Part shown: positions 1 to 64,000 of the stretch, in pieces | Layout of the letters: each line of letters opens with the position of its first letter | Numbering within the stretch: the stretch's first letter is position 1 | From: Mayamaea pseudoterrestris | Taxonomy: Eukaryota | Assembly (NCBI GenBank): GCA_027923505.1 | Contig: BROI01000008.1 | Location: 248,001 to 312,000, forward strand | Direction of reading: 5' to 3' | DNA length: 64,000 bases | Program-made: the position numbers and the translations under genes | The notes under the pieces: model-generated | The model's database searches: none | What the model was told of the DNA's origin: nothing | Seen by the model: only the letters and a program-made list of their open reading frames with translations

Positions 1-424
1 CTGGACTGTCAAGAGAGTCGTAGGTTCGAAACTTGTCTCTGAGCGATCGAACAAATTGATTAATGCCTCGTTGCAATTCACCTTCCTCTCGTATGCAATC
101 ATTGCGGCAACAATCTTGTCTCGAGTTATCATCATTGTCAACTATCAGCTCCGCTGTTGCATCGTCCTCAGCTGAACGTGCCGCAGCGACCTGGTATGTG
201 GAAATGGAACGCTCCATGCGAGTCGAAGAAAGTACTCCTCGCCCTGTAGGTATGGTGCGATCTTCTTCGGCCTCTTTGTCACGATTACAGTCGCAGCAGA
301 GACGAAAGCACATCATAACAGCTTTCTCGAGTGAACAAGCTACTGCAGACTGCTTGGCGTTTACGAGTGATAATGCCAAGTCGCTTCCGTCGTCGCGAAA
401 GAACATGGTTGACGTCATGGTCAT
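1..424 (-). CDS. Hypothetical protein, 5' part; runs off the left edge of the window
   Basis: Manually read open minus frame from ATG at 424 (MTMTSTMFFRDDGSDLA...DKEAEED...LRDKFRTYDSLDSP) with no stop before position 1. It is divergent from the next gene. No recognisable motif. Confidence 0.4.
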   Translation of the reverse strand, partial: MTMTSTMFFRDDGSDLALSLVNAKQSAVACSLEKAVMMCFRLCCDCNRDKEAEEDRTIPTGRGVLSSTRMERSISTYQVAAARSAEDDATAELIVDNDDNSRQDCCRNDCIREEGELQRGINQFVRSLRDKFRTYDSLDSP

Positions 425-679
425 GAGCGTGGGGGTAGCGGTGCGACAAGCCTATCAAATTAGGGATGAAGATTCGCACGACATTGTGGACGACTTGTCC
501 TTGCTTCTCCAAGAAGGAAGCTGTGCATCGAGCCCCTGTTTTTGCTAATTGGTCGACTTGCAGTACAATTACAAGATTATTTAGAGGCCCTGTGTTGCTC
601 TGGATCAGAATACTTGAATTTTAGAATTTGCTTTGTCTAGCAGGTGAAGCAAATCCTGCGCGAGTCACCGGCCATCACT

Positions 680-3073
680 ATGGCACGAACGAGTCGCAAC
701 CCCGTGGCAAGCAGCATGGACGCGCTCGACAATATCGATCTTGATGACATGTTTGCCGATGAGGGAGACGCTCTTTTCGATGGCCTAGACATTGATCTCG
801 GCAATATGGACGATATTACCGGAGCTGCGAGTGTCAACGATGACAACGACCTACCGATGACAGCGCCACTGCACGAGCAACAAACTCCGTCACAGGATGA
901 CAATACTCGCCGACGCATAAACAAGCGAAAAATAAAGTCTCCTTCATGTTTTGACGATGACGAGGAAGAACTTAATGGCTCTATCAAGAAGAAAACGCCC
1001 AAGAAGCGCCAGACAAAGGCAGCTAATTCTTCAAAAAAGGGAAAAGCCAATGGTCCTACCGCCGCAGTTCAAACAGCTGTCGCCCCTCCTATCATCATTC
1101 CTGACCCGATTTCTGTAAAAAGCAAGAAGACAAAGTCTACTATGTCAACGACCTTGCCGCATCCGTCGCAGAGGGGCATTGTTGCTGCTGCCGGACAATT
1201 CGGTGGTAGAAACAAACGAGGATCGTATGTACTTCCAAAAGCAGCTCCTGTCACGCAGAAAATGAAGCCAATAGCAGGCCCTCCGACGCTAGCTAGAGCC
1301 TCTTCAATGGAAGGAGTAATTAAGATCCAGCCGCAGCACCCATTGTCTCGGGCTGACATTATGGCGCGGATATACGCGACGCATCCTGGTTTGCAACAAG
1401 GCAATTTCTGCGGATTACTCCCGAGCAACACTATCTTTTATCCATTCATGCCTACACTTCCAAACGAACCCTCGCTTAAACAACGCAAGCTCTTTCCCGT
1501 AATTGACCGCATCCACACATCGTTTTTGGCGTCTGTTGGAAGCTCATCCGTTTCTGCAGTTGACAAAACGACATCACCAACATCTAGTGATACGCATCAA
1601 ATACATCCTATCGTCGCCTTGATGCAAGATTGCTACAAGGATGAAAAAACACCTGCTATGGGCGCCGATTCAATAGAGGTCAATCAGCAGTCGGAAAGAG
1701 CAACCGTGCTCGTTGCGGCGGCGAACGAAACTAGACGGACTGTGTCGCTTTTCGACAAGCATCAGCTTGCAGGTGATCTCATGGCAGTTTGCTCATTGCT
1801 TAAGCGTCAGCATGATTTTTTAAGGCAAAACAAGTCAAATATGGAGCAGTGGTGCAAGAGTCATTTTACCGAGGAAGACTATGCGTGCGTCTTTTTGCCA
1901 ATAAAGCCAAAGATCAAGCGAAAAGCTGGTGACATGACAGGTGGCAGCGTATTGGCGTCCTTTACCAAGAACCAGATTAAGGTCAAGATAATATGCAGCA
2001 ACTTCGACAAAATCTCGTCAGGCCCCCTATATGCGACGCTTCGCTTCGGCGTCAAAGCATCGGACAAGGATGTTGCTCCGCCCAAATCCAAAAAGGCGAA
2101 GCTAAACCCATCCAGTGTGAAGGGCGGTGTCACCGCCAGAACCAGCTTTGCGGCTTCCATCAAAAATATATCTAAATCGCTGGTGCCCTATGCGGATATG
2201 AAGCCGTCTCATCGTCGTAAAACAATCGTCGATCTCATAAACAAGTGTGCGCGAGATCTCGAGGCCACGGCTGGCCAGCAAATGGAGGACCAGCGTCAAA
2301 TAATTTGTCGTCAGCAAACTGAGCTGCAAAAGGTTGTTGATGATGATAAGGTACAAATGATACATTCAACGTGCATGTGGCGCTGGCTTGAAAAGTCGGG
2401 GCACTTTGCGAAGATGAAGGATGCAGATTGTCAGTGGCGACTGGAAGGTCTTGCGGCGACGAAACTTGGCGATATTGAATGCGGCCACGCTTGCATGCAG
2501 CAAACTACGTTGCCTTTTGGCAACAGAAAGGCAGGAAGCTACATTCATCGACTGCAGTCGTTGCTTGTGGTTGATGACGACGATGAGACCAGCGACGACG
2601 AATCCGACAATCACTTTGATGACATGCCTTGTGCATGTCCAGCAGCTGATCTCTCGAAACTGACAATGCATGAGCGGAGCTTTTTACACTTGCGTTCGTT
2701 TGATTTAGTTCAGAAGGCAGATCATATATTTGCCGTCGAGGATCATATGACCACAGATATTTCTCAAACTGTTCGCTTCGACAATGCCCAAGATATTGCA
2801 GACTTGGAACCGAAGGACGAAGTCGATGGCGTTGTTAATGCGATGATTTGTGACTTGCTTCAAGTGGACGAATGCAACAGCATGAGAGCAAAGCTTCTCA
2901 AATCAGTCGTTCATTCGCAGCGCGTAGCTGAGAGCGATCTGAAGGCGAAGAACGCGGAAACCAGCGTGATCTCAAGATATTATCAGCTAATGAAAAAGAA
3001 TAAGCAAGAAAGGGGGAGAAATGAAGGTAAGCCCAGGGTGGCAAAAAATGACGAGTACGCATTGCCCTGGTGA
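680..3073 (+). CDS. Hypothetical nuclear protein (acidic N-terminus, Lys-rich NLS-like segments; C-terminus faintly ADA3-like)
   Basis: 809-codon ORF; first ATG at 680 (MARTSRN). Low-complexity acidic and basic tracts. Confidence 0.75.
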   Translation: MARTSRNPVASSMDALDNIDLDDMFADEGDALFDGLDIDLGNMDDITGAASVNDDNDLPMTAPLHEQQTPSQDDNTRRRINKRKIKSPSCFDDDEEELNGSIKKKTPKKRQTKAANSSKKGKANGPTAAVQTAVAPPIIIPDPISVKSKKTKSTMSTTLPHPSQRGIVAAAGQFGGRNKRGSYVLPKAAPVTQKMKPIAGPPTLARASSMEGVIKIQPQHPLSRADIMARIYATHPGLQQGNFCGLLPSNTIFYPFMPTLPNEPSLKQRKLFPVIDRIHTSFLASVGSSSVSAVDKTTSPTSSDTHQIHPIVALMQDCYKDEKTPAMGADSIEVNQQSERATVLVAAANETRRTVSLFDKHQLAGDLMAVCSLLKRQHDFLRQNKSNMEQWCKSHFTEEDYACVFLPIKPKIKRKAGDMTGGSVLASFTKNQIKVKIICSNFDKISSGPLYATLRFGVKASDKDVAPPKSKKAKLNPSSVKGGVTARTSFAASIKNISKSLVPYADMKPSHRRKTIVDLINKCARDLEATAGQQMEDQRQIICRQQTELQKVVDDDKVQMIHSTCMWRWLEKSGHFAKMKDADCQWRLEGLAATKLGDIECGHACMQQTTLPFGNRKAGSYIHRLQSLLVVDDDDETSDDESDNHFDDMPCACPAADLSKLTMHERSFLHLRSFDLVQKADHIFAVEDHMTTDISQTVRFDNAQDIADLEPKDEVDGVVNAMICDLLQVDECNSMRAKLLKSVVHSQRVAESDLKAKNAETSVISRYYQLMKKNKQERGRNEGKPRVAKNDEYALPW

Positions 3074-3157
3074 GACAACAGCAATTAGACTACTGCAAAA
3101 TTAAACATTGAAATAGAAATGGTTCATACTATATTGTCTAGTATTGTGGATAATAAG

Positions 3158-6100
3158 CTAGTTAAACTGCGACGGAAAAACACCGCCGTGACTCCCTGAA
3201 TGAGTAGACGATGATTTATTTCCATTGATTCCCATCAAGCTGATTGCTTCAATATCTACATCAGACCCTATGCCATTGCTTTGAAAGAGACCCATGTCAA
3301 GACTGTTCAGCATTCCAGAGACGAGGTCAACGTCGTTCGTCTGGTCCTCATCAACATCATCGACCAAATCAAACAATCGACCGCGGCGAGGTGCACGTGC
3401 AGTTAACTCACTTGCCGGCGGAAATGACGTCGATCCCATGGAACGTCCGCCAACGAAGCCATTAAAGCCAGCGCGAAGGGGCTCCGGCGAGACAGCTGAA
3501 ATGCCTTCGAAGTAGGAATTGGATGGAGGGTGCGGAGATTCCCGAGCATGTCCGGAAAAATCACCAGAGAAACCGATCGGCGAGACCATGCGATTGTCAA
3601 TGCGAGGAAGGGGAGGCGTCATCGTCGAAAAAGAACTTATAGTTCGAGACAGCACAGCGCGACTGCATCCAAAACGTACTTTTCCAGCGGGATTTTGTAA
3701 AAGAACTAGTAGAGAATTGGTCGGGGAGACGTAATGAGCACCGGTGCCTGTAAGGCGGTAAAAGTGCTGGCCTGCGCGTAAACATTCCACGTGCTGGACG
3801 AACAATTGACCAGCAGGCTCACCAAGCCTAGGGTCAAGCAAGTTAAGATCACTTAACGAAGGACCGCAGTGGTTGGAAGGGAAGCATTCAGCAGGCAAGA
3901 TCACAAGAAATGAAAGCGGGACGTTCGTCGAGCTAGAGGATGTCATCAGATCAAACATGACTTTGACGTATTGCGAAGCTATCATGCTGTCCAGAGGTGG
4001 GACGACAGACAGTGCGCCGCCCCGCAAAGCGAGAATATGCTCCGATTCACTCCCTTGCTTCCCAAAAGGTTCATGACCGCCAAAAATTCGATCAACGTCA
4101 ATCAACTTCCCCCAAAATGAGCTGCCATCTACAATCGACAAAGGCTCTGACCACAGCTGCGCCGAAATAAAGGCCTCGGCGCACAATACCTTTTGCGACG
4201 TTGTTGTCAATCCAATGTCTAGGGATGTGCCGTCTGCAATAAAACCGAGCGTCTCATACCAAATTTTGGTCACATATGCAGCTGTTAAGAACCTTGTTTT
4301 CCGTCCGACATGACGAATTCGGAGAGCGTGTAACACGTTTGACGATACCTTCACTGAAGAACGCTTGGCCCAAGTGAGAGAAACAAATGTTTCGCGATCT
4401 TGAACGTATTCTTCTGCCGTCATACCGATATCTGCATCAGACCAACCCACCGACAGATTGCGGGAGACTTGCTGCTGGAGTCGCTGGACGTCCTCGGCCA
4501 ATCTGACACAAAGAGATGCAACAGCAGCCCCAGCATCTTTTAAAGCCTCCATGTTGGCTGATGATCCAGTCCGCCGTGTTTCAGAAATAAATTGACGCTG
4601 AAAGTTTCCAACAAGACTGTCGAAATCTTTCCAGCTCGGAACTAGAGGGTCAACATACGGTGACGAGTCATGGGCCGCTCTGATGATCCAACGATACATG
4701 ACTCGCTTCACAATGTGCTCACCAACCACGCTTGCCAACGACTTGCACCGATGAAGCATTTCGGCAACCTTTTCACGTCGAAACAAAGCAACTGCAGGAT
4801 GCTCTACGTGGTCAACAGGTAGTTTGGGAGTCTCTGTTGCTATATTTCCTGCTGTTGCAATGGTGTTCTTGTCCGAAATATTGATTTTGCCTGACGATGA
4901 AGCAGGCGGCGCTGGTGGCGACGCTGAAGTAGCAACCGAGGCATTATCGGCTGCAATTGATTGAGGCAGAGCGGGTGTTAACTGCTCTTTGAAGTTGCTT
5001 GTAGGTTGAACAGGGTTGGTCTCCCATCGTCGGCCGACAGGTGCAATATCCTTTGAAATCAAACTCGTTGCTCTTTTAAGCTCGGTTACAGGTTTCTTAA
5101 TGCTGTTATTAAGCGCTATCCCATTCTGCATCGCTTTCGGCGACTTGCTTCGTCTATCGGACAGATCCGGACTGGTGCTGGGTGATGTGGAAGCATCGCT
5201 TTTTTTCTGTTTCGTCAGCTCTCTCTCGCGACGTTCTCGTTCCTCTCGTTTCGCTAGCTGTACTCTCTCTCGTTCTATTGCTTCCTTCATTTCGCGCTCG
5301 CGTTGTTCCTTCAACTTTATCGCTTGCTCACGTCGCTGCTGCTCTTCCTTTTCTTTACGGACACGCTCGCGCTCGCGTGCTTGGATCTCTTCTTGCTCCC
5401 GACGCTCCTTTTCTTCTTTCAGTTTCTGTAAACGCTCTTTTTCCCTCTTCTTACGTTTCTTGTCGCGTTTTGAATTGGCTTCCTTCTCGTCCTTCTTGGC
5501 TTGCAGTTCTTCAAGTTCAAGTTCCTTCAACAAAGCTTCCTCGGCGACGCGCGCTTTCTCTTCCGCCGCTTGTTTAGACTCCCCGCGACTATTCTTCTTT
5601 TTGTTTTTAGTTATAATTACAGCTTTGTCTCCGTCGGCGTCATGTTGAGGAGTTAACGATGGATTTTCTTCCTCGTCCGTTTCGTCGTCGTCGCTTCGTT
5701 CCGAAAACTTCCGACCATCCTTCTCCATCTGTTTAATGCGCAGATTAATGAGTAGACGCGCCCGTTGACGTTTTTTCCCGTCACGGGAGCATCGCGGTAT
5801 GCTAGCATTGTAAATTGTTACCATCTCGACAGCAGCATCAATAAGGTTCTGTTCCACAAGAATCGAGAGAGCCGTGTCACCCTTCTTTGTCGTCACATTA
5901 TGATCGGCACCATGTTCCAAGAGTAATTCAACTGTATCAGGTAAACCCTTCGTTGCCGCCTGGAGCAACGCGCTGAGCGTCGGATCGTCTTCTTCTGTGG
6001 GCGCGTTCGCGTTCAAAAGTAAGCGTACGACATCATCATGGCCTTTGTAGGCAGCAATGCTCAATGGAGACCAGCCAGTATCAGTACATTTGCAAGGGTC

Positions 6101-7612
6101 CGCACCAGCCTTTAAAAGCGCATCGACAGCACCCGACTGTCCGTGGTTCGCTGCTGTCAAAAGTGGTGTTTCTCTCCACTTGTTCAAAGCATGTACGTCA
6201 GCATCATTGTCAAGAAGTAGCTTCACAGCCGCCAGGTGTCCAGGTTTTGATCCGGCACAAGCTTTGTGTAAAGGCGTGCTATTATCTTCGGTTACTCGCG
6301 TATTGACTGGCGCATCAGCTTTTAAAAGCAGCGCAACGATGTCATCGTAACCCTACCAAGCAAAGAAGCGCGTGAGTCGACGCGTCGAAGCAGACATTAC
6401 ATGCGCTACGCTTGTATCTGTACAAACCTTGTGTGCCGCAAACGTCAGCGCGCTCCAACCAGCTTCGCTACACAAGCTTGGATCGGCCTTGTGTGCAAGC
6501 AGTGCATCTACCGCATCCAAATGACCATTATTCGCAGCAATGAGCAAGGGTGTTTCGCGCCACTTATTGCAGGCATTGCCGTCTGCACCCTGCTGCAATA
6601 ACAAAAGCAATACCTTCATAGATCCTTTTTTGTTCGTCGCATTCGAAGAACAAGCGGTATGAAGCGGTGTATACAAGTCGTCCTTGAACTGGCAATTAAC
6701 CGACGCCCCCTGATCAAGGCAAAGTTTGACAGCAGCCGCATCGCCATCCTCAACAGCGCACTTCAAATAAAGCTCAGCATCCTCCTCGTCGATGCTCACC
6801 GATGATGACTTCACCGTCACCGACGCTCGTACAGTTAATGAATCATTACTCACAAATCCTTCCTGCTGAATCCGATCCGACGTTATAAACTGCGACCATC
6901 CCCAGTCGATCGCCTTGGGACAAAGTTTAAACGTTTTATCTGGATTGCGCTTTGCGTAACTTAGCGCTGCATTTTCCGGATGCTCTAAAGTAAGTACGTA
7001 GCTGACAGCCTTTTTCCACCCAAATGGCAGAGCTTCCGCATCTGCAACTTGTAGAAAGAGACTCAAATGATGATTGGAGGCTCGTCCGTTGCCATTGACG
7101 TAAATGATCAGCCGCCACTTATTGCCGTGTTCGTCCGTCGTTGTTTCCGAGTATTCCGCCTTTTTACAGCCAGACTCTCGTTTGCTGGCATAGTCTTTAA
7201 TGTAATGAGTGAATTCGCAAGTTGTTTGCATATTTTGTGGTTTCCAAGTGACAGTATCGGGTGCTGCTTCAATGGCATGATCCGTTCCGTCATCGTCCAA
7301 ATGTTGCGGCGTCTTCTGTGCAGAGTTCGTCTCGTCCACATCAGTCTTTTTGCTACTATTGCCGGCAATATCAGTGATCGTTTTACTGCCACTGGTAGCA
7401 TTTTCATTGCTCGTCGTCACAACATCTTCCAATCTTTCATGATGACGCGGAAAGTGCGGATTTTTGCTGGAAGTGTTGGTTTCATCATCTCCGGGAAGGA
7501 TATAATTAGTCGATGTCGAGTCCGGCTCATCATCATCCGCATCCTGCGATGATCGCTGACGAAGAATAGAGTCTTGGTCGTTGTTGTTACTCGTGGTACG
7601 CCACGACATCAT
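3158..7612 (-). CDS. MATH domain + ankyrin repeats + coiled coil + PCIF1/CAPAM-like methyltransferase-fold protein
   Basis: Joins ORFs 6353-7660 and 3158-6226 through a GT-AG intron at 6353-6427 (AAHK|GYDDIVALLL). MATH: KWRLIIYVNGNG...HLSLFL...DWGWSQFI. Multiple ankyrin TPL/SPL motifs and an E/K/R coiled coil. The C-terminus resembles PCIF1 (HPAVALFR, YRWII...DPLVP, PLSFLVILP, LLQNPAG). The start is uncertain because there is an acceptor-like TTTTACAG near 7650. Confidence 0.85.
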
Positions 7613-8285
7613 GCTGTTGGGCGTCGGCGTGTCTTCAGGAGTCGTTGCTGTAAAAAGCAATTTTGTTTCGAGTGAGAAACTACGCTAGCAACCAGGAGCA
7701 AGGGCCATCCATGGTACATTCGCGAACGCTTAACTTTCAACTACTCAAGTAAGCGTCCATTATATAGGATCAAACAGTTGCGAGACGTGTCATTCCAATG
7801 GGTGGCGCCCACATGCAGCAGAACCAATCGGTTTTCGGACAAACCTTCTCAATTCAAGCAAAAGTACTCTTTCCTCGTTCCTTCCACTTACGTTGATTTC
7901 TTATCTTTCCTCCTCGCGACTAGGTAGTAGACTACTTATAGACTTGTGTTTCCCGTTGAATGTTCAGTGACTCGGTCGCTCACCCCGAGACCATTAAACG
8001 GCTTGCGTGTCCAGCCAAGGAAAAACGAACTTCATCGCAAGGTCATCCTCGCATCATCGTCACCGATCGTGGAAAGTTAAGGTTACTGGGTCGTGGTACG
8101 ACACTGTAGACTCCCGCTATGACACAGAAACGGTTACGTTATTGAGTCGTGTTTGGAACGGAGCGACCATCAACTTTGTCGACCTTCACCCATCAGCAGT
8201 CACACGTTGCACCACACATATCTTTCCTGTTTCCCTTTACTGTTAATCGTCAACCCGAGCATCAGACACATAGGTACTCGCCACG

Positions 8286-8936
8286 ATGAATACAACAGCA
8301 GCACTGAGTCATGACGCCTGTATCACTAATGGTCAGTGCTTGAACGGCGGCACTTGTGCATCGGCCGACGAACACTCAGCCTATCGACACTGCGAATGTC
8401 CCGATGGTTTCACAGGTCTTCGATGTCAAGACTTTTGTCCGTTAGATTGTCAAAATAATGGAGTCTGCCAATCAACGAGTACGTCGAATAGGATTGAGGA
8501 TTATATTCACGACAGCAACAAGCGAAGCAGCAGCATCAACAATTTCACATGCAAATGCAAGGGATACTTTACCGGCAAGCTTTGCCAGACGCGATACGTC
8601 AATTGCGGGGGACATCAATGTTTCAATGGGGCAAAGTGTGCGGCAATTGAGTCTGCTGGAGTTGGAAAATGGTGCGAGTGCGCCGACGGATACAGTGGCG
8701 ACCTATGTCAGTCTCGCGCAGCATTTGATGAGTCTATTAAGAAAAAGGCGAACGCGAGTGGAGCCGTAATGGGTGTGGTCATAGTTACAACCATTTTTGT
8801 CATTATATGCTGGAGGAGAAGGACGCGGCAGGACAAGCGCCTTTGTTCACAGCACACCTTTGAGGAACGCCAAAATTTGCACGTTTCTGTTCCGCGTGAG
8901 GAACGAGACGACTGGGAATGTAGAAACATTGTATAG
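8286..8936 (+). CDS. EGF-like repeat single-pass membrane protein
   Basis: Three EGF motifs (CLNGGTC...CECPDGFTGLRC; CQNNGVC...CKCKGYFTGKLC; CFNGAKC...CECADGYSGDLC), then a TM helix AVMGVVIVTTIFVIICW followed by RRR. Confidence 0.85.
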   Translation: MNTTAALSHDACITNGQCLNGGTCASADEHSAYRHCECPDGFTGLRCQDFCPLDCQNNGVCQSTSTSNRIEDYIHDSNKRSSSINNFTCKCKGYFTGKLCQTRYVNCGGHQCFNGAKCAAIESAGVGKWCECADGYSGDLCQSRAAFDESIKKKANASGAVMGVVIVTTIFVIICWRRRTRQDKRLCSQHTFEERQNLHVSVPREERDDWECRNIV

Positions 8937-8962
8937 ATCACCAAATTAACGCTATTGTTTCA

Positions 8963-10399
8963 TTAATTGGATTCGGATTGACTGTAAATGAGAGACTTCC
9001 AATCACTTCCGAAAAAAGCCGTGACAGTCTTGAGTTGACGATTCAAATAATGCTCCTCGAGCTTGCAGTTTCCTCGATAGCCTGCTGTCAAGGCTGCCAT
9101 GCCCAATGATTCTCGGTTGATGTTGCGTGGCAAGTCGTAAATAACGATATGAGTATCAGTGGCTGCGGCCGCTAGCTTCAAAAGCTCCGCTCCATTGACG
9201 CTGTTCGAAATATCCATGGCACAATTAAACTGAGCCTTACGCTCCGCCTTGGTGCGCGGGGTGTTCGTAAATGTGTCGAAAAAGCCGTCATCCAATGTAC
9301 CCTCTGGTTTAGTTTCCGCTGATGGCGCGTATCGCTCTATCCACATGTTCTTGCCCAAGTCATACCCATTTTTGCCCAAAACATTGTAGTCCACGCCGCC
9401 CCATGGCGGATCCATGTACACAGCGTGTACCATCCGCGGCAGTACGTCGATTCCTCCAAGCTGGTAGCCACCGATGCAGATTTCCGTCTCAACTGGAGGT
9501 GGCATGGCAGCCATGAGCGCCAGGGCAGCCTCTGGTGTGGTTAAGGGCTGATCCAACACAAACTGGCCGTCCTTGTAGCAGTGTTCCAAGACAAAAAGAG
9601 CATTGCATTCACAAAATACAATTCTGTCACTGGGAATTCCGTAGATATTAGCATTCATGGCCGCCATTTTAAGCTTGGATCGATTCACTTCCACTGCAAC
9701 AACGAGTGCATTAGGAATGAGCTTGGCAAACGCTATCAGATTGCCGCCGCATCCGCCGAACGCGTCCAGAATGACGAACGGTTGTTTCGACTGCTGATTG
9801 CTTGTTGATGTATGCTGGTAATGTTGATTAACTAACTCTCGCACTTGGATTGCAGTATGGTCGGCAATCTGCTCGGGAGTGACTGAAAACCAGCCAGATT
9901 CGTCAAGCTGAATGCCTTGATCAAAGTGTCGAAAGAGGCGTCGCCTCTGCGTCCAATACTTTGCCAGTTCTTGTCCGTACGGACATCGAACTGACTTGTC
10001 AAGGACGGAAATATTCATCCATGGATTGCTGGGATCGGGTGCCGCGGATTTATGAGGAACTCGAACAACAGCAATGGTTCCGTGATGCGCATTTTCTGTT
10101 GACTGCGAAGAAGCTGGAGGCTCGTAGCGAAATGAATCAATTGCCGGACATGTCGCAGAGTATTGCCTATTCGTCTCATCGTCGGTCCAATGACTATCGT
10201 TGTTATTCGTCGTAAATGAGCCCTGATCAAATAGGTCAACGCGATTCACCAACACCGTAATGGCTGCGGGCGTTCGAGGGTTCTCGCGCTTCGCTGGAGG
10301 CGTGCACGGACTGTAGGCTGGTCGCTGACGGCGTTTGCCAGCTTGATCTGGTGTTTCTGCCATTGTTTCGTCTCCGTGATGGACATCGGACGAGAACAT
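8963..10399 (-). CDS. TGS1: Trimethylguanosine synthase (RNA cap hypermethylase)
   Basis: KYWTQRRRLF...LDESGWFSVTPEQIA, SAM motif ILDAFGGCGGN, DPPWGG, YDLPRN. First ATG at 10399. Confidence 0.92.
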   Translation of the reverse strand: MFSSDVHHGDETMAETPDQAGKRRQRPAYSPCTPPAKRENPRTPAAITVLVNRVDLFDQGSFTTNNNDSHWTDDETNRQYSATCPAIDSFRYEPPASSQSTENAHHGTIAVVRVPHKSAAPDPSNPWMNISVLDKSVRCPYGQELAKYWTQRRRLFRHFDQGIQLDESGWFSVTPEQIADHTAIQVRELVNQHYQHTSTSNQQSKQPFVILDAFGGCGGNLIAFAKLIPNALVVAVEVNRSKLKMAAMNANIYGIPSDRIVFCECNALFVLEHCYKDGQFVLDQPLTTPEAALALMAAMPPPVETEICIGGYQLGGIDVLPRMVHAVYMDPPWGGVDYNVLGKNGYDLGKNMWIERYAPSAETKPEGTLDDGFFDTFTNTPRTKAERKAQFNCAMDISNSVNGAELLKLAAAATDTHIVIYDLPRNINRESLGMAALTAGYRGNCKLEEHYLNRQLKTVTAFFGSDWKSLIYSQSESN

Positions 10400-10832
10400 G
10401 CTGCTTGGATCGGATGTATCTGGCAAAAGCGATAGTTTTAAATAGATTTCGAGCTGCACACGAGCAGAGTAGTCGTTATAATACACCGCTAATGAAATGT
10501 AAACAAAGTATCATTAAGGTATAGAATCGCTAGCTTGTGGGACCCATGTTATGTGGCATGCACCGTATCATAGAGTAACACTAACATTGTGCGGTCCTTG
10601 GCGCCCACATAAGTCAAAGCGTGAATGAAAAGACGAAAAGAATGTCGCACAAAAGTCCGTTTTCTTTCATGGTCACACATCGAATTTCCTTCGAGCGTCC
10701 CAGAGTCGTAGAAAGCCATAGCAGTATAGATAGTGGTCTAGAGGTACCGTGTTGGGCAAAAGTTGCCGAGCGAAAAAGTCGATATCGGATACAACATTCT
10801 CTGCACACGATAGTGGTCAGACTGAAGAAAAC

Positions 10833-12668
10833 ATGAGACTACATAACAATAACGAACGAATGTCTTCCAATACTGATGCGGCGGACAATGATGAAGCTTC
10901 TCTTGCACCTCTAGGGACGCTTAATCGTACCAATGCCATAGACCAACTGGCGCGAGCGGCGGCTGCAGTGTCAACAGAGTCTCCTGTTTCTTGTTGGGCA
11001 ACCAATGGAGCTACTCCCATGACCTCTCGACCACATATTCTCACCACTTTAGACAATCAACATTATCAACTGTCGCCACTTCTTGTGGAAGATATACTGC
11101 ATGCTCGACGAGAGTCTCCCGAAAAGCTTTCACTGATATCCAGGCCAAGATCGAAATCTCTTGGGACGGAGCATGAACAGCGTCTGAGAATGGGCACTAT
11201 TCCGGTGCTTTCTTCGCTAATCGACAATCCGCAACATGACCAGTTATCATCGGATGTAACACAACCATCAGTTGCATTTCCTGGAAAGTCATCAGTAATA
11301 GAAGCAATAACCGAATTACACAAGGAGAAATCGCAACAATCAGTTTGGATATCGGCCACGTACGGAGTGGTAAATGCCTTAATTGTACTCCCGGTCCTTA
11401 TCTCCTTTGCATCCATCATATATAGAGATACATTCTTTTCGCCATATATGCCAGTTTTGGTCAAGCTTACGCTTGTTTCTGGCATTGTCCACCAACTTTG
11501 CTTTTGCGCCTTTTCCTCCTTGCCATTTGCCATTGGGCAAGTGCAGGATGCTGGACTCATTTTTCTATCAAACATGGCATCCGATATGGTCAAAGCTGGT
11601 ATGGAGCAGGACGATAGCGCCGATCGCATTTTGGCAACCGTAACGGTGAGCCTCAGCCTATGCACTGTCGTGCTTGGCGTTGGACTTGTTGTCATTGGAC
11701 GACTGCGTCTCGCGCAGTACGTGCGCATGCTTCCCACCTGTGTGATTGGAGGCTATCTAGCCTTCATTGGCTGGTTCTGCGGCATTGCCGGAATTGGTCT
11801 CATGGCGAATGTTTCACAGGCGACTCTGACGCCGACACTCGTGTTACGTCATTCCGATAAAGTTGCGCCGGGCATCGCAGGTGGAATGGTCATTTATGCG
11901 CTCGTTCGCAGGTATCGACATATGGCGGTTTTGCCGGCATGCATTGTCGTTATGCTTGGCATTTTTTACATGACTATGTGGCTTTTTGGCGCTACTTTTG
12001 ACGACGTCACTCGCGACGGATGGATACGTACCACGGATGAGCCGCCTCAACTACGACGTACTTGGGATTATCTGAGATTGGATCTTGTAAACTGGTCTGG
12101 GCTTCCTCGCCTTGTTACTTCTGAGCTTGGGATGATTTTTATTGTTGCGCTGTCGAGTTCTTTGGACGTTGCCGCCATTGAGTTGGAGTTGAACGATCAA
12201 CTCGACTACAACCATGAGTTGGTCACCGTAGGCGTGTCGAATATTGTTTCCGGCTTGACGGGCGGCTATACTGGAAGCTACATCTTTAGCCAGAGTATCT
12301 TTTCACTACGAGCAGGTATTCGATCTCGCGTGGCTGGCCTGGTGTTAGCTATCTGCCAAATCGTCGTTTTGATTCTACCATTTTCGCTGCTACAATACGT
12401 TCCCAATTTTTTCTTCGGCGCCTTGCTGTCGATGATTTGCATCGACTTGATGTACGAATGGTTGTGGGATGTGCGGACAACAATCACGCAGGCCGAGCAC
12501 ATGATAAGCTTGTCGACCTTTTTACTGATCCAACTGTTTAACGTGGAATGGGGCATTCTTTTAGGTGTCTGCCTGTATGCCATTTGTTGGAAGACTGGCA
12601 TTGACGTGGGAGATCTTAAAATCAGCCGACAGCAAAGGGACAATGAAGTAAAATATGGCGCCACATAA
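10833..12668 (+). CDS. SulP/SLC26-family anion (sulfate-type) transporter without a C-terminal STAS domain
   Basis: Multiple TM helices; FSSLPFAIGQVQD, LPTCVIGGYLAFIG, DYNHELVTVGVSNIVSGLTGG, GIRSRVAG. Confidence 0.88.
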   Translation: MRLHNNNERMSSNTDAADNDEASLAPLGTLNRTNAIDQLARAAAAVSTESPVSCWATNGATPMTSRPHILTTLDNQHYQLSPLLVEDILHARRESPEKLSLISRPRSKSLGTEHEQRLRMGTIPVLSSLIDNPQHDQLSSDVTQPSVAFPGKSSVIEAITELHKEKSQQSVWISATYGVVNALIVLPVLISFASIIYRDTFFSPYMPVLVKLTLVSGIVHQLCFCAFSSLPFAIGQVQDAGLIFLSNMASDMVKAGMEQDDSADRILATVTVSLSLCTVVLGVGLVVIGRLRLAQYVRMLPTCVIGGYLAFIGWFCGIAGIGLMANVSQATLTPTLVLRHSDKVAPGIAGGMVIYALVRRYRHMAVLPACIVVMLGIFYMTMWLFGATFDDVTRDGWIRTTDEPPQLRRTWDYLRLDLVNWSGLPRLVTSELGMIFIVALSSSLDVAAIELELNDQLDYNHELVTVGVSNIVSGLTGGYTGSYIFSQSIFSLRAGIRSRVAGLVLAICQIVVLILPFSLLQYVPNFFFGALLSMICIDLMYEWLWDVRTTITQAEHMISLSTFLLIQLFNVEWGILLGVCLYAICWKTGIDVGDLKISRQQRDNEVKYGAT

Positions 12669-12733
12669 TAATAGACGATTAAATAAACAAAGATATACGC
12701 ACAGGGGTTACAACAGACAGCTCACTACATCCG

Positions 12734-13753
12734 CTAACTGTCGCTACAAGAAGTATGGAATGAGATTAGGTCGCCAATGTCTTGCCACTCAGTGTCGAGC
12801 TGCTCGCCGTTTCTACCATGCAAGCAAACGCAAGCGCATCCTTGAATGCCAACGGCATCTTTTAAGCATCGAGACAGAGGCACGAAGTAAAAAGTAGTCT
12901 GCTCATTTCTGACTACATTGTCTTGCATTACCACCCGGCCCTGCAGTCGAATATATCGATTCTTATTGCTTTCCAACATTGTAGCAATCGCCATCCATAT
13001 ACCAGCACCTACTGAAGAACCTACAGATTCTTCGAAAGTGACATGAAATGTTCCAAAATTTAACCCAAGGCCAATGCCGAGTGATTTTGTGTAAGCTTCC
13101 TTGATGGCCCAAGTTATATAGAATTCGCGGAGTGCCTCATCTTCGCTTCGACTCTCCTGCACTGTCTCGATGTTTTTCAACTCGATCGAGGTCAGAGAGT
13201 CTCGAAAGCAATCGATATATTCTTGGAGACTTGCGTACAAGTGTCGTTGATGTGGATCAAAGACGACGATATCCAAGCCAACTGATGCTGCGAGTTTTGA
13301 GCCTCCACGCCAATGAGCAATGCCAACGAATGGATACTGGTGGGAAACGTTCACATCTTGATGCGGCTGCCCCGGGATGTATGGTTTTCCGTGCACTGTG
13401 CGAGGCAGTTGTCGGATTGGTCGCAGGGCAGACTCGACAACCTGTGGTTTCAAATCAAAAGCAGCGGCAGTGTAAAACGATCGACTTTTGAGCAGAGTTG
13501 AAACTAGAGTTAAATATTGATCGGATCGTTTCAAAAATGAGGCAATGTATCTCTCAATCACAGCAGCAGCGTCATCAGCATCGTCTGTTGGCGTTGCTCG
13601 TACAGTAAAGCATCCAACACGCGACAAAATATCACGCCAAAGTCTCAATAACTTTTCGCCGCTTTCATCGTTCTCCACTAGATCCGATACGTCCACCAAA
13701 GTTAACGTGAGTGCAGATTTATGGGGCACTTCGGTGGAGGCGTGAGCACCCAT
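12734..13753 (-). CDS. Sfp-type 4'-phosphopantetheinyl transferase (AASDHPPT/Lys5-like)
   Basis: RTVHGKPY, NVSHQ, VGLDIV, FYITWAIKEAYTKSLGIGL. Confidence 0.9.
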   Translation of the reverse strand: MGAHASTEVPHKSALTLTLVDVSDLVENDESGEKLLRLWRDILSRVGCFTVRATPTDDADDAAAVIERYIASFLKRSDQYLTLVSTLLKSRSFYTAAAFDLKPQVVESALRPIRQLPRTVHGKPYIPGQPHQDVNVSHQYPFVGIAHWRGGSKLAASVGLDIVVFDPHQRHLYASLQEYIDCFRDSLTSIELKNIETVQESRSEDEALREFYITWAIKEAYTKSLGIGLGLNFGTFHVTFEESVGSSVGAGIWMAIATMLESNKNRYIRLQGRVVMQDNVVRNEQTTFYFVPLSRCLKDAVGIQGCACVCLHGRNGEQLDTEWQDIGDLISFHTSCSDS

Positions 13754-14002
13754 GATTTTGTGATGTTGTGTTGGCGTTCGGTTTTGCGGATGGAGGCGCG
13801 AGTCTTCCGAACGAGTAAGCGAGAGTGAAAAGAAGCCGAAAGAATGTCAAATCAGAAACGTCCACGTTAAATGACTCATTCATGATACTTAAGCCGCGGC
13901 TCGAGCGTCCGCAACCATGAGGATTCATTGCGCCGTCCCAGTCTTTTCGTTCCGGTAGATTTGCACACCTATACAGAGTGGGCTCTTTTTATTACTTAAA
14001 AC

Positions 14003-16102
14003 ATGCAAGAGAGCTCTACGGATGAGCCGTTTGGTATACCAGCGAATGCGACGACCGAACCAGAGTCGATTCATGCTCACCTCGAAGAAGGCGGCGCAGC
14101 AGCAGCAACCTCCAGACGATTTCCATTAATTAGAGCAACTACCAGCGAGGAACCCTCTCGCAGCTATTTTTTGGTTGGTCGACAAGCGGCTTCCGTAGAC
14201 ATTCATATTGGTCATCCCAGTATTAGCCGCCAGCACGCCGCTATTTATTTTCTCACTACCGGTAGCTGTCTCTTCATTGTCGACTTTGGAGGCAAGTACG
14301 GCACCAATGTTAACGGCACGAAGATTCCCAGTAAGTTACCGCACGAGCTCAAGCATGGTGATATAATAGTGTTTGGAAATGTACGGGAACGACAATTTAC
14401 TGTCACTATTGTTGATGACGCGACGACTGTGGCTGCCAATGGATCATCAACTGCCGAACCCGGACAAGGATTGGAGGGACGAGCGAAGCGAGAGGCCGAG
14501 ATTGCGGCAATGATTGGCACTCTGGATCAAGATCCAGTCTATCAGCCACAGCACGTGCCTGAACCATCTAAAGCAGTGCCGCAGTCCTTGAACGACCACG
14601 ACGAAGCACCATGTGCAAAGGCATCCTTGGCGGCCATTGCAGAAAGATATCAAATTCCCTTTCATCAAGTCGAAATTGAATCCGAATCGTCACGGCGGAG
14701 CCTCGTGACATGCATCTCCATTGACCCAGCCGGATCGCGCTTTGTGGTGGGAACGACGGACGCACACTTGCGATTCTACGATTTTGGCGGCATGACACGC
14801 AACCGTGCGCAAAGCTTTCAAACAATCGTGCCTCAAGAAGGGCAACCCTTGGTTGGCTGTGCCTACAGCAACTCTGGGGATCGTATTCTAGTCGGAACGA
14901 CTGGTGTGCAACCAATTGTGCTGGATCGGGATGGGACTCAAGTCGTCAAATTTATGCGCGGTGACATGTACGTAACTGACCAATCCAAGACGGTTGGGCA
15001 CACGTTTGGTGTTACGGCTGTTGACTGGCACCCTCTTGAAAAAGACTTGGTGCTTACATCGTCTCAGGATGGTAGTGTTCGAATGTGGAACATCCTAGGC
15101 AAGACTCAGTTCGACATGCTTGTTTGCGATAAGGTCTTTCAAGCAAAGGATGCGCGAGGTCTTCGTATTGCTGTCACGTGCGTGTGCTTTCATCCATCTG
15201 GCAGAGAGTTCGCGATGGGAACGGCTTGTGGTAGCATACAGATTTGGAGCCATGCAAGAGTGTCTAATCGGCCGGAGCGAGTCACGTTCGATGCGCATGG
15301 AGCCAAGAAGGCTGTGACTAGCCTTGTGTATAACACGGACGGAGCCCTGATTGGAAGTCGAAGTATTGAAGATGATAGCGCAAAAATATGGGACAATAGA
15401 CGCTTAAGTCGATCATCAAAGCCAGAGATAATTTGTAAAGGATTGGAGAGCTTCCACGAACCAGCAAATTTAGCGTTCAGTCCGGATGGAAAGATTGTCT
15501 GTGCTGGTGCAGCAAAGGTAGTGAGCAAGGGAAATGAACTTGGTCGACTAAACTTTTACGATATCAGCAAAGAGGCTAAAGGGAGCGTACAACCCGTTTT
15601 CTCGATCAATTTGGATCAAGGAATAAGTCCTGTTGTTGTCAAGTGGCACACGAAAATCAAGCAAATATTCGTGGGATGTTCGGACGGCAGAGTAATCATA
15701 TTTTACGATCCTGTTCGCAGCAAAAACGGCGCTCTCTTGATATCTGCTAAGATGGGAAGCCAGAGCGATAGTCTGTCATCGATTCTGCAAATGAGGGCCG
15801 AAACATCGGGTGGTATTTCGGGGCAAGTTGTGACACCATTCTCCCTGCCAATGTACCGTGAAGACCATACTAGTGAGAAGAAACGGAAGAGGCAAGAGCG
15901 AAAAGATCCAGTAAAGAGCAAAGAGCCAGAAAGGCCGGCAAGTGGGAAGCATAAGGCTGGCGGGCAGGAAGGGAGCAATGTTACATTTCAGCAATTTGTT
16001 GCTGACGGTCGTGTTGCGAAGTCGAAAGAGATTGCCGGAACTGATCCACGGAAAGCTTTACTTCGTTTTGAAAGCGACGCGAACGAGTCTGGAGAAGATT
16101 AA
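14003..16102 (+). CDS. WDR70: FHA domain + WD40 protein, WDR70/GAD-1 family
   Basis: FHA: VGR...HPSISRQHA...GTNVNG. WDR70 signatures: FYDFGGM, RGDMYVTDQSKTVGH, TSSQDGSVRMW, and C-terminal DPRKALL. Confidence 0.85.
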   Translation: MQESSTDEPFGIPANATTEPESIHAHLEEGGAAAATSRRFPLIRATTSEEPSRSYFLVGRQAASVDIHIGHPSISRQHAAIYFLTTGSCLFIVDFGGKYGTNVNGTKIPSKLPHELKHGDIIVFGNVRERQFTVTIVDDATTVAANGSSTAEPGQGLEGRAKREAEIAAMIGTLDQDPVYQPQHVPEPSKAVPQSLNDHDEAPCAKASLAAIAERYQIPFHQVEIESESSRRSLVTCISIDPAGSRFVVGTTDAHLRFYDFGGMTRNRAQSFQTIVPQEGQPLVGCAYSNSGDRILVGTTGVQPIVLDRDGTQVVKFMRGDMYVTDQSKTVGHTFGVTAVDWHPLEKDLVLTSSQDGSVRMWNILGKTQFDMLVCDKVFQAKDARGLRIAVTCVCFHPSGREFAMGTACGSIQIWSHARVSNRPERVTFDAHGAKKAVTSLVYNTDGALIGSRSIEDDSAKIWDNRRLSRSSKPEIICKGLESFHEPANLAFSPDGKIVCAGAAKVVSKGNELGRLNFYDISKEAKGSVQPVFSINLDQGISPVVVKWHTKIKQIFVGCSDGRVIIFYDPVRSKNGALLISAKMGSQSDSLSSILQMRAETSGGISGQVVTPFSLPMYREDHTSEKKRKRQERKDPVKSKEPERPASGKHKAGGQEGSNVTFQQFVADGRVAKSKEIAGTDPRKALLRFESDANESGED

Positions 16103-16212
16103 GAAGCAAGTGTTACAGTAGTTGTATTTTACCAATTTGGCATCGCTGATGCTGTGTACACATACTAAACTTTGATATTATGTTTATCATCTGGACACTT
16201 CTGAAAGTGTTG

Positions 16213-18705
16213 CTATGTACTGCAACGGTGCTCATGCCGGACTTCGCCATTATTTGAGAAAGCAAGATTGCCGCTCATCCATTCAATATCCAACATATTG
16301 ATTGGATACTCCATTGCGGCATGTTCGACCGGTGTCAAGTCATTGGAATGGCGTGTACCTTGATCGACGGTCTTTTTGCGGACCCGAATTGTCCAAGTGA
16401 AGCCAAGCTTATTTAAAAGGTCAATTCGTTCCTGGGTAAGAGGGCAATTTTGCTGTGGTTTCTGGGGGTCCTTGGCCGCCGCTTGCAAAATCTTGTACTT
16501 TTGACGCAGAGATGAAACCCATATTCCAAGTCGACGATTCTTTGCATATCGAGCAGGAACGTTTGTATTTCCATACGTACGCTTGTATTCAACAAGTTCC
16601 TCGAAGTGTTTGTTCCAGTCGTCTCGGAGCGACCATACAAAACAGAGCTCATTCAAACGACGTATTCGTTCTTCAGTAAGACGGCTCATGCCTGGTTTTT
16701 GTCGATGCAGGACTCTTTGCGTACCGACCCATGTTCCAAGCTTTGGGTCGTCTGATCATTGCAAATATGAGCTTTAATGCCGCATGACCACCAAAAATTA
16801 TCAATGTCGCTTACCTTTGTATCGTTTTGGGACCATCGTATGGCCGTAAATGTCATAATACGCTTTCAGTCGCGTAAACATCCCTATCCATCAAGTGCAA
16901 AAAGTTTAGTAAGGGAGCGCCCTTTAATCAGCCAGCAGCAAGTACACATTTGCCTTACCATCCCACTGTTCATCGTATGAATTACGAGCAGCTCGACCTT
17001 CATCCCCTGTCGAGTCGCCCTCTCGAGCACTCCAAACAAATCCTATTTCCTCTAGACGCCGCCGCCTTTCATCAGTCAATCGAAACGACATGTCCTCGTC
17101 AGTAGAGCGCTTGTTCAAATCGTCGGCACTGTCGGAGCTCGCGCCATCCACTTTGCCGACTTGTTTCTTCCATTGAATCCTCTGAGTGTGCATCCACGTC
17201 CCCAGCTTCGTATCAGGAGGATAACGCTTGGGGACGCAAGTGTGACCTGTCTGCTTTTTGAAAAGTAACAAACGATCAAACATTACATCCCATTGCCGCT
17301 GGTAGTAGCGCTTCATTTTCTGCTTGACGCGCCATTCAAACCCCACAGACTCTAGACGTCGGATGCGTTCTTCAGTGAGACGAGGTGTGCTTGCCTTAAA
17401 AGTTACACCGCCGTCGGTTCCTTCAGTAATTTCGGCCGACGAGCGTTGTAACTTTGTATGCTCATAGCGCTGAGTCTCAATCCATTTGCCAAGCTTAGGA
17501 TTTTTTTCCCAGCGCGACGGCACAAGGCAATCACCGTACATTTGCCTATAGTCGAGGAGCTATATTATGGAAACCCCCGGTGAGATAAGTCTGGCGACGA
17601 GCGGTGACGAAAGTTCAGCGCTTATTAACCAACATACCTGTTGAAACATTGTCTCCCAGTGATCATCGACACGCTTACTGCGAAGCGACCATACGAATCC
17701 AAGAGCGTCTAATTTAGCCTTCTTCTCGCTGCTTAGTGTCTTGTCGACGCACGTAAAAGCCGATGTTTTGTCGTTTATTATCTTTGGCGAATCATGCTCT
17801 GAGCTAATCGCACCTAGATATATCTCTACATCCCCAACAGCTCCTAGATGGTTGGTCGAATCAAAGGCAAGAGGTGGCGTAGCGAATTTTTCAGGAGAGA
17901 AGTCTGAGACTTGATTCAGCGCAGCAGAAGCAGAGGCTGATTTGGTGAGCGTCGCCACAGCTCGTCGCTGCTGCTCCACCCAGGCAGCGAGTCGAGGACA
18001 GGCATCGTATTTGCGAGGAACGAGGCAATGACCGTACGTTTGCTTGTACTCCACTAGTAAATCAAACAGTTCATACCATTGCGACTCATCGTTTGCCTTG
18101 CATGAGACGCCAGTAAAACTACCGGTGGGTCGTTTAGTCATGCCTGTGACTGCGCTCGGCGAACGTCCATTGCCTTCATTCATTGCATCAGCAACTCGCT
18201 TACGAACCACATTCTTGGCCGTCCAAGCAAAGTCAATTGCTTGCAATTTCTCTAAACGTTCCGCCGAAAGACGTGTACTAGGTATGGCAATTTCTTTTCC
18301 AGTCTGTTGGTCAATAACTCGGGATAGATGGCGGTACTGGACTCGCTGCGTCTCAACCCATGTTCCAAGCTTCGGGTCCTGCGCGAACCGTTTTGGAACC
18401 AATGTGTCTCCATACATCTGTTTGAAATTGACAAGGCGATCGTACATGACGCTCCAGCTCTCTGTAGCAGCTTCCTTTTTCTGTCGCTTGTTGCACTTGT
18501 GACGTACGCCGGCTGGCAAGCCTTCGACACTTTCATCAGTCTTCCGCTTCAACAATGATAGTTTGTCTATATCAAGTCGCTCTTTTGAGCAGTCGACGAG
18601 GGCAGCGCTTGCGTCAATCGATGCTCCATTACATCCGCCAATCGCTCCATTAGTCGCGTGCTCCTGCTGTGTTCCAAACAGTGATAATCCGCTTGGATCG
18701 TCCAT
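16213..18705 (-). CDS. Helicase-associated (HA) domain repeat protein, six HA repeats, 4 exons
   Basis: Repeats of W..MF..L..(F/Y)K..(Y/T)G...VP.RY..DPKLG.WV..QR...L..ER...L..IGF.W. GT-AG introns at 17560-17637, 16884-16958 and 16752-16814 all restore frame. Confidence 0.9.
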
Positions 18706-19116
18706 TAAGACGCTTTATGTGAACGCCGTCCGTCTGTATACACCCGTATATACAGTGCTTAACAGTTAGTAGTCATCAACAACCAACGTTCAACAGAATC
18801 GCAATTGCAGTTTCTCGCTGTGGTCGGGAAGTGTGTTCGACTCCGGGCAGTGTGACGACAAAGTGAAGCGTGCACCGGTCATTGATTGACGTTTTCAAGT
18901 ACATTCTCCTGTATAGACAGAAACAGCTGGAACGTAATCGCAGTGGTTTTGGAGTTGCGATTGGCGCGCCGCGGACCAACGCATCATCGATGGGCATGCG
19001 AGATGATCGCATCTTCGCACTGCGTATCTGCTGATTGCGCCAAACTCTGCCACATTACTGTCGACTTTCAAAGTAGATGCCCTGTTCCATCGCTCTAGTA
19101 AAACGCAAATCCTATC

Positions 19117-20280
19117 ATGGTTACAAACGCATTTCTAGCGCTTGCGCTCTTTCTGTACCTCGCTGTCTTTGCCGTCTTTCTTTACGTTTGTCTCATTGCC
19201 GACCCCGAAACATCAAGGATGGCTCGGCTATTCAATGAGGAAATTCCGACTGGTATATGGAACTGGCTTGGAAATAGATTGAGTCGCAATACAGTCAACT
19301 TTCTCGTTTATTTTTCTGATCGCTTTCTGCTACTGATTTACTGCACCGTCGTTTACGGAGCTTGGTCGCTAATCTTTTGGCTCGTCTATCCATGGATCAC
19401 TCGGTCGCATACTGTTTCCAGCATACATAAACATATTGGCTATTTGTTCTTTATCGCTTGCATTTCAAGTTGGAGACTTGCCACAAAATCGAGTCCCGGA
19501 ATTATCACGGCCAAAACCCTTCATCGATACGATCACTTTCCTCATGACAATATACTTTTTGAAGCCAAGTGCACCTGTCGAACAACGGGTATTCCCAAAG
19601 TTGCTCGCTCAATGTTTGATCGACACAAGTACAATGCCAATGTGCCAAGGTTTGATCACTTTTGTGGCTGGGTACACAATACGATTGGCGAAGAAAATTA
19701 CCGATGGTTCTTGCTATTCCTGTTGATTCATTTTGCAATGTGTGCGTACGGAAGTTTAGTTGTTTGGTGGCTCTTTGTCGGAGAGGTAAAGGAGAAGGAG
19801 TTACTCCAAGTTACCTACGTCGATCGATTCACTGGCGAGCTGATTCCGTCGTCCAAAATTATTGTGGCGCAGTACTTATTTAATCGATATCTATGGGAGG
19901 CGGGGATCTTCATGCTCATGTCAGTAATGGCGGTGGCACTGGTGGGGTTCTTGATTTATCATGTATATCTTACCTCATACGGAATGACTACGAACGAATC
20001 CTACAAATGGAGCTACATCAGGACGTGGTACAAGAGAGAGCTCAAGGAGTACGAGCAGGCTGTCAAGACTAGATCCGCGGCACCCGAACAAAAAAGTGCG
20101 ACAAAGGTTACCAAGGTAAAGCAAGATCAGAGTCGACAAGACTTTGCTCGAGATCCTGGTCTGCCACCGGTAAATATTTATGATAGAGGTTTCATGGAGA
20201 ATTGGCGAGAAGTGATGTTCCCAATATCATTGCGCGAAGATCGATCCTATAATGGCTCTGCACGACCCAAATATGAATAA
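19117..20280 (+). CDS. DHHC-family palmitoyltransferase (SWF1-like) with a DHFC variant motif
   Basis: SPGII, RFDHFCGWVHNTIGEENYRWF, GMTTNE, NIYDRGFMENWREV; several TM helices. Confidence 0.9.
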   Translation: MVTNAFLALALFLYLAVFAVFLYVCLIADPETSRMARLFNEEIPTGIWNWLGNRLSRNTVNFLVYFSDRFLLLIYCTVVYGAWSLIFWLVYPWITRSHTVSSIHKHIGYLFFIACISSWRLATKSSPGIITAKTLHRYDHFPHDNILFEAKCTCRTTGIPKVARSMFDRHKYNANVPRFDHFCGWVHNTIGEENYRWFLLFLLIHFAMCAYGSLVVWWLFVGEVKEKELLQVTYVDRFTGELIPSSKIIVAQYLFNRYLWEAGIFMLMSVMAVALVGFLIYHVYLTSYGMTTNESYKWSYIRTWYKRELKEYEQAVKTRSAAPEQKSATKVTKVKQDQSRQDFARDPGLPPVNIYDRGFMENWREVMFPISLREDRSYNGSARPKYE

Positions 20281-20309
20281 ATTTATTGTAGTGTTAATAT
20301 ATCGGCGCG

Positions 20310-22124
20310 TTAATTAATTGCATTGCGGAACAGTTGCAGCTCTATGACTGTCCCACTATACGTCGAATGAGGACGTAGTTCACTGTTGGGCACTACTCTT
20401 ACAATTCCATTCATTCTACGCACAAGCGACCGAACAATGTCTAAGCCAATACCCGACCCTCTTATTAGATGTTTCGTACGCGAACCACGGAAGCAGCGTT
20501 CAAACACCGCTTCGTACTCGGAAGGAGGTATGCCAGGACCATTGTCCTCCACAAGGACTGTGACTCCAGCTGGTGCGGGCGGTAAATTGGCCGAGAATCC
20601 TAATCTTACTCGCGGATGCGAATTCACTTTCGATGAAGAGCCCACCTTTGGGACTGTGGCATACTTAAAAGCATTATCAAGGAGGTTGCTCACGACTTCT
20701 TGGAGAGCAACAGGATTAGACATGACGCCTGGTAGCTCGTCCGGTAAAATGACAGCAAATTCAATGCCTTGTTCAGTGGCCATTGCTCGAAAGGCAGATA
20801 TGGTCTCGCTCAACATGTCATCCAAGAAACCCATTTCAAGCTGAATATTCTCCACCACTGCCAGCGACCCTCCATCACTTTCAACGGCCTCGTACATATC
20901 CCCAGCTTGCAGACTTGACGCCGTGCCAACATTTGCCACAGTCTCCCAGGCAGCATTAGGCGACCAAGGTACAATCGAAGCAACTCTAGCCGGACCAAGT
21001 GCATACATTGGGCGCGACTGCCCCAGCGCTTCAACGATCGAGTCTACAGGCCCAAGTCGATCTGCTACCCGATCGCTTTGTACCATCAAATGATTGACCA
21101 GTTCTAAAAGCTGTACCGATCCTCGTCCGCTTCTAGTGTCCTCTGAATCGGCAATGCGCTGCTGCAAAAGCTTACCATATGTCCGAAGCGCCTGAATCGG
21201 GTTCTTGAGTTGGTGGATGCTGTCGGATAAAGCTTCCTGTATTAGTCTGTTCTTCTGGGCAAGCTGGTTTCGTTCAGTGTCCATAGATAAAGCTAGTGAT
21301 AGACTTTGCGCAGCCTTTGCCACCTTTCGGTAATCGGAATTTGTCCAAAAAGAAAGCGATTCTCTAACGTATCGATCATCTGGTGATACAAGTAGGACAC
21401 CAACGGTTGCCGCGCCCGCAAAGAGAGGAACAGACAGAGCTGCCGTGCTGTTCTGGAATCGGACGTCACAAAAAACTTCTTCTACAGCACCAATACCAGC
21501 ATTGGTCGAACCAGATACCATGGGGTAGTTGGGAATGAGCGTCGAAGCATGCGCAAAACCTGGAAGCTTATTCAACACGTTCGGAAGAGTTAACCCTCGT
21601 GAATCGGATTCAGGCGCAATAAAGATTCGATCGCTATCCGGATGTGGATAGAGGACAGCAGGTATGAACTGCAGCTGCCCAGTCTCTTGGTTCTCTTGTG
21701 GTAGATAGAGTGCCATTGACCTCACTTTTGTTTTCATGCTTCGTGTTTGCCGATCCGATGCCAGTAAAGACGTCGCCAATAATTCGAGTTGTGACTGAGC
21801 GAGTTCCCTGAACAAAGGTGACGGCATCACCGGAATCGGTCTCTGTCGGTAGTTTTGTTTCTGCAGTTCGTCGAGACCATCCTCGTCGTAGATTGTCCAT
21901 CTGGTCCTTGTTGTCGCCATACCCAATTTTGCACGAGCAGATGCGTCCATTAACTTTGGAGTCGAACTTGTCTCAAACGACGAAACCAAGTAGCCCTGGA
22001 ATGCGAAATACATTAACACTATCGGTGGTAGCCATACCAGTGGGATTACATGTTCCAACTTCGAGCAGCCCAGTTTCAGCTTGCGTCGTGTGCGGAGCCG
22101 ACAGTGGTAGCTTGTTTGTGCCAT
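20310..22124 (-). CDS. CSK: Chloroplast sensor kinase (Hik2/CSK; GAF-HisKA-HATPase)
   Basis: H-box DSIHQLKNPIQALRTYGKLL, N-box NLLDNAFKY, VEDNGPGI, GSGIGL. N-terminal hydrophobic stretch ending VSSF is consistent with a bipartite plastid signal. Confidence 0.85.
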   Translation of the reverse strand: MAQTSYHCRLRTRRKLKLGCSKLEHVIPLVWLPPIVLMYFAFQGYLVSSFETSSTPKLMDASARAKLGMATTRTRWTIYDEDGLDELQKQNYRQRPIPVMPSPLFRELAQSQLELLATSLLASDRQTRSMKTKVRSMALYLPQENQETGQLQFIPAVLYPHPDSDRIFIAPESDSRGLTLPNVLNKLPGFAHASTLIPNYPMVSGSTNAGIGAVEEVFCDVRFQNSTAALSVPLFAGAATVGVLLVSPDDRYVRESLSFWTNSDYRKVAKAAQSLSLALSMDTERNQLAQKNRLIQEALSDSIHQLKNPIQALRTYGKLLQQRIADSEDTRSGRGSVQLLELVNHLMVQSDRVADRLGPVDSIVEALGQSRPMYALGPARVASIVPWSPNAAWETVANVGTASSLQAGDMYEAVESDGGSLAVVENIQLEMGFLDDMLSETISAFRAMATEQGIEFAVILPDELPGVMSNPVALQEVVSNLLDNAFKYATVPKVGSSSKVNSHPRVRLGFSANLPPAPAGVTVLVEDNGPGIPPSEYEAVFERCFRGSRTKHLIRGSGIGLDIVRSLVRRMNGIVRVVPNSELRPHSTYSGTVIELQLFRNAIN

Positions 22125-22476
22125 TCAAATTTGATGCTGTACCGGTGTAGTAGTGCTCAAGGCGACGATCTTGGTGACAAAATCTCGGTCGCGAAGAGGC
22201 GAATTTGATTTTTGTTACCGCTGCGATACGGTGCGGTGCGTACCGAGAGAATTGCAAAGCATAATCAAGCATGTCATTCTATTGTTAGCATACAAGGTTC
22301 TATTGATATAGTGCGAGAGTGATAAGCAAACGCTTTATGACAGACGAGAGAGAGTAGATACTCGTAAGCGACAATGATGGATCATGGAGCAGGATAGCAT
22401 GATACGGCTAAGCCAACGCACGGATTCATGAAACGATGACGTTTCGATTACGCTAACTCCTCTGCGCAGCTTGCGG

Positions 22477-22968
22477 TTAACTTGAAGATGAGTCAGCCAC
22501 AACTCCCGCAACCGCTCTTCTTGCCCTTGCCAGCACCGGGCAACCCTCGCCTTCGCATCGACGGCCATTTGCATTATCGAAAGCTTTCGCCAACCCATGT
22601 TGCTCGACTATCTCGAGATAACTCTTCATTTGCTGTCTTTGTTCGGCTGTCAGCTGAGGTAACCTCGACTCCCTGTCATTCTTGCTCCATTTCGCAAATT
22701 GGCGAGCCTCTTGCAGCCGTTCCAGACCTTCTCTCTGCTGTCGATCGCTGTCATTGACAATCAATTTCCGGGAAAAATTGAAATACCAAACCTAGATGTA
22801 TTGAATATAAACAAAGAGTTGAGTAATGACTGTCAACATGTCATCATGCTTTACATTGCGCAAACTTCGGGCAAATACCTTGAATAGAGAGCCTCCGATA
22901 ATCGCTCCTGCGACGGCTGCGTAGACTCGCTTCTGCTCCGGCTGAAGCGCTTTCCATGTTCTCCACAT
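22477..22968 (-). CDS. Small (134 aa) single-TM hypothetical protein, 2 exons
   Basis: Exon 1 (MWRTWKALQPEQKRVYAAVAGAIIGGSLFK) is joined through a GT-AG intron at 22792-22878 in frame to ORF 22477-22764. Confidence 0.7.
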
Positions 22969-23314
22969 GTTATACTAGCAGTGTATGCCTTACTACCGGT
23001 AGACTCAGTTCACACTCGGCATAAGTTGCATCGCTGACGGGGAAGTGACAATGCAAGAAGTGTTGTGTTGTGCGTCGACGGAATTCGATGAGTCAGTTTG
23101 AAAAGACGTTTATATTCATTACCGCTCTCTCTGTCAAGGTGCGCAATGCGATCGACCATCCGCATCTTCATTATATGCATATACTGTCGAACAACATACC
23201 TCACTATGATTGTAAATCAACGCGAGACAAATGATTGATTCATCCGGGACCTGGAGGTACAAATACTGAACTACAAACATATGAACTACCGGGAAGGTTG
23301 TTTTTTAGCTGAGA

Positions 23315-24499
23315 CTAACCTTCTTCCGCGCGGTAAAGCCGCCAATAGTGCAACCACTCCCAAAGATAGTTTGAACAAGGCCTACCAATCAGAGGTACCA
23401 TCTCGATCACCCGTGTCACTTTGCCAACAAATAATCGAGTTATACGATCCCAAATAGGCTTGCGCAACATATACAGTAACAACCGTAGTCGTCTTCGATT
23501 CCATTCAATTTGTGTTGCATGGTTCCCGCGAGCGACTGACGGTTGTAGGCTCCACAACGAGGTTATGTCCATTGTCAAACATTTTAGCCATGATGCAAAT
23601 GGTTGTGACGATTCTGTGCCATCACCACGTAATTCCGTTTCAGCTTGGTACAAAGGCCGTATGATGTACAACAATTCACCAATAATCACTTTTGCTGCGG
23701 CATTATTGGGCCAAGTGTCTGGTGATGTTGTCATCCCGGTTTGACGATTATATAAAGCAGCTGGCTGCTGAGGTTGCTGTCTCCCTTGCAATCGCCAACC
23801 TGAGCGGCGTCCAACGTATTGTTCTCGTTCGATGCGAGTGCGTTCCTGCTGTATCGTTGGAGTAATTGCATTGGAAGGAAACAACCCACCTTCTCTCAGC
23901 AAGCCAATTGGAGTGCTCGCCAATCTTTCGGTATCCTTGAGAAAACGTGTTTCTTTCCAGATGTTCCGCCAGTAGTGAATCAAAAGATAGCCGCGTAGGA
24001 GAAACCGTATGCGCTCAATCATAGCTCTGGCATGTGACTGTCGACGCCTGATGGTAACTTGGTCTGTAGTAAATGTGCACGCCACCTCCTGCAACATAGG
24101 TCCAAGACTCTGCAAAACAGTTAATGCTATCCTGACACTTATCGCGGGTGTCTTGACATTCTGAACTGCGACAGTGGTGCCATAGTGGTTTGCATCAATG
24201 GTCAAGCATCTCCTTTGTCGAAGGGCAATGTCAAGCGTCAAGCGATGCAGCTGCAGTAACCCCCACACAACCTCGCGCCATCGAGGCCTTCCTTTCTCAT
24301 TTGACGCCATGGGCGAGAAGAAGAGTAATCTGCTAATGGCGTCATCGGTTAATTCAAACAGGAAATGATAGCGATCCACGAGTTGGCTGTAGATTTGCCA
24401 CATTGTGCTTCTCTGATGGCGCTCTACATCTACATTGCTGTCGTTTGAGATTTGATTATAGAGGTCTTTATCAAGGTTTGACTCTTCGAGTTGTGCCAT
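23315..24499 (-). CDS. PEX16: Peroxisomal biogenesis factor 16
   Basis: IIGELLYIIRPL, EWNRRRLRLLLYMLRKPIWD, VPLIG. The start could be 24499 or 24643. Confidence 0.8.
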   Translation of the reverse strand: MAQLEESNLDKDLYNQISNDSNVDVERHQRSTMWQIYSQLVDRYHFLFELTDDAISRLLFFSPMASNEKGRPRWREVVWGLLQLHRLTLDIALRQRRCLTIDANHYGTTVAVQNVKTPAISVRIALTVLQSLGPMLQEVACTFTTDQVTIRRRQSHARAMIERIRFLLRGYLLIHYWRNIWKETRFLKDTERLASTPIGLLREGGLFPSNAITPTIQQERTRIEREQYVGRRSGWRLQGRQQPQQPAALYNRQTGMTTSPDTWPNNAAAKVIIGELLYIIRPLYQAETELRGDGTESSQPFASWLKCLTMDITSLWSLQPSVARGNHATQIEWNRRRLRLLLYMLRKPIWDRITRLFVGKVTRVIEMVPLIGRPCSNYLWEWLHYWRLYRAEEG

Positions 24500-24834
24500 A
24501 CAGAAATGCGCATCACAGGACCTGGACAGCTTTACTTCCTCTGATGGACGGCGGCAACAACGACGACGACGAGAGGCGTTTGGATTTTTAAAAATGTCAC
24601 ACCGCCAACACGACGGTGTCGATCCGTTTCTTGATCCATTCATGCCGGTAAGCTAATCGACCTCGGCACTACAAGTATAAAACAATAGACATCGAATAAG
24701 TTATAAAAGCGATGACTCTCTCACTACAAAACCATTCCAATGTTGCAAAACTACTTCCCAGCCACCATCATCCATCGCCAACTCAAAATCATGAGAGAAC
24801 AATATCCACTGTATAAGTGCGTGTGATCGATTCG

Positions 24835-25341
24835 TTACAGCACCACTCTCCCAATACCGTCTCCTCCAGAAACTTGTAAATCGGGTCCATCAGTCTCTTC
24901 CTTGATAACTTTCGCCTTGGTCTTCTTCTTTTTTGGAGGTGGCGAGGGCGACGATAGAACCTTGAGTTTCCCTTTACGCTTCAAACAAATGTTGTATACC
25001 TTTTCCGCCTCATCCACAGACAACACTCCGTAGTCCACACACCTGTAAAGGAAGAAGAAAAGGTGTAGTCAGGGAATGTGAGTCTTGAAAACGAGTACTC
25101 TATACAGTATGCAACGAGCAAGCAAAAACAGCAACGCTGCTGGTTGCTGGCAGGCGGAAACGAATGGAATGAAAGGATTGATTGATACTCGACAAAAGCA
25201 TCCATAATACCAATGACTGCATACGTACCATTGCTGGGCCATGGCGCTGTCTGGACGCTGGCGGAGAAGTGTCTCGTAAAAGACTCGATCCCCAAAGCCT
25301 GGAGTCGGAGTTGGATGTTTCTGGCCAGGTAGTAGTGACAT
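24835..25341 (-). CDS. Small Lys-rich protein of unknown function, 2 exons
   Basis: PGQKHPTP..GDRVFYETL..QRPDSAMAQQW|CVDYGVL; a GT-AG intron at 25043-25228 restores the W codon. The motif resembles an uncharacterised plant/protist family. Confidence 0.8.
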
Positions 25342-25657
25342 GAGGTCGAGTTTATCGATGGTGTGCCGTATCTCCTACTCAGTCCCTTGCAAGACTATGA
25401 GATGGTGGTTTGAAGTACAGTCTAAAGTTAACACAGTAATCGCGATCCTCGTGCACACTCCATCATCGCGCTGGCTCTCGTCGTTCGTCCACCAGCGTAG
25501 ATGTCGGTCCGGTTCTCGAGCAGTAACAGAGCGACATTGCATTTTTGCATTGGCCCGCCGTCGATCATGACAAAAAAAAATAACCATCAATCGCTCAGTA
25601 TGGACGTTCATCATCCGCTCAGACTTGTCACAGGGCCAGATTTACTGTGAAAATCAT

Positions 25658-28600
25658 ATGATGCCACCAAACTACAATCATAGACCACCAATATGCTTGA
25701 ATGTTGCGGAGAAACCGTCAGTTGCACGAGCTTTGGCAGGTGTCTTTGCTCGACTCGATGGATCGCAGGATCGAGGCATGAGATCCGACGCACACCAAGT
25801 ATTTACGCACGAGAATGTCTGCTTTCCGAGTGTTTATCAACAAGGACACGGGCAAACAATCAATGGACCAGGTGATTCTATAATAATGCTGCAAAGATTA
25901 CTTGCTGCCATGCCGAACGTCCTTCACCCTCACTCACTCACTATATTCTCATTCACATGAATCATAAACCTTTCAGTAACACCGCATACAATGATAACCA
26001 CGTCGGTTCGCGGTCACTTAGCGAACCAAGATTTTCCTCAGAATTTTGGTTGGGGCAAGGTAGATCCGATTGAACTCTTTTCGGCTCCGATCGAAACAAA
26101 TTACAGGGACGATTTGAAGCCACTGGAACGAATGCTTGCCAACTTGGCGAGAAATGCACAAGTACTTATACTATGGCTGGATTGCGATCGAGAAGGAGAA
26201 GCCATTGGTGATGAAGTTAGACTCGTTTGCATACAAAGCAATCCACAGCTCAACGTATTCCGAGCACGGTTTTCGACCGTCATGGCTGGCGAAATTAAGC
26301 GCGCATTGCAAACACTCGGTCGCTTGAATGAACACTTGGTGCATGCCGTCCAGGCGAGGAGTGAATGTGATTTGAGGGTGGGATCTGCATTCACCAGGTT
26401 TCAGACGCTTCGACTACAGCGCAAATTTGACGGATTTGCTGATGGCGGCGTGGTCAGCTACGGCCCGTGCCAGTTTCCTACGCTGGGTTTTGTTGTTGAG
26501 CGTTGGGCCCGCATTCAAACATTTATTCCTGAAAACTTTTGGTACTTGGAACTTTCAATTACGGTAGAGCCCGATGCAATTGCAAGCGAAGGAGCTGGAC
26601 CAGTCCATGCGATAAACAATAATCTTGGACGTCCCATCGTTTTTACTTGGAAACGAGGACGTATGTACGAGCAAGCCATGTGTCTTTGTTTTTATGAATC
26701 CTGTTTGGAAGCTGGAGAAGCGGTAGTAACCGAATTGTCTGGTCGACCAAAGAATAAGTGGCGTCCAGTGCCTCTGGCAACTGTCGAGCTCCAGAAAAGA
26801 GCGTCGAAATACTTGCGGATTGGGTCCGAGACTCTAATGGGCGCTGCTGAAGAACTATACAATCAAGGATACATTAGCTACCCACGAACGGAAACGGAAA
26901 AGTTTCGTCCTGAGTTTGAGCACCGTCCACTCATACAGCAACTCGCAAATGTCGGCGGCGAAATTGGAGCGTATGCCACTCGCCTATTAACAAACAACAA
27001 TTTCCAAGTGCCTCGCGCTGGACAAAACGACGACCAAGCGCACCCTCCCATTACCCCTTGCAAGGCTGTTGACCCATCTACAATCGATAATCCGACTCAT
27101 CGCAGCGTATATTCACTGGTAGTGAAGCATTATCTTGCTTGCTGCTCACGAGATGCGATAGGCCGTGAATCCCAAATCACCGTGGAAATTGGGACAGAGG
27201 AGTTCACAGCGAAAGGCCTCATGGTAATTGAACGGAACTGGCTTGATATATATCATCCTTTTGAGCGTTGGTCGACTGGCCAGGGCGAGCTTCCGCCTCT
27301 CCAAGAGGGGAGTCGCATTGTCCCGACAAGTCTTAGCCTGAAAGACGGAACGACAACCGCACCAAACCTCATATCTGAGGTTGAGCTTATTTCAGTCATG
27401 GACAGAAACAAAATTGGAACGGACGCAACCATTGCTCAGCACATTACAACCATTCAGGAGCGAGAGTATGCGACGAAGGATGTCAATCAACGATTTTCGC
27501 CGACGCAACTTGGGATTGCGTTGGTTGAAGGCTACAATTCAATGGGATATCAACTCAACAAGCCGGATCTTCGACGAGAAACAGAGTCGGAATGTAACCT
27601 CATTGCTGCCGGCCAGAAGACAAAGGACGAGGTGGTACAGCATGTCCTCACGAAGATGAGAGCATGCTTTGTGGAAGTTTCGCAAAATGCAGAGAAACTC
27701 GATCAGGCTATCGCGCGTCATTTCTCACGACTTGGGTCAAGCAATACAACATCCCAAACGTTGACCGCAAATTTTAGCAAGTGTGGAGTCTGCCAAAATA
27801 TGATGTCTTTAAAGCAGGAGCGCGGTAATGGAAGGAATGGCGTGGGTCGTAAAATCCTATACTGTGGTACCTGCTCGACCGGTTGGACGTTACCTCGAGG
27901 CAACCATCGGCCAAAGACGGACGGCGAGAATAGTCAAGGAGCATTGACGATATGCCCAATTTGTGACTACCAAGTCATTTTTAATGGGAAAGGCGATGGG
28001 TATGACGGGAGTGGCTATAATATATGTCCTAAATGCTATAATGATCCACCAGTTAATTTTGGCGGCGCAAGTGGAGGAGGGGCATTTCGGTGTTTCAACT
28101 GTCATCATCCTAGATGCTCACTTGCAACCGGAACGCCTGGTGGGGACGTAGCAGCATTCCCATGCCCCTACTGCCCCCGTACTAGCAACCAGGCCCGCGA
28201 GGTGATGCTCAGAAAAAGCGCTCGCGGATTCATCCTGTCATGCAACAAATTTATCCCCGGTCAAGATCGCTGCGCATATAAAATATGGCTGCCAAAGGAG
28301 TGTGAGCGGGCTTCAGTTCTCGTGGGAAATGAAAATCATCATGAGATCTGCACGCAGTGTTCTCGGGCTAATCTTCTCGTCCGAAAACTTCATTTCGTCT
28401 GGAAGTCAGGGAGTGTCCCTCCTCACATGGGCCGCGAATGCAGCATTTGTATTCTATGCGATCATGACTTTCGATCAGAAATGCGTATAAATCTTCCGAA
28501 CCCCAACCAAGTAACACCGCGTCCAACACATAATGCGCGACATGGCCGGGGTCACGGGCTTGGCCATGTAGACATTGGCTCAGGCCGGGGACGAGGCAAT

Positions 28601-28684
28601 GCACGTGGCCGAAGCAATGCAACCAATGCTTGTTACTATTGCGGAACTTCTGGACATTTCGCCAACAACTGCCCGAATAATTGA
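25658..28684 (+). CDS. TOP3A: DNA topoisomerase III alpha
   Basis: TOPRIM LNVAEKPS and LWLDCDREGE; SYGPCQFPTLGF; catalytic GYISYPRTET; AHPPITP; IGTDAT; C-terminal Zn ribbons and CCHC knuckle. Intron at 25872-25976. Confidence 0.95.
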
Positions 28685-28712
28685 ATATGCCATCGGTAAT
28701 TATCCAGTAAAG

Positions 28713-31215
28713 TTATAGCTGTGAAGCGATCTCGATTCGAAATTTGCGCAGATACGTTTGCAATTGGTTGAATGCTCGCGCACGATGCGATAAAGCATCT
28801 TTCTCTTCAGACTTCATTTCAGCATAAGTCTTGCCCCCGCCCTCGCTTGGTTCAAATATCGAGTCCAAGCCAAAACCATTTTCACCTCGAGGCGCCACGA
28901 TGGAGCCAATCGTTCTCCCGTCAAAGAAGACACATTCGTTACCAGGACCTGGACAGAAGCATACAACAGCACGCACATAGGCTGCCTTATCATCAAAAGC
29001 AAAAAGCATCTTCGCCAATCCCTCGATACCGCATGTGTCAAGAAACGCTTGTGTGTAAGTTCCAGGCAATTCATTAAGCGGACCAAAGCACAATCCTGTT
29101 ATTTCAATGATGGCGGCGCACCCAGCAATTTCGACAGCAGCAGCGCATTGATTTCTGGCAGACGCAATAAAGTCTCCATTTGCCGCCGGCAATTCTATAT
29201 CCCTCTTCTCAAGCTGATACTCCAGGCGTGGAGAGTTGTCGCTCTGGTCAGATTGGAGCAGCCTACTTGCTTCAGCAAAATGATCCGGATCCATATTCGC
29301 AAGAATTATTATCGGTAACAGTCCGTCTCCTTTGGTTCTTTGTCGCTTTTCATCCGGCTCCGAAATGGTTTCAATGCTCGCAACTCTCACAGACGCCAGC
29401 AAATCAGCGACGCTTGGGTCAGGAATAACCAGATCATAGCACGTGACAATCTTCTCCCGCGAATCGCTGTATAGGCAGGCTTGGTCAAACAACCTCCTTG
29501 CTGCATCAGCTAGTCTGTCACGACTCACTGGGTCGTATCCCCAAATCATTTCTAGAGACTTCCACGCCGGCTCTGCATGCAAAAGAAGGTACTTGTTGGT
29601 TGGGTGCATGTGGAAAGCATAAGCGCCGAGCGTCACCGAGCACGCCAGTCGACATGCCATGAGTAGCGGCAAATGCTCCCGCTCAAGTTCCGTCAATTGG
29701 TACACGGAGTTGTAGCCGCGCAGGAAACCAGCGGCAGCCGACAGGGACCGGTTCTGTTTGCCATACGATGACAACATTGCATAAGCCATGGCAATGGCCA
29801 CATCCAAAACTCGCCAACCTAGAATAACATTAACGATATACGACACGAACGAGTGAGAATGTTACAATGTATGGATGCTTTCGTCATGAACACATCAATC
29901 AAAAAATAAGGGCCATGATAGCGATAGCAGCCCGGTGCTTTAAGCCGAGGTTCGCTCTAGCACGTCGACATGATAATTCACGCATGGGGACGGGCGTGCG
30001 ACCTCCGACGACATTTTTGCCATCGGGCGATTGCAAAATTCCCGCAAAAGCATGTGTCACTAGTTAGACATGCACACACAGACTCCAATCAACCAATTTA
30101 TACGTACTCATGACGGAATCTCCAAAATCAATGGCTCCACAAACCATCATCTGTGCCTCGTCCATGATGACATTGGCGTCATTAAAATCCCCATGTATGA
30201 CACCGCGTCTGTAGCCATCGCCAACGCCGGTTCGAAAAAGTCTCTCTTCGAAAGCGTTAATCACAGACTCGATCATGTCTCTTCTCTTCAAGTCCGTGAT
30301 ATATTCAAGGTACTTGCGTAGATCAGATGTATTTTTGGTATCCCATTGATGGTAGCGATTCGCTGAAACGAGCAACGATACATCCAACACGGCACCCTCC
30401 CGTTCCTCCATGCCAAGATTGGCACGAACGCGGTCGAGCGACTTGCTACGCTTGCGGGAAGCCGTCGCCACTGCCGCAAGAAAACTGTCATGTCTGGGAG
30501 CATGGGATGGATTATTGACCATGACAAAGCTTGTGCTGCGTTGCCCTAAAAGCGCGGCTGATGAACCAACGTGCCGCAATGCTCCATTAAGAGCTGATGT
30601 GTTGATATTATCAAGAATTCGATCCATTTTGCCAAGGTATCGTCCAGCATCCGCTAAGGCTTCCAATGGCAAGTGCACGACACTCGACATGGGAGTTCCT
30701 GGCACCCACGTCAAGAGCCGGACAACCAAATCTCGAGGGCTGTGAACCGATGATAAAACAGGAAGCTTTGCTATGCAGACTGGGAATGCTTTTGGCCTCC
30801 GCCTTTCCTCGTCATAAGCTGTCTCTGTCTTGACTAAAATTGGCCGCGAGGTACAAAGGCCATGTTCGTAGCAGAGCTCCATAATGGCATTTTGCAGATG
30901 AATTGCCGAGTTCATTCTTCCCGGCGCATAAAAGTCGTCGCTTTCTTGCATAACTCCAATAAACTCTTGACTTTCGACGCCATTGTGAATCTTTAGCAAG
31001 TAATTGGTTCCATCGTCAGTTTGCAGCATGTAGTTGGCGTCGTCATAGCTGTCAAGCCGTCGAGCGACCTTAACAGTCGGTAAGTCATAATGCTCTTTAA
31101 TTATTGAAAGCAACTGCTCGTCTGATGCAGGGTTGGGGACTAGTAGCTTTCTCATTTCCTCGTCCGAAAGCATTGTAGGGGCGTTCTTCATGATGTCAGA
31201 GTCGTCGCCCGGCAT
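28713..31215 (-). CDS. Hydroxylysine kinase/APH-like phosphotransferase fused to a degenerate ITPase (HAM1) domain
   Basis: LDSYDDANY, LLKIHN, VRLLTWVPG, GVIHGDFNDANV, IDFGD. A GT-AG intron at 29819-30107 gives DSVMS|WRVLDVAIA. C-terminal ITPase fold: GLCF..LN.LPG.Y, F.G...G.IV.PRG..GFG.D.IF.P, TYAEM...EK..SHR. Confidence 0.88.
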
Positions 31216-31494
31216 GATAAGTAATCGAAATTCTGACCTTCAAAATAGAATTGGGTGTACATTCAATCAGATTTAGATGTTAGTGATTATCACCGACGGA
31301 TACTTGTTGCAACTCAGTGTTTAACAGCAGCTACTGAACTGTCAGCAGCAAGTGTCTGCCCAAAACGCGCACAACGAGAGGCGGAGCGTTATTTGCACAA
31401 CGTACGTCATTCAACCGAAAAAGCTACCTTAACAAAATAAGAGTACCGGTAAGATGCCTAGCAATGCAGGTGACGTATATTACATCAAAATGGA

Positions 31495-31750
31495 GGCAAC
31501 ATCCTTTTTAGCCTGCTCTACAAGATAGAATGCCTGGCTAGTGTCTCATGATGCTCTATAAACGTTGGTGACAACTTCTCCTCACCAGGCCCAGCCAGCA
31601 GCCATGCCTTTTAGCCGCCCATTCTCAGAGTCATTTCCATGACCTTGAGACAAGAGGTAGTGGCAACATTCTTATTTAGGCTGTTCTACAAGATGGAGTG
31701 CCTGGCTGATGCCTCATGATGCTGCAAAATGCCATTGATGAGAACTTCTC
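31495..31750. repeat. Two diverged ~88-bp direct repeats in a CpG-depleted island
   Basis: 31495-31580 and 31662-31750 share GGCAACAT...CTACAAGAT.GA.TGCCTGGCT..TG.CTCATGATGCT...AACTTCTC. Confidence 0.8.
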
Positions 31751-31866
31751 TCCTGTACCGGTACGACTATCTTTTTACATAGTCGCAGCTGCCGTTTACA
31801 CCGAGTACGTTCCATATCTGATCTTTTCTACTCAACCTTGAAGCAAACTTGTACCCTACTGTTGAC

Positions 31867-32344
31867 ATGTCCGAAGTCCGCGCATCTCATTTGCTCATCA
31901 AGCACGATGGAAGTCGCAATCCAGGTGAGAAGATAAATTGTATTTCCTTCCGGCCTCTCTAATCTGTTGTTGACGACCCTGGCATGACAACGTAGCCTCT
32001 TCAAGCTTTTACTAACGTTTTATCTTAATTACATTGCAGTATCTCGTCGAACTGGGCAGCAAGTCTTTCTTTCGTACGATAGTGCCATGGAGGAGCTCAA
32101 AAAGTATCAGCAAAAGATCATCAGTCAAGTCACCGCTGGCCAGCCACTCGACGCGGTTTTTTCGCTCCATGCAACAGAGCGTTCCGACTGTTCGTCCTTC
32201 AAAAGTGGAGGCGATTTGGGCTTTTTTGCACGAGGGCAGATGCAGAAGCCGTTCGAAGACGCAGCATTTGCTTTAAGACCAAACGAAATGAGTGACGTTG
32301 TCTCAACGGACTCTGGACTTCATTTAATCTACAGGATTGCCTAG
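31867..32344 (+). CDS. PIN1: Parvulin/Pin1-type peptidyl-prolyl isomerase (no WW domain)
   Basis: VRASHLLIKH.GSRNP|VSRR, SDCSS...GGDLGFF.RGQMQKPFEDAAF.L, STDSGLHLIYR. Intron at 31925-32039. Confidence 0.93.
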
Positions 32345-32453
32345 TCGACCAAAGATGTACTTTATTGATTATACTATATGGCAGACATATATATACATAT
32401 AAACATTTATAAGTGGTTCCATATAAGCACATATGACGGTACACTACTGTAAA

Positions 32454-34577
32454 CTATTTGCTCAACATATCCATCACTATGGCTTCCGTGTCAGCCAGCG
32501 CCTGGTCCAGATTTGAGGACGAAATTGCCAGAAGAGAAGGTTTAGACATCAGAGATGGACCGTTTGTCATAGGCCGGAATACATTCTGGTCTCCGAAGGA
32601 GCGTCGGCCATTCTGGTCAAACGTAGACGCATTTATAGGGGAGCTCCACATGGTTACTGGATCATTCACCGACACCGGCGATGAGATCGCAGCAGGATAA
32701 TGATTAGCCGTTGAAAACTTGCTGCCATGCGCCAGTAGCTCGCCATTTGTCTGTTTCGCCAAATGTTCTTCCAGGACTGTATTGCAGGCGGTGCGAATGC
32801 GTTCCATCAAATTCGCCGTCTCGGTCTGCCAATCTTCTTTGACCAATGCCATCTCCGCGATGTGTAGCTCTTCTTTCCGCGCCAGATCTGTACTCGATAG
32901 TTTCTTCTCTAGCTCATTCGCTCGAAAATGTTCAGCTTCAAATTGTTGCGCCGCTGTTTCAACTTCGGCCATGGCCGCCATAACTGTTTCGTCCGAGACG
33001 CGAATAGTTCGTTCGACCTCCTCTTTTGCCTCATCAAGTTCGGCTTGGTGGCGCTTTTCGAGCGCGTCAAGTTTGGAATCGAATTCGTTTTTTAATAGCT
33101 CCTTGTGCTTTTGAGTCTTGGACCGCAACTCAGCCTTGGCGTCCTGGATAACTCTGCGCATGGCAGCGTCATGTTGCTGCTCGAGCGTGTGCAGCTGTGT
33201 TTCATGCTCAGTCTTGAGGCGCGACACTTCCCGGCGTACCTCTTCTATAATGGTCGCTCGCTCGGCAGCGTCACGAATTCTTCCAAGTCGCTCCGCATAG
33301 CCAGTCGTATCATTGGCAGATGCGAAGCTTCTGCTAGTTCGAATCCATTGAGTTGCATTGTTTATGGTGACAGGAGCAGTTTGAACGCCAGCATCCTCGC
33401 ATTCTATAATGGTCTGGCTCGCAGCCTCAACTCGACTTTGGCCATTTTCCACAACTGCTTCTCGTAAAGTATCCAGTTCTGCTTCCAAAGCCTTCTTTGT
33501 GATTGCGCTCTGGTCGAATGTTTTGCTCATCGCAGCAAGTTTTTGTTGCAACTCCGACGCGGCAAGAGTTGCCTGAGACGACTCAGCTGCGTGCTTCGAC
33601 TCAATGTCGCATAGCGAGGACTTCAAGAATCCATTCTCTTGTTGGATCTCAAAATACAGCAACTCGTTGTCCCGTACTTGCGCTTGCAATTGCTCGATGG
33701 CCTTCTGGAGATCCTGCACTTGGCTCATAGTCAGCATACATTGCGACTCTGCTGCGTTGGCCCGCTCCGTTGCCTCCTCGAGTTGCACAACTAATTTCTC
33801 CTTTTCAGATAATAGCGATTCGATAGCGGTCGAGGTTTGTTTTAGATCAGAAGTCGTTGCGTCTAGCTTTCGTTGGATCTTGGCTCTCTCTTTTGCAACG
33901 GCAGCCAACTGGTCCTTGCTGTATCGCAGCGCCTTGATTTCGTCTTGCAATGTTGCTCGTTCATTTTCCAAAGCTTTCTTCTCAGTTTCAAGGATTGATA
34001 TCGCTGCCGACCATTGCTCCTCCTTATCAATCATAACTGTTTCTTGTTGCTTAGCGGTGAGTCGCATGTCGTGCAACTGCGCTTCATACTTTGCATTCTC
34101 AGATGTCAAAGCCTTTATCTCTTCATTAAGCACATAAATAGATTTATGTGATTCCTCCAAATTAGACTTGATATGGCATATTGCTGGTACGATGAAGCTG
34201 GTATCCGCTTGCTGACTTTGAGCTGGCGTGGTGACAGCCACTGTGGAGGAATTTGACGGTCGCGACAATTGATAAGGAGTTGCAGAAGACATTTGCAAAC
34301 GGACATCTTCATCAATATGGATTCCTTGAAAATGTGTTCCATGTTTTTGGGAACTATTGGAGGCAACCGAGTCTTCCTCTTCGCTACTATAGGGTGCAGG
34401 CGAGTATCGACATGGGCGCCCAGCCAGAATTGACATTTCTGAGTCTCGGCTATCGTTCTTCTGACTCTCATGCATGGCGTCTAGCGAACAATTTTGTTTT
34501 TGAATTATAGAAGGTTCTGGCGGGCACGTAGATAGCGGTACAGGAGTACGCTCCGACTCATCGTCGAGCTGCTGCAT
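32454..34577 (-). CDS. Long coiled-coil protein
   Basis: 707-aa ORF rich in E/K/Q/A/L heptads. Confidence 0.8.
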   Translation of the reverse strand: MQQLDDESERTPVPLSTCPPEPSIIQKQNCSLDAMHESQKNDSRDSEMSILAGRPCRYSPAPYSSEEEDSVASNSSQKHGTHFQGIHIDEDVRLQMSSATPYQLSRPSNSSTVAVTTPAQSQQADTSFIVPAICHIKSNLEESHKSIYVLNEEIKALTSENAKYEAQLHDMRLTAKQQETVMIDKEEQWSAAISILETEKKALENERATLQDEIKALRYSKDQLAAVAKERAKIQRKLDATTSDLKQTSTAIESLLSEKEKLVVQLEEATERANAAESQCMLTMSQVQDLQKAIEQLQAQVRDNELLYFEIQQENGFLKSSLCDIESKHAAESSQATLAASELQQKLAAMSKTFDQSAITKKALEAELDTLREAVVENGQSRVEAASQTIIECEDAGVQTAPVTINNATQWIRTSRSFASANDTTGYAERLGRIRDAAERATIIEEVRREVSRLKTEHETQLHTLEQQHDAAMRRVIQDAKAELRSKTQKHKELLKNEFDSKLDALEKRHQAELDEAKEEVERTIRVSDETVMAAMAEVETAAQQFEAEHFRANELEKKLSSTDLARKEELHIAEMALVKEDWQTETANLMERIRTACNTVLEEHLAKQTNGELLAHGSKFSTANHYPAAISSPVSVNDPVTMWSSPINASTFDQNGRRSFGDQNVFRPMTNGPSLMSKPSLLAISSSNLDQALADTEAIVMDMLSK

Positions 34578-34854
34578 CTCGGCGGTGATGCGCGTTCAAA
34601 TTTTGTGCGCGCGACGACGAGGAACGCCTCATTAGCAGATAATTGCCGGTACGACACGATTTCTCACAGACGATACTGACTTAAACCTCGGTTCTCTTAG
34701 CAACATCTTAGCAACAGTATACCGGTAGTTCCAGTCTATAACTATACCTTAAACACCCAATTGTGCTATTATGGAATGGATCTGATTGTGCTTCCACATT
34801 TCACTACCGGTAGCTGTGCCACACCATTCCATTTGGAACATTCACAATTGTTGA

Positions 34855-36114
34855 TCAACGAGGAACCATGCAGTATCTAAATATCAACCGACGGGTGATA
34901 CTCTCAATAATCTGGTCGTTTAGAACTAGTGGAGTCTTTTTGAGATCTGGTACTGTCTCAAGCGTTGCAAGTATACCGCTCCTTGGCGCGAGCAACGTAG
35001 CAGCACCTGATGATCCTTTGGCAACCGCCAAATGAGATTCTAGGCATTCAAGCACATCGTCCCAGCGACATAGAAGCGTCTCATCCGTTGTCGCGTCCTT
35101 TTGCTGCACCTGCTTCTTGACAATTAAATGGGAAGCGGCCGTTACCAAAAGAAAGTGGAGTAGGTTGTTGCATTGATTCGTTAATTCCTTCAGTAACGTC
35201 TCCTCGATGACCTCCTGCTGCCTTTTTCGAATTAAAGTCCAGGAGCAGCCCAGCAATTTGTCGTCCCTTGACCCATAGAAATGAGCATCGACTTGGTGCG
35301 CCGTTGCCATATGTAGTTGGCACGAGGGACAATCGAAAGTAGGCGAACTGAAAGCGGCATCGGCAAATGGTTTAAGTCCAACTCCGAGACGCTTACTCAA
35401 TTCTATTGCGCCTTGACGAGTAGCAACAGCAGCAATGCCTCTCGTTGCAATACCACTGTCAATGTTACTTGAATTATTCGCAAGAGAGGCATCAGCAGTC
35501 CCAGCTATTGAGTCACCTGCAACGCACACAAGGTTTGTAGTCGAAGCTGCGTGCACAGCTCGCTCCCAGCATCGCAGCAACATGGCACGAGGAACGTTAT
35601 TCCGCTCGATCAACTTGTATTCGGGCGATCCAATTACAAGTGTAGAGCTTGCAACTGCAGCACCATCGTCGTCAGTTCTGGGCCCACCATCAATGAGCGC
35701 AAGTCGATGCTTGGCGAACTCTATAGCGTCAATGTTATCGCCAACCTCTATATTCCAAGCTGTATCGTCACAAATAAAAAGTCCTCCTTCTTCTTCGGCT
35801 GCTGACTTTGTCCGCTTGGGCCATGGCTGCGGCTCGTTTCGGCCATTCGTTCCATATATTCGTATGCTTTGCGGGTGGAGTGTCGGTGGTGGCGGTGGAG
35901 GTTTCGTACCATCCTTCTTCGGACGTCCGCGCTTTCTTGGTACATTAGGGACTATTCGTCGACGATTCCATTCCTGAACTCGCATTTGCTCGTGCCGATG
36001 ATGGTTTCCAGCGACCAGCAAGTGTTCTAAAACATCCATCAACTCTCCTCGCTCCGTTTCGAAATGACGCCGTTGCGCTGCTTTCGACATCTTCTTCTCA
36101 TTTGACAACTCCAT
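34855..36114 (-). CDS. Hypothetical protein with AT-hook and putative Zn-finger
   Basis: RKRGRPKK AT-hook; CPSC...H motif. The ORF extends upstream to 36255; the start is placed at MELSNEK. Confidence 0.7.
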   Translation of the reverse strand: MELSNEKKMSKAAQRRHFETERGELMDVLEHLLVAGNHHRHEQMRVQEWNRRRIVPNVPRKRGRPKKDGTKPPPPPPTLHPQSIRIYGTNGRNEPQPWPKRTKSAAEEEGGLFICDDTAWNIEVGDNIDAIEFAKHRLALIDGGPRTDDDGAAVASSTLVIGSPEYKLIERNNVPRAMLLRCWERAVHAASTTNLVCVAGDSIAGTADASLANNSSNIDSGIATRGIAAVATRQGAIELSKRLGVGLKPFADAAFSSPTFDCPSCQLHMATAHQVDAHFYGSRDDKLLGCSWTLIRKRQQEVIEETLLKELTNQCNNLLHFLLVTAASHLIVKKQVQQKDATTDETLLCRWDDVLECLESHLAVAKGSSGAATLLAPRSGILATLETVPDLKKTPLVLNDQIIESITRRLIFRYCMVPR

Positions 36115-36465
36115 ACTAGATTTCGAAGTCAATGGGCGAGCAGCTTTCTGGATGCAGGCAACATAAACAAAAGAATCAAAACAAGTGAACTTCGAAACGA
36201 GAAACGTGTTTGCCCGCGGCGACAAATTTTTGTGACGCTGCGACATAAAACGCATTTAATTGCCAGGAGGTTTTACGATGTTCTACCGGTAGTCGTACAT
36301 TGTATCATAATATACGAGAATTGTGATGGTAATTCCAGAATAATGATTTCCTAGTTATACAGTAGCATGATCATAAACTGCGAGTGATACGCAAGTGAGA
36401 CGTGGAGCAAGACAGCACATCCGTAAACGAGTTTCCATCTTTTGTGATGCGCCGGGTAAGTTAGG

Positions 36466-39400
36466 TCACTTTTTAAAGCTGCTGTCAGTGCTTAGTGACA
36501 AACGCTGCAATAACTTTTTTGTGACTCGTTGTCCACGCTCTGCCTTGGCCGCGAAAATCTGGCTGGAAAGAATTTTTAGCGCAAGATCTGCGACCTTCTG
36601 ATCTTCAAACCAGACGTCCAAAGAGCTAGAAAACGGCGTAGATCTTTTGAATGGACCACAAAGCTCGTCTTCTGGAATATTATCGAAGTGGAACAGCAAT
36701 GGGGGTGTCTTCTCAAACCAGGAACAAGAAAGCACCATTCGCCGCGCTGGCGAATCGTTTTCGAAAGAACAAGCATCAGCCTTTACGGACAAACGTTCAA
36801 GCTCGCACACAGAAACGATGACACCTCGTGCAGCGTTAGATTCATCTGGTCGTGGATGCACAATAATAAGGCATCCTTCCGTGAACCCAAGGTAGAGCGA
36901 CTGCCATGTAACTCCTTCAGCGACCACGCCTCCATCGCCCGCTGCAAACAAGCCAGCAAACGCGTCTGCAATTTCAGACACGCACGTGACAAACGGAATT
37001 GTGCCGAGAATGACAGTTGATCCTTCTTCCGGCAACTTGAACTCCGTATTCTGATAAAGAAGTGATCCGATCGGACCAGACAGGGGACCGCAAATGCATT
37101 TGTTCGAATTACCAAGCGGAACTGTGACATTCATCAAGCTGCTATCGGATGATAACGCCACATTGGCCGACGGGTTGAAATCAGTAATTATACACTCAGA
37201 TGCTTGTATATTTCTCATGCAATTCAAAAGCGCATTTCCCTTAAGCAGCACTTCTAACCCAGTACGTGCGAGTAATACCTCTTCCCTTATGGAAAATATT
37301 TCTCTATCCGCAGACAATCGATCTACCACATGACGTCCAATGCGAGTGTAAAACAGGTGGAAGTCGCTATCGCAGGCAATTGGAAGACAATGAACAGGTT
37401 CATCATTCATTGTTGAATAGCAAAGCAAGCCGTGCGCTACTGGCGCTGTATCCTCGCCATCTATAGCATCGTACAGTACTAGGTTCCTCATTGCTCCAGT
37501 TATGAGATCTTCATAATCAGGTAAATTGATGGAGGGCATTCCAGCCATCCGTATTTCAGATCCACCCATAGGACTGTTAGATTCAAATGTAAACGACGCC
37601 ATCAACGCAGCGGCTTGCGCGATCAGACGTTCCAAAGTATCACAAGCGGCAGAAAGGCTAAAGTGACTAGTCCGATAACAGCACAAAAGCGCATGGGCTG
37701 CTACCTCATCATACCTCAACTTCCATCCGTTTCGGCTCTGTGGCATTTTCGTAGCGGCAATGGTCGACCGAATTAGTATATTTACAACGGTGGTGTGATC
37801 GTCCACTTCCTGTCCAAAACCGAAAAGGGTTTCTGATATAAGCCTGCTGTCGATAGCGGAAAGAGCGGCATCCAAGACACCGAGCGCTAATTCTCTTACT
37901 TCGGCAAGCGGGTCCGAAACATGTAAGAACGCAAATAGAGCCAAGCGATACGGGTTAAAGTCGGAGACAGCATGTGTGCATGTAGTCTCGCTGTTAAGCT
38001 CCAAAACGTCAGCTAAAGCAGGTGCCAAGACGAAAACAGATGCATCGACATCTTTGACGTCCCGTGGATCCAATGCCTGCCTTTTATCATCACCCGGCTT
38101 TTCGCGACCAAAGGCGTAAGAAGACTTATCACTTGGCTCTCCAACTGCTCGAATATCCAATCGTATAGCATTCTTCCCGTTCTCAAGTGTCGACCTTTCC
38201 AATCGGCTTCGTATAGTTGGCAATGTTGACGTGTCCGGTGACAGCGGATGCAGCAAGGCCGTGAACACAAGCTTCAGAAAAGGCATGTTGGTAATCGTAT
38301 GAAACAAAGCACCAAGTGTCATTAACGCCGTTATTGCTGGTCCGGCGAGTTTTGTTGTATCGGTCGGCGACTTAACAGTATCTGCTTCTCGCCCATCGAT
38401 CGGATAGATAATCAGAATGTTCTCAAAAGCATCTTGCTTGATACTACTTAAGCGCTGCGCATATAGATGGAGAGGTTGTAACAACAATGGATAAACAAAC
38501 GTGGCTAACAGCATCTCGATGAGCTGCTCATTGAGAATAGTCAAGCCCACGGAAAAGACGTCGTTAAGCAAGTGAAGTTCGTCGAGTAGATCAGCAGCTC
38601 GTTGCTTCAGTGTGCGAGTCAACCTTTCGACATTGGCAATCTCATGTGCTCGTCTCATCTCGGTATTCGCCCTTGCGGCACTGAGTGCTTCGTCATCAAC
38701 ATTATAATTAAAACTTTTGCAGTATACATCGAACTCACGAACTTGCTCATCCAGTGCAGCCCACTTTTCGGCAAGCTTGCTACAAATTGGCGACATAAGC
38801 AACTCAACCCGACTTGGTAAGCACGTAAAGAGCGCGATTGCGAGGCGTTCTCGGAGAGGGAGCGGTTTGCTGTCGTGGAGAACACCACTAGGTGATTTCG
38901 TATCTTGATCAAATTCATTATTGTCGCTATCGTCTACAGAGGCGACGGATGCGAGCCGTAGCGTGTTAAGACATATGTTTAACGCCGTCGTCCGAACAAA
39001 GGACTCCTGGCTAGCATCACAAAACTCGAGCGCCCGCTCGTACAGTAAAAACTCAACACACACTGACCCCTTCACATTGTTTCCGTCATCCGGCGTGATC
39101 GCATCTTCATTTTGCAGATTGTCGTGTCCAGACTGCTCCTCTGATAAATACGGCGGTGGGTACTTTAAAAAGAATTGTAACGTCTCTGCGTTCATACGCA
39201 TTGCCAGTGATTTGAGGAAAGTAACAAAATGCGTTACAAGCTCCGCCAGCTCTGAATTCGTCTCAGCAGAAACTTCAACGCCAAGTTCATGACCTTGTGA
39301 GACCGTGTATGCATCCAATGGCAAGTCAATCAAGTCATTGATGCGATTGTTGGACAAAATGATGAACAGAGACGTAGCTCGCGAAACATTTTGTATCAAA

Positions 39401-40662
39401 ATCGAAACAGACTGCAAACCTTGCCTTGCAATTTCGATAGGCGGAAGCATGAGAGGTTCGTCCACTAGCTCAACACCAGTGTTTGCTTGACGCTGGGGAT
39501 TCTGAATCGCCGGCAAGCTCGGCTTGCGAATCGTACCATTCTCTGCTTGCTCTGTGTCGTCGACGATAAAGTTAATTTTTACCGTCGTCACAGCGTCCTT
39601 TGTGTCAGGGGTGGCTAGCTTACTGTGTTCAGTCGCTTCTGTTCTATGTACCTCCGACGACTCTTCTTCGTTGTCTATTGCCATTGGTTGATCACCGTCA
39701 ACATTATGTATTGTGCTCTGAATTGTCTTTTCGTCCAATTGCATCGGATCGCCTTCCGTTGGCACTACTCCAATACTTGCTTCGGATGCCATTTCTACAT
39801 CATCCATACAAACTTTAACACGCTCGTCTTTGTCAATGATCTTGTCATGTGCCTTGTTGTCTTCATTTTCCGCCGACTCTTGTGGCTCGTCGACATGTAT
39901 TTTACTAGCTCGCTCCTTAGCTTCGTCTAGCGTCAGTTCAAAAGCTGCACCGGTCAGTAGGCTAATTATGGTATCAAGTACTTGTCTCTCAAAGAACAAA
40001 TCAAACAATTGCATATAATCCTTTGTCTTTGGATCATTTCGAATAATATCCAAGTCTTTGTCTTCGGCGTCGTCGTTCTCCTCACCCATCAAATCGTCCA
40101 GCACATCTCGATTCTTCCACTTGTCTCGAAAGCGCTCCAACTTGGCGCGCTCCTTATTTTGAAGACTTGTCATGTAATTTTCGCCTGTGACGACGAGTTC
40201 AGCAATGCGACGGAGATGTTCAACAACTGGATCAATGGGTAATGGCATAAATTCAGCCCGTCGAGTCTGCTTGAATCTACTCGTTCGGCGAGGACTGGAT
40301 GCGCTGGATGCGTGAGATGTTGGTATCTTCACTCTCGTTGTCGAAGCATTTGTTTGGTCGTCTTGTTGCTCAATTGCAGCATTGATTGTGTTATCAGTCG
40401 GCTGGTCGGAATGGTCATACTGCTGCTTGTCGTTCCTTTTGAGAGGAATCCGTCGCGAGAAGAAGTTCCGCAAGCTCGCTCTCGGTGAAGTATCAAGTTG
40501 TCGCGGAGTCATCATCCTTTGCACATGCTCCCTTCTCGCGTCGAATATGATGTGTTCTAGCTCGTCGACGAGGTAATGGAACTCGTCAATGGGTGAATCG
40601 AACGTCGTCGGTGGGATTCTGTTTGTGTTTCTCTTGGGTGGGTTGGAGCGAAAGCGAGCCAT
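36466..40662 (-). CDS. CLEC16A/TT9-family (FPL domain) protein
   Basis: LRRIAELVV, QSVSILIQNV...ILSNNRINDLI, FVTFLKSLAMRMNAETLQFF, ESFVRTTALNICLN. Confidence 0.85.
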   Translation of the reverse strand: MARFRSNPPKRNTNRIPPTTFDSPIDEFHYLVDELEHIIFDARREHVQRMMTPRQLDTSPRASLRNFFSRRIPLKRNDKQQYDHSDQPTDNTINAAIEQQDDQTNASTTRVKIPTSHASSASSPRRTSRFKQTRRAEFMPLPIDPVVEHLRRIAELVVTGENYMTSLQNKERAKLERFRDKWKNRDVLDDLMGEENDDAEDKDLDIIRNDPKTKDYMQLFDLFFERQVLDTIISLLTGAAFELTLDEAKERASKIHVDEPQESAENEDNKAHDKIIDKDERVKVCMDDVEMASEASIGVVPTEGDPMQLDEKTIQSTIHNVDGDQPMAIDNEEESSEVHRTEATEHSKLATPDTKDAVTTVKINFIVDDTEQAENGTIRKPSLPAIQNPQRQANTGVELVDEPLMLPPIEIARQGLQSVSILIQNVSRATSLFIILSNNRINDLIDLPLDAYTVSQGHELGVEVSAETNSELAELVTHFVTFLKSLAMRMNAETLQFFLKYPPPYLSEEQSGHDNLQNEDAITPDDGNNVKGSVCVEFLLYERALEFCDASQESFVRTTALNICLNTLRLASVASVDDSDNNEFDQDTKSPSGVLHDSKPLPLRERLAIALFTCLPSRVELLMSPICSKLAEKWAALDEQVREFDVYCKSFNYNVDDEALSAARANTEMRRAHEIANVERLTRTLKQRAADLLDELHLLNDVFSVGLTILNEQLIEMLLATFVYPLLLQPLHLYAQRLSSIKQDAFENILIIYPIDGREADTVKSPTDTTKLAGPAITALMTLGALFHTITNMPFLKLVFTALLHPLSPDTSTLPTIRSRLERSTLENGKNAIRLDIRAVGEPSDKSSYAFGREKPGDDKRQALDPRDVKDVDASVFVLAPALADVLELNSETTCTHAVSDFNPYRLALFAFLHVSDPLAEVRELALGVLDAALSAIDSRLISETLFGFGQEVDDHTTVVNILIRSTIAATKMPQSRNGWKLRYDEVAAHALLCCYRTSHFSLSAACDTLERLIAQAAALMASFTFESNSPMGGSEIRMAGMPSINLPDYEDLITGAMRNLVLYDAIDGEDTAPVAHGLLCYSTMNDEPVHCLPIACDSDFHLFYTRIGRHVVDRLSADREIFSIREEVLLARTGLEVLLKGNALLNCMRNIQASECIITDFNPSANVALSSDSSLMNVTVPLGNSNKCICGPLSGPIGSLLYQNTEFKLPEEGSTVILGTIPFVTCVSEIADAFAGLFAAGDGGVVAEGVTWQSLYLGFTEGCLIIVHPRPDESNAARGVIVSVCELERLSVKADACSFENDSPARRMVLSCSWFEKTPPLLFHFDNIPEDELCGPFKRSTPFSSSLDVWFEDQKVADLALKILSSQIFAAKAERGQRVTKKLLQRLSLSTDSSFKK

Positions 40663-40956
40663 GGTAACTTCTTACACCTCTTATGTACTATTACTATACG
40701 TATATCAATCAATGATTCGTCTCACTATCAGTATCGTAAGACGGTTACTTGCTAGTCATGTTTTGCTCGCGATTCGCCGTCGCGTTGCATCTGTGAATAA
40801 CCAGTGCGACAGAAGATGAAAAGTCTATACCGATAAGACATGTATATTGGTTTTGACGCGATCGAGGCCATCGTCTTCGTCCAAGGAATCCAAGAAATGA
40901 ACCTGCAAACAGCCTTTTGACTGAAATAGAGAAATGCCGCCGTTTCAAGACCAATA

Positions 40957-42921
40957 ATGAAGATCAGAGGCAGATTTCTGGTCAAAGGCGACAAGCGCAA
41001 CGCAGAAGCAAATAACGAAGCCTCATCATTATTTCGCATTCTCGCATCAGACACATCCCTGTCCTTCTGGGGAGGTATTGATCCAGTGACTGCCATTATT
41101 GTCGATCAGACACATCCATTGGTCGGTGAATGTGTCACAGACACCATATTATGCCTTCCATCAGGTAGAGGATCATGCACAGCCTCACAAGTCCTGCTTG
41201 AGCTCATTCTAAACGACTTGGCACCACGAGCAATTGTCCTTCGAGACGTTGATGGATTGGCTTGCGTCGGAGCACTCATTGCGCAGGAAATATTCAATAA
41301 ACGAAACATGGATATAATTGTTATTGGTGTGCAAGGCTATGAGCTGCTGCTGCAGAGCGGAGCTGCTATTGGAGGCATTCTATCTAATGGAACTTTATCG
41401 TTGGGTGGAAATGAGGCAGCGGAGCACTCTAAGGAAACGTTAACGGAGGATGTGCCGATTCATCAAGATGTATATGGCAGCATTAATGTAAAATACAATA
41501 AACAGGAGACACAATTACTACAACGCTGCCATAATGATGCCGAACGAATGGCTCTCAGAGTCATATTTCAATACGCGCATCTTCTAAATTCTGGCAGTGA
41601 CCAGAGACAACAACTAGTCTCATACTTGAACATTGAAAACGCCCATATTGATGGATGTACCTACATTGGACCCGGAGGGCTCGAGTTCGTCCGTCGACTG
41701 GTGCAAGCTGGTGGAAAGGTGTGTGTTCCAACGACACTCAACGCTGTATCGACCGATCGTCGTCGTTGGCAGGCACTTCAAGTCCCAGCAGAACGAGCCA
41801 TGGCGTCCATTGCCCTAGGCGATGCCTATTTGGAGCTTGGATGTCAGCCAAGCTTTACCTGCGCGCCATATTTGCTGCCAAATACACCGACATTGGGTCA
41901 ACACATTGCGTGGGGCGAGAGCAACGCTGTTGTGTACGCCAACTCAGTGCTGGGAGCGCGCACAGAGAAACTGGCCGATTATCTGGACATTTGTTGCGCC
42001 ATTGCTGGAATTGTTCCAGCGGTTGGAGTCCACCTACCTAAAAATCGTCGACCGCAGGTCTTGCTGGATGCAAGGCAGGTATTGGCCAAGTTGGTCGGAG
42101 ATGGTCACGTCCAAAACTTTGATTTGCTGTTTCCGATCCTCGGTCATTTATGCGGATCGCTATCTGACGGCAAGGTTCCACTTTTGACGGGACTCGAACC
42201 TTTAAAAGACCGTGTAACTGTGGATCACATGAAAGCGTTATGTGCAGCCTATGGTACCACTGGCTCATCACCGCTCATTCATGTCGCTGGCGTGACACCT
42301 GAAGCGTGCGACCCTGCAACAATCGATGAGCTAAAAAATGCGTGTACCATATTTTATACGGTCACCGAACGAGATGTATTCAATACGTTTCAAACACTTG
42401 ACTCGCATACCGGAATAGATGAGGACATTCAACTAATTGCATTAGGCAATCCGCACCTTTCTATTGCGGAATGTGCGACACTTGCCAATCTCATTAGCGC
42501 GCATGGCGACACGAAACACTCTAGCGTTCGCGTCGTTGCATGCCTATCGCGGTCAGTGTATGAGCAAGCACAAGTTATGGGGTATGTATCTGTCATGGCG
42601 ACTTTTGGTGTCGAATTCATTAATGATACTTGCTGGTGCATGTTATTGGACGCGCCGCTGATACCAGCGGATACAAACGCCAAAATCCTCTGCAATAGCG
42701 GTAAGTATGCTCACTATGGACCGGGCTTGACCAACAGGGCCTTTCGATTTGGAAGCATGAGTGACTGCATTCAAACAGCAAGAAGTGGATCGTACGTTAA
42801 GCATTCGCTTCGCACACGGAATGCTACAAACGTAGGGTTAACGTTGTTCCCAAGAGTACAAAAACGAAGCGTCGTGTCGCGCGCCTTTCCGTACCTGAAC
42901 AGGTTTCTTTTACGGAGATAA
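40957..42921 (+). CDS. Aconitase X, fused type (swivel + catalytic domain); cis-3-hydroxy-L-proline dehydratase-like
   Basis: LSFWGGIDP, HPLVG, PSGRGSCTAS, AHIDGC, SFTCAPY, WGESNAVVYANSVLGART, LGNPH, DTCWCM, NSGKYAHY. Intronless. Confidence 0.9.
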   Translation: MKIRGRFLVKGDKRNAEANNEASSLFRILASDTSLSFWGGIDPVTAIIVDQTHPLVGECVTDTILCLPSGRGSCTASQVLLELILNDLAPRAIVLRDVDGLACVGALIAQEIFNKRNMDIIVIGVQGYELLLQSGAAIGGILSNGTLSLGGNEAAEHSKETLTEDVPIHQDVYGSINVKYNKQETQLLQRCHNDAERMALRVIFQYAHLLNSGSDQRQQLVSYLNIENAHIDGCTYIGPGGLEFVRRLVQAGGKVCVPTTLNAVSTDRRRWQALQVPAERAMASIALGDAYLELGCQPSFTCAPYLLPNTPTLGQHIAWGESNAVVYANSVLGARTEKLADYLDICCAIAGIVPAVGVHLPKNRRPQVLLDARQVLAKLVGDGHVQNFDLLFPILGHLCGSLSDGKVPLLTGLEPLKDRVTVDHMKALCAAYGTTGSSPLIHVAGVTPEACDPATIDELKNACTIFYTVTERDVFNTFQTLDSHTGIDEDIQLIALGNPHLSIAECATLANLISAHGDTKHSSVRVVACLSRSVYEQAQVMGYVSVMATFGVEFINDTCWCMLLDAPLIPADTNAKILCNSGKYAHYGPGLTNRAFRFGSMSDCIQTARSGSYVKHSLRTRNATNVGLTLFPRVQKRSVVSRAFPYLNRFLLRR

Positions 42922-43068
42922 CATTTACTAAGCTCAAACGCTTATCAAGTTATTAGGTAACATTATCTATACTAATTCATCCCCCTGCACCCAATACCTT
43001 CAGGCCTCATTGCTGTTTCTTGTCGAAATGCTTTGCATGCAACATCCAAAAAATATAACAGAGCATTA

Positions 43069-44463
43069 TTAAGATGCCCAAGGAGCCGACAGTTCTCGCT
43101 GCATCTTTCCGTCTCGTCCTGCGATAAGGACCTTGTCTCCCACGACGCGAGCATCCGGGATGCGGAACGTCCACAATCGTCTAACTCTTTCATCCTTGTC
43201 CAGGGCGAACGCCGATAGCTTGTTGTTGATCCAATCCCAGTGCATCCGCGAGCGAGTCCTATCACCACACAGAGCAAACCATTCTTGCTTCTTGCCCTCT
43301 GGTGCCCACCAAGGAGCATCAAACGTGAAGGAGTTGCCCGGCATGGTAAACCCATTCGGTACTGGCCCGCAAAAATTATCGCGCCCAGTCTCAACTGCAT
43401 TCTCCATTAAGACCGTGGCATGCGCCACAAATCGATCGCGAATTTCATAAGGCTTGACATGGCCAGTGGCCACGCCACCCGCCAGCGTGGCAAGGCAAAT
43501 TGAAACAAACGTTCCCTTCCTATATTTTCGAATGGTCGAATCGTACTGTACTTCCATTTCTTCCAGAGCATCCTTTAACTTTTGACCACTGTAGAGCTCC
43601 GTGTTGTAGGACTCGCGAAGAGTCTGGAGCTGCGCCATGTATTTGGCGACTTGGGCGTCCATCTTGGCTTTTTGCGCCAGTTTAAAAACTTCATGCTCTT
43701 TCTTAGCAGTCTCGCATTCTGCTCTGGCCTTCTCCTCTGCCTTTTTAATCTCGGCCAAAGTCTCGGAAGTCTTTTTCAATGAACAGTTTAGCTGCAAAAT
43801 TAAAGTTGAGAAGTGTAAATGTGAGAGACAGAGACATGGCAATTCTTGGTTACAGCAGCAGATCTTCGAAAAACTTACATCGCGAATCTGATTGTCCTTC
43901 ATTTCGCCCTCCTTGACGCGTTTGCAAAGCTCTTTAGCTAGCTTTTCCAATGTCTTTTCCTTTTTGCGACGGATGAATCTTTCGCCTGTAACGTCAATGA
44001 GAGACTTCGCCAAACGTTCGCGCATCTGTTCCAAAAGCACCAACAATTCGTCATTTGACAGCTTCTGTAGCTCATCCTTGGGTGGAAGCAAATCATCTCT
44101 TTTAACACCCATATTGACGAATTGAACCGGCTTTCCTCCTTCCCCGCACATCGAATTGTCCGACGAATCGTCGTCGTCTTGCTCTTCTGTAGCACCTCCA
44201 CGTTTCGTCGCATCACGATGATCACGATCCTCTTGTTCACTGCTCACATCCGACACTGGAGCACCGACCGAATGCTCGTCATTGTTTTCGAACGACGACT
44301 CGTTCACGACAGTTGAAGTTTCCGTATCGTAGGTTTCATCGTCGCCGTGCTTCTTTTCCATTTTAAAATCAGGCCCAAGTTCCTCCAAGCGACGAAGCAT
44401 GGCATCAACATCTTGCGCACATCGAGCCTCAAACCAGGTTGATGATGTTGACTCGACGATCAT
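43069..44463 (-). CDS. Coiled-coil protein with a C-proximal TM helix
   Basis: Acidic N-terminus, coiled coil, TM segment GTFVSICLATLAGGVA. Probable in-frame 87-nt intron at 43792-43878 (GTAAGT...TTTTGCAG). Confidence 0.75.
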   Translation of the reverse strand: MIVESTSSTWFEARCAQDVDAMLRRLEELGPDFKMEKKHGDDETYDTETSTVVNESSFENNDEHSVGAPVSDVSSEQEDRDHRDATKRGGATEEQDDDDSSDNSMCGEGGKPVQFVNMGVKRDDLLPPKDELQKLSNDELLVLLEQMRERLAKSLIDVTGERFIRRKKEKTLEKLAKELCKRVKEGEMKDNQIRDVSFSKICCCNQELPCLCLSHLHFSTLILQLNCSLKKTSETLAEIKKAEEKARAECETAKKEHEVFKLAQKAKMDAQVAKYMAQLQTLRESYNTELYSGQKLKDALEEMEVQYDSTIRKYRKGTFVSICLATLAGGVATGHVKPYEIRDRFVAHATVLMENAVETGRDNFCGPVPNGFTMPGNSFTFDAPWWAPEGKKQEWFALCGDRTRSRMHWDWINNKLSAFALDKDERVRRLWTFRIPDARVVGDKVLIAGRDGKMQRELSAPWAS

Positions 44464-44824
44464 AGTTGTGTCTTTTGGCAATGTAGGTATAGACACGCCG
44501 GCGCACTAACAAGACAATCTGTTTTGCGAGGGAGGGAGACTCGCGCTGTCGGCGGTGATGGTGTGTTCGCCAAGCGGGGAGCAGAAGAAGCGAGGCTCTT
44601 TCGCGTGCCTCCTATTGCCACTTTTCATGATAATTGTGAGTCATTCGCTGCAACGTCAGTCAATTGATACGGATGACGTCATGAACAGGGTGACGTTCGC
44701 TGACAGGCATTAACCTGCAAAACCACTGCGATATGCGACAAGTTCCTGCCGACCACCGAGCTTCGCAGATTTATTTGGATCTCGTCCACTCGAGCTCCGC
44801 CGTACATACCAAGCAACTATCGTA

Positions 44825-46039
44825 ATGCCTCCAGCCAAGAGACAAATCCAAGTCGAAAATGAGGCGACACAAGACAAGAGAAGCAAGCCTCCACAGTACG
44901 GGCAGCAGGAATACTGGAACGTAAGATATCAAGCCGTCCTCCTCGATACAACAAAGAACAATTCGCCTCCTGACAACACCGAGGCTGTTGATGCACCCTT
45001 GCCGTACCACGAATGGTATTTTACATACGATGAGTTGAGACCCATTTTGTTACCACTTCTGTTTGGCGCTCAAAGTCATCTCCTTTTGGGCGATGGGAAC
45101 GAGGATGATGTAGAGCAAAAGGTATCAGGAACAGATGCTGCGTCGGAGTCGGAGAATATGGAGACTGAGAGGGATGGGCGTCAAACGACGGCTGGACCAG
45201 ACAATTTAACAAAGACAAGTGGAGTGGAAGAAGAATACAAAGAAGAAGGATTAGAGGATGAAGACAGCGATGCTTATTATGACGATTATGATGACGACGA
45301 AGATGAAGAGGAGTCAGCGACACGACCTGGGCTGGTTGGCAAAAGCCCAATTACCATTCTGGAGGTCGGTTGCGGCGACCGTCCGCTTGGAGCCGCTCTT
45401 GCGAATGAGCTTAAGACTCACCTACATGGCGAAAAATCTGACTTGCCGGTTTCGGCTGCTTCTTTTAAAAGTATTATCTGCTCCGACTACAGTCCAATTG
45501 TCATTGATGTGATGAGGAAGGAGCACATAACATCCTTTACAAACAGCAGCGTTCAAAGTAGAGACGAGAGTAAAACTATTTCTGTCGGCGGCATTCCTTT
45601 GCAATTTGAAGTTTTGGATGCAGCGGCACTTCCATATCCGTCCAACAGCATCAATCTGGTGCTCGAAAAGGGAACAATCGATGCTGTCTTGTCGGATGAA
45701 ACGAATGGCGAGAAGAACGCGATTCAAATCATGTCGGAATGCGCCAGGGTCGTTATGAAAGGAGGTTACATTCTTCTCGCTTCCCATCTTAACGCACATT
45801 TTCCTTCCGGTCTTTCGTGGCTCGAAACAATCATCTTTACCGGACTCAAGCAAGGAGATTCTTTATGCGAGTGGTCGATTGAAGTGCATGGCAAGGAAGA
45901 TGTTAATGGAGCGGACAATGTGAGCGACGATGGTGTTTCTATTGAAGCAACAGGGCCGGCTGTATATATTATTTCCAAGCATGCTTCCGCTGATGGGCCA
46001 CAGAAAGAAACCGTTCCTGTGCAATTTTTTGGTTACTAG
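44825..46039 (+). CDS. Class I SAM-dependent methyltransferase (EEF1AKMT4/METTL13-N-like)
   Basis: YGQQEYWNVRY, EWY, ILEVGCG, SDYSP, LEKGTIDAV. Confidence 0.85.
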   Translation: MPPAKRQIQVENEATQDKRSKPPQYGQQEYWNVRYQAVLLDTTKNNSPPDNTEAVDAPLPYHEWYFTYDELRPILLPLLFGAQSHLLLGDGNEDDVEQKVSGTDAASESENMETERDGRQTTAGPDNLTKTSGVEEEYKEEGLEDEDSDAYYDDYDDDEDEEESATRPGLVGKSPITILEVGCGDRPLGAALANELKTHLHGEKSDLPVSAASFKSIICSDYSPIVIDVMRKEHITSFTNSSVQSRDESKTISVGGIPLQFEVLDAAALPYPSNSINLVLEKGTIDAVLSDETNGEKNAIQIMSECARVVMKGGYILLASHLNAHFPSGLSWLETIIFTGLKQGDSLCEWSIEVHGKEDVNGADNVSDDGVSIEATGPAVYIISKHASADGPQKETVPVQFFGY

Positions 46040-46171
46040 AAGCAAACGTAACGATTACTCTTAATTTCGAATCACGCTTTTTATTGCTACTGAATCATAT
46101 CGATATTTATCGAAAAAGCAGCACTTGTTCTGTGCGGAGAATAGCGCGGCCTCAGCAAACACCACAAAGAT

Positions 46172-48373
46172 TCACCAATCCCTCTTCAGTTCGATCGTCT
46201 TGCCAAGTCTCCCAGGTCGCAGCAATGCTGGGTCGATCAACGAAGAATCGTGCGTGATGCCAATGACAGCGATGCCACCATCAAATCTAGGACCAAACTG
46301 TTCCACGCCATCGAGCTCGACTAATAATGTCGAAAGAATCCGGTCTAGTGTTCCCTCTGTAGTTGTGTCATGACCTCGCACCGCCGCAATATTTTCAATC
46401 GCATCCATGATTAAAATGCACGGAGCCGCCTTGCGGGCGCAATCAAACAGCTTGCGAACGGCGTGCTCTGACCCTCCGACTTCTTTGTGAATGAGCGAAG
46501 TGCAAGAAACGTCCAATACCTTGATCGAGGACTTCAGTAGGGCAGCGTATCGGCAGCATTGGTACGCAACAAAGGTCTTGCCGCTCATGGGCGCACCAGT
46601 CAACAGCACTCCTCCGCATGTAAATTTTCGAGATGAATTTGTACCCGAACAGTCCATTAACTCACGAAACTCTCTGGATCTGCAAAGCGGAACAACAATT
46701 GATCCCTCCAGTTCATTCCAAGCGCGTCTTGCCGTATCGCCTTTTAGCTCGTTTTCAAACCGACTTGAATCATTATGGGTATGTGGCGCAATGGGAGAAA
46801 GCAAGTCTACAGAAGTCAAGAAACGCACGTCCATGATATCGTCCAACAGGCTGCTTTTCAAAGAAGCTGGAACCGCAGCGGACAGCTTTTTGTGAAGTAA
46901 CTGCAGCTTCACGAACGCGGCCGATGAGTGACAGGGCTGCTTTGCCGATGATATCACGACTTGTCGACAAAGTTGAGTAATTTCGGCGTAAGATTTACCA
47001 ACCGTTGCTTCGACCAGTGAATTCAATAGGACTTGTACCTCACTCTTGCATCCGCCTTCGACCGCGGAGACAACAAAGAGCTCACTTAACAAGTGTCTTC
47101 GCTCGTCTTCGCTGGGTGTATCAATACGAAGGACGCAATCGCATCGACTCGTCATTGCCTCGGAACGCACAGTAGAGAAAGAAACTACCAAAATGGTTGA
47201 ATTGACGCCTGTCAGATGCCTGATTGCATCCAAGAAAACGAGTAAAACTGATTGCAGTCGGGCGCTAGCATGATTCTCGTTGTCATCCCGACGAAGCAAG
47301 TGTTCCACGTCGTCGAGCAAAATAGCTTTCCGACCTCGACGGTCGCAGACAGCCCCAAAAAGTGAGAGAAGATTGTTCTCTGCATCACCGACCGACCTTC
47401 CAAGTATATCGAGGGGCAATCGCGGTCTCACCACTAAACAAGAAAACGCGTCAGACGCCGGCAAGTAAATGTTCTTAAGCAAACCACTTTAATGAGACTT
47501 ACCAAAAACACCAGCTTTACCAAACTTCTGCTCCAAATATTCGCAAAGAAAAGTCTTTCCAGAGCCCGCTTCGCCAACAATGAGTACACTAGCAAACATG
47601 GGTGCGTCAACCTTGAGGAAGGTGTCGGCAATCTCATATATTGAAGTGGCATTCGCAATGTTCAGGTCACTTGATGTATAGTGGCACGTATCATCACTGC
47701 CTGTACTTTTAACCGAGATTGTGCTATGATTCGGAGACTGTTGGCCTTGAGCAGCAGAAGAAATGAATCGATCCTTGTCAATGAGAACTTTCGATGTGTG
47801 CCCCTGAACCAATGTCGCCTGTAAATCGAGTTGTTCAATGACTTGGCGACGAGACATAACTTGTATGAATAAAGCAATTTGCTCTATGGCATGTTTTGAA
47901 TTATGATTCGTCAAGTAGATGGCGTCGAGACTGCCTTGCAGAGCCTTCAGTATCCGTGATTCGCGCTGCAGTTGTTGCAACACCATCCCAATTAATGACA
48001 TGGCCAAAAGTACTTGATCGCGATGGCTGGCCAAATCGACCTCATCCGCTGATTGCAACTCAGTTTGTAATGCCAAAACATCTGAAATCTCTTTTTGATG
48101 ATTACGTCCAAGAATGAGTAGATGGCTTCGAAGGTCCGTCAAATCTTCTTCCAGGGTAGCGAGTCTGTTGGAATCAGTAGGATCATTTGCTGACGTTTCT
48201 ATTGCGAGAAGTCTGGTGTCCTGCATCTGTATGTTGACACGTTTCGCAGTTGAAATGATGGCTTTTCGACTGGAAGTGTCGCTGTCCTCATCGGCCCAAT
48301 GCAATAGCACATCGAGTATTGAGTCGATTAGTGCCGAGAATCCGTCGTGATCCATCGATTCTTGCTGCTGCAT
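46172..48373 (-). CDS. Two-module AAA+ ATPase (CDC48/AFG2-related), 2 exons
   Basis: Walker A motifs GEAGSGKT and GAPMSGKT; VGGSEHAVRKLF..AR.AAPCIL; LLVELDG; IDPALLRPGRL. Intron at 47434-47502. Confidence 0.85.
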
Positions 48374-48619
48374 TGTCTATATAAGTCTTTTGGAAGGCGT
48401 GTGATATAATAGAGGTACGAGTACACGTAATTGTGGTGCGCAACATGAAAAATGAGCGCATGATGATGGCGTCGCTGAATGCTTTGAACCGGTGAGACAT
48501 CTATGCCGCGACAGCGCGGATGAACCGTGCGCCGTTGCGCCAAGGCACAGAGGCAGATTATATTATGCTCGATTCATTCCAACCTTTGCAAATTCTTACA
48601 GTTGACCTAACAGCATCTC

Positions 48620-50449
48620 ATGTCGGAACGAGCAGTAGATGAAGTGTTCACCAAAAAACATCCCGCGATGGACGACTGCCAAGAAGAACAGGAAGATTCT
48701 CAGCAAAGAAAACGCGCCCATTTGGACGTTGAAGCGACAGCTAGCGTTGGAGACGTGACGGTCAACTATTGCTGGCTCGATGCCGGTCTTATTGACGTTG
48801 AATCGGGACGCAACTACCATGAGGCTATTCGATTGACGGTGGGTAGTGGTCTTGTTGTTGACTCCTTTAATGTTCATCGAGGTGACGTTGTGAGATTGAA
48901 TGCCGAGCAAGGAGCGGCGGAGGACGGAAGTGACGTTTGGATGTGTAAAGTAATCAAGCTATGGGATGATGGGGATACTGTTGCGTTCCGTGGATTGTGG
49001 TTGTTCAGTAGAGACGAAATCAATCAATATACTGGACCTTGGGGCGGGATTTTGTCCAAGTCGGGGCTCGTTAAGAAAATGCGATCCAAGGAATGCGTCT
49101 TGAGCGATCGCGGCGACGATAATGACATCGGATCCATTCTAAGCGTTGTCAAGCCTGTGCATCAAATCCCAGGATATGGGATCGATGTCCCTCGTGGCTC
49201 GGTTCTGTGCCGTTATAGAATTGAGACGATGGACTCGCCTTGGATGCTTTTTGAATATCGAGGCGAGTCGGTCGACCGCGCGGATGACCATAATACTGAT
49301 GAACCGACACTGACGAACGATACCTTGGATGACGACCACTCTTCTGCGTCTTCCTCAGGCGAACGTTCAACTTTTAGTGATCAAGTGCGAATTGAAGGAG
49401 AAGGCAGTAACCTGCGTGGGTACGTTGAGTATAGTCTTCCCGTTGTCGAGCAAGCAAAAGTCCTCTCACTCCTCATTACTTCGTGGTCCAGTGACATTCA
49501 AATTGGTCCAAAATTCCAGGTTGATGTTCCGCCGTTTAGTCCTGGTGCTCCATACAATCCGACATCGGGCCGAAAACCGCAGCTCGTCTGGAGAGCCGAC
49601 TCAATTTCGGACGATGCTCTGCATTCATTCCTTAAACAGCTGTCAATGGTTCTTAATGATTATCTGGAAAAACATGGCCTGACCACTCTAGATGGCCCTC
49701 CTTATACTCCGTTGCCTATCGACAAGGCTGAAGCCTTCATGGCAGAGTTGAACGTCGACAGGCTATATCCCTCGCATATGAGTAGTGCGTCGAGTTTGAC
49801 GCTGAAACAAAGCGGATTGCTCAAGGAATGTGACATTGACGCCGCTCTACAATTCCTACACGAGCATGGTTATAACATTGAAAAAGCGCTTGACGCAATT
49901 AAGACTGACCTATCCAAGGTCACTAATGGTTGGACTAGGACGGAAAAGAACATCTTTAACGACGGTTATCGGCAGGAGCAGGGCGTCATTCGCAACATTG
50001 CAAAGCTCTTTCAACCAATGAAGACGCACAAGGATGTGATAGACTACTGGTATCGATTTAAGATATCGGACCAATTTCGCTTGTACCAGGAGCGGAAACG
50101 CGAACAAGCCATTCGAATGATTGAGTGCATCGAGACTCGTCGATTCCACGAGTTCACGCTTAGCGCACCGCGTGTCGAACAGAGTAGTGGACACCAAGCG
50201 AAGGATGCGCATTGGTCGGAAACGAGTACAGCCGAAATTGCCTCGGCTTCGGACGAGCGCCGTCAAGTGGCTAAAACATTGCTGTTGGATATCACTGAAC
50301 GAATGGGCAGCTCAATCATGGCGGAAATTGCTGCTGTACTCCGCGAGCTGCATGAGAGCTACGACGTCAAGTTGAAGAAGCACTTATTTACTTTGCTGGT
50401 TGGTCAACCTGAGTTGCAGCAACGCATTCTTGAGTTTGTGCCAAAGTAG
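48620..50449 (+). CDS. BAH + ELM2 + SANT chromatin co-repressor-like protein
   Basis: BAH-like HRGDVVRL...VIKLW...FRGLWL; ELM2 DIQIGPKFQVDVP...LVW...ALQFLHEHGYNIEKAL; SANT WTRTEKNIF...KTHKDVIDYWY. Probable in-frame intron at 49420-49491. Confidence 0.85.
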   Translation: MSERAVDEVFTKKHPAMDDCQEEQEDSQQRKRAHLDVEATASVGDVTVNYCWLDAGLIDVESGRNYHEAIRLTVGSGLVVDSFNVHRGDVVRLNAEQGAAEDGSDVWMCKVIKLWDDGDTVAFRGLWLFSRDEINQYTGPWGGILSKSGLVKKMRSKECVLSDRGDDNDIGSILSVVKPVHQIPGYGIDVPRGSVLCRYRIETMDSPWMLFEYRGESVDRADDHNTDEPTLTNDTLDDDHSSASSSGERSTFSDQVRIEGEGSNLRGYVEYSLPVVEQAKVLSLLITSWSSDIQIGPKFQVDVPPFSPGAPYNPTSGRKPQLVWRADSISDDALHSFLKQLSMVLNDYLEKHGLTTLDGPPYTPLPIDKAEAFMAELNVDRLYPSHMSSASSLTLKQSGLLKECDIDAALQFLHEHGYNIEKALDAIKTDLSKVTNGWTRTEKNIFNDGYRQEQGVIRNIAKLFQPMKTHKDVIDYWYRFKISDQFRLYQERKREQAIRMIECIETRRFHEFTLSAPRVEQSSGHQAKDAHWSETSTAEIASASDERRQVAKTLLLDITERMGSSIMAEIAAVLRELHESYDVKLKKHLFTLLVGQPELQQRILEFVPK

Positions 50450-51089
50450 TTGGATGACAGCAATAAAGCTTATTGATATTACAATGTTTATTCTTTGATA
50501 GCTGACGAAAGTAGTTTTGGTCATATTAACAGTAAGTTTGATTTCAGCTCAGCGTTCTCCAAAGCCGGTCATAGAACTCTCGTTTGCCGCCTTCGGCAAA
50601 AGCCACTATTGTTGGCTTTGCAATTGTACATCAGACGGCGTGAGTGGGCAGCGGCAAATATGGTTGTACAAGTCGACAATTATAATCGGAAGGTTTCGAT
50701 GGCTTGCAAAAAAGAGGTGATAACCCCCGATCTTCCCTGGCAACAGCGATGGATACGTCCAATTTGGAAGTTACGTCTGTTTCCCATGCTCCATTTCCTT
50801 TAGACTTCAATCTGGGTTCGCACAGAACACGCCGGATAGATGTTGCAATCATTAGTGACCTCGGAGTGGGCAGCCGAATGAACTAATTATCGGCAATGGC
50901 TTGGCTCGGAGCAATGCCGAAAAGAGTTCTCCCAATTCCATTCTTGCGAGCTTTCCTTGTCACAACGATCCGAATTGTGAATAAATTATATAGCTGAGTT
51001 ATTTCGATGACGTTAAAAATCGGACACTCCTTGGCCAGGTTTCTCCCTGAGGATGCGAAATCGTTGTCGTAAACCCACTGGCAACCCTA

Positions 51090-51538
51090 ACTTCAATTGG
51101 TCGTTCTCGGTCTTGATGGCGTCCGCCCAGAGCGTATTGCCGTTGGCGGAGTCAAGACGCTGGGCGTCCTTGCAGTTCCTGGGGATTTGCACAACGAACT
51201 TGAATGCGGGCAGCCTTGAGCATCCGGTCGAACTTGTTCTTGCGGCGCGTATACTTCTCCAACCGTTTCCAACCAGGCTTGGAAAGCATGGCCTGTCCAT
51301 AAGCAGCGAGCGTGACTGGATATACTTAATCATCATGGCGAGAGGCTCCCACGTGCGCTGGCCACTCGTCCATTGCACGACATAGTAACTAGACCCCTTG
51401 TAGTCGGCATAGCATGCCCTTCAATCGAATCGTGGGGATAGTACATGTCTTGGTCGCCACGCAACTCGGCATCACACTACGCTCGACCAAGTCAGAAATC
51501 TCATTGTAGGTAATGATTTCATTCACAGTGCTATCTGG
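51090..51538 (-). mobile_element. Decayed Ty1/copia (diatom CoDi-type) retrotransposon pol fragment
   Basis: Frameshifted pieces NEIITYNEI, DYKGSSYYVVQWTSGQRTWEPL, PGWKRLEKY, FKFVVQIPRN..DA..LD..NGNTLWADAI.TE. These match the integrase-to-RT region of CoDi elements. Confidence 0.85.
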
Positions 51539-51600
51539 AATAAACAATAGCAAGACATCGCCTACAGCGACTAACCTGTCAATTTTGCATGATCCAAAGA

Positions 51601-51990
51601 CGTGGTTTCACTGGCTCTCGATTCGTACTATTGCCTTGTGACGCAGTTTTCACTGGCACTCGTTTCGCACTACAGCCTTGTGACGCAGTTTACACTGGCA
51701 CTCGTTTCGTACTATTGCCTTGAGTAGCCGTTTTCACTGGCACTTGTTTTATACTATTGCCGTGTGACGCTGTTTTCACTGGCACTCGTTTCGTACTATT
51801 GCCTTGTGACGTAGTTTAACTGGCAATCGTTTCAAAATGCCTCGTGACGCAGTTTTCACTGGCACTCGTTTCGCAATATTGCCATCTGACGCTGTTTTCA
51901 CTGGCACTCGTTTCTCAATATTGCCTTGAGGCTTCCTTTCACTGGCACTTGTTTTATACTATTGCCTCATGACGTTGTTTGACTATTGCA
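51601..51990. repeat. 42-bp tandem repeat array, about 9 units plus a partial
   Basis: Consensus CGCAGTTTTCACTGGCACTCGTTTCGTACTATTGCCTTGTGA. Units start at 51601, 51642, 51684, 51726, 51768, 51810, 51848, 51890 and 51930. Confidence 0.95.
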
Positions 51991-52279
51991 TTTTAAACGA
52001 AACTATTCGGTCTGACTCACCAAGAGTCAGAACGGTCCCTTCCCCCTGTGGAAAAACGAAATTGCCGGCGCGCAGAACACGTTTTCAGTACTCGCCCTGT
52101 AGAAATCACTCGTGCGGGTGTCCGTTGCCACAATCGTGTAACGCCTATTTTTAACGGTCGATGGCAATCAGTGTCCTAGCGTCACTAAGCATAAACTAGA
52201 CCCACTCGAGCATCCAGGCACAGCACAACCAGTGCCACACACTCACATTGGGTTTGGACATGCAGGCTGCTTGTCATCC

Positions 52280-53010
52280 TCTATGGCTCCTAGTCTGTCT
52301 CCCAGCACTCATCTAAGCAGCTTGCCATCAAGTGTGCCATCAAGTGATCCAAGCGCCAAGCCAAGTGCATCATCTAGTGCAGGACCCAGTCTCCTCCCAA
52401 GTGCAGCACCAAGCTTGTTACCCTCTGTAACTCCCAGTTAGCAATAGCCCCAGCAGCTTGCCATCAAGTAGTGTGCCGTAAGTGATCCAAGTGCCCATTA
52501 AAGTGCATCATCTAGCACAAGACCCAGTCTTCGTCCCAGTGCCGCACCAAGCTTGTCACCCACTATAACTCCCAGTTGTCTCCCAGCACTAGGCCCCGGC
52601 AGCTTGCCATCAAGTGTGCCATCAAGTGATCCAAGCGCCAAGCCAAGAGCATCAACTACCGCAAGACCCAGTCCTCTTCCCAGCGCAGCACCAAGCTTGT
52701 CACCCTCTGTTACTTCCAGTTGTCTCCCAGCACAAGCCCCAGCAGCTTGCCATCAACTGTGCCAAGTAAACCCAATTGCCAAGCCAATTGCAGCATCTAG
52801 CGCAGGATCCAGTCTTCCTCCCGGTGCAGCACCAAGCTTGTCACCCTCCGTGGCTCCCAGTGTGTCTTTCAGCACTTGGCAAGTGTGCCATCAAGTAACC
52901 CAAGCGCCAAGCCATGTGCATCACCTAGCGCAGGACCTACCGGTAGTCTCCAAGAGTCAACACCAAGCTTGTCTCCCTCTGTGGCTCCTAGCTTGTCTCG
53001 AAACACTCAG
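52280..53010 (+). pseudogene. Decayed Pro/Ser-rich tandem repeat (about 140-bp period, about 5 copies), mucin-like coding relic
   Basis: Repeated PSSVPSSDPSAKPSAS.SAGPSL.PSAAPSLSPSV.PS, split among frames by stops and frameshifts. CpG is scarce. Confidence 0.75.
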
Positions 53011-54303
53011 CAAGTGTGCTATCGAGATCATCCTGTTGTTGACCTGAGAGCTACCGGTAGTGCTACCCCCGTAACATGCCAGGTGTACTGTTTGTTCCAC
53101 TCGAACTGCCACGCAGTCAGGTCAGACCCCGGTCGCTCGGTGCAATGAAGAAGAGTGTAACTCACATAAATGGTTGCGCAGAATCGTGGCTTTGATGCTT
53201 GATCGAGTTGACGAAGCGTTGAGGGAAGTAGTGATGAGCCGAGAATCAAGATGCGCTAGCGGTAAGTGGCAAATGACAGCAAAATCGTCAGCAAAGCCCA
53301 GCTTGTTGGTACTTTATGGTGGGACTGCGTACGTTGCCGTCGTTGTGGCTCGCCGAAAGACTTCATTGAATTGTGACCAAACGAAGGAGTGAAACTCAGA
53401 AAGCAAAGCCCATTATGTCTTCGTCGATCTCAACGGAAGTTCTCGCTGTATGGTGCAACTTGTCCTTCATCGCATCGGGGAAGCACTAATGGCTAGTAAA
53501 GTGTGGTAATTGCTGGTGTGGGATGTGCATGCACGTGTATTTTTTTGTTGCGCATTCAAATTGGGTTGGGCCGTTGAGACTCACATTGGCCGGAGCATCG
53601 CGAAAATCCAATGGGTTGTGACTGCCTAGAAACCCCAAGTAGCGTTGCTGGCTGCTTTGAAATTTAAAATCTCGCCAGTTTATTATATGTTGGCACTTCC
53701 ACATGTTGCGGCTGTTGACATTGAAACTGTGGACCGCGACGTCTCTCGCCGGCCGTCTGTTTGGCCAGCTCCGGTATCGTCGAATGTTGCTGCCGATAGT
53801 GGTAATGTTGATGAAGGTGTTGCTGTGGTAACAGTGCACAGTGAGAAATGGGTTGTTTGCGAAAGAGCTGATCAGCTCAGCCTGCCTCTGTCGCTACAAG
53901 AACGTAAATAACTTGCTCTGATTGATACTGCTTGAATTGTCTGCATCTCGCGCTGTAAGACGCGGACGACGCAGCCACTTAAAGTTTGGTAACAAATATG
54001 TATGTGGTCACCAGCTTTGCTACGCTTTTAATGGCTGCCAATGTATAGATTATATGATACAGCCAAGTTTCTTCATCACTTGTGTCAATCAAACTCATTC
54101 CGTTACCAAATTATGTATGATGTCACATTAAATCATCGTCAGGGCCCTTGCATCGCGCCATACCTTGATAAATTTGTTTTCTGCACTTCCCTTGGACGCA
54201 GCTGTAAGACATAAAGACGATATCTAACTTTTACGAGAGTAGCCATGAACGAGGGCAAAGAACTGTTCAAACCATATACTGAGTAAGCCATTTCTAGTTA
54301 ACC

Positions 54304-56363
54304 TTATTTCGTGATTGACCAACGGATGTAAAACTCAGCAATATCAAACGGCCAGAGAATCAAGTTCAAGGGAAATGGAAGGTTGAAGCCACTTTTGAAT
54401 TGAAAGTAAAAGCCAAGAGCGGCAAAAGTGTAGGCGAAAATTTCGTCAATGTAGGTGTCCTCGTGCTTCTCAGGAATAAAGCCACCTAGCCTTACTCTGT
54501 GTGCCAAGCAAAAGGCATAGAGCGCGCGCGCCATCATGAGGCCTCCATCCAATGCTGACGCTGCGGCGGAAATCGCCGACTGAATGGTCCATGCCAAGCT
54601 TAACGCAATCCACTTGCAGACCCAACACAACACAACAGGGACCCACTTGTGGAAGTCCTTGGGGACTGCGAGTCTGGCGGCTGGTGCAATAAAACGCTGG
54701 CATGGCATTTCCAAAAAATTGGCAATGGTCAAGGACAGGGAGACGGTTCGAGCAAATTGGATGGATAGCACTGCAGCGACGGCGAGCCAAACTTTGTAAA
54801 TGGCTCCAAGACTGTCATTGACTCTCTGGGGGTTCATTTTCTTGAGAACGAGTAAAGTCTTTCGCTGCAGAATTTCCTGTCCATTGACCTGCTTGATGTC
54901 AATCTTTCCATCATTGTCTTCGTCTGCTACGTCGTCCTTTTTGCTAGCCTCGATAATGACCAAGGCTTCCTCAGACAAGGCCGTTAGTGCTTCCGCGACA
55001 GACTTGCGTCCACCAAACTCCGCCGCCTTGAGAGCTGCAAATAGAGTAGGAAAAGTCCCTCCAAAAAAGCAAATGATGGTACCATACAGAAAGTAGAGCG
55101 CATTCTGCGGCAACCTGCTCAAGAGTGCGCGGATCTTGGAAACAAATACGATCACCAACGGAATCACAATGGTGGCCAGATTTACTAAAGGACGTCCGAT
55201 TGTCTCCAATATCTGACTAGAGTGTCCTCGTTTCGTCGTGGTGTGTCTCGTGTTGTGTCTCGTGACTCATATCCAGAAAAGCCGGGCGTCATCACGCCAC
55301 GTGGCGAAACCATGTTGTGCATTAAGGTTAAGGTTGGCAACACGAGAGGCGTTTTGTGTCGCGTCCAAAAAAGTGGACGCGACACGAACAGCTTCCATGT
55401 TGCCTTCATTGCATCCACCATTACTCAACTAATATAGGTCCCGCGGCTATACTACTATATTCGCTAGAAAGCCAAGCGTATCCGCTACATGTTGGGCTAA
55501 TCAGATTTTAATTTGGTCCCGTTTACACCTTTTTTGTGGAGAGTCAAACTTTGACCATTTTCGTGTCGTGATCGCTCGAATTTGCCACGATGTCATCGCG
55601 CGAACCCCTCCAGTCGCTCGTCGTCATGAAGGCTCTTTCACCACATCAACTGCCATCTCCTTCACCAAAAGCCTTTATATGCAGTCAATTGTTCTATGCT
55701 AGAATTTGATTACATCATGATTGGGCAATTTTTGTTTGCTGGTCATGATCCCGGTGGAACTGGATGCGGCAGGCTTGTCGTCGTCAACTTGTTGTCATGT
55801 GACATGCCATGGTTTGATCGGTAGCAGTACGAATGCAATTTCCTTCTACACAATATGATACAATAGTATTCTAATTAACAGTGTCTCGCTATTATATATT
55901 TTATTGTAAAATGGTAGATAGTCCGATTGTGCTCGTTCAAAGGTGACGAGTGACGAGGCATGAGCACATCATGATCATCTGGCATCAAATCCTTTAGCAT
56001 GGCTGGCAATATATGGCGCAAATATGTCATATCAACAGCCCAATTCTACCACTGGTGCCATGCAACTAGCTTGCAGCCTCATTCGCTCTCGTCATGGGAC
56101 GCATCGTCCTGCATGACAAGCCACAACAAGCATCGATCGAGCGATTTTCAACCAGCAAGTTGGCGCGGGCGCCGCGCAGCTTGACTGTAAATGGCTCTTG
56201 TGCTTTAAATGACTCATTTGCGAATGCTACGTGGCAAAAGTTCGGGCGCACGAGACACAACACGAGACACACCACGACGAAACGAGGACACTCTACTGAG
56301 TCCTTCGGTCGGCATTTTTGCATCGGATGCGATTGCAACCTTGCCTTTGGTCGTGCTTGCCAT
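54304..56363 (-). CDS. Multi-pass membrane protein gene interrupted by a TIR element (possibly pseudogenised)
   Basis: ATG at 56363 gives MASTTKGKVAIASDAKMPTEGLS. Removing the element 55219-56294 plus one ACT joins this in frame to QILETIGRPLVNLA... (ORF 54304-55209), which has several hydrophobic helices. Confidence 0.8.
55219..56294. mobile_element. Non-autonomous DNA transposon (MITE-like), 1,076 bp, perfect 46-bp TIRs, ACT target-site duplication
   Basis: AGAGTGTCCTCGTTTCGTCGTGGTGTGTCTCGTGTTGTGTCTCGTG at 55219-55264, with its exact reverse complement at 56249-56294. ACT at 55216-55218 and 56295-56297 (alternative parse: TA TSD with GAG...CTC ends). No transposase ORF. Confidence 0.92.
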
Positions 56364-56496
56364 GGTTGTTTTTTTGGATCTTTGTGCGAATGAACGAAAA
56401 TCCATGGAGCAATATCGTCACCTTTGTCGTCCAGTACCACTACGACGTGTAGTAACGTTGCGACATTTTAACTTTTGCTGCCCGTCCAGCTTCGAC
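56364..56496. promoter_or_regulatory. Probable bidirectional promoter between the membrane-protein gene and TERT
   Basis: Only 133 bp separate the divergent ATGs at 56363 (-) and 56497 (+). Inferred from gene geometry only. Confidence 0.45.
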
Positions 56497-59400
56497 ATGG
56501 TGATGATGACATGTCAGCATTTAGGCAGTACTGCCGCCGCTGTAATGGGCGCTTCTCAACTTGTGCGCAATGACGGTTCGATCAGTCATGATGAGAATAC
56601 ATGGAGTTCAAGAATTAATACTGTGAAAGTGATTCTTGGTGCAGATGCCAAGGTGATGTGCATGTCCCTGTTTTTGGACGAGTACTTCGCGTCCTCCCAA
56701 ATTGACCTTACTGTTCCCAACAATCTACCGGTACATGAACAAATAGCTGCTTTTGTAGTTGCTCCATATTCTACGTTAGCGCCAGTCAAATCAGTGGATC
56801 CATCTTGTCGACAGTCACTTGCTAGTCTCGTCGATGATGCAGTGTGGGTCCTCCTTCAGCGACCTACACGGTATCACGAAGGTCAAAACATTCTTTGCAA
56901 AGGATATTTAATTCATCAATTCTATAATGATAGCGCTTGTCCAAGCATGCATGCTGCAGCAGTCATGACACAAATTAACAATAACGTACTTTTCTGGAAA
57001 ACCAACCTTGCCTGTCGACTGCTGCACGAGCTGGTAGGCGACCAAGTCATGCGAACCATTCTCGTAAACACCTCGGTTTTTGTTCCAATACTGCAAAAGA
57101 ATGAACCAGCACATTCTGACGGTAATTATATGCAAGTATGTGGGCCGAGCTGTAAGCCTGGTCTTATGCAGCAGCCGAGTCTCAAAATTGAACAAAAACG
57201 CAGGAAACGTAACCGTCAACTTTCAACGAGCCAGCAACCGCAGAATCTTCTTCCACAAGCGCATATTCCAAACAAGGGTCTTCTTTACTCGAGCACTTAC
57301 GTTCCGAAAATTGGCCTGCCAACAAACCATTTTTTGAATGGACCCTGCGAGCCAGAAACATTATTGAAGGCCATGATTGGCGGACAGTACTCTTGCGAAA
57401 GATCTAGCCGGCAACAGAGGAAACGATGGCGGAATCTTTGCGCCAAAGGATTTCCTCTATGCAATAGTATGTTCCACAAACATCGTTCCTTCGACTATCA
57501 TCGGCTTTTAAATCGATTCTGTCCTTTACCAAAACTTGTGACGCAACACGAAATTGATATTGCCGATGCTTCCGCTGCGCACTCTTCTGTCGACGGGGTC
57601 ATCAAGTTCGTATCGGCAGTTCTAAGGAATGTCATTCCGTTAGAGATGATGGGCTCCTCAAAGAATTTGGAGCTTCTTGTTCGCCACGCCGAAACGTTTG
57701 TCAAGCTCCGACGGCAAGAGACCCTCGCTAACAAGGTTGCCATGAACGGCATGAAGATTACTCATGCCTCATGGCTGCTAATGGCGTCCGAAAAGAGTAA
57801 GGTGCGGCGAACAGACCACCAGCTTGCCCATTTTCTGTTGCTGCGCGTCGTCCGCTGGATCTTCGGACATTTTCTTGTTCCGTTGCTGGCATCCACGTTT
57901 CACGTTACAGAAAGTGAGATGAGCGGCAAACATATCTTATATTATCGCAAGCCGGTCTGGTCCATCTTTCGATCTTTGTCCATGGCGAAGCTTCTCAAAC
58001 AGCAATACACGGAAATTTCGCCGAAGGAAGCAATGCAGCGATTATCACTACAGCAAATGGGACTGAGTAGGCTTCGATTGTTACCGAAAGCTACCGGCGT
58101 ACGCCCTATCGCGACGCTTTGTAAGCAGGAGCACTTCCGGCGAGCTGCTCCATCTTTAGGTGTAGAGCTTTTAAAATATGGGGCGGATGATGACGAAGAA
58201 ACTCATACTCATCATTTCAAAGCGCGAAAGAGGACAATGCGTCCACGGAATGCATCATCTGCATGCTCGACTAACCAAATCCTGAGCAACGTATTCTCTG
58301 TGCTTCGGGACGAGTATAATCGACGACAAAATCTGTTTGGCGCTGGGGTTGATGGGTTGCACTACTTTTACCCTCGATACCGCGCATTCATTAACACACT
58401 TCGGTCCGGCATGTCATGTATTACACCGATCTATTTTGTGAGCGTCGATATTCGACAAGCATACGACAGTATCGACCAAAATCATCTACTTTCCATCGTT
58501 GACAAAGTGTTGAGTCAACGGGAATATTGTATCCAGCGATACGACGTCTTCCACCCATTTCCCAGCCTCGGTCGAGTCATCAAGCGTTCGCAAAGAAAGG
58601 TCGGGACTTCATCGTCCGTTGACCCGCTCATCTCCCGCTCTTTCACAAAAGGCTTTCGTCAAAGCGTTCTCATTGATTCTGTCAATACTTGTGTGGCTCA
58701 AAAGGAGCATCTTTCGAAACAGTTGTTTGAGCATTTGCGAAGCCATCTTGTGACTATTCAAGGCCGATACGGGGACCGTTACTTGGTACAGTCAATTGGT
58801 ATACCTCAAGGCAGCATCTTGTCGACAATCCTCTGCAACTTTTTCTATGGTTCTTACGAACAAAAGACATTGCCGGACTTCTTAACTAGCTCGTCGGTGG
58901 GCGAGAGCGCAACCCTGCTAATCCGAATGGTGGACGACTTCATGTTGGCGACGCCCAATCGCCCCCTGGCAGCAAATTTTTTGAAAGCGATGGAGACGGG
59001 AGATGAAGAGCTTGGCGTATCAATCAACAAATCGAAGACGAAAGTCAGTGCTACGATGGAAATGGACGGGATTGTTCATTCGGACGCTGCAATCGCGAGA
59101 CGATTTTTTCCTTGGTGTGGTATGCTTTTCGACCTCAAATCATACGCAGTCCGTATCGATTACGCCCGCCTCGTTGCTGATGACATAAGCTCGGGTCTCA
59201 CTGTGGAACAAAGTAGCCATCAGGGAATCCGATTCAGAGCTGCCCTTCGAACGTTTATTCGTCCTAGATGCATCCCCATTCTGTTTGACTGCGCTATAAA
59301 CGATACGCGGACGCAAACAATTAATTTCTATCAGCTTTACATCTTTTCTGCAGCGAAAATGTTGGCGTACTTGAAGTCCACTGACATGATGCACAAGATA

Positions 59401-59715
59401 AAGCACAATCTCAAGTTCATAATTGATGCAATCGTCTCTAGCGTCAAATATGGACACAGCTTGATTCGAAATCGTCTAAAGCAATCTCATGTTGGGTTGG
59501 AACTTGGATTTTCTCGTCGTGTGGCGCTTTGGATTGGGTATACAGCGTTTCACGATGTGTTGATTCGCTCTCAAGCATTTCTTGCCTTGGCCGAAGCGCT
59601 GCATGGGAAAATCGTCCTCTTGCGCATCCGTTCTAAGCCAGTATACTTCAAACATGCGATATTTGAAGCGATGCAAAGCTCTGGAATTAAAGATATATTA
59701 GCAAAGTCGCCATAG
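56497..59715 (+). CDS. TERT: Telomerase reverse transcriptase (intronless)
   Basis: TEN/GQ LVGDQVM...YMQVCG; T motif FHVTE...YYRKPVW; motifs 1/2 LRLLPK, VRPI; A SVDIRQAYDSI; B' GIPQGSILS; C IRMVDDF; D INKSK; E FPWCG. The ORF-track start (56209) runs through the TIR and the opposite gene's 5' end, so the start is placed at 56497. Confidence 0.95.
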   Translation: MVMMTCQHLGSTAAAVMGASQLVRNDGSISHDENTWSSRINTVKVILGADAKVMCMSLFLDEYFASSQIDLTVPNNLPVHEQIAAFVVAPYSTLAPVKSVDPSCRQSLASLVDDAVWVLLQRPTRYHEGQNILCKGYLIHQFYNDSACPSMHAAAVMTQINNNVLFWKTNLACRLLHELVGDQVMRTILVNTSVFVPILQKNEPAHSDGNYMQVCGPSCKPGLMQQPSLKIEQKRRKRNRQLSTSQQPQNLLPQAHIPNKGLLYSSTYVPKIGLPTNHFLNGPCEPETLLKAMIGGQYSCERSSRQQRKRWRNLCAKGFPLCNSMFHKHRSFDYHRLLNRFCPLPKLVTQHEIDIADASAAHSSVDGVIKFVSAVLRNVIPLEMMGSSKNLELLVRHAETFVKLRRQETLANKVAMNGMKITHASWLLMASEKSKVRRTDHQLAHFLLLRVVRWIFGHFLVPLLASTFHVTESEMSGKHILYYRKPVWSIFRSLSMAKLLKQQYTEISPKEAMQRLSLQQMGLSRLRLLPKATGVRPIATLCKQEHFRRAAPSLGVELLKYGADDDEETHTHHFKARKRTMRPRNASSACSTNQILSNVFSVLRDEYNRRQNLFGAGVDGLHYFYPRYRAFINTLRSGMSCITPIYFVSVDIRQAYDSIDQNHLLSIVDKVLSQREYCIQRYDVFHPFPSLGRVIKRSQRKVGTSSSVDPLISRSFTKGFRQSVLIDSVNTCVAQKEHLSKQLFEHLRSHLVTIQGRYGDRYLVQSIGIPQGSILSTILCNFFYGSYEQKTLPDFLTSSSVGESATLLIRMVDDFMLATPNRPLAANFLKAMETGDEELGVSINKSKTKVSATMEMDGIVHSDAAIARRFFPWCGMLFDLKSYAVRIDYARLVADDISSGLTVEQSSHQGIRFRAALRTFIRPRCIPILFDCAINDTRTQTINFYQLYIFSAAKMLAYLKSTDMMHKIKHNLKFIIDAIVSSVKYGHSLIRNRLKQSHVGLELGFSRRVALWIGYTAFHDVLIRSQAFLALAEALHGKIVLLRIRSKPVYFKHAIFEAMQSSGIKDILAKSP

Positions 59716-59760
59716 TAATCATTAATCGTAGCAGACTACTGTTGTCGTACGTGTTTACGT

Positions 59761-60552
59761 TTAGCCTCTAAATGTTTCGTCTATTCGCCTCTCGAACGCT
59801 AGCGCCATTCTCTCATCATGACCTACGGCCTCAATCAAACGCATGCAATCACTTTCCATATCCTCCAATCCAACATGATCAGTCACTAAAATGCCTCGGT
59901 CGTGGTCGAGCTCATGTTGTGCGCAGCGAGCAGCCTCTCCGCTTAAACGTATACGCATCCACATTCCATCAATATTTTGATACTCAATCTCTACATTGGC
60001 GTCTCTTAGGACATTGGCGACAAATGTTGGTGGAAGTACAAGACAATGCTCCGCCCAAATCTTCATTTCTACCTCGGCTGATCGTCGTACGATGCGAGGA
60101 TTAATCATCACAATGGAAAACGGAGGTGACAGTGGTAGAAGTCGTATCTCATCTAAAAATACAATTCGAGCATTGATTCCGCATTGTTGCGCCGCCATAC
60201 CGATGGCTTTTTCCCGACGAGCCGTGTCTTTTAGTGAAGAGCACACGATTCTGAGCATTTCTGTCGAAAACATGTCATTTGGTACGGGGTCTGCTGGTCG
60301 ACGAAGGATCGGATCCGGCCATCGTGCCATTGTCCATTCATTTAAAGTTGCAGCTTGTGCTACAATCAATAGAGGAAGCGACGTTCCTTTCCAATCGCTT
60401 CGATACGGAAAGTTAGGAAGCTGGTGATCAAACGCAAAAGTCGGTGGTGGCGATGATTGGAGCGCGACAGAGCCAATGATCAAACGGATGAATGATTGAG
60501 CTAAAATCTGTCGTCGATCAATTGTATCGGGCGAAGAAATATGTATGAGCAT
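59761..60552 (-). CDS. PDF: Peptide deformylase (organellar)
   Basis: PDPILRR, GMAAQQCG, MINPRI, EHCLVLP (EGCLS variant), QHELDH. Confidence 0.88.
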   Translation of the reverse strand: MLIHISSPDTIDRRQILAQSFIRLIIGSVALQSSPPPTFAFDHQLPNFPYRSDWKGTSLPLLIVAQAATLNEWTMARWPDPILRRPADPVPNDMFSTEMLRIVCSSLKDTARREKAIGMAAQQCGINARIVFLDEIRLLPLSPPFSIVMINPRIVRRSAEVEMKIWAEHCLVLPPTFVANVLRDANVEIEYQNIDGMWMRIRLSGEAARCAQHELDHDRGILVTDHVGLEDMESDCMRLIEAVGHDERMALAFERRIDETFRG

Positions 60553-60766
60553 GCCGAATATGGCGAATCGGACTCGTTATCCCGATGTTCACTCGTCCGA
60601 ATGGATTGCTGCTCGCAAGTTCCGCCCCACAGAAAAGCCTTGCAAGATCTGTCTTACATCGTACCGGTACTCCCTAGTACCAGTACGATTCATGTGTGAC
60701 TCGGGCGTGGACCGCGAGAAGAAACATCATCATGCTGTTTGGTACTTGGCACACCATACTCTCGCC

Positions 60767-63700
60767 ATGGCGAGTAAAAGAATTGACGAACAAGATGGGA
60801 TGTATCAACCCGGAGACGTTGTGCTCACAACATATGGTGCGGGTGTTATCGTAGAGATAAAAGAAAACTTCTATACAGTGCGATTATGGCGTCAAATCGG
60901 CAAGAGCATTTCGTCGGCAGCTTCGGCTCGTCTCAATCAAACATCGGTACGCTTTATTATTTTGAATAAAGCAAGTGATGTTTCTGCATATATATATGTT
61001 CTCACTTTTAGACATCTATGTAAAGATTATCAGAAAGATTCCTGCTGCCCCGGGTATGACGACGTCGATTGTGGCAGGTTCACCGAATAAACAAAACGTC
61101 CTCGTCGTAGCATTTTTGCAGCAGAATGCTCGTACGCATCAAGACAGTTTCTTGGTCTCGTACGTCGCCGATGAGGCAGTCATAGGAAATGCACGCCAAT
61201 CCTGCATTGGAGAGATTTGGGGGTACGATCATAACCAGCTTGTCAGCGTCGAATCAACGAATTTAAATGGAGCTCCCTCGGCCAAATTTTACCCTTTGCT
61301 TGAGACACTTATACAACGCGCCGACGATACATATCATGCAGCAACTGGCGTTTTGAAAAATGAACGGACGAAAGCTATTGTCATGCAAACTGGGAAGGTT
61401 TTGCAGACAAAGATCAATGGCGCCTCTGAGACGCTGGCGGATCATCGAGGCATTGGCAACAGGCCATCGTCAGTGGCCGCTTCTATAGAAGCCGCCATGA
61501 CCTCCGCAACGGTCGGCGAGACAACGAAAGAAGTGGTTCAACTTGTGAAGAACGAAGATTTCATCGACTTACTCGCAACTTGCCGTAGTCGACTTTCTGA
61601 AATGACGAACGCACAAGGCATTAGCGCACTCTCACAACAAACCCTCTCAAAATCAGCGATTTACTTTAATGCCGAGTCATTACCGTCTTCCTTCATGGCT
61701 GCAGTGGATATATCGCGTAAAGCAGCGTTGACATCGTTGGAAGAATTGCTTCATGAGTTAGAAATAGAATCGAATGACTTGGAAGCTTTTCAGACCGCAA
61801 TTTCATCTCGCTTTGAGCAAGCTTTTGATTCCTTGTCATCCGCTGCCAAGTCAGATGATTCGTTGAATTCACTTTTTACGAAAGTACAGGAAAAGACAAG
61901 GGATTGGCAGGACGTGACTGGGCGGCTCAAGGGTACCCGGTCGGCCGGACTATTTGCTGAAGGAGCTGGTCGGTTGCACCAACGCGCGGCTGCTATTCTG
62001 GGCCCAGGAAACTTACAGTGGGCCGGAGGGGTAGGCGCAACGCTGACAAAGTCTCTTACGGAAGGCGACGCTGCCTTGGCTAGACTTAAGTCGATCGAAC
62101 TCGCTGATGCGGTTGCTGAACGCTTGGGCAAGGCCATAGAAGTCAGAAGTGAAGTAGTTGGCGGTCTTGACGGTATCATTGCGAGTGCACTAAGCCAATT
62201 AAGAGAAGGCACGATCTATCCGAACAGCACAATTCAAAGAGTGTTGAGCAGCTTGCAACACGGAGCATCGTCAGCAGCAGTTGAATCGCACGAGACTCTA
62301 CTTTCGCTCCTTTCCTCACAGAGTGCATATCGCGACGGGGCTCTGCTGCAGATCGAACGGGTCTTGTGCGGTTTGAGTGATCAGTTTGGCGAAAGTTTGT
62401 CGCCCAATGACATTTCCAAGATTGCACGCGGCGATGGAGGTACTGCCAAGCTCTTCGAGCCTATCTGTAAGCAGGCATTGTTGCAAATTGATACACAACT
62501 AAATTTAGCAGAGTCCAGCATCAGCGATGCGACCGCACTTGGCGTGCTACGTAAAGTGAGGAAAATTACTAGTGGCGACTTGTCGTTGTCATCAATATTG
62601 GATGATCTAGTGAACGTCTTAAACGACAAAAGCTTTGTGCAAGCGAGCGAGACGTTCGTCCAACGAAGGTAATTACTATTGCAACGTTAGAAGAGTTTGG
62701 TACAGTAGTTTACTCACGTCCCAAAAAAATTTTAATGCGATTTCCAGCGAACAAGTGTTAGATTTTATTGAAGGCGTCTCGGCAAATCAAGCACTTGATG
62801 ATGCACTCAAGTTGGCGGAGCGCGCCGGCATTACGAAAACTTCGGTCATAGAGGAGCTTGAAAATGTAGACATAAATGATCTTCTATCCACCGCAGGAAA
62901 TGCCGTAACGGATGAAAGTGCCCGTCACAATCTCCTGTCGACGGCCACTGATACTGCACTCGACTTTGTGTTGCGTATCCTGCCGTCCATAAAGTTTCCT
63001 CCATTTGAAGGAGTAAACGATGGTCTTATATACCACATCTCGAATTTGTCCATGAAAGGTTTTAAAGTGAAAAAGGAAGATATACACATTGAGCTTGCTG
63101 GAATGAATGCGACGCGAATACGACGAACGAATAGCGCTAACTTATCTTCCCCAAACAAGAATGGCAAGGTGGAGAGCCACGGTCGAGTCAAGTCCACAGA
63201 AGTCCTTATAATTGATATTCAAAATATATCGGCTGTTCTCGAGGATGCCCAATGGAACTTCGAACAAACTTACATGCCGTATTTGAAGGCGCATGGGTTA
63301 GCGAATATTCGGTTTCATGGAGGCGCCATACGACTGCAATTTGAGCTTCGGCGGCAGCGTACTGAAAGCAATCCGCCAATATGGGAACCGGTTCTTTGCC
63401 TTCATGATCGGCAGTGCACGATCTCGGAGGTGGACCTCACGCTTCAAGGAGAAAGTCGCCTCGCCTGGATCCTCAACAAGGCTGCATCTGTTTTTAAGGG
63501 TCCACTGCGCGACTATATAGTCCGCACAGTCTCCTATATGCTCGTCAGCCAGAGTGGATGGATATTGCAACGCATGAATAGCTTATTAAGTGCGCACTGG
63601 GGCTTGATTCTGCAAACTGCTGGTTTGAAAATGAGTGACTTGGTCGCGGCAGACGAGCGTGTCGTGTCAAAAGAAAGCTTGCAAAAGGAGCAAACGTACT

Positions 63701-64000
63701 TTGAGCTTGTATGGAGGGATCATTTACCGCTTGGTATCAACCTGTTGTTAAATGACGAGTCTGGATTCTTGAAAGTGGTGGACTTTCCTCGTGGAAGCCA
63801 AGCAAGGGTCGTCTGCGAAAGAAAAAGACTCGATCCTGACACATTCAAGGGATCTCGCATTGTAGCTGTAAACGGATCTCAACATGGCGGCGATCTCGAA
63901 GATTTGTTTGCAGCTTTAAAAGAACCGGGGCGCCCGAAAACGATTCGCTTCGAAGTGGCCAATCAACAAGAGGCTCAACGGGTCAGAACTTTCGTTTTAG
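60767..64000 (+). CDS. Large protein with a helical region, a BPI/TULIP-like domain and a PDZ-like domain; runs off the right edge
   Basis: Introns at 60947-61025 and 62669-62747 give a continuous frame. Exon 3 has ILPSIKFPPFEG..DGLIYHISNL...WNFEQTYMPYLKAHG...LAWILNK..SVFK and PLGINL...IVAVNG...LKEPGRPKTIRF. Confidence 0.75.

Follow-up and report, generated by a model that had tools for sequence, protein, structure and literature searches.

A diatom MATH-ankyrin protein with a PCIF1/CAPAM-like domain and a degenerate catalytic motif

The analyzed window comprises 64,000 nt of the Mayamaea pseudoterrestris genome assembly GCA_027923505.1 (contig BROI01000008.1, positions 248,001 to 312,000); coordinates are given within it. 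It contains an expressed, three-exon diatom gene on the minus strand. The coding sequence (7612..6428 joined to 6352..3161; stop codon at 3158-3160) encodes 1459 aa, and its ATG at 7612 is preceded in frame by TAG. Two ORFs, 6353..7660(-) and 3158..6226(-), are joined through a 75-nt GT..AG intron in the coding region (6353..6427), the removal of which yields a normal ankyrin repeat. This intron was spliced out with the frame kept in cDNA-like contigs from three of four runs (X2, X3 and X4), the four runs belonging to one study and none of the splice-showing runs being recorded as RNA. The whole ORF was contained in one 4515-nt contig spanning 3148..7647, which bears out the earlier assumption of one transcript across 6353-6427. 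A second spliced GT..AG intron of 244 nt is located in the 5' UTR (7648..7891). Loose ends of the X2, X3 and X4 contigs at 7647 (62-98 nt, with at least 30 nt verified) were placed uniquely at 7892..7921, where a non-coding 5'-UTR exon has its 3' end. The ORF had been read as ending at 3660; coding continues for a further 160 aa to 3161 and includes a conserved tail motif. The neighboring ORF at 680-3073(+) matched no Pfam family, and that at 8286-8936(+) contains EGF-like repeats. Searches by tblastn with six PCIF1-like proteins returned no second PCIF1-like copy within the 64-kb window.

The start codon opens a T/D/S-rich, poorly conserved N-terminus (aa 1-133; 7214..7612; 21% identity among family members), followed by a MATH (TRAF-C-like) domain (aa 134-267; 6812..7213) and by ankyrin repeats that are split by the coding intron (5828..6778; approximately 8-9 repeats counted by eye). 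By Pfam, the MATH domain scored 78.1 bits for MATH_2 (cut-off 32; E 1e-21) and 46.8 bits for MATH (cut-off 21.2), and the two exon products scored 86.1 and 59 bits for Ank_2 and 82.6 and 50.1 bits for Ank, all above threshold. Across 21 family members, identity was 85.5% for MATH and 85.4% for the ankyrin region, with 96 of 148 and 205 of 326 columns invariant, respectively. The best PDB sequence matches of the MATH domain were TRAF4 (E 1.5e-5), TRAF5, TRAF1, TRAF3 and TRAF2, all of them TRAF-C domains. The diatom domain belongs to the same fold family above the Pfam threshold, although the similarity is weak and the RING, zinc-finger and TRAF-N coiled-coil segments of TRAFs are absent upstream of it. 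A TRAF-like trimer was rejected, as the charged helix described below is far downstream of MATH and has no heptad pattern. An SPOP-like Cullin-3 adaptor was rejected because the diatom protein, unlike SPOP, has no BTB domain. Pfam searches of the exon products found no BTB, RING or USP domain, and TRAF-C domains are the closest MATH structures solved, so that the coupling to ubiquitin suggested in the sequence-only reading is conjecture. WW families were likewise absent from either exon product at E values up to 1. The same reading had MATH and ankyrin repeats replacing a WW domain; the absence of WW and the presence of the other two stand, but the replacement is conjecture, as the nearest sequence relatives are fused to DCD rather than to WW.

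Between the ankyrin repeats and the C-terminal domain, an E/K/R-rich helix with NLS-like K/R clusters (5177..5575) and an S/A/P-rich, poorly conserved low-complexity linker (4841..5176) were delimited by composition. The former had been labeled a coiled coil. At 63% charged and 12.8% hydrophobic residues, with 26% hydrophobic residues at heptad a/d positions in the best register, its composition is more likely that of a single alpha-helix or charged linker. The protein ends in a disordered tail (3161..3637), recognized from family conservation and the AF2 model, with short conserved motifs at about 3203-3391 (RRGRLF.LVDD ... SGML..L ... DVDIEAISLMGI) and no Pfam match. In an AF2 model of the domain plus tail, residues 409-560 had pLDDT <50 and the tail was not packed onto the PCIF1-like domain. 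A predicted complex between the MATH-ankyrin region (105-595) and the conserved tail (1435-1516) of the Seminavis orthologue, run without controls, returned 'no answer' (score 0.00), which favors neither contact nor its absence.

PCIF1/CAPAM is the mRNA cap-specific m6Am writer, and in canonical orthologues an N-terminal WW domain binds the Ser5-phosphorylated Pol II CTD; the Pfam family of its conserved domain, PF12237, is named PCIF1_WW, a misnomer. The C-terminal 401 aa of the diatom protein matched PF12237 with an E value of 3e-6 and 27.4 bits, below the gathering score of 31.1. The orthologue P0079 passed the threshold at 37.2 bits, a precomputed match was present in 29 of 48 homologues, and in the ESM Atlas all 30 matches carried PF12237. 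No match was obtained with phmmer for the single domain sequence against PDB chains, so PCIF1 was reached only through profiles and fold comparison. The AF2 model of the domain (pLDDT 92.6) was searched with Foldseek against the PDB; the best six matches were all CAPAM (E 3e-14 to 6.5e-13), followed by a seventh at E 3e-3. VIA-align placed model residues 3-401 on 6IRY, 6IRZ, 6IRV, 6IRW and 6IRX at Z 30.2-31.0 (best: Z 31.0, rmsd 3.6 Å over 344 residues), with the next unrelated chain at 7.3. A profile of 12 family sequences matched only 6IRX (3.6e-12) and 6IRV (7.7e-9) in the PDB, and hhalign against 14 canonical PCIF1 sequences gave 99.7% probability and E 8e-26 over 330 columns, starting at domain residue 48. 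In BFVD, the best nine matches were giant-virus PCIF1-like proteins. By these profile and structure comparisons, the C-terminal domain is genuinely homologous to PCIF1/CAPAM, as first proposed, and both lobes are predicted: a helical domain (4226..4813; AF2 model and hhalign) that holds RW...DPLxPS and the majority of conserved basic residues, and a Rossmann methyltransferase-like domain whose active site is degenerate (3638..4225; Pfam, fold and profiles). The motifs HPAVAL, YRWI, DPLVP, DRIFG, VPPL, PLSF, HFY and LLQN occur in the order originally given, with the reservation that the first of them (HP.V.L.R) is outside the sequence-aligned part and so only a putative PCIF1 motif.

Where PCIF1 has its catalytic NPPF motif, the diatom domain has VPPL (3992..4003). 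The sequence-only reading had noted this substitution, and sequence and profile alignments to NPPF/NPPY agree with it. The motif [DNSH]PP[YFW] after strand 4 is described as the catalytic motif of adenine-N6 methyltransferases (bioRxiv 10.1101/485862), and N553A, APPA and SPPG are each reported to abolish PCIF1 activity (PMC9178792; bioRxiv 10.1101/485862). None of 113 family members fits this motif. Its first position is occupied by L in 51, V in 25, F in 14, M in 12, I in 8, and T, C and Y in one each. On the alignments, the catalytic Asn gives way to a hydrophobic residue throughout the diatom family, and the aromatic residue is usually missing; the Asn and Phe loss noted in the sequence-only reading extends to the whole family. 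Canonical PCIF1 sequences share 40 columns when conservation in 12 or more of 14 is required; 18 of these were kept in the M. pseudoterrestris domain, and those lost include N323, S320, S342, S345, F347, D348, E357, N359 and F362. With the catalytic residues lost, the protein most likely binds rather than methylates, and the domain is most likely a non-catalytic paralogue used as a binding module.

Cap recognition was assessed at the five published PCIF1 contacts (human numbering R235, E558, W588, P591 and P592; PMC13290413). R235 corresponds to the conserved R50 of the domain, within YRW, and is the sole contact clearly kept. E558 aligned with Ser/Asn, adjoining a conserved D/E, and the loop bearing W588, P591 and P592 was unalignable, its place being taken by a family-specific loop that is 13 residues longer by hhalign. 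With four of the five contacts not recognizably conserved, the cap-binding adaptor first proposed is conjecture. Substrate-loop H-x-[FY] and LLQN were retained. Of 16 conserved K/R columns, 13 (R50 included) are in the helical domain. Mean net charge was +2 for the helical domain and -8 for the methyltransferase domain; taken over both lobes, the domain is not basic.

MATH, Ank and PF12237 occurred together in 15 of 48 homologues, including transcriptome ORFs marked 'type:complete', and the architecture was present across pennate and centric diatoms. Identity across the family was approximately 41% for the PCIF1-like domain versus approximately 85% for MATH/Ank. In the helical domain, 16 of 196 columns were invariant; in the methyltransferase domain, less conserved than any other folded part, the count was 7 of 190, and the methyltransferase core appears to be under relaxed constraint. 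The run contigs differed at 20 coding sites; the PCIF1-like domain had three non-synonymous and no synonymous differences and MATH-Ank two and seven (very small numbers), so the domain may simply be weakly constrained in M. pseudoterrestris. One non-synonymous difference, G1153D, is inside the FG motif. In the tree, the stem leading to the family was long (0.97 + 0.40) and had 100% SH-aLRT support. Among 1.84 billion representatives, the only out-of-family matches were P0113 and P0116, both DCD-fused PCIF1-like proteins, and an NPPF-bearing PCIF1-like protein was present in at least one diatom, Ditylum brightwellii. A domesticated DIRS1 origin seems unlikely from the Pfam lists of the matches, in which neither reverse transcriptase nor recombinase domains occurred. 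Literature searches found no relevant paper on PCIF1 in diatoms, m6Am in Phaeodactylum, PCIF1 with MATH and ankyrin, or MATH and ankyrin in diatoms.

We consider it probable that the protein pairs a dead PCIF1 module, serving as a nucleic-acid binding unit, with the MATH-ankyrin platform to which it is tethered. The platform, extremely conserved and protein-binding, would consist of the TRAF-like MATH domain with some nine ankyrin repeats and would recruit conserved protein partners, probably inside the nucleus. The PCIF1-like module, presumably incapable of adenine N6 methylation and hence a pseudo-methyltransferase, would persist for binding, its most plausible ligands being RNA 5' ends or other nucleic acid, which it would contact through its conserved basic helical domain. 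The charged helix would act as a rigid tether between the two. Insect Pcif1 and METTL14 set a precedent for inactive writers that keep a role. Points that count against this explanation are the near-invariant motif I/II-type residues, the lack of an overall basic charge, the four cap contacts not recognizably kept, the purely non-synonymous differences in the PCIF1-like domain, its sub-threshold PF12237 score, and the origin of the splicing evidence in runs of a single study that are not recorded as RNA. A bolder version is possible, though we think it unlikely: a writer turned reader, in which the dead CAPAM module senses the RNA 5' end (cap or first-nucleotide state) and passes RNAs to MATH-ankyrin partners, or alternatively serves as a METTL14-like partner of an NPPF-bearing DCD-PCIF1 paralogue. 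If true, the writer-to-reader version would provide a diatom-specific pathway tying mRNA 5'-end identity to a protein-level decision.

The domain could instead still be a SAM-binding enzyme whose methylation target differs from adenine N6 (a different position on a base, a ribose-independent target or protein), with its hydrophobic x-x-P-x loop adapted accordingly. Motif I/II-type residues in common with active PCIF1 are nearly invariant (D248, D250, F253, G254, F259, G274-G275 and P282), leaving SAM binding or other chemistry possible; 111 of 113 members carry an acidic residue (D/E) directly behind the motif, and an intact Rossmann domain is confidently predicted by AF2. Sequence signals for SAM binding are mixed: D248, D250, F253 and G254 remain, but residues equivalent to N323, S342, S345, D348 and E357 have been lost. 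Eight more polar or aromatic canonical invariants are replaced, including D348 by K and E357 by A/S, the methyltransferase domain has the fewest invariant columns of any folded part, and a G-to-D allele occurs within the FG motif. We regard a persisting enzyme as distinctly improbable.

A ligandless structural vestige, in which the PCIF1-like module does no more than act as spacer or folding unit and function resides in MATH-ankyrin and the tail motifs, would fit the gap in identity between MATH/Ank and the PCIF1-like domain, the coding differences among run contigs (again, very small numbers) and the remodeled cap-contact loop. We hold it to be improbable, as the domain, with neither lobe disrupted and pLDDT >90, is retained in centric as well as pennate diatoms, and the 16 basic columns and the family-specific motifs LDPRLG, DWTD and MExLKEAG are conserved, which is unexpected in a mere spacer. 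The architecture itself is almost certainly not an artefact of misjoining neighboring MATH-ankyrin and ankyrin-PCIF1-like genes across 6353-6427. Many database relatives are annotated at about 1020-1125 aa without MATH, as would be expected from gene callers without intron models; against misjoining, the contigs of three runs lack exactly the 75-nt GT..AG intron, one of them covers the full ORF, the splice restores a normal repeat, and the three domains recur together in the 15 homologues, transcriptome ORFs among them.

Diatoms, an ecologically weighty phylum, retain a PCIF1 copy that, judged from its residues, would be unable to be an m6Am writer, and this apparently dead copy is fused to an interaction module approximately 85% identical between centric and pennate diatoms. 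Together with insect Pcif1 and METTL14, the family would provide a natural system for the roles of non-catalytic RNA-methyltransferase folds. Annotation is also affected, as relatives are now called 'ankyrin repeat protein', 'ankyrin 3' or 'hypothetical', with many of the protein models cut short at the intron.

The diatom domain shares with vertebrate PCIF1/CAPAM (PDB 6IRV-6IS0) the two-lobe fold of helical and Rossmann domains and the motifs RW..DPLxPS, DxDxxFG, PLSF, H-x-[YF] and LQN..G. It differs in having VPPL for NPPF, several changed invariant pocket residues and a longer family-specific loop in place of the W588/P591/P592 cap loop, and the diatom protein has MATH, ankyrin repeats, a charged helix and a conserved tail but no WW. 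Insect (Drosophila) Pcif1 is described as naturally catalytic-dead yet retained, with a non-catalytic gene-regulatory role (PMC10158991). It resembles the diatom domain in being homologous to PCIF1 and having its catalytic motif mutated, but it is an orthologue that keeps WW and the Pol II CTD link, whereas the diatom protein has neither and its family is a separate long-branched clade. METTL14, with EPPL for DPPW, is described as the pseudo-methyltransferase partner of METTL3, functioning in RNA binding and scaffolding (PMC8287941); as in the diatom domain, the motif D/N and aromatic residues are lost and the fold is kept. METTL14 belongs to the MT-A70 clade and is an obligate heterodimer with an active paralogue, whereas for the diatom protein such a partner would be hypothetical. 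The PCIF1-derived domain of DIRS1 retrotransposons is reportedly inactive, with catalytic and substrate-binding residues substituted (PMC4738411); it is likened by description and, unlike the diatom gene, sits in a transposon polyprotein. Choanoflagellate eTudor-DCD-CAPAM proteins are described as recombining the PCIF1 module with non-WW domains (PMC7641849). The nearest sequence relatives are DCD-fused CAPAM-like protist proteins (for example, the 'DCD domain-containing protein' of Ditylum brightwellii in the P0139 cluster), in which DCD, in some cases with NYN/PIN RNase domains, stands where the diatom family has MATH-ankyrin; 9 of 13 examined have NPPF/NPPY, one NPTF and three (a single cluster) HPPA, versus no catalytic motif in the 113 diatom family members.

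The C-terminal 401 aa of the minus-strand gene product (3638-4840; hereafter the PCIF1-like domain) were compared with PCIF1/CAPAM, the cap-specific m6Am writer, by structure, by profile and in further libraries. The sole Pfam match of this region was PF12237 (E 3e-6, 27.4 bits, just below the gathering score of 31.1), an entry that PMC7641849, in the text available, describes not as a WW domain but as the CAPAM-like methyltransferase, and whose Pfam name is misleading. An AF2 model of the domain (29 family sequences; mean pLDDT 92.6) was searched with Foldseek against the PDB and returned six CAPAM/PCIF1 entries on top (E 3.1e-14 to 6.5e-13, TM 0.63-0.66) and a seventh-ranked match at E 3e-3. 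VIA-align superposed model residues 3-401 on zebrafish CAPAM 193-669 (Z 31.0, rmsd 3.6 Å, 344 residues; best unrelated chain, Z 7.3), and the model contains both the helical domain specific to PCIF1 and the Rossmann domain. A 12-sequence profile of the family (the diatom homologues with this domain), built without canonical PCIF1, matched only 6IRX (3.6e-12) and 6IRV (7.7e-9) among 177,635 PDB sequences; addition of two bridging relatives improved the PDB match to 4.3e-29. Alignment by hhalign to 14 canonical PCIF1 proteins (WW-bearing forms, Trypanosoma, Paratrimastix and Monocercomonoides) gave 99.7% probability (E 8e-26, 330 columns). PF12237 was carried by 30/30 feature matches in the ESM Atlas, and the nine best BFVD matches were giant-virus PCIF1-like proteins. 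Because these four independent lines (fold, profile, profile-profile and other libraries) agree, the domain was assigned to PCIF1, which bears out the homology proposed in the sequence-only reading; the other motifs listed there are present in the order given.

The same reading had noted replacement of the catalytic NPPF by VPPL, and VPPL (4003..3992, minus strand; V280 to L283 of the domain) was indeed placed opposite NPPF/NPPY in BLAST, HMM and profile-profile alignments. Of the family members retrieved and aligned to the family HMM, 113 span the motif. The first motif position is L in 51, V in 25, F in 14, M in 12, I in 8, and T, C and Y in 1 each; D, N, S or H occurs there in 0/113, and 0/113 fit the [DNSH]PP[YFW] rule stated in the accessible part of bioRxiv 10.1101/485862, where APPA and SPPG mutants are inactive. 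N553A by itself is likewise inactive (PMC9178792, in the excerpt available). Position 3 is Pro in 103/113, position 4 is aromatic in 13/113, and the residue directly after the motif is D or E in 111/113. This alignment also includes 13 PCIF1-like proteins from outside the family, which carry NPPF/NPPY (9), NPTF (1) or HPPA (3, a single cluster). Over 40 columns each conserved in at least 12 of the 14 canonical proteins, the window protein keeps 18 and the family consensus 23. Retained positions comprise DxD, FG, PF, GG(S), PP, PLSF and LQN; canonical residues are lost at the equivalents of N323, S320, S342, S345, F347, D348 (to K), E357 (to A/S), N359 and F362. Together, the motif and conserved-residue losses make adenine-N6 methylation by the domain very unlikely, and the earlier proposal of a pseudoenzyme is well supported computationally.

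Contigs of the four sequencing runs covering the stretch (X1-X4) differ within this domain. The change C>T at 4080 (plus strand), in contigs of two of the four runs (X1 and X3), encodes G1153D in the FG motif; the Gly is invariant in 14/14 canonical PCIF1 proteins and present in 11/12 family members. Run-contig differences number 3 non-synonymous and 0 synonymous in the PCIF1-like domain versus 2 and 7 in the MATH-ankyrin region, all very small numbers. The window protein also departs from residues common to the family and canonical PCIF1 at W194 (R to W, ~4259), Q228 (E to Q, ~4157) and L246 (F to L, ~4103; all minus strand), the last Leu being shared with the three closest homologues.

The gene model comprises two long minus-strand ORFs (6353..7660 and 3158..6226) separated by a 75-nt GT..AG intron (6427..6353, minus strand), whose removal fuses '...AAHK' with 'GYDDIVALLL...' and so re-establishes a normal ankyrin repeat. 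The CDS (7612..6428 + 6352..3161, minus strand) encodes 1459 aa, and a TAG lies in frame 5' of the first ATG. Splicing data came from the four runs, which belong to one single study and of which none is recorded as RNA. A 51.8-kb contig of X1 retains the intron and is therefore genomic; in one contig each of X2, X3 and X4, precisely 75 bases are missing, bounded by GT..AG in the minus-strand reading, and X3 record 6 (4515 letters) covers 3148 to 7647 without the intron. These three contigs extend past 7647, and the extra letters match 7892-7921 uniquely; from their loose ends, a 244-nt GT..AG intron in the 5'-UTR (7648-7891, minus strand) and an upstream non-coding first exon (7892-7921, minus strand) were defined. 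The spliced contigs behave as cDNA, and, being spliced through, they do not bear out separate transcripts across 6353-6427, the alternative to a single fused protein that had been raised earlier. They stop at 3147/3148 (3147-3160, minus strand), ~10 nt past the stop codon. A convergent plus-strand neighbour (680-3073, 797 aa, stop at 3071-3073) matches no Pfam family, and the 3' ends of both genes fall within ~85 nt; a second plus-strand ORF (8286-8936) encodes a small, cysteine-rich protein with EGF-like repeats and a hydrophobic C-terminal segment.

Searches found 48 homologues and, in a further search, 74 representatives. Named family members are all diatoms (Seminavis robusta, Bacillariaceae sp., Stauroneis constricta, Thalassionema frauenfeldii, Cyclotella atomus, Thalassiosira profunda, Skeletonema potamos and another Skeletonema), and MATH, ankyrin and PF12237 occur within a single protein in 15 of the 48, including transcriptome ORFs marked complete, which independently supports a single transcript; the architecture is conserved in other diatoms. 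Many other homologues (~1020-1125 aa) look like gene calls of exon 2 alone. In an unrooted methyltransferase-lobe tree of 30 family members picked from 93 and 36 other sequences, the family forms one split (SH-aLRT 100%) on a long stem (0.97 + 0.40); being unrooted, the tree names no donor lineage. A long-branched subclade of the family (P0050, P0088, P0118 and P0126) lacks even the conserved motif proline (LTGS, LTGC, VTGN) and may represent a second paralogue in some diatoms.

The sole out-of-family matches in a single-sequence search were P0113 and P0116, DCD-fused PCIF1-like proteins. One DCD-fused cluster comes from the diatom Ditylum brightwellii and bears NPPF, so that at least some diatoms possess a potentially active paralogue; no second PCIF1-like copy was found within the 64-kb window. 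Protist relatives P0133-P0137, P0139 and P0178 keep NPPF/NPPY and are fused to DCD and NYN/PIN RNase domains, and in P0178 PF12237 stands together with WW, a cap guanine-N7 methyltransferase family (PF03291) and glycosyltransferase families.

Conservation by module was measured over 21 full-length members. Mean identity was 85.5% for MATH (96/148 columns invariant), 85.4% for ankyrin (205/326), 41.3% for the PCIF1-like domain (helical lobe 16/196, methyltransferase lobe 7/190), 58.2% for the tail motifs (7/60) and 20-31% for linkers. The MATH-ankyrin platform is under the strongest selection, and among the folded parts the former catalytic lobe is the least constrained. Pfam placed MATH_2 (78.1 bits) and MATH (46.8 bits) at aa 134-267, the nearest solved relatives being, weakly, TRAF-C domains (E 1.5e-5), and several Pfam ankyrin families match both exon products. 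Within the ankyrin array a three-repeat unit is duplicated, with NKWRETPLL...GWS.L..AA.KG seen twice (6428-6560 and 6080-6230, minus strand), and the coding intron sits between the two copies. Pfam found no WW domain in the gene product, and no BTB, RING or USP domain that would tie it to ubiquitin; the coupling to ubiquitin proposed earlier is conjecture. The segment formerly called a coiled coil fits that description poorly (63% charged, 12.8% hydrophobic; a/d heptad positions only 26% hydrophobic in the best register), and we infer that it is a charged linker or an E/K/R single helix, with K/R clusters that resemble an NLS. Disorder is predicted for the last 160 aa. The tail motifs RRGRLF.LVDD, SGML..L and DVDIEAISLMGI (3203-3391, minus strand) vary hardly at all among members of the diatom family and match no Pfam entry; their acidic-hydrophobic pattern suggests docking motifs.

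Contacts of PCIF1 with m7G are R235, E558, W588, P591 and P592, according to the portion of PMC13290413 available. R235 is the Arg of human 'NRW', and its family equivalent, R50-W51, is nearly invariant; the E558 position is Ser or Asn, and the W588/P591/P592 loop is unalignable, a longer family-specific conserved stretch (CF..D....PS..DL..LDPRLG) standing there instead. Of 16 K/R columns (at least 80% of members), 13 lie in the helical domain, the mean net charge of which is just +2; the methyltransferase lobe is acidic. R21, K24, R50, R54 and R82 are conserved basic residues of the helical domain. Nucleic-acid binding via the helical domain is plausible from these features, the putative cap specificity is unproven, and the cap-adaptor role advanced earlier is conjecture.

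Computation gives good support to PCIF1 homology and to a pseudoenzyme, and the protein represents a catalytically degenerate paralogue of PCIF1 that occurs phylum-wide and sits in a new domain context; no description of the MATH-ankyrin-PCIF1-like architecture was found in the literature searched. As far as the available texts describe them, the closest functional analogues are the catalytic-dead insect Pcif1 (PMC10158991) and METTL14, with its motif EPPL (PMC8287941), and DIRS1 elements likewise bear inactive PCIF1-derived domains (PMC4738411).
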